IMG/VR virus record: IMGVR_UViG_2531839237_000015
From: a virus
Taxonomy: Duplodnaviria > Heunggongvirae > Uroviricota > Caudoviricetes
Direction: 5' to 3' (one strand)
DNA length: 4,582 nucleotides
Shown: piece after piece, positions 1-4,582 of the stretch
Layout of the letters: every line of letters begins with the position of its first letter
Position numbering within the stretch: the first letter of the stretch is position 1
Position numbers and translations under genes: made by a program
Notes under the pieces: generated by a model
What the model was told of the DNA's origin: nothing
Database searches by the model: none
The model's input: only the letters and a program-made list of their open reading frames with translations

Positions 1-4
1 TCAT
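1..4 (-). CDS. Start codon of a leftward gene that continues beyond the left window edge (product unknown)
   Basis: Reverse complement of 1-16 reads GACGGAGGATATATGA: GGAGG Shine-Dalgarno (plus 9-13) 4 nt upstream of ATG (plus 4..2). Only the start codon is inside the window. Confidence 0.3.
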
Positions 5-15
5 ATATCCTCCGT

Positions 16-43
16 CAAAAAAATCGCCCTCACATTGGAGGGC
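16..43 (-). terminator. Rho-independent terminator for leftward transcription, downstream of the 83-aa ORF
   Basis: Minus strand reads GCCCTC-caatgt-GAGGGC (6-bp GC stem, 6-nt loop; plus 26-43) followed by GATTTTTTTG (U-tract from plus 16-25). Confidence 0.6.
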
Positions 44-179
44 AAAGAAGATTTCCAATAATCAGAACAAGTCGGCTCCTGTTTAGTTACGAGCGACATT
101 GCTCCGTGTATTCACTCGTTGGAATGAATACACAGTGCTGTGTTTATTCTGTTGTTTATGCCAAAAATAAAGGCCACCA

Positions 180-431
180 TCAGGCAGCCTTGTTGTAAAT
201 GTTGCAGGTATCAAGTAAGTAATTAGATGGAGCGCCATAAATTATGAATTCATCGTTTGTCGGGTCCATCTCCATCTCTTGTCCTATTGCCATTCTTGCG
301 TCAGTGTCGTCAGCGGCGAAGCATAAAACAGCCCACGCACCCATTGTTTTAAAAAGAACTGCAATTGGCTGTGGTTTTACTGAATTTGCGTTAGCGCGAA
401 AATCACAAATCGCACTTTCATGAAATTCCAT
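180..431 (-). CDS. Hypothetical protein, 83 aa, downstream of the N-like gene in the leftward early operon
   Basis: ATG-initiated ORF with a strong RBS (minus strand GAGGTGATAT then ATG). Sits 58 bp after the N-like stop on the same strand. No family recognised. Confidence 0.5.
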   Translation of the reverse strand: MEFHESAICDFRANANSVKPQPIAVLFKTMGAWAVLCFAADDTDARMAIGQEMEMDPTNDEFIIYGAPSNYLLDTCNIYNKAA

Positions 432-489
432 ATATCACCTCAAATAAGTGGTTTGCTGCCTAATTTCATTTTCTGGCGACCAACACAAG

Positions 490-762
490 TCATCTTGCTG
501 TCAGTTGTTTGGATTTACGGTAGCCTGCCGCGTAAAGAGCTACATTTGGAAGACAAGTTGAGCCTTCATATTTTCTGGTCAACGTTGTCAGTGTTATTAC
601 TTCTGCTCTCATTGCTGGTTTGCGTTTGCATTGTAAGACCACTCGTGATGGGGTTGGCCTGTGTAGTTTGTCGGAGCTAATCGCCTCCTGACTTTGCAGG
701 TTTGCGCGACGAGCTCTACGGCGAGAAGCTGCGGTGCCTTTAAATTCTGTTTTTCTGGACAT
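490..762 (-). CDS. N: N-like transcription antitermination protein (P22 gp24-type), 90 aa
   Basis: Arginine-rich motif near the N-terminus (KGTAASRRRARRANLQ) and C-terminal ...PNVALYAAGYRKSKQLTAR, which closely matches the P22 gene 24 C-terminus (...PGVALYAAGHRKSKQITAR) as recalled. Start chosen at the internal ATG (762..760), which has GGAGG 5 nt upstream, rather than the track's longer ORF start at 834. Confidence 0.75.
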   Translation of the reverse strand: MSRKTEFKGTAASRRRARRANLQSQEAISSDKLHRPTPSRVVLQCKRKPAMRAEVITLTTLTRKYEGSTCLPNVALYAAGYRKSKQLTAR

Positions 763-860
763 AGATTCCTCCCGAATAAACTTTGGCGATGCAATCTCGA
801 AGCTCCTCCTGAGACGGTTGCTTCGGCATTGCATCCCACAGCTTATGTGGTTGGGTGATC

Positions 861-905
861 TGGCTTTTCAGCCACGTAGTCGAGAGTCGACGTTGTTTAA
901 AGAGC
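861..905 (-). promoter_or_regulatory. Candidate nutL site (boxA-like plus boxB-like hairpin) in the leader of the N-like gene
   Basis: Minus strand reads GCTCTTTAAACAA (plus 893-905), close to the boxA consensus GCTCTTTAACAA. It is followed 18 nt later by UGGCUGAAAAGCCA (plus 861-874), a 5-bp stem with a GAAA loop resembling lambda boxB. A second small hairpin GTCGA-ctc-TCGAC lies between them. Confidence 0.4.
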
Positions 906-951
906 CTGCCAGTCTGTTCCATTTGGCTTCCAGCGTCCTGCTGATGGTTAA

Positions 952-980
952 ATAGTACGATATGTACTTCACTTGGTCAA
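952..980 (-). promoter_or_regulatory. Candidate pL-like promoter for the N operon
   Basis: Minus strand TTGACC (plus 975-980), 17-bp spacer, TACTAT (plus 952-957), about 185 nt upstream of the N-like ATG. The spacer contains the inverted repeat AGTAC-N5-GTACT (plus 954-968). No lambda-type operator is visible. Confidence 0.3.
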
Positions 981-1159
981 TACAATTTGTTCTAAAACGG
1001 GGCGTTTTTTTACAACGCTTTGTATTTAATAGTATTGTTTTTTAGCGTGGGTGTATTGCCTCGGCGATGTAAGGAGAGATCAGAATTGCGTTGTTTAGTG
1101 AGTTGTATCTATTTATTTTCCAATAAATACAATTGGTTATGTGTTTTTTTGGGCGAGAG

Positions 1160-1187
1160 GAAAAGAAAACCCGGCATGGAGGCCGGG
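1160..1187 (-). terminator. Rho-independent terminator for leftward transcription, downstream of the 173-aa cargo gene (position analogous to lambda tIMM)
   Basis: Minus strand CCCGGC-ctccat-GCCGGG (plus 1170-1187) followed by TTTTCTTTTCC. Confidence 0.55.
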
Positions 1188-1194
1188 TTGATGA

Positions 1195-1317
1195 TTAGCG
1201 GTGTGGCCTTGAGCGATAATGCTCACACACATGTTCAAGATTTCCATGCCTTATCCGTTCATAGGCATTCACATGAACTTCTCGATCGAATTGGTCATTC
1301 AAATTGTATGTAGACAT
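1195..1317 (-). CDS. Possible small ORF (40 aa, MSTYNLNDQFDREVHVNAYERIRHGNLEHVCEHYRSRPHR) ending immediately before the terminator
   Basis: ATG at 1317..1315, stop TAA at 1197..1195, then the terminator hairpin 8 bp further on. RBS is weak (GAGAAA). Found by hand translation; it is below the ORF-track length cutoff. Confidence 0.2.
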   Translation of the reverse strand: MSTYNLNDQFDREVHVNAYERIRHGNLEHVCEHYRSRPHR

Positions 1318-1490
1318 CTGTGTTTTCTCATATTGGCGGCAGCCCTACAACCGCTTGAAAAAATGTACCAGACGCGCTAAGGTTACATCGCAAATATTGT
1401 GTACCTTAACAAGGGCTCCTTTTGGAGGCTCTGGTTAAACAGCATCAATGTCGGACTGGGGAGTTGGACATTGTGCTGAATGCTTTTGCA

Positions 1491-2012
1491 TTATTGAGGC
1501 CGAACGTAAACCTTCAGAATTGAAGAGATGCGTTCGGCTTCTTCGTTTGTGATATCGTTAGGAATGCCTTTAATCGTTACTGTAACCCCTGATTCAGGTC
1601 GAAGAACTACTGGAAGATCATAGGTATGAAGTGCATTAGCCTTGCCTTCGACTTTTGTTGGTTCGCCAGTCAAATCTTTTTCCTCACTGGATTCTTTGTC
1701 AATCGGAGTGTATGGGATTTCTTCACCAGACTGGAAAGCTACAAACTTTTTGATTGCACTTTCCATGCGGCTTTTATATGCAGTAATGCTGCTGTCGCTA
1801 GGCTTCGGCTCAGTTGCGTTGATGTATCGCTCGGCAAGCTCATTCACATCAAGCTGAGTAACATCACCCATTTCCTCTTCTTGGACTACCGTTAAGAGGC
1901 GAGCGGATGAGTTTTTTAAATTTCGAGCGGTGGCCTCCTTCATTATGTTCAGCGACATAAGCTCTTCAAGGAAGTCCTTGAATGCCTGCACGCTAACGTT
2001 TGACTTTGCCAT
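1491..2012 (-). CDS. Hypothetical protein, 173 aa, non-lambda cargo gene occupying the rexA/rexB slot downstream of cI
   Basis: Clean ATG-initiated ORF, the only long ORF between cI and the N operon. Predicted helical N-terminal region, acidic Ser/Glu/Lys-rich linker and a compact C-terminal region (LHTYDLPVVLRPESGVTVTIKGIPNDITNEEAERISSILKVYVRPQ). No similarity to RexA, RexB or any family I can name. Flanked by its own promoter-like and terminator elements. Confidence 0.7.
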   Translation of the reverse strand: MAKSNVSVQAFKDFLEELMSLNIMKEATARNLKNSSARLLTVVQEEEMGDVTQLDVNELAERYINATEPKPSDSSITAYKSRMESAIKKFVAFQSGEEIPYTPIDKESSEEKDLTGEPTKVEGKANALHTYDLPVVLRPESGVTVTIKGIPNDITNEEAERISSILKVYVRPQ

Positions 2013-2044
2013 TTGCTCTCTCTCTAAGTTATTGACTCAGATCG

Positions 2045-2086
2045 AGTTTATCCAGGAATTGATTTGCATGCAAGACTCAAGTCTTG
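2045..2086 (-). promoter_or_regulatory. Candidate promoter and operator-like palindrome upstream of the 173-aa gene
   Basis: Minus strand TTGCAT (plus 2068-2073), 17-bp spacer, TAAACT (plus 2045-2050). Perfect inverted repeat CAAGAC-tcaa-GTCTTG at plus 2071-2086 and the 10-bp palindrome TTGCATGCAA at 2064-2073. Confidence 0.25.
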
Positions 2087-2112
2087 AGAATTTCCGTTCA
2101 AGATCCACTCTC

Positions 2113-2139
2113 AATAAAAAAGGCCGCACCTCTGCGACC
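2113..2139 (-). terminator. Rho-independent terminator for leftward transcription, about 375 bp downstream of the cI stop
   Basis: Minus strand GGUCGCA-gagg-UGCGGCC (7-bp stem including one G-U pair) followed by UUUUUUAUU. The stem is weaker on the plus strand (C-A mismatch, poor T-tract), so it is orientation-specific. Confidence 0.45.
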
Positions 2140-2513
2140 TTTCATCTCCTAAATCTCTTTTCTCTTACCTAAAGAAACAGCAGGCTGGGTCAGCCCTAAC
2201 AACTTCAAGTGCATCGGTCAGAGAAAGCTCCGTGCTATACAGGTGTTATTTCATATCTTTTTGCATCCAATAAATTTTCCATCTGTCCAGAGAGCGGATG
2301 CACTTGATTCTTGTTGATGGCAGGACGTTTTTTCACCTGCCTCACCCTGCCATACAGGACGCTGCTCACCGATATCTATCGTCCGGTCATTGATGTTATA
2401 GACAATATCCAGATCATTACGGATATACTCAGATGGCCTTATGCTTTCAATGAATAGATGAACTTCTTTTTGACCGCTTGATACTCATGGCCATTAAACT
2501 CCATCTATCCTCT

Positions 2514-3230
<717 letters not shown>

Positions 3231-3237
3231 TTAAATC

Positions 3238-3303
3238 TATCACCGCAAGGGATAAATATCTAACACCGCGCGTGTTGACTGCTTTACCTCTGGCGGTGAT
3301 AAT
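3238..3303. promoter_or_regulatory. Right operator OR3-OR2-OR1 with divergent promoters pRM (leftward, cI) and pR (rightward, cro)
   Basis: OR3 TATCACCGCAAGGGATA (3238-3254), OR2 TAACACCGCGCGTGTTG (3261-3277), OR1 TACCTCTGGCGGTGATA (3285-3301). pR -35 TTGACT (3275-3280) and -10 GATAAT (3298-3303). Near-identical to lambda OR. Confidence 0.92.
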
Positions 3304-3318
3304 GGTTGCATGTACTAA

Positions 3319-3528
<210 letters not shown>

Positions 3529-3535
3529 ATAACCC

Positions 3536-3567
3536 CGCTCTTACACATTCCAGCCCTGAAAAAGGGC
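3536..3567 (+). promoter_or_regulatory. nutR (boxA and boxB); the rho-dependent tR1 region follows, about 3570-3640
   Basis: boxA CGCTCTTA (3536-3543) and boxB GCCCTGAAAAAGGGC (3553-3567), exactly as in lambda nutR. Confidence 0.85.
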
Positions 3568-3624
3568 ATCCAATTAAACCACACCTATGGTGTATGCATT
3601 TATTTGCATACATTCAATCAATTG

Positions 3625-3670
3625 TTATCTAAGGAAATACTTACATATGGTTCGTGCAAACAAACGCAAC
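3625..3670 (-). promoter_or_regulatory. pRE promoter region with CII binding site (TTGC-N6-TTGC), leftward
   Basis: Minus strand TTGCGTTTGTTTGC at plus 3656-3669, overlapping the first cII codons, as in lambda pRE. Confidence 0.6.
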
Positions 3671-3940
3671 GAGGCTCTACGAATCGAGAGTGCGTTGCTT
3701 AACAAAATCGCAATGCTTGGAACTGAGAAGACAGCGGAAGCTGTGGGAGTTGATAAGTCGCAGATCAGCAGGTGGAAGAGAGACTGGATTCCAAAGTTCT
3801 CAATGCTGCTTGCTGTTCTTGAATGGGGGGTCGTTGACGACGACATGGCTCGATTGGCGCGACAAGTTGCTGCGATTCTCACCAATAAAAAACGCCCGGC
3901 GGCAACCGAGCGTTCTGAACAAATCCAGATGGAGTTCTGA
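3647..3940 (+). CDS. cII: CII transcriptional activator, 97 aa
   Basis: Translation MVRANKRNEALRIESALLNKIAMLGTEKTAEAVGVDKSQISRWKRDWIPKFSMLLAVLEWGVVDDDMARLARQVAAILTNKKRPAATERSEQIQMEF matches lambda CII. True start is ATG at 3647; the ORF-track start at 3587 is an upstream in-frame extension. Confidence 0.95.
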   Translation: MVRANKRNEALRIESALLNKIAMLGTEKTAEAVGVDKSQISRWKRDWIPKFSMLLAVLEWGVVDDDMARLARQVAAILTNKKRPAATERSEQIQMEF

Positions 3941-3962
3941 GGTCATTACTGGATCTATCAAC
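3886..3962 (-). ncRNA. oop: oop antisense RNA with its intrinsic terminator overlapping the 3' end of cII
   Basis: Position is colinear with lambda oop. Minus-strand terminator CGCTCGG-ttgccg-CCGGGCG followed by TTTTTTATT ends near 3886. The exact 5' end is inferred from lambda colinearity. Confidence 0.6.
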
Positions 3963-3972
3963 AGGAGTCATT

Positions 3973-4533
3973 ATGACAAATACAGCAAAAATACTCAACT
4001 TCGGCAGAGGTAACTTTGCCGGACAGGAGCGTAATGTGGCAGATCTCGATGATGGTTACGCCAGACTATCAAATATGCTGCTTGAGGCTTATTCGGGCGC
4101 AGATCTGACCAAGCGACAGTTTAAAGTGCTGCTTGCCATTCTGCGTAAAACCTATGGGTGGAATAAACCAATGGACAGAATCACCGATTCTCAACTTAGC
4201 GAGATTACAAAGTTACCTGTCAAACGGTGCAATGAAGCCAAGTTAGAACTCGTCAGAATGAATATTATCAAGCAGCAAGGCGGCATGTTTGGACCAAATA
4301 AAAACATCTCAGAATGGTGTATCCCTCAAAACGAGGGAAAATCCCCTAAAACGAGGGATAAAACATCCCTCAAATTGGGGGATTGCTATCCCTCAAATTG
4401 GGGGATTGCTATCCCTCAAAACAGGGGGACACAAAAGACACTATTACAAAAGAAAAAAGAAAAGATTATTCGTCCGAGAATTCTGGCGAATCCTCTGACC
4501 AGCCAGAAAACGAAACCAGCGCCGCCTGGGTAG
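3973..4533 (+). pseudogene. O: Replication initiator O, disrupted: lambda-like for about the first 141 codons, then frameshifted by a 23-bp iteron duplication and ending at a stop inside gsk-like sequence
   Basis: N-terminal translation MTNTAKILNFGRGNFAGQERNVADLDDGYARLSNMLLEAYSGADLTKRQFKVLLAILRKTYGWNKPMDRITDSQLSEITKLPVKRCNEAKLELVRMNIIKQQGGMFGPNKNISEWCIPQNEGKSPKTRDKTSLKLGDCYPS matches lambda O. After codon 141 (from 4396) the frame departs from lambda (NWGIAIPQNRG... instead of KQGDTKDTITKEKRKDYSSENSG...). The C-terminal P-interaction domain is absent. Confidence 0.85.
4321..4470 (+). repeat. ori-lambda-type replication origin: five 18-19 bp iterons plus the AT-rich region (lambda has four iterons)
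   Basis: Iterons ATCCCTCAAAACGAGGGA (4321-4338), ATCCCCTAAAACGAGGGA (4341-4358), ATCCCTCAAATTGGGGGA (4365-4382), ATCCCTCAAATTGGGGGA (4388-4405), ATCCCTCAAAACAGGGGGA (4411-4429). Copies three and four are a perfect 23-bp tandem duplication (4365-4387 = 4388-4410). A-rich tract at 4430-4470. Confidence 0.85.
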
Positions 4534-4582
4534 TGGGTATCGATCAAACGCTGGTCGATATTGAAGCGAAAGTGGATGATGA
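4500..4582 (+). CDS. gsk: Internal fragment of inosine-guanosine kinase (Gsk-like), lacking its first ~25 codons and its promoter; continues beyond the right window edge
   Basis: Frame with codons starting at 4503 translates PENETSAAWVVGIDQTLVDIEAKVDDE, which I recall as E. coli Gsk residues about 27-53. Sequence to the left of 4500 is lambda O. Confidence 0.55.

Follow-up and report, generated by a model that had tools for sequence, protein, structure and literature searches.

In lambdoid phages the operators OL and OR normally travel together and define the immunity group. The locus described here raises the question why a repressor gene of the lambda type, which is accompanied by lambda-type OR1-3, has no lambda-type operators at the leftward early promoter pL, and which repressor could then control this promoter. 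By the window we mean the whole stretch of 4,582 nucleotides that was analysed (IMG/VR virus record IMGVR_UViG_2531839237_000015, Caudoviricetes). According to the listing of open reading frames and to family searches, the window contains a lambdoid immunity and early region (Table 1). Positions 763-1490 hold a complete early-left control region, that is, pL, three tandem putative operators, nutL and the start of the N gene. No Rfam family matched at E ≤ 0.1 across the whole window.

Table 1. Features of the window; positions are counted from its first nucleotide.
Feature	Position	Strand	Basis or remark
N-type antiterminator gene, 90 aa, non-lambda type	490-762	-	PF25694 N_peptide, E = 3e-32; phrog_271
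nutL boxB hairpin TGGCTGAAAAGCCA	861-874	-	read from the sequence; function assigned by position and homology
Putative nutL boxA-like element GCTCTTTAAACAA	893-905	-	read from the sequence; compare donor nutR boxA CGCTCTTTGTAACAA
Predicted pL: -35 TTGACC (980-975), 17-nt spacer, -10 TACTAT (957-952)	952-980	-	promoter scan, 9/12 matches
Putative OL1 TAGTACGATATGTACTT	953-969		overlaps -10 and spacer; AP005153 annotation, offset 2483
Putative OL2 CAATACAATTTGTTCTA	978-994		overlaps -35; AP005153 annotation
Putative OL3 TACAACGCTTTGTATTT	1011-1027		AP005153 annotation
Stretch homologous to lambda DNA right of OL3, with an intrinsic terminator (1189-1168) at its end	1074-1189	-	87.5% identical to lambda locus L031, 1409-1527; terminator by terminator scan
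ORF173, function unassigned, at the rexAB position	1491-2012	-	phrog_2602, E = 3.5e-102
Decayed homologue of the DUF3024 gene	2121-2513	-	end of the alignment to locus L002 spans an annotated DUF3024 gene
cI, 237 aa; very probably hybrid DNA, predicted lambda DNA-binding specificity	2514-3227	-	Pfam HTH_3 and Peptidase_S24
Crossover interval, 11 bp, in the part of cI coding for the C-terminal domain	2602-2612		positions of parental mismatches
OR3 (3238-3254), OR2 (3261-3277), OR1 (3285-3301), with pRM and pR	3238-3301		lambda PWM
cro, lambda type	3328-3528	+	PF09048, E = 6e-35
nutR boxB, lambda type, GCCCTGAAAAAGGGC	3553-3567	+	pattern match
cII	3647-3940		
O gene, truncated, frameshifted, 23-bp extra iteron	3973-4513	+	PF04492
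gsk (inosine-guanosine kinase), nt 75-158	4499-4582	+	83 of 84 nt identical to MG1655 gsk

The encoded repressor differs from lambda cI in four of 237 residues (T3A, K71N, R129K, D139G). None of these substitutions falls within residues 33-52 and the recognition helix is that of lambda; we therefore predict that the protein is lambda-specific. OR1 and OR3 are exactly those of lambda and OR2 carries a single substitution. We searched for further lambda operators with a symmetrised 17-bp position weight matrix (PWM) made from the six lambda operators, the sequences of which were checked against NC_001416. True lambda operators score 14-23 bits with this matrix, and the OR1, OR3 and OR2 sites of the window reach 20.7, 18.9 and 16.0 bits. 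Left of cI (1-2513) the best site scores 9.4 bits and is located inside the N gene (580-596). This value lies within the null distribution, as the maximum scores over 200 shuffles of the same stretch have a mean of 8.2 bits (sd 2.3) and a 95th percentile of 12.3 bits. Three 17-bp sites with TATCACCGC-type half-sites over a leftward promoter upstream of N, which would make up an OL of lambda specificity, are thus not found in the window. A preliminary description of this DNA had already stated that the DNA-binding domain of the repressor is nearly that of lambda, that the OR sites are near-canonical, that lambda operators are missing between the N-like gene and cI, and that this cI would not repress the leftward early operon; the comparison with lambda and the formal operator scan of 1-2513, which gave no credible cI site, bear out what it observed. 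A weak lambda-like half-site near 1195-1215 (AGCGGTGTGG) was also considered and was dropped, having received no score in the PWM scan.

The missing lambda OL beside a lambda-type cI is exceptional. The identical 237-aa cI was recovered from ten natural contexts, each of which has a lambda-type OL triplet (15.6-18.6 bits) upstream of N. It could be argued that lambda cI controls pL through degenerate or non-canonical sites which are invisible to the PWM. Certain repressors of Stx phages do use weakly symmetric sites, and the repressor of the O104:H4 Stx2 phage BAA2326 is 61% identical to lambda cI and has operators unlike those of lambda (PMC5977221). In our analysis nothing was found in favour of such sites. 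Against them speak the unchanged recognition helix, the low scores of the stretch 930-1040, which stays below 3 bits with the lambda PWM, and the observation that the identical OL region described below always accompanies a different repressor N-terminal domain. We give hardly any credence to this explanation. With pL lacking a lambda site, control of this promoter by lambda cI is not to be expected.

The promoter TTGACC-17-TACTAT proposed in the preliminary description was recovered on the minus strand by our promoter scan. It is a predicted sigma-70-type promoter that faces N. Transcription would start at the A at position 945 within ATCAGCAGGACGC, the start being placed by positional homology with the lambda pL transcript, which also begins with ATCAGCAGGACGC. 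The AGTAC-N5-GTACT inverted repeat over this promoter, which had been called unrelated, is present at 954-968. It is not unrelated but lies within a putative OL1, since the left arm is that of the Stx1-converting phage AP005153 and its relatives (see below; called the donor lineage in the following). The GenBank record of AP005153 lists three putative operators on each side of cI. The left-hand three correspond in the window to tandem dyad-symmetric sites that lie over the promoter hexamers and upstream of them; the right-hand three (TATTACGCTCTGTACTG, ATGCACAATGTGTATTT and AAGTACATATTGTATTT) belong to a part of the phage that is outside the window. The motif A-R-T-A-C-N5-G-T-A-Y-T is common to all six operators.

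In order to avoid circularity we scored the window with a PWM made from the three donor OR sites alone, a matrix that consequently rests on three sites. With this matrix OL1 is the top site of the window (15.7 bits, higher than all 200 shuffle maxima) and OL2 the second (12.5 bits), while OL3 scores 9.6 bits and is inside the shuffle null. OL3 obtains 15.4 bits with a six-site PWM that was partly trained on OL3 itself. In all ten contexts of ORF173 donor-type OL and OR triplets occur together with a cI N-terminal domain of the 231-aa type and without lambda sites. The same set of OL, OR and cI N-terminal domain, again without lambda sites, is present in six out of six IMG/VR relatives which are 5-8% diverged in this region; there OL1, OL2 and OL3 are conserved and the spacers between the operators vary. 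Judged by its sequence, the AGTAC-N5-GTACT repeat is the putative OL1 for the 231-aa repressor of the donor lineage. The sequence of this repressor starts with MDGSSTERNNKDMKMKWYELARSRMKELGITQEKLAEELGMTQGGIGHWLRG, and the protein is not encoded in the window. Our literature search found no binding study for an AP005153-type repressor, and in GenBank the operators are designated as putative.

When phage records and complete E. coli genomes are searched by BLAST, the window resolves into two parents. Positions 18-2924 are 99.3% identical to the Stx1-converting phage AP005153, to Stx2 II (AP005154), to phage 2851 and to the PA-series Stx2a phages, and positions 2516-4513 are 99.75% identical to the remnant of a lambda-immunity prophage that O157:H7 genomes carry beside thrW. 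The mismatches are distributed very unevenly. The Stx1 phage agrees with the window at every position of 18-2612 and differs at 20 positions in 2613-2892; the O157 thrW remnant differs at five positions in 2538-2601 and at no position in 2602-4513. Since the mismatches to each parent fall on one side only, we place the switch at 2602-2612. The stretch 18-2612 is thus 100% identical to AP005153 and its relatives and also to the Stx-type prophage of the O157:H7 strain TR01, and 2602-4513 is 100% identical to the thrW remnant of E. coli O157:H7 including TR01. The part identical to the Stx1 phage takes in the last 99 nt of cI, that is, the stop codon and 32 codons. Between the parental cI genes the homology extends over 409 bp with 94% identity, and the joint is in frame. 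We conclude that the window is very likely a mosaic in which the left half of a Stx-type phage and the right half of a lambda-immunity prophage are joined within cI. Lambda OL would then be missing because the crossover in cI brought in a heteroimmune left arm. That the left arm comes from another lambdoid lineage had been supposed before and agrees with the complete identity of 18-2612 to AP005153-type phages; the boundary, however, is not beside an intact immunity module but inside cI.

In TR01 both parental prophages are present, oriented oppositely to each other and with exactly the sequences seen here. If the two cI genes of such a genome underwent one homologous exchange, an inversion would result that could give exactly this joint. 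Recombination between prophages has been documented in O157:H7 (PMC7645076; see also PMC2669165). A hybrid of this kind is an ordinary product of recombination among lambdoid prophages; uncommon is the mismatch between the specificities of OL and OR.

The consequences of the exchange for the repressor are seen in its domains. The N-terminal domains of cI from the two lineages cannot be meaningfully aligned and the C-terminal domains are nearly identical. The cI of the window carries the N-terminal domain of lambda and not the cognate domain of the 231-aa type. At the right-hand operators (3230-3310) no donor-type site of at least 11 bits is found, the sites there being lambda OR1-3. By sequence, OL would therefore be assigned to the AP005153-type immunity group, whereas the window as a whole, which has neither the cognate cI N-terminal domain nor the cognate OR, would stand outside this group.

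Downstream of pL a putative nut site is followed by the gene for an N-family protein, and the 90-aa N is called as a gene in all ten donor-type contexts. The core GCTGAAAAGC of the nutL boxB recurs at the donor nutR (locus L003, 6026-6039). The nutR boxB of the window, GCCCTGAAAAAGGGC, is of the lambda type and appears to be unmatched to the N protein of the window, which would pair with a boxB of the GCTGAAAAGC type. Antitermination of rightward transcription would therefore probably fail too. To the right of the operators, the terminator that closes the lambda-like flank is at the position where the cI-rex transcript of lambda ends. Between cI and ORF173 the window contains the decayed DUF3024 gene; positions 2121-4513 align to locus L002 with 94%, and the listing of open reading frames has no intact frame in 2121-2513. 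In 933W and in some lambda-immunity prophages, too, a DUF3024 gene comes after cI.

Another possibility is a cis-encoded regulator that takes over the repression of pL from cI and whose gene lies between N and cI, either ORF173 or a small open reading frame at 1195-1317. ORF173 occupies the position of rexAB, which is expressed in the prophage, and has no assigned function. It has no HTH or other DNA-binding signature, as searches of Pfam, NCBIfam, PADLOC and PDB gave no match, and with neither a family nor a solved structure in these collections to which it could be related we rejected it as a hidden repressor. ORF173 moreover neighbours the 231-aa cI in ten out of ten natural contexts, where this cognate cI is accompanied by OL and by an OR that matches OL, so that an extra regulator is not needed. 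We therefore regard a regulator encoded in cis as very improbable.

For the mosaic we suggest the following regulation. The hybrid cI, with its lambda N-terminal domain, would bind OR1-3 and in this way repress pR and autoregulate pRM, and it would find nothing to bind at pL. Lambda cI makes use of a loop between OL and OR; in the hybrid such looping by lambda cI would be impossible. We infer that pL is active and that the donor-type repressor binds at the putative OL. Thus a second prophage in the same cell, if of the donor immunity type, would repress pL, and through pL the N gene, in trans; otherwise pL would be constitutive. Repression in trans is plausible since the two parental prophages occur together in O157:H7 genomes, TR01 being one of them. 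The second regulator that had been postulated earlier as unidentified has therefore an obvious candidate, the 231-aa cI of the donor lineage, because the repeat at pL is the putative OL1 of this lineage; it would have to be supplied from elsewhere, as it is not encoded in the window. In the strict form of this proposal the window stems from a split-immunity prophage of a living strain, in which pR is under its own lambda-type cI and pL with N and the recombination and kil genes solely under the repressor of a co-resident Stx-type prophage. This we put forward tentatively and consider it possible rather than likely. If true, part of a second element would be directly derepressed whenever the Stx prophage is induced or lost, which would amount to a hard-wired cross-talk between prophages.

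A hybrid that is real could also live without the cognate repressor. The promoter pL would then be constitutive, N and the left-arm genes would be switched on, and the element would be tolerated only because it is defective. The absence of a lambda site at pL and of a donor-type cI gene in the window fits this explanation, and so does the state of the right side. Relative to lambda, O has a 23-bp insertion; the O157 remnant, annotated as frameshifted itself, has the same sequence (100% identity). As O is frameshifted by the extra iteron and is truncated, the right arm is dead in any case, and the earlier suspicion of a defective or recombinant remnant agrees well with an O gene that is in addition fused to gsk. 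Intact relatives, however, have kil in the left arm beyond ea10, which is outside the window, and it is established for lambda that unrepressed kil expression is toxic. Furthermore, strains with the lambda-type remnant commonly also hold a donor-type prophage which makes the cognate repressor. A permanently open pL is in our view conceivable but doubtful.

All this presupposes that the pieces of the window are contiguous in a cell. A second joint is found at the right end, where O runs into gsk at 4499-4513 through 15 common bases (CCAGCCAGAAAACGA). Positions 4514-4582 correspond to gsk nt 90-158 and match the gsk gene of TR01, which lies at 570 kb, with 100% identity. In TR01 coordinates the O-gsk joint is of the deletion type and would span about 262 kb. 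Neither the hybrid cI arrangement nor the O-gsk joint turned up among the 50,697 phage records, the 72,556 plasmids or the 5,426 complete E. coli genomes that were searched; no single record in these collections covers at least 80% of the window. An exact scan for the O-gsk joint gave no match in species-representative genomes or in metagenome contigs, and the O-gsk fusion reading frame is not on record. A 45-mer that spans the crossover, which is without a match in species-representative genomes, is not diagnostic, as it is present in seven non-hybrid lambdoid contigs of IMG/VR. A crossover-spanning 141-mer with SNPs from both parents has no match among the viral contigs of IMG/VR or the JGI metagenome contigs, and all contexts retrieved with the cI and ORF173 proteins have matched, non-hybrid arrangements. 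This absence from all records searched counts against the existence of the hybrid in a living cell.

It is therefore necessary to consider that the window is a chimera of sequencing, amplification or assembly, in which the Stx-type prophage, the thrW remnant and gsk are each real but not contiguous and the operator mismatch has no biological meaning. The pieces are 100% identical to three TR01 loci at 2.707 Mb (-), 0.306 Mb (+) and 0.570 Mb (+), and neither joint is present in any collection searched. A deletion of about 262 kb in a normal chromosome would take out essential genes, as inferred from the K-12 map. Both joints are at microhomologies, of 11 and 15 bp, which resemble those of template switching. 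Overlaps of this length suit recombination in vivo just as well as a template-switch chimera, and they are too short for a mis-join in a k-mer graph. Further arguments speak for a natural origin. The sequence is free of errors relative to both parents, and the in-frame cI joint lies in the homology of 94% identity, where recombination has a natural substrate. In addition, window positions 1-17 match an allele of other prophage lineages and not TR01, so that the source is not simply a derivative of TR01. This fit to natural alleles elsewhere suggests a genuinely mosaic source instead of a shuffled TR01 genome. On balance we hold a chimera to be rather unlikely, albeit a possibility to be reckoned with, and we retain a mosaic joined within cI as the preferred reading.

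If the joint is real, the window represents a clean natural case of a crossover within the repressor gene that uncouples OL from OR. The conserved C-terminal domain of cI would then be a recombination hotspot between heteroimmune EHEC prophages, and events of this type could leave remnants whose early-left operon depends on the repressor of another prophage. For annotation it follows that the presence of lambda cI does not imply lambda-type control across the whole element. The operator motif of a Stx-phage immunity type that is very common and experimentally uncharacterised also gains comparative support from the six sites of the reference phage and from the conservation of the sites in diverged relatives. 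A new regulatory principle is not involved; the process is the known mosaic recombination among lambdoid prophages.

How does the arrangement compare with known systems? With the pL/OL1-3-nutL-N region of lambda (NC_001416, 35.4-35.65 kb) the window shares a sigma-70 promoter whose spacer and -35 element lie under tandem 17-bp dyad operators, the ATCAGCAGGACGC transcript start followed by a nutL with boxA and boxB and by an arginine-rich N, and the flank right of OL3 with its terminator (87.5% identical). Unlike in lambda, the operators are of the form A-R-T-A-C-N5-G-T-A-Y-T and not of the TATCACCGC type, N belongs to PF25694 and not to the family of lambda N36, boxB differs and ORF173 replaces rexAB. 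The closest relatives of the left arm, AP005153, AP005154, 2851 and the PA phages, have the same N, nutL, pL, three putative OL sites, ORF b63 (which is ORF173) and end of cI in what has been called region V. The cI of these phages is a 231-aa protein that differs in its N-terminal domain, and their OR is of the same type as their OL, whereas the window continues with the lambda cI N-terminal domain, OR1-3, cro, cII and O.

The putative operators also resemble those of phage 933W, for which, however, two OL sites were reportedly described by Tyler et al. in 2004. The 933W oR1 (CGTACTGAAAGTACG) and OL1 of the window (AGTACGATATGTACT) have a 15-bp symmetric GTAC-N5-GTAC core, and A4 and C5 are invariant in both operator sets. 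When compared with the 933W-type site (G-W-A-C at positions 2-5, T or C at position 6), OL1 fits at positions 2-5, its position 6 being G or A; the deviations of OL2 and OL3 are larger. Sites with G or A at position 6 are bound poorly by the 933W repressor (PMC3317979, Koudelka laboratory). Since position 6 is disfavoured and the N-terminal domains of the repressors are very different, we do not claim cross-recognition by the 933W repressor.

A partial precedent for cI and OR without a matched OL nearby is the O104:H4 Stx2 phage BAA2326, which is likewise a lambdoid phage of the Stx type. It has a lambda-like cI and "no readily identifiable OL or N gene" left of cI (PMC5977221). In BAA2326 the region of OL and N is either absent or has given way to a restriction-modification system, whereas in the window OL, pL and N are complete and of another specificity.

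Finally, the laboratory immunity hybrids lambda imm434 and lambda imm21 and the natural domain mosaics of cI in lambdoid phages have arisen, as we suppose for the window, when heteroimmune lambdoid phages recombined at conserved flanks. The N- and C-terminal domains of lambdoid cI proteins act as separate modules. Wild phages with lambda immunity are on record as EF120457-61. Viable immunity hybrids exchange the whole block of OL, cI, OR and cro; in the window, in contrast, the point of exchange is inside this block and parts OL from the repressor.

The window ends in a joint at which phage gene O passes into the chromosomal gene gsk. In the coordinates of TR01, an O157:H7 strain carrying both parental prophages, this joint is of the deletion type and spans about 262 kb. 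No match to it was obtained in any of the phage, plasmid, E. coli, viral, metagenome and species-representative collections searched, and we found no record of an O-gsk fusion open reading frame. Upstream of the joint the reading frame of O is itself shifted because an additional iteron copy has been inserted. The identical iteron lesion is present in the O157 thrW remnant, where O is annotated as frameshifted.

Features of the window
Feature	Window position	Strand	Location or context	Sequence or remark
Bases 1-17	1-17		upstream of the ea10/DUF2528 start codon	unlike the Stx-phage parent
nutL boxB	861-874			TGGCTGAAAAGCCA; donor type, agrees with the donor nutR
ORF173	1491-2012	minus	between cI and OL, in the rexAB position	
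DUF3024 gene	2121-2513		within the 94% alignment of 2121-4513 to comparison locus L002	decayed remnant
OR2	3261-3277			single substitution: TAACACCGCGCGTGTTG here, TAACACCGTGCGTGTTG in lambda
nutR boxB	3553-3567			GCCCTGAAAAAGGGC; lambda type
Additional 23-bp iteron copy	4372-4417		ori region within O	repeat of tccctcaaattgggggattgcta
O-gsk joint	4499-4582		phage O to gsk nucleotides 75-158	15-bp microhomology CCAGCCAGAAAACGA

The N protein encoded in the window is of a non-lambda type. Judged from the sequences, N and nut are mismatched here, as a lambda nutR boxB is set against a non-lambda N. At the left end, O26:H11 and E2348/69-type prophages, as well as two IMG/VR contigs, share the allele of the first 17 bases; this suggests another mosaic boundary at position 17/18.

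The protein-to-contig index lists ORF173 in about 10,900 blocks. Pfam, NCBIfam, PADLOC and PDB gave no match to it, and its sole match is phrog_2602, a family whose function is unknown. ORF173 could be an exclusion gene or a "moron" expressed from the prophage. The alignment to L002 covers at its 2121 end the DUF3024 gene, the one located after cI in 933W as well as in some lambda-immunity prophages; in the window no intact open reading frame is left of it. The substitution in OR2 is common to the O157 thrW remnants; several intact lambda-immunity prophages carry the lambda base.

In the OL region of the Stx1-converting phage AP005153 (locus L003, 3435-3462) GenBank gives the label "putative maintenance promoter for CI". 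By its position and orientation this promoter is pL, pointing at N, and the label looks like an annotation slip. The operators of the AP005153 type (window 953-969) have a GTAC-N5-GTAC core in common with those of 933W (locus L036, 12775-12845; oR1 CGTACTGAAAGTACG), whereas the N-terminal domains of the two repressors are very different. The common core could reflect convergent or shared half-site recognition.

Follow-up and report, generated by a model that had tools for sequence, protein, structure and literature searches.

In lambda, the position between the cI repressor and N is used by RexAB. The DNA analysed here (IMG/VR record IMGVR_UViG_2531839237_000015; 4,582 nucleotides, the whole of which is called the window) has in that position a gene for a 173-aa protein, and the question raised by the locus is what this gene does. 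The original prediction, made from the letters of the DNA, described it as an uncharacterised cargo gene in the rex slot of a lambda-immunity prophage and proposed phage exclusion or lysogenic conversion as its role. The first half of that description is right. The ORF is confirmed at 1491-2012, with an ATG start on the minus strand, between a cI-type repressor and N. In E. coli O157:H7 Sakai the gene belongs to the principal Shiga-toxin 2 phage, Sp5, and is already catalogued there as ECs1184/ORF23; what turns out to be new is its membership in a mobile cassette.

Origin and distribution of the 173-aa gene

The window is a mosaic rather than a lambda-immunity prophage, consisting of an Sp5-type left arm with OL, a lambda remnant, and gsk. 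Bases 18 to ~2605 are of the Sp5/VT2-Sakai type, bases ~2610 to 4513 are a lambda-immunity remnant of the O157 Sp1 type, and bases 4499-4582 belong to the chromosomal gene gsk. The Sp5-type and lambda-immunity portions meet at a single clean crossover inside the cI C-terminal domain; the OL operators (953-1027) are Sp5-type and OR (3238-3301) is lambda-type. This Sp5/lambda-remnant/gsk arrangement is absent from complete E. coli genomes. Positions 1150-2520 of the window are 100% identical to VT2-Sakai, and the native context of the 173-aa gene is Sp5 immunity, not lambda immunity.

The product is 100% identical to VT2-Sakai H0093, which is ECs1184 (ECs_1184) and Sp5 ORF23. The earlier statement that it has no recognisable family stands for Pfam, NCBIfam, and PADLOC, where the protein and its neighbouring ORFs gave only sub-threshold Phage_int_SAM matches and no toxin-antitoxin or defence model matched; it fails in that PHROG 2602, a group of unknown function, includes the protein, whose fold is that of an integrase core-binding domain. 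Among the 5027 models of PADLOC-DB v2, none matched the 173-aa protein, H0092, ORF83, or a 44-aa ORF at E<=1. A literature search on H0093, ECs1182, ECs1183, NP_309211, and WP_001130059 returned nothing relevant. The family defined here comprises at least 632 protein clusters (E<=1e-3, aligned over the full length) and is without a Pfam model; the members listed range from 110 to 238 aa, nearly all of them 157-208 aa.

Distribution of the gene is patchy. It is missing from most phages of the Stx and lambdoid groups (933W and lambda among them), and of the 5426 complete E. coli genomes searched, 234 have the gene or cassette, most of those listed being O157:H7. Phages of the 933W type match the window at the same position only in the DUF3024 part (~81% identity), and the cassette is unmatched; the DUF3024 gene of 933W is a different cargo of the cI-N slot, where the window keeps a DUF3024 pseudogene. 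Seven genome loci were recovered for the family. The cI-N location recurs in prophages of Proteus/Morganella/Providencia, Serratia, and Salmonella, and other members occupy the nin region and the tail or tail-fibre cargo slots. An identical Salmonella protein adjoins different cI, cro, and N alleles. Family members also occur in bacterial chromosomes outside prophages, and distant homologues adjoin HEPN/nucleotidyltransferase, DUF3800, and PLD-nuclease genes.

Organization of the cassette

The slot had been thought to hold a single ORF; it also contains a DUF3024 pseudogene, an upstream terminator, a structured RNA, and the small ORF H0092. The features are as follows, in the direction of the gene (minus strand, so that coordinates descend):

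2171-2484, frameshifted DUF3024 pseudogene in the cI-N slot
2116..2143, minus strand, intrinsic terminator GGUCGCA-GAGG-UGCGGCC plus U6 (-18.3 kcal/mol, z -4.35)
2071..2086, no strand, perfect palindrome CAAGAC-N4-GTCTTG abutting the -35, candidate operator
2045..2073, minus strand, promoter-like element: -35 TTGCAT (2073-2068), 17-nt spacer, -10 TAAACT (2050-2045)
1491..2012, minus strand, 173-aa gene, ATG ORF (H0093/ECs1184/Sp5 ORF23/PHROG 2602)
1318..1490, minus strand, structured RNA between the 173-aa ORF and the small ORF (MFE -54.1 kcal/mol, z -3.9)
1440-1478, minus strand, P1 hairpin of the RNA
1367-1435, minus strand, multibranch P2-P4 of the RNA
1323-1363, minus strand, P5 hairpin of the RNA, just before the small-ORF ribosome-binding site
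1195..1317, minus strand, 40-aa ORF H0092 (PHROG 21154), which is the small ORF of the cassette
1160..1189, minus strand, intrinsic terminator closing the cassette (hairpin 1168-1189 plus U tract; -14.3 kcal/mol, z -4.7)

Comparison of the loci shows a compact, self-contained cassette that starts with an insulating terminator and a promoter whose -35 adjoins an inverted repeat, continues with the 173-aa gene, the ~170 nt RNA, and H0092, and closes with a second terminator. The upstream terminator is predicted to stop read-through from cI and the DUF3024 pseudogene. Its sequence, AAGGTCGCAGArrTGCGGCCTTTTTT, is kept in E. coli, Salmonella, Proteus, and Serratia, with unrelated sequence further upstream, and is present at a tail-fibre-slot locus (L077) as well; in the cI-N slot copies, the conserved terminator and the gene's own promoter precede the gene.

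The promoter-like region expected from the original prediction is represented by predicted hexamers at 2045-2073. These match the consensus at 7 of 12 positions, which is why a consensus scan left them unlisted; counterparts lie at the same distance from the ATG in relatives (e.g., TTGCAA-17-TAGAAT in Proteus and TTGATC-17-TAAACT in the nin-slot group). The perfect palindrome is likewise present. It is identical in Salmonella, its AAGAC/GTCTT half-sites are kept in another locus (L045), and other lineages have different inverted repeats at the same place by the -35. By count it is unremarkable: the window has 35 perfect 6+6 inverted repeats, against ~13 expected. Sp5-type and lambda-type operators were sought in the cassette promoter, and none was found. 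In strain 150, a natural 130-bp deletion takes out the terminator, the palindrome, and the promoter together.

In the window-type alignment, which contains only four distinct sequences, the RNA has 36 pairs that are 94.4% paired (28-51% when partners are slid), with compensatory changes at 5 pairs. A better-sampled group has the same architecture, with 26 pairs that are 92.5% paired and compensatory changes at 13 pairs, and 0 of 500 shuffles reach the observed score. The covariance model R1, built from this other group, does not detect the window copy, so support for the window RNA comes from the four-sequence alignment and the shared architecture. On a mixed alignment, RNAalifold returns two helices only, because the window-type sequences carry an insertion. 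A search of the window and five related loci against Rfam gave no relevant match at E<=1, and the element is a structured phage RNA that Rfam does not contain.

All phage loci examined carry a small ORF, 150-175 nt past the stop codon of the family gene. These ORFs encode 40-61 aa and are of three alternative types, among which homology is not demonstrable. Variable sites in type A fall 17/11/41 by codon position, a clear coding signature, and with 3725 synonymous to 1153 non-synonymous codon differences type A is under purifying selection as a protein. H0092 and its type A and B counterparts are hydrophilic, basic, and Cys/His-containing, unlike classical small membrane toxins. A tblastn search of isolated phages with type A gave a single match. 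In phage Phi06_2987, the genes just before a type-A-like small ORF, whose leader is rich in hairpins, are an HTH plus ImmA/IrrE-like pair. Such pairs are commonly treated as antitoxin-like regulators. The downstream intrinsic terminator of the original prediction is confirmed and canonical, and the VT2-Sakai annotation places a terminator at the cassette end; analogous ones follow the small ORF in Proteus and Serratia.

The same comparison shows that the gene, the structured RNA, and the small ORF travel together among temperate phages of Enterobacterales, in at least three cargo slots. In Wenzhouxiangella and similar chromosomal homologues, the RNA and small ORF are absent. From the single promoter and the flanking terminators, we infer that the gene and the small ORF are co-transcribed. 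The 173-aa gene behaves as a moron, with its own promoter, bracketing terminators, mosaic neighbours, and several slots; at one and the same position, some related phages have it and others do not. The likeness to lambdoid morons extends to expression from a repressed prophage; unlike them, the cassette holds two ORFs plus an RNA, and “moron” names a mode of carriage, not a function.

Fold of the 173-aa protein

The architecture anticipated from the sequence (a helical N-terminal part, an acidic linker, and a compact C-terminal part) is borne out by an AF2 model with a mean pLDDT of 89.4. According to the model and DSSP, the protein opens with a soluble domain of four helices that is integrase core-binding-like (residues 8-94). 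A disordered acidic linker (residues 96-128, net charge -5) joins it to a small beta-beta-alpha module, a beta-hairpin plus helix at residues 130-168. Residues Y79, R82, R138, and P151 are invariant. The linker is acidic in the phage clade and basic in most family members; a scan of viral contigs for the basic-linker subfamily gave no match.

All of the top structural matches are core-binding domains of recombinases, and hhalign places residues 8-95 onto XerD 5-87. Structural modelling shows a predicted orphan tyrosine-recombinase core-binding domain without a catalytic domain. The nearest folds are the CB/SAM-like domains of tyrosine recombinases (lambda Int CB, the XerD N-domain, and PDB 3nrw), from which the protein differs in its lack of a catalytic domain and in sequence similarity below family thresholds. 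The N-terminal four-helix domain of a tyrosine recombinase is present, whereas the R-K-H-R-H/W-Y catalytic domain is absent and PF00589 is unmatched; after the core-binding domain there is only the linker and the ~40 aa beta-beta-alpha module before the protein ends at residue 173. Searched on its own, this module has no match in PDB or Pfam. A profile of the whole protein against PDB sequences gave nothing meaningful, and Foldseek against BFVD gave no match at E<=0.001. One source labels a homologue “site-specific recombinase XerD.” The C-terminal motif LPxDLTxxEAERI, which we took to resemble the start of the XerD catalytic domain, is not supported as such, since hhalign aligned the core-binding part only.

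FliZ is a 183-aa global repressor of E. coli that binds DNA via an integrase core-binding-like region, and hhalign places residues 11-95 of the window protein onto that region. Both proteins are ~180 aa in length with an orphan core-binding-like domain, and FliZ binds nucleic acid without recombination. The order of domains is reversed, however, with the core-binding-like region C-terminal in FliZ and N-terminal in the 173-aa protein, and the contexts differ (the flagellar operon for FliZ, a prophage cargo cassette for the 173-aa gene). Membership in the FliZ family was rejected: the hhalign probability is 2% with an E of 0.024, and the core-binding-like segments alone align. The master repressors MrpR/YopR and SroF, in which a core-binding domain is joined to a catalytic-like recombinase domain of full length that is inactive (~320 aa in all), were rejected as well, as the 173-aa protein does not have this arrangement.

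Function of the cassette

Published work on Sp5 gives the gene a phenotype. In a K-12(Sp5) lysogen, sacB allelic exchange yielded 43 other mutants, but deletion of ORF23 (ECs1184) was unobtainable; the same was true of ORF21 (ECs1180), a gene unconnected with the cassette. ECs1184 is one of only two Sp5 early genes that resisted deletion. TRAPP on uninduced Sakai recovered the ECs1184 protein (FDR 0.065) with cI and other DNA binders, and its presence in this nucleic-acid-bound (cross-linked) proteome means that it is made in the lysogen. Over-expression from pBAD in Sakai gave purifiable protein, with toxicity unreported. Because over-expression is tolerated, the 173-aa protein is probably not the toxic part. 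In a PNK assay, the RNA signal of ECs1184 was no higher than that of the sfGFP control, so direct RNA binding by the protein is putative.

The reading we favour, tentatively and at less than even confidence, is that the protein binds nucleic acid and serves as the regulator or antidote in a module resembling toxin-antitoxin systems (of the addiction or abortive-infection type). By binding the structured leader RNA, the inverted repeat by its promoter, or both, it would restrain the small protein encoded downstream, in expression or in activity. When ORF23 is deleted in frame, the promoter, RNA, and small ORF stay behind; the small protein would therefore be released and the deletion counter-selected. 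Undeletability, recovery from the lysogen, the core-binding fold, and cassette membership all point to this role, which is compatible with abortive-infection-type defence. The Phi06_2987 arrangement and the HEPN/nucleotidyltransferase, DUF3800, and PLD-nuclease neighbours of distant homologues also favour it. As in toxin-antitoxin modules, the cassette is a compact mobile two-gene unit with an inverted repeat at the promoter of the upstream gene; a conserved same-strand small ORF, such as a toxin-antitoxin partner would be, accompanies the gene in three genomic slots. The upstream nucleic-acid binder cannot be deleted alone, and the downstream product is very small with a long structured leader. 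The comparison is with type II modules, whose antitoxins are autoregulated, and with type I toxins that have long structured leaders, such as RalR/RalA. In contrast to toxin-antitoxin modules, the cassette genes do not overlap and are 150-175 nt apart with an RNA between them, toxicity is putative, and neither protein falls in a known toxin or antitoxin family.

Several observations count against the antidote reading. The small ORF is a putative toxin whose types are not demonstrably homologous and whose peptides differ from classical small membrane toxins; no toxin-antitoxin or defence model of PADLOC, Pfam, or NCBIfam matches; undeletability could be a cis effect (e.g., altered read-through into OL/pL); and ORF21, outside the cassette, shares it. 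The window-type RNA is supported by four distinct sequences only, its copy in the window is missed by R1, and the Wenzhouxiangella homologue is without RNA or small ORF.

An unlikely rival is a FliZ-like transcription factor, directed at host or phage (lysogenic conversion), in which a prophage-expressed core-binding domain tunes host or prophage promoters and the RNA and small ORF are passengers, or a 3' UTR and a neighbour. FliZ binds DNA through just the region that hhalign aligns, the uninduced lysogen makes the 173-aa protein, which is recovered beside DNA-binding proteins, and moron architecture and chromosomal homologues in non-phage contexts would suit such a factor. The basic linker of most family members is typical of DNA binders, but that of the phage clade is acidic. 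The hhalign probability for FliZ is only 2%, and a transcription factor would explain neither the undeletability nor why a structured RNA and a small ORF accompany the gene in each of the three phage slots.

Mondal et al. read the undeletability of ORF23 as a role in lysogeny maintenance: a co-repressor or stabiliser of Sp5 whose loss induces the prophage and kills the cell. Counter-selection of the deletion in K-12(Sp5) and a gene that adjoins cI and is expressed in the lysogen agree with this proposal. Against it, the identical Salmonella protein occurs beside different cI, cro, and N alleles, the family extends to nin and tail cargo slots and to chromosomes outside prophages, no Sp5-type operator lies near the gene's promoter, and the gene is missing from 933W, lambda, and most E. 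coli genomes (present in 234 of 5426). We regard such a role as quite unlikely.

The exclusion function that the original prediction proposed, a single-protein superinfection-exclusion or defence factor, is improbable. In its favour, BstA is described as a family of prophage-encoded defence proteins, the mosaic, patchy distribution is typical of defence cargo, and the protein is expressed in the lysogen. The cassette does share with RexAB its slot (downstream of cI and upstream of OL/pL) and lysogen expression; unlike the rex genes, it has a separate promoter and a terminator that insulates it from cI, and it resembles RexA and RexB neither in sequence nor in architecture. No ORF in 1150-2520 matched as a rexA-like or rexB-like pair in Pfam, NCBIfam, or PADLOC. 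The 173-aa protein matches 0 of 5027 PADLOC models and has no enzymatic or membrane effector domain. An exclusion protein would also leave the undeletability unaccounted for, and likewise the RNA and small ORF that travel with the gene. Finally, a modulator of site-specific recombination that competes with or assists Int or Xer at core-type sites (e.g., blocking excision or secondary integration) is most improbable despite the structural matches to recombinases and the XerD label on one homologue, as the gene sits in cargo slots and never adjoins int or xis, att-like sites were not identified, and a cell that lost such a function should survive.

The regulator or antidote reading has a more specific form, held more doubtfully, in which the cassette is a previously undescribed addiction or abortive-infection module of Stx and other temperate phages. 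Its three components would be a core-binding protein, a dedicated structured RNA, and an effector microprotein, which the core-binding protein would license or block by reading either the RNA or its own operator. The protein would be, after FliZ, the second case of an integrase core-binding domain employed outside recombination, and the protein-RNA-microprotein view makes the undeletability of ECs1184 open to simple experiments. A cassette that stabilised the prophage, or that killed cells losing or mis-expressing it, would bear on the maintenance of Stx phages and on the coexistence of phages in EHEC.

The 173-aa protein and its genomic slots

The predicted 173-aa ATG ORF at 1491-2012 on the minus strand is a real gene that has already been catalogued: its product is H0093 of VT2-Sakai (Sp5, the Stx2 prophage of E. 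coli O157:H7 Sakai), Sakai ECs_1184 (NP_309211), and ORF b63 of Stx1 phage. The protein is labelled "hypothetical" in all annotations and falls in PHROG 2602 (function unknown). Close homologues with 41-99% identity are found in Salmonella, Cronobacter, Yersinia, Serratia, Proteus, Providencia, and Morganella. A profile search recovers 632 clusters (50% identity) for the family, with lengths of 157-208 aa in nearly all cases and matches across almost the entire protein.

An AF2 model built from a 148-sequence alignment (mean pLDDT 89.4) has four helices spanning residues 8-94 and a beta-hairpin with a helix at 130-168, joined by a linker of low confidence (about 96-128), in agreement with the original description of a helical N-terminal part, an acidic linker, and a compact C-terminal part. 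An acidic linker characterises the enterobacterial phage clade (24 of 148 sequences); most of the family (117 of 148) has a basic one. The view that the protein has no recognisable family holds for the C-terminal module (consensus PIPLRxGxxVxIxGLPxDLTxxEAERI), which has no match in Pfam or PDB, but not for the protein as a whole, given its PHROG and its integrase core-binding fold. The protein is not a recombinase, because it lacks a catalytic domain.

Family members occupy three types of slot in phage genomes. In prophages of Proteus/Morganella/Providencia, Serratia, and Salmonella, the gene has a cI-type S24 repressor on one side (in some cases with DUF3024 after it) and N on the other, and an identical Salmonella protein is paired with differing cI, cro, N, and replication modules. 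A Rac-like nin region houses relatives at 41-46% identity; there, DnaD-like, DnaC-like, DUF1627, and DUF977 genes precede the family gene and a Ref-like nuclease and a methylase follow it. Other relatives sit amid tail-sheath or tail-fibre genes, with a DsbA-like gene as one example of the neighbouring cargo. At 24-30% identity, distant members are found on the Wenzhouxiangella chromosome, between trpS and rimK, or near HEPN/nucleotidyltransferase, DUF3800, or PLD-nuclease genes. The Wenzhouxiangella homologue (loci L008, 5998-7145, and L010) shares a 4-nt overlap with a conserved 196-aa ORF whose N-terminus is hydrophobic; this pair, between trpS/FAA-hydrolase and rimK, is a two-gene arrangement outside phages that lacks the RNA element described below. 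The slot distribution is that of mobile cargo rather than of a core component of one immunity system.

Mosaic origin of the window

On the right of the ORF are a lambda-type cI (2514-3227, minus strand), cro, cII, and a truncated O; its left-hand neighbours are an 83-aa ORF and an N-family antiterminator at 490-834 (Pfam N_peptide, E 2e-32). The 173-aa ORF thus occupies the cI-N interval, which in lambda holds rexAB, and its designation as uncharacterised cargo in the rex slot is borne out. The 83-aa ORF (180-431, minus strand) is ECs1180, or Sp5 ORF21 (PHROG 2471, function unknown), and has no Pfam match. Among several O157 genomes and phage PA45 with records matching 18-1150, some strains carry an IS629/IS1203 or ISEc8 insertion on this N/ORF83 side, left of the cassette described below, which is itself intact.

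The window is not, however, a working lambda-immunity prophage as proposed. By megablast, 18-2924 is 99.3% identical to VT2-Sakai/Sp5-type Stx phages, and 1150-2520 is 100% identical. The segment 2516-4513 matches the lambda-immunity remnant adjoining thrW/proA in O157:H7 (Sp1-like); its 5 mismatches all fall on the left side of 2602, and their positions place a single crossover at 2601-2613, within the cI C-terminal domain. Positions 4499-4582 are the chromosomal gene gsk and share 15 nt with the end of the O match. The whole arrangement was not found among 5426 complete E. coli genomes, where at most 63% of the window occurs in one place. The three OL operators (953-1027) are all Sp5-type (aAGTACAnnnTGTACTt), and lambda-type operators are present only at OR (3238-3301). 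The lambda-type cI of the window could not repress pL of the same window, and the window is therefore probably a chimeric assembly or a dead recombinant of three pieces (an Sp5-type left arm, an Sp1-like cI N-terminus/cro/cII/O, and gsk). The native home of the 173-aa ORF is the Sp5 immunity region.

Anatomy of the cassette

The gene belongs to a cassette whose anatomy is well supported: a terminator-insulated, self-promoted unit of core-binding protein, RNA, and microprotein. The original prediction missed both this cassette and the relevant literature. Its upstream flank consists of:

2171-2484, minus strand, between cI and the cassette terminator: DUF3024-family pseudogene carrying one frameshift and one internal stop
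2116-2143, after the pseudogene: strong intrinsic terminator (-18.3 kcal/mol, z -4.35)
2073-2045: promoter-like hexamers, TTGCAT-17-TAAACT

The DUF3024 gene is intact in 933W and Proteus prophages. The terminator insulates the ORF from the cI transcript; its sequence (AAGGTCGCAGArrTGCGGCCTTTTTT) is kept in E. coli, Salmonella, Proteus, and Serratia despite unrelated DNA further upstream, and recurs in one tail-fibre-slot locus. The promoter-like hexamers have counterparts at equal distance to the ATG in Proteus (TTGCAA-17-TAGAAT) and the nin-slot group (TTGATC-17-TAAACT). In E. coli strain 150 (L081, 5074-5110), terminator, palindrome, and promoter have been lost through a natural deletion (about 130 bp, between short AGAGA repeats), so that the ORF stands directly behind, and is fused to, the cI/DUF3024 transcript.

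The palindrome singled out earlier (CAAGACTCAAGTCTTG, 2071-2086) is present, abuts the -35, is identical in Salmonella, and retains its half-sites in the related locus L045, but it is unremarkable by count, as the window has 35 perfect 6+6 inverted repeats against about 13 expected. Other lineages have different inverted repeats at this position, such as GGATTCATCGATC-N17-GATCGATGAATCC, a pattern that fits, but does not prove, candidate lineage-specific operators in the -35 region. The latter pair are GATC-rich 13-bp inverted repeats that lie some 40-110 nt ahead of the family gene and overlap the -35 in nin-slot and tail-slot cassettes (L058-L072 and L005-L007); they may serve as operators and/or Dam/SeqA-sensitive sites.

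In every phage locus, a small ORF lies on the same strand 150-175 nt past the family-gene stop and is followed by a terminator. Type A ORFs (57-61 aa, ...RAKAGTPDSERKxLDAHxYGYKCWSFPVR..., PHROG 33859) differ from the Zn-ribbon-like type B (47 aa) and from type C (40-41 aa, PHROG 21154), which includes H0092 at 1195-1317 of the window. Judged by its variable sites per codon position (17, 11, 41) and its codon differences (3725 synonymous versus 1153 non-synonymous), type A evolves as a protein.

The spacer between the two ORFs is a conserved structured RNA without an Rfam match. In the well-sampled group, 26 pairs assigned by hand in six helices are 92.5% paired, versus 33-48% with partners slid; 13 pairs have compensatory changes, and the observed covariation score was reached by none of 500 shuffles. 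The G-U pairs favour the sense strand. In the window, the copy at 1318-1490 (-54.1 kcal/mol, z -3.9) has the same layout, with helix P1 directly past the stop, a multibranch P2-P4, and P5 ahead of the ribosome-binding site of the small ORF, although the model from the well-sampled group does not detect it. Support for window-type copies is thinner: a four-sequence alignment has 36 pairs, 94.4% paired, of which 5 are compensatory, and P2 is ACCAGA:TCTGGT in one lineage versus AGCTGC:GCAGTT in another. The apical part of P1 (window 1446-1473) is inverted between E. coli (CCAACTCCCCAGTCCG) and Salmonella loci L016/L046 (CAGACTGGGGAGTTGG) with the stem retained, which looks like a template switch within the hairpin. 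In phage Phi06_2987 S (L082, about 1700-2650), a type-A-like small ORF with a hairpin-rich leader is preceded by an HTH gene and by a gene of ImmA/IrrE-like type (HELGH motif) rather than by a 173-aa-family member, so the RNA and small ORF may form a unit that combines with differing upstream regulators.

Function of the cassette

Published experiments bear directly on ECs1184. Mondal et al. (Sci Rep 2016, PMC5155283) used sacB allelic exchange to remove Sp5 genes, in frame and without markers, from a K-12 lysogen and obtained 43 mutants, but never deletions of ORF23 (ECs1184) or ORF21 (ECs1180), the sole other Sp5 early gene reported undeletable; in their conclusion, loss "appears to be lethal". 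In TRAPP (NAR 2025, PMC7618764), ECs1184 was recovered from UV-cross-linked Sakai without inducer (FDR 0.065), with cI and other DNA binders. Tagged ECs1184 was purified after pBAD24 expression with no toxicity reported, and its PNK RNA signal did not exceed the sfGFP control. Together, these data indicate that the 173-aa protein is expressed in the lysogen, probably in association with nucleic acid, and is itself apparently non-toxic, and that loss of its gene is counter-selected.

The reading that accounts for the largest number of facts, we tentatively infer, is a toxin-antitoxin-like or abortive-infection-like module, in which the core-binding protein would act as regulator or antidote and the small ORF, with its long structured leader, would be a putative effector. 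Such a module would explain undeletability, because an in-frame deletion retains the promoter, RNA, and small ORF, and it would explain why the parts travel together. It also fits the promoter inverted repeats and the presence of defence and toxin-antitoxin genes next to distant homologues. Undeletability may instead have a cis or technical cause, since ORF21, unlinked to the cassette, was equally undeletable. A FliZ-like transcription factor and a recombination modulator are rival roles for the protein. The role in maintaining lysogeny suggested by the deletion study is weakened by the gene's independence of cI alleles and slots, and a stand-alone exclusion protein is an unsupported rival.

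New here are the assignment of the fold, the definition of the family with its three slots, the conserved RNA, and the linked microprotein, and with the cassette recognised the published puzzle of an undeletable prophage gene becomes directly testable.

Follow-up and report, generated by a model that had tools for sequence, protein, structure and literature searches.

A short gsk segment in the defunct O gene of an O157:H7-type lambdoid prophage, possibly a templated patch

A lambdoid prophage joined to host DNA at a short identical stretch is what is seen in the lambda bio and gal specialised transducing phages, which, in work from the Ikeda laboratory, are said to form by short-homology-dependent illegitimate recombination. 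In those phages the host DNA lies beside the attachment site, within packaging distance, whereas in the case described here the host gene, gsk, is situated 262 kb from the prophage Sp1, and Sp1 is not excised. A second group of related junctions is that described for lac amplification and formalised in the FoSTeS/MMBIR model. Junctions of this kind in E. coli share 2-15 bp of microhomology, and recombination over less than 25 nt does not depend on RecA; template switches can occur in series, connect loci tens to hundreds of kb apart and leave short templated segments between the junctions, and single-stranded DNA at replication origins has been proposed as the substrate (PMC2621351). Our locus is similar to these in the size of its microhomology, in the distance between the parental loci, in the shortness of the putative templated segment and in the proximity of an origin that could supply single-stranded DNA. 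It differs in that the described events were selected as amplifications or deletions, while the window would contain an unselected 58-nt patch in a pseudogene, of which we infer the second junction and the mechanism.

Lambdoid prophages of O157 strains also recombine with each other: homologous exchange between resident prophages yields new mosaics, while Sp1 itself is a degraded remnant that undergoes no circularisation, replication or packaging (PMC2669165). The chimeric Sp5 x Sp15 phages derived from O157 prophages provide a parallel for one of the switch points found here, a crossover of the same kind between Sp5-type and Sp1-type sequence in cI. Recombination of that type operates on hundreds of bases at >90% identity, and it leaves the O/gsk join unexplained.

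Parents of the window and the state of O

The window, by which we mean the entire 4,582-base stretch of DNA analysed, covers the immunity and early-replication region of a lambdoid prophage (Table 1). BLAST against fetched loci identified each of its segments as identical to known E. coli O157:H7 DNA, in the same orientation as on the Sakai chromosome. Positions 18-2612 show zero mismatches to the Stx2 prophage Sp5 of Sakai, while 2613-4513, spanning the cI N-terminus, cro, cII and a frameshifted O, correspond to Sp1 (CP-933H, at thrW) of E. coli O157:H7, with 3281 as the sole differing base in BLAST and mismatch maps. Left of cI, the arm is of the Sp5 type, unlike that of Sp1. The initial annotation had taken the phage part for lambda O; lambda itself can be ruled out, as the identity over 2518-4513 is 97.2% (32 mismatches and a 23-nt gap), versus 100% to the Sp1 of O157. 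Base 3281, which is G in the window and A in Sakai Sp1, is located between OR2 and OR1, beside the -35 hexamer of PR, and the same G is present in the O157:H7 strain TR01.

Table 1. Features of the window, with positions, strand and supporting observations
Feature	Position	Strand	Remarks
83-aa ORF	180-431	-	Sp5-type arm; no Pfam family
N-type antiterminator	493-834	-	
173-aa ORF	1491-2012	-	Sp5-type arm, between N and cI; no Pfam family
cI	2514-3227	-	
Crossover in cI C-terminal domain	2601-2613	-	Sakai Sp5-type to the left (18-2612, 100%), Sp1-type to the right; mismatch maps
cro	3328-3528	+	
cII	3647-3940	+	
Truncated O (O' ORF)	3973-4533	+	186 aa
ori iterons, five	4321-4338, 4341-4358, 4365-4382, 4388-4405, 4411-4428	+	Pattern search, 5 matches vs 0 expected
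23-bp tandem duplication	4365-4387 and 4388-4410	+	TRF period 23, 100% match
Shared 15 bp CCAGCCAGAAAACGA	4499-4513	+	Identical in O interdomain linker and gsk codons 25-30; left switch point
gsk-only 58 nt	4514-4571	+	Codons 30-49, 100% to O157:H7 allele
GTGGATGATGA	4572-4582	+	gsk codons 50-53; resembles Sp1 O stop/P start GTGGATTTATGA-AAAAC; putative second switch point

The O' ORF retains an intact N-terminal Phage_rep_O domain (Pfam PF04492, E=1.5e-36, residues 22-115). The Cro and CII Pfam families are found upstream of it, and the iterons and an A/T-rich stretch lie inside the gene, identifying it as the Sp1/CP-933H allele of a lambdoid O with its origin. Its reading frame is broken: the ORF beginning at the O ATG (3973) is frame-shifted, reads over the junction with gsk and ends at a TAG at 4531-4533, and the part coding for the C-terminal, P-interacting domain is missing from the window. 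Both the frameshift and the fifth iteron (the lambda ori is annotated with four) are due to the 23-bp tandem duplication. In alignments the duplication is missing from lambda and present in Sakai Sp1, where the O pseudogene, ECs_0277, has the same five iterons and the same frameshift as the window; the Sp1 of strain JEONG-1266 is without it and keeps a 299-aa O. Judging from these alignments, the duplication is an inheritance from Sp1 and is separate from the junction event. Downstream of the duplication, the frame of gsk is also the ancestral frame of O, and it is open from 4362 without containing any ATG. That the two frames coincide, and that the upstream duplication prevents an O-Gsk fusion from being read from the O start, had both been proposed beforehand, and a frame check agrees with both, given the premature end of the O' ORF.

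The O/gsk junction and the right end of the window

An abrupt switch from O into gsk-like sequence had been the central point of the initial annotation, and it was indeed recovered at the same place: according to BLAST end points and side-by-side sequences, the exact match to O extends as far as 4513, and that to gsk already starts at 4499. The overlap between the two has to be corrected from 14 bp (4500-4513) to 15 bp. The gsk-like nature of the sequence from 4514 onwards is likewise confirmed by database search, as 84/84 nt over 4499-4582 are identical to the gsk of O157:H7, covering codons 26-52 together with the final base of codon 25 and the first two bases of codon 53, and this stretch is located in gsk in 5,425 of the 5,426 complete E. 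coli genomes. The window does not hold a complete gsk with its own start between its neighbours aes and ybaL, since codons 1-24 and the aes side, where the native 5′ end reads ...CTGCTTCAGCAATTCCAGCCAGAAAACGAAACC, have been replaced by prophage DNA. In Sakai Sp1, on the other hand, the O frame runs on past the shared 15 bp as TCTTTCTGTGG... to the O stop, followed by P', in place of which the window has 69 nt of gsk.

The change between these two unrelated parents takes place inside a short identical stretch and adds no bases, which is how a microhomology junction is recognised. No word longer than the shared 15-mer is common to the gsk locus (8 kb) and the Sp1 sequence compared with it (9.9 kb). 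Its length alone is unremarkable, at least 15 nt being reached in 12 of 100 shuffles; the placement of the junction exactly on the longest shared word, however, indicates that base pairing or homology directed the join. Some 30 nt separate the left switch point from the A/T-rich part of the origin to its left. Scans of the junction region against Rfam and for promoters and terminators yielded nothing relevant.

The TAG that terminates O' overlaps a GTG in the gsk frame at 4533 (codon 37). Gsk proteins starting from this GTG (398 aa) occur on 80 contigs, and those starting from the GTG at 4572 (385 aa) on 26, which means that damaged or mis-started gsk 5′ ends exist in other assemblies. Constructed O-Gsk fusions starting from TTG have no counterpart on record.

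The right end of the window is of special interest in that it resembles the boundary between O and P. The window terminates ...AAAGTGGATGATGA, while in Sp1 O ends ...GGGGTGGATTTATGA, followed by AAAACATC, with the TGA as the O stop and the ATG as the P start in a 4-nt overlap. The two sequences, GTGGAT-G-ATGA(A) in gsk and GTGGAT-TT-ATGA(A) at O/P, are alike at 11/13 nt. The motif GTGGAT.{0,3}ATGA is found once in gsk, exactly at the window's end; the 2.28 Mb of fetched loci contain 49 occurrences, of which 22 are the O/P boundary itself, and the frequency elsewhere is ~1e-5 per base. A looser measure of gapped similarity is reached at 0.4% of chromosomal positions, and the argument from the end of the window accordingly relies on the exact motif and on gene-based edges.

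As for these edges, the left one, TCAT (1-4), reaches 4 nt into the start (ATG) of a neighbouring gene on the minus strand, a homologue of WP_021500848.1 in strain 2013C-3342, and the right one, ATGA (4579-4582), is its mirror image, suggesting that flanking start codons determined where the window was cut. In native gsk, the ATG at 4579-4581 opens only 8 codons and starts no gene, so that a gene starting here would have to continue into DNA other than gsk. The gene that comes next in Sp1, P', begins at just such an ATGA. Taken from the window edges, these observations suggest that P (P' in Sp1) follows base 4582, with the ATG at 4579-4581 as its start. A continuation into P would read AAAACATCGCCGCACAG / AAAACATCGCCGCACAGATGG..., and a continuation into gsk ATTCATTGAGCGTTATGG.

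BLAST searches for the O/gsk junction returned no match in 5,426 complete E. coli genomes, 50,697 phage records and 72,556 plasmid records, and the combination of a Sp5-type left with a Sp1-type right part was likewise found in none of these three collections. An exact 35-mer over the junction was found in none of the viral, genome and metagenome contig collections, and the gsk piece was present in no phage record. Searches for a second copy of the arrangement, by way of the contexts of the cI and 173-aa proteins or with a 38-mer from the left edge, produced none. The protein encoded by the junction ORF likewise has no exact match on record, which is weak evidence, as many annotations give pseudogenes no protein. 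A search of the literature on gsk, prophages and O157 found nothing relevant.

Origin of the gsk segment

The explanation which we tentatively place first is that the gsk DNA represents a short templated patch, introduced in vivo into the already dead O of a Sp1/CP-933H-type defective prophage through two template switches, each guided by microhomology. In the first, a 3′ end in the O linker, either nascent or single-stranded and terminating in ...CCAGCCAGAAAACGA, would have paired with the identical 15 nt of gsk. After approximately 58-69 nt of gsk had been copied, the second switch would have taken synthesis back to the prophage at the O stop/P start; there, GTGGAT-G-ATGAA of gsk resembles GTGGAT-TT-ATGAA of O/P. 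The net outcome would be a replacement of ~370 nt of the 3′ half of O (6215-6584 in the Sakai Sp1 locus L001) by ~58 nt of gsk (4514-4571, plus G4578), bounded by 15 nt of microhomology on the left and by 6+5 nt on the right. Chromosomal gsk would have acted only as a donor and would have stayed intact. A return junction of 5-6 nt fits template switching in vivo, as opposed to PCR jumping or de Bruijn assembly. No functional consequence would be expected, since O had already been frameshifted and Sp1 neither replicates nor excises; moreover, the 100% identity of all segments to O157:H7 argues for a recent event, for which donor and recipient can share one genome. Against the patch speak the looser similarity measure mentioned above, the absence of the allele from every collection searched, and two other gene combinations within the same 4.6 kb that are unseen elsewhere and may signal a chimera.

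Such a chimeric molecule or contig, which would not exist in the strain and could have been generated by template switching during library preparation or PCR, by cloning, or by an assembly or editing error, is in our opinion unlikely. It would account for the location of the junction within 84 nt of the sequence end and for its uniqueness among all collections searched, and would be in line with the two other unseen combinations and with the heteroimmune layout (lambda-type OR and no lambda-type OL). A strand ending in the 15-mer could also prime on gsk in low-stringency PCR. The lengths of the overlaps, however, speak against a mis-join in a de Bruijn graph. Such a mis-join needs at least k-1 shared bases (20 or more), while O/gsk offers only 15 nt, shorter than any k in common use for assembly, and the switch in cI only 11 nt, and it was rejected for this reason; random or blunt co-ligation was rejected as well, as it would miss the longest shared word, on which the junction falls. 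The 27-mer at the cI switch is natural, being present in >80 other contigs. Finally, if P does follow, two chimeric events only 58-69 nt apart would be needed, the second of them on 5-6 nt of homology.

The junction was initially interpreted as a microhomology-mediated deletion in which the remainder of O was lost together with P and all that followed. The first half of this interpretation, a homology-guided join between prophage O and gsk, is upheld, while the removal is not: in Sakai, the Sp1 O breakpoint corresponds to 303,939 and gsk to 565,917, both on the plus strand, and a simple deletion from O to gsk would take 262 kb, including dnaX, adk and hemH, which are located directly upstream of gsk. 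These three genes are essential in E. coli. The end of the window, in turn, points to a short patch. Because a deletion would span essential genes, a one-sided junction formed in vivo by short-homology illegitimate recombination, with the sequence running on through chromosomal gsk, would be viable only as the join of a large tandem duplication, as a Campbell-type insertion of a phage circle via the 15-bp homology, or as a deletion from a prophage immediately upstream of gsk. Any of these would be consistent with the 15 nt of microhomology at the longest shared word, and the order of a Sp5-type left and a Sp1-type right part in cI is that expected at the join of a duplication or insertion. The cost to the cell would be small, as gsk is dispensable and the loss would be limited to its first 25 codons and promoter, and the contigs with Gsk truncated to GTG 4533 or GTG 4572 (80 and 26, respectively) could be viewed in the same light. 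Nevertheless, no prophage was seen beside gsk and no such junction in any complete genome searched, none of the three arrangements was encountered in the genomes covered, and a one-sided join leaves unexplained why the window should end at a look-alike of the O stop/P start, on an ATG that starts no gene; we therefore find it doubtful. Aberrant excision yielding a specialised transducing joint was also rejected, given the 262 kb between gsk and Sp1 and the absence of the gsk piece from phage records.

A very improbable variant is self-recombineering, in which a gsk single strand of ~90 nt, with 15 nt of homology to O at one end and 11/13 nt to the O/P boundary at the other, would have been annealed into the prophage by a Bet- or Erf-type phage single-strand annealing protein. 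The protein would have been supplied by the left arm of this or of a co-resident prophage, and the annealing would have occurred at the single-stranded, O-activated origin during induction. If true, it would mean that resident prophage recombinases can introduce short stretches of host sequence at ectopic sites in genomes, with homology arms well below the length employed in the laboratory. The slight probability that remains belongs to an engineered or otherwise synthetic sequence.

Returning to the templated patch, it would be a fresh example of an already known type of event. If real, it would constitute a clean natural case of a microhomology-bounded patch, with ~58 nt copied from ~262 kb away, beside a phage replication origin. 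Such scars are well known from amplifications selected in the laboratory and from human copy-number variants, and are rarely seen unselected in bacterial genomes. It should also be kept in mind that a signal of fusion between a prophage and a host gene, when it lies at the edge of a window, does not necessarily reflect a large deletion.

The crossover in cI and the left arm

The second switch between parents, in cI, sits in an 11-nt identical run within a 409-bp stretch (2516-2924) that is ~94% identical between Sp5 and Sp1. The 27-mer over this switch is a common natural haplotype, and no locus reproduces the arrangement of the window. Operators of the lambda type, OR3, OR2 and OR1, are confined to the right-hand side of cI (3238-3301), and no lambda-type OL could be found in the Sp5-type left arm (840-1200). 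With a lambda/Sp1-type repressor and no lambda-type OL on the left, the adjacent pL-N operon should escape repression; the hybrid is thus heteroimmune, and a Sp5-type repressor would be needed in trans. The 173-aa protein encoded in the Sp5-type arm is very widespread (10,900 blocks of the collection).

At the extreme left, bases 1-17 diverge from Sp5, while 1-139 match the wrbA lambdoid prophage of the STEC strain 2013C-3342 with 1 mismatch in 139 nt. As the match to Sp5 starts only at base 18, a further mosaic boundary must lie within the shared 18-139, and the left end of the window is an ordinary lambdoid mosaic boundary.

Two PLSDB entries from O157 strains that are filed as plasmids, NZ_CP044147.1 (46.9 kb) and NZ_CP124741.1 (286.8 kb), contain lambdoid prophage segments, and the former carries the Sp1 stretch from cI to O' at 99.5-100% identity. 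Both are probably unplaced or misassembled chromosomal contigs.

Follow-up and report, generated by a model that had tools for sequence, protein, structure and literature searches.

The window, by which we mean the whole stretch of 4,582 nucleotides that was analysed, carries in its right-hand part the genes cI, cro and cII of a lambda-type phage, followed by a replication gene O that contains an origin within its coding sequence and, at the very end, by a fragment of the chromosomal gene gsk. The phage genes of this part are the following.

2514..3227, minus strand: cI repressor of the lambda immunity type, 237 aa, protein identical to the cI of prophage Sp1
3328..3528, plus strand: cro (Pfam Cro)
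3647..3940, plus strand: cII (Pfam Phage_CII; matches Sakai ECs_0276)
3973..4533, plus strand: frameshifted O open reading frame, 186 aa, from the ORF translation compared with lambda O

Over positions 2602-4513, the part that holds cI, cro, cII and O, a single base (3281) differs from prophage Sp1 of E. coli O157:H7 Sakai (= CP-933H in EDL933), and positions 3900-4513 are 100% identical to Sp1/CP-933H in O157:H7 genomes. The window gave no Rfam matches.

A 23-nt tandem duplication in the origin and the reading frame of O

An earlier note, made from the letters of this DNA, had described a perfect 23-bp tandem repeat in the origin. Direct comparison of the two units, at 4365-4387 and 4388-4410, revealed ATCCCTCAAATTGGGGGATTGCT twice, head-to-tail and free of mismatches, and Tandem Repeats Finder reported the array at 4365-4420 with a period of 23, 2.4 copies, 100% matches and a score of 112. 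The period-23 identity stays perfect to 4420, ten bases past the second copy, because the first 10 nt of iterons 3 and 4 are alike (ATCCCTCAAA); within that stretch the 23-nt unit can thus be placed in more than one register. By chance, a sequence of 4.6 kb would be expected to contain ~6.5e-11 perfect 23+23 tandems.

A pattern search of the window found iteron starts at 4321, 4341, 4365, 4388 and 4411 (n = 5), while the lambda record has four annotated iterons at 39034-39118, in agreement with the count of five against four in the earlier note. When aligned to the lambda origin, positions 4321-4474 were identical save for one 23-nt insertion, and the array could be divided as follows.

4321..4338, plus strand: iteron 1, ATCCCTCAAAACGAGGGA, same as lambda ITN1
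4341..4358, plus strand: iteron 2, ATCCCCTAAAACGAGGGA, from the pattern search and lambda comparison
4365..4410, plus strand: tandem duplication of the 23-nt unit, that is iteron 3 (18 nt) with the 5-nt spacer TTGCT; an insertion relative to lambda
4365..4382, plus strand: iteron 3, copy one, ATCCCTCAAATTGGGGGA, from the pattern search and lambda comparison
4388..4405, plus strand: iteron 3, copy two, the extra copy, for which lambda has no counterpart
4411..4429, plus strand: iteron 4, ATCCCTCAAAACAGGGGGA, its first 10 nt the same as those of iteron 3, a direct repeat that would permit slippage
4430..4470, plus strand: AT-rich part of the origin, 78% A+T, identical to lambda

The boundaries of the AT-rich part were set by homology to the lambda ori at 39034-39160 (PMC3349717). 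The array has the architecture of the lambda origin, in that dyad-symmetric 18-19-bp iterons lie inside O, with four of the five at 4321-4429 identical to lambda ITN1-4, and an AT-rich unwinding region follows just 3' of the last iteron.

The duplication falls within O itself, since this gene encloses the origin, and its 23 nt are not divisible by three; the O frame is therefore lost after residue 141, the codon at which the earlier note had placed the shift. Up to that residue the product equals lambda O. The next 45 residues are out of frame, one fewer than the 46 codons of that note, and a stop follows at 4531-4533. Taking out one 23-nt copy from the O gene of the window restored the O frame. 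The Pfam domain Phage_rep_O (PF04492; aa 22-115; E = 1.5e-36; full profile length) lies upstream of the frameshift and is thus kept, so that the origin-binding N-terminal domain expected of a functional initiator is present; we found no solved structure of this domain. The continuous 299-aa frame, including the C-terminal half that interacts with P, is absent: the frameshift removes 158 of the 299 residues, namely the linker and the C-terminal half. The C-terminal half of lambda O recruits P-DnaB. Furthermore, P does not lie directly downstream of O, as this position is occupied by gsk in the window, and in Sp1 only fragments of P are found. The sequenced O amber mutants include Oam317, in which a nonsense codon spares the N-terminal 160 residues (PMC6022878). 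Judging from the frameshift and from lambda genetics, the frameshifted O can soundly be taken to have lost its initiator function, as the earlier note had held.

Functional lambdoid phages do differ in iteron number. There are six in the Stx phages 933W and P27, where the two additional ones are iteron-1-like, lie upstream and add 39 bp, or 13 codons in frame, and these extra iterons are needed for replication of P27-derived plasmids (PMC7466680). It could be proposed on these grounds that the five-iteron origin is likewise a functional variant with an in-frame O, but the reading-frame analysis already refutes this and we assign it next to no probability: the 23-bp addition breaks the frame, which stops after 45 codons in the window and runs into multiple stops in Sp1, and the two iteron-1-type repeats with their 13 in-frame codons are absent from the window. 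A five-iteron arrangement, and with it a related functional O that carries it in frame, was found in none of 50,697 phage records, all of which lack the duplication junction.

Distribution and age of the duplication in O157:H7 prophages

The allele was counted with a 37-nt query that only the true duplication junction can seed. This query was substituted for a 90-nt query across the array, which was dropped for counting as the iterons align out of register (84.6% class). The junction was found at 100% identity in 191 of 5,426 complete E. coli genomes, and also in 7 IMG/VR contigs and one plasmid-labelled O157 record. Within a sample of 60 rows taken evenly from the ranking of the 191 genomes, every strain name that gives a serotype gives O157. 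No junction was found in GTDB, with one genome per species, or in JGI metagenome contigs, which argues against a wide spread of the allele beyond the O157 group. These counts also bear on whether the extra iteron is an assembly or sequencing artefact that conceals a true count of four. Short tandem repeats are miscountable and the junctions of the window are odd at both ends, but a 46-nt array fits easily in one read and the same junction recurs in 191 independent complete genomes, the 7 IMG/VR contigs and the plasmid-labelled record; such an artefact is hardly credible and is effectively refuted by these sequences.

The defect is already recorded in annotations of O157:H7 genomes. In Sakai, O is the pseudogene ECs_0277 of 923 bp (= 900 + 23), and in strain TR01 the NCBI pipeline PGAP names it 'replication protein, frameshifted'. 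Elsewhere in Sp1, cI, cro and cII are intact, the integrase gene has become a pseudogene and only pieces of P are left. In O157 Sakai, Asadulghani et al. saw neither circularisation nor replication nor packaging of this prophage, whose replication function they scored defective (PMC2669165). As the exact duplication junction and its flanks are shared, the duplication is, on its distribution, an allele that the cryptic prophage Sp1/CP-933H carries across the O157:H7 lineage, and is neither private to the window nor fresh in it. The allele is real, ordinary, and already known and annotated as a pseudogene, and is of low interest as such. It explains at the base-pair level why O of Sp1/CP-933H is a pseudogene, so that its value lies mainly in correct annotation, and the 37-nt junction provides a simple sequence marker of the Sp1/CP-933H prophage allele.

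The age of the lesion can be gauged from the rest of the gene. Removal of one copy from Sakai Sp1 O gave an open frame of 299 codons whose product is identical to lambda O at 299/299 residues. Between the repaired gene and lambda there are 15 nucleotide differences, all of them synonymous and 13 located 3' of the frameshift; on this pattern, they must have built up under purifying selection on the O frame. As the repaired product equals lambda O and every difference is silent, the duplication is the sole lesion in O and is young in evolutionary terms. By this comparison it is young relative to the divergence from lambda, and can be called recent in the evolutionary sense only.

The same five-iteron duplication was found in a second prophage background, on contig L003 at 12045-12904 (minus strand). 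O of this contig has an N-terminus of the Stx-phage type (G17E, L37I, D44V), and P and ren are intact; G17E and L37I have been reported for O of P27/933W (PMC7466680). The presence of five iterons in this background implies that the allele has moved between prophages through recombination. The O gene of L003 has an additional 1-nt insertion in the A-run at codons 3-4, which may be either another genuine lesion or a sequencing error in a homopolymer. Compensation of the duplication by this base (23 + 1 = 24) was considered and rejected, as codons 4-141 would be out of frame; the insertion leaves the N-terminal domain unrescued, a further point against a functional five-iteron variant.

Mosaic structure of the window and the O/gsk junction

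The window is, by sequence, not a plain Sp1 locus, having a left arm of the Stx-phage type and a right end in gsk: an Sp1 locus would be a thrW-integrated remnant with the Sp1 left arm and an O-P-tail-fibre right arm, which the window lacks. Positions 18-2612 are 100% identical to the N-to-cI region of O157:H7 Stx-converting phages such as VT2-Sakai, Stx2 II and 2851, and the recombination joint between this arm and the Sp1 immunity region lies at 2602-2612, inside the 3' end of cI. A hybrid of the same kind was observed on IMG/VR contig L009, with the crossover slightly rightward, at 2614-2660. L009 shares the left joint with the window and lacks the right one (O/gsk). The two hybrids suggest an exchange between an Stx prophage and Sp1, real or assembler-made, via similar cI 3' ends.

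Three further features of the mosaic were noted. The base at 3281 is G in the window and A in Sp1, L009 and lambda, and lies in the OR2-OR1 spacer, directly after the PR -35 hexamer TTGACT. An ORF of 173 aa (1491-2012, minus strand) lies between N and cI, in the place of rexAB in lambda; it gave no Pfam match, is 100% conserved in O157 Stx phages, and is annotated there as hypothetical. Positions 1-17 have no match to O157 Stx phages, which indicates a different neighbouring gene and a further mosaic boundary. These 17 bases match the start (RBS and ATG, minus strand) of a gene for a 322-aa hypothetical protein in the wrbA prophage of strain 2013C-3342, which is also found in O26 prophages and is annotated there as a superinfection exclusion protein.

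At the right end of the window, the last 84 bases (4499-4582) are 100% identical to gsk, and the junction with O is formed by a short sequence common to both genes.

4499..4513, plus strand: 15-nt microhomology CCAGCCAGAAAACGA, common to O and gsk, which forms the junction (sequence comparison)
4514..4582, plus strand: fragment of chromosomal gsk (inosine/guanosine kinase), which together with the overlap is 100% identical from gsk nt 75 (codon 25)

The earlier note had proposed that the duplication also inactivates a putative fusion. The frame arithmetic of that proposal is right, in that an O gene with a single copy of the 23-nt unit would continue in frame into gsk (…SSDQPENETSAAWVVGID…), but the junction itself found no support elsewhere: it was absent from complete E. 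coli genomes and from plasmids, a 30-nt query across it was absent from GTDB species genomes and from JGI metagenomes, and the exact 186-aa frameshifted product that spans it is not on record in the assembly index. At the junction point, both Sp1 and the otherwise matching L009 go on as normal O. In O157:H7 TR01 the O and gsk points are on the same strand and are separated by 262 kb that include the essential genes dnaX and adk. The join is implausible as a simple chromosomal deletion in a haploid, as the loss of these genes would be lethal. We also considered the prophage that supplies positions 1-17 as a neighbour of gsk, and rejected it since this prophage sits at wrbA in strain 2013C-3342. 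The microhomology itself is nothing unusual, since chance alone would give a 900-nt gene and a 5.5-Mb genome approximately nine 15-mers in common. The O/gsk junction is either a real product of illegitimate recombination in an unusual genome arrangement or the chimeric end of a contig, and would matter only if confirmed in source material.

Origin of the duplication and comparison with known systems

We consider it highly probable (about 0.9) that the O gene and origin of the window are the dead initiator and origin of a lambda-type cryptic prophage, and that they arose through a repeat-mediated 23-bp duplication. The four-iteron origin of lambda contains the repeats that such an event would require, as iterons 3 and 4 share their first 10 nt and lie exactly 23 bp apart. 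The ancestral origin would likewise have had four iterons, the last two both starting with ATCCCTCAAA at this same distance of 23 bp, and mispairing of the nascent strand between these direct repeats during replication could have duplicated the intervening 23 bp; an unequal exchange between sister molecules would give the identical product. The frame would have been lost after residue 141 and with it the linker and the P-recruiting C-terminal half, so that no replication complex could assemble. The allele would then have been fixed in a prophage remnant that was also without an intact P and without an intact integrase, and have been inherited, and at times recombined, across the O157:H7 lineage.

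The earlier note had read the duplication as recent replication slippage. Slippage between 10-nt repeats 23 bp apart is a plausible mechanism, which unequal recombination fits equally well, while the word recent holds in evolutionary terms and not for the window, as the allele is lineage-wide. When folded as single-stranded DNA and compared with shuffled controls, the five-iteron stretch gave z = -4.5 and that of lambda z = -2.7, with neighbouring iterons pairing with each other; this predicted fold is consistent with a slippage-prone region and is no proof of one. The duplication would provide a neat natural case of repeat-mediated slippage in an origin that lies within its own initiator gene.

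Whether the allele spread through neutral decay or through selection is a separate matter. A non-excisable lambda prophage that is able to fire its origin kills the host upon derepression, and survivors of this replicative killing (RK-minus) either have a small insertion or deletion in O or P or have suffered a large deletion, one end of which lies in the prophage (PMC6022878). Sp1 has kept cI, cro and cII intact but not its integrase, now a pseudogene, and its frameshift resembles a natural version of the lesions in such survivors. A positively selected duplication, in which an O-null allele disarmed a non-excisable prophage against replicative killing, would also fit the absence of any other lesion in O and the 15/15 synonymous differences from lambda, as would be expected of a single early knockout. 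P is also truncated in Sp1, and had P gone first, O would already have been irrelevant and the frameshift neutral; we regard positive selection as possible but doubtful. The text of PMC6022878 has no mention of an iteron duplication, the word 'duplication' being absent from it.

It could further be imagined that oop, the five iterons and the origin-binding domain of O (aa 1-141) together serve as a decoy, or in a dominant-negative way, and thereby keep out superinfecting phages whose replication is of the lambda type. Plasmids with oop and iterons ITN3-4 silence the replication of rep-lambda phages (PMC3349717), the whole Phage_rep_O domain is kept upstream of the frameshift, and the allele stands at 100% identity across O157:H7 genomes. 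The published silencing came from multicopy plasmids, in contrast to the single chromosomal copy here, an intact cI should keep PR repressed, and the youth of the O157:H7 lineage explains the 100% conservation equally well. On this analogy with the plasmids, it is very improbable that a cassette under repressor control guards O157:H7 from superinfecting or co-resident rep-lambda phages by titrating or poisoning lambda-type replication complexes; if it did, the cassette would be a natural chromosomal version of the 'inhibition phenotype' of the plasmids.

The dead lambda-type origin and initiator proposed here can be set beside four known systems. Lambda itself (J02459; ori 39034-39160, O 38686-39585) has the same iteron and AT-rich sequences and an identical O over residues 1-141, but has four iterons and an intact 299-aa O, whereas the window has an extra iteron 3 with its spacer and a broken frame. 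Sp1/CP-933H shares the five iterons, the 23-bp duplication and the frameshift, together with the same cI, cro and cII proteins; unlike the window, which switches to gsk after 4513 and left of 2602 follows the Stx-phage-type N region, its O extends to the usual 3' end, with P fragments and tail-fibre genes beyond it. The Stx phages 933W and P27 likewise carry additional iterons within the O gene of a lambda-type replication module, but their addition is the in-frame 39 bp described above (PMC7466680), whereas that of the window is one copy of iteron 3, 23 bp long and out of frame. The RK-minus ilr/ori mutants (Rambach r, Hayes ilr) resemble the window in that small insertions or deletions in the iteron and AT-rich part of O stop initiation in a non-excisable prophage, and differ from it in having been selected in the laboratory and in that the sequenced ori mutants are in-frame deletions (PMC6022878).
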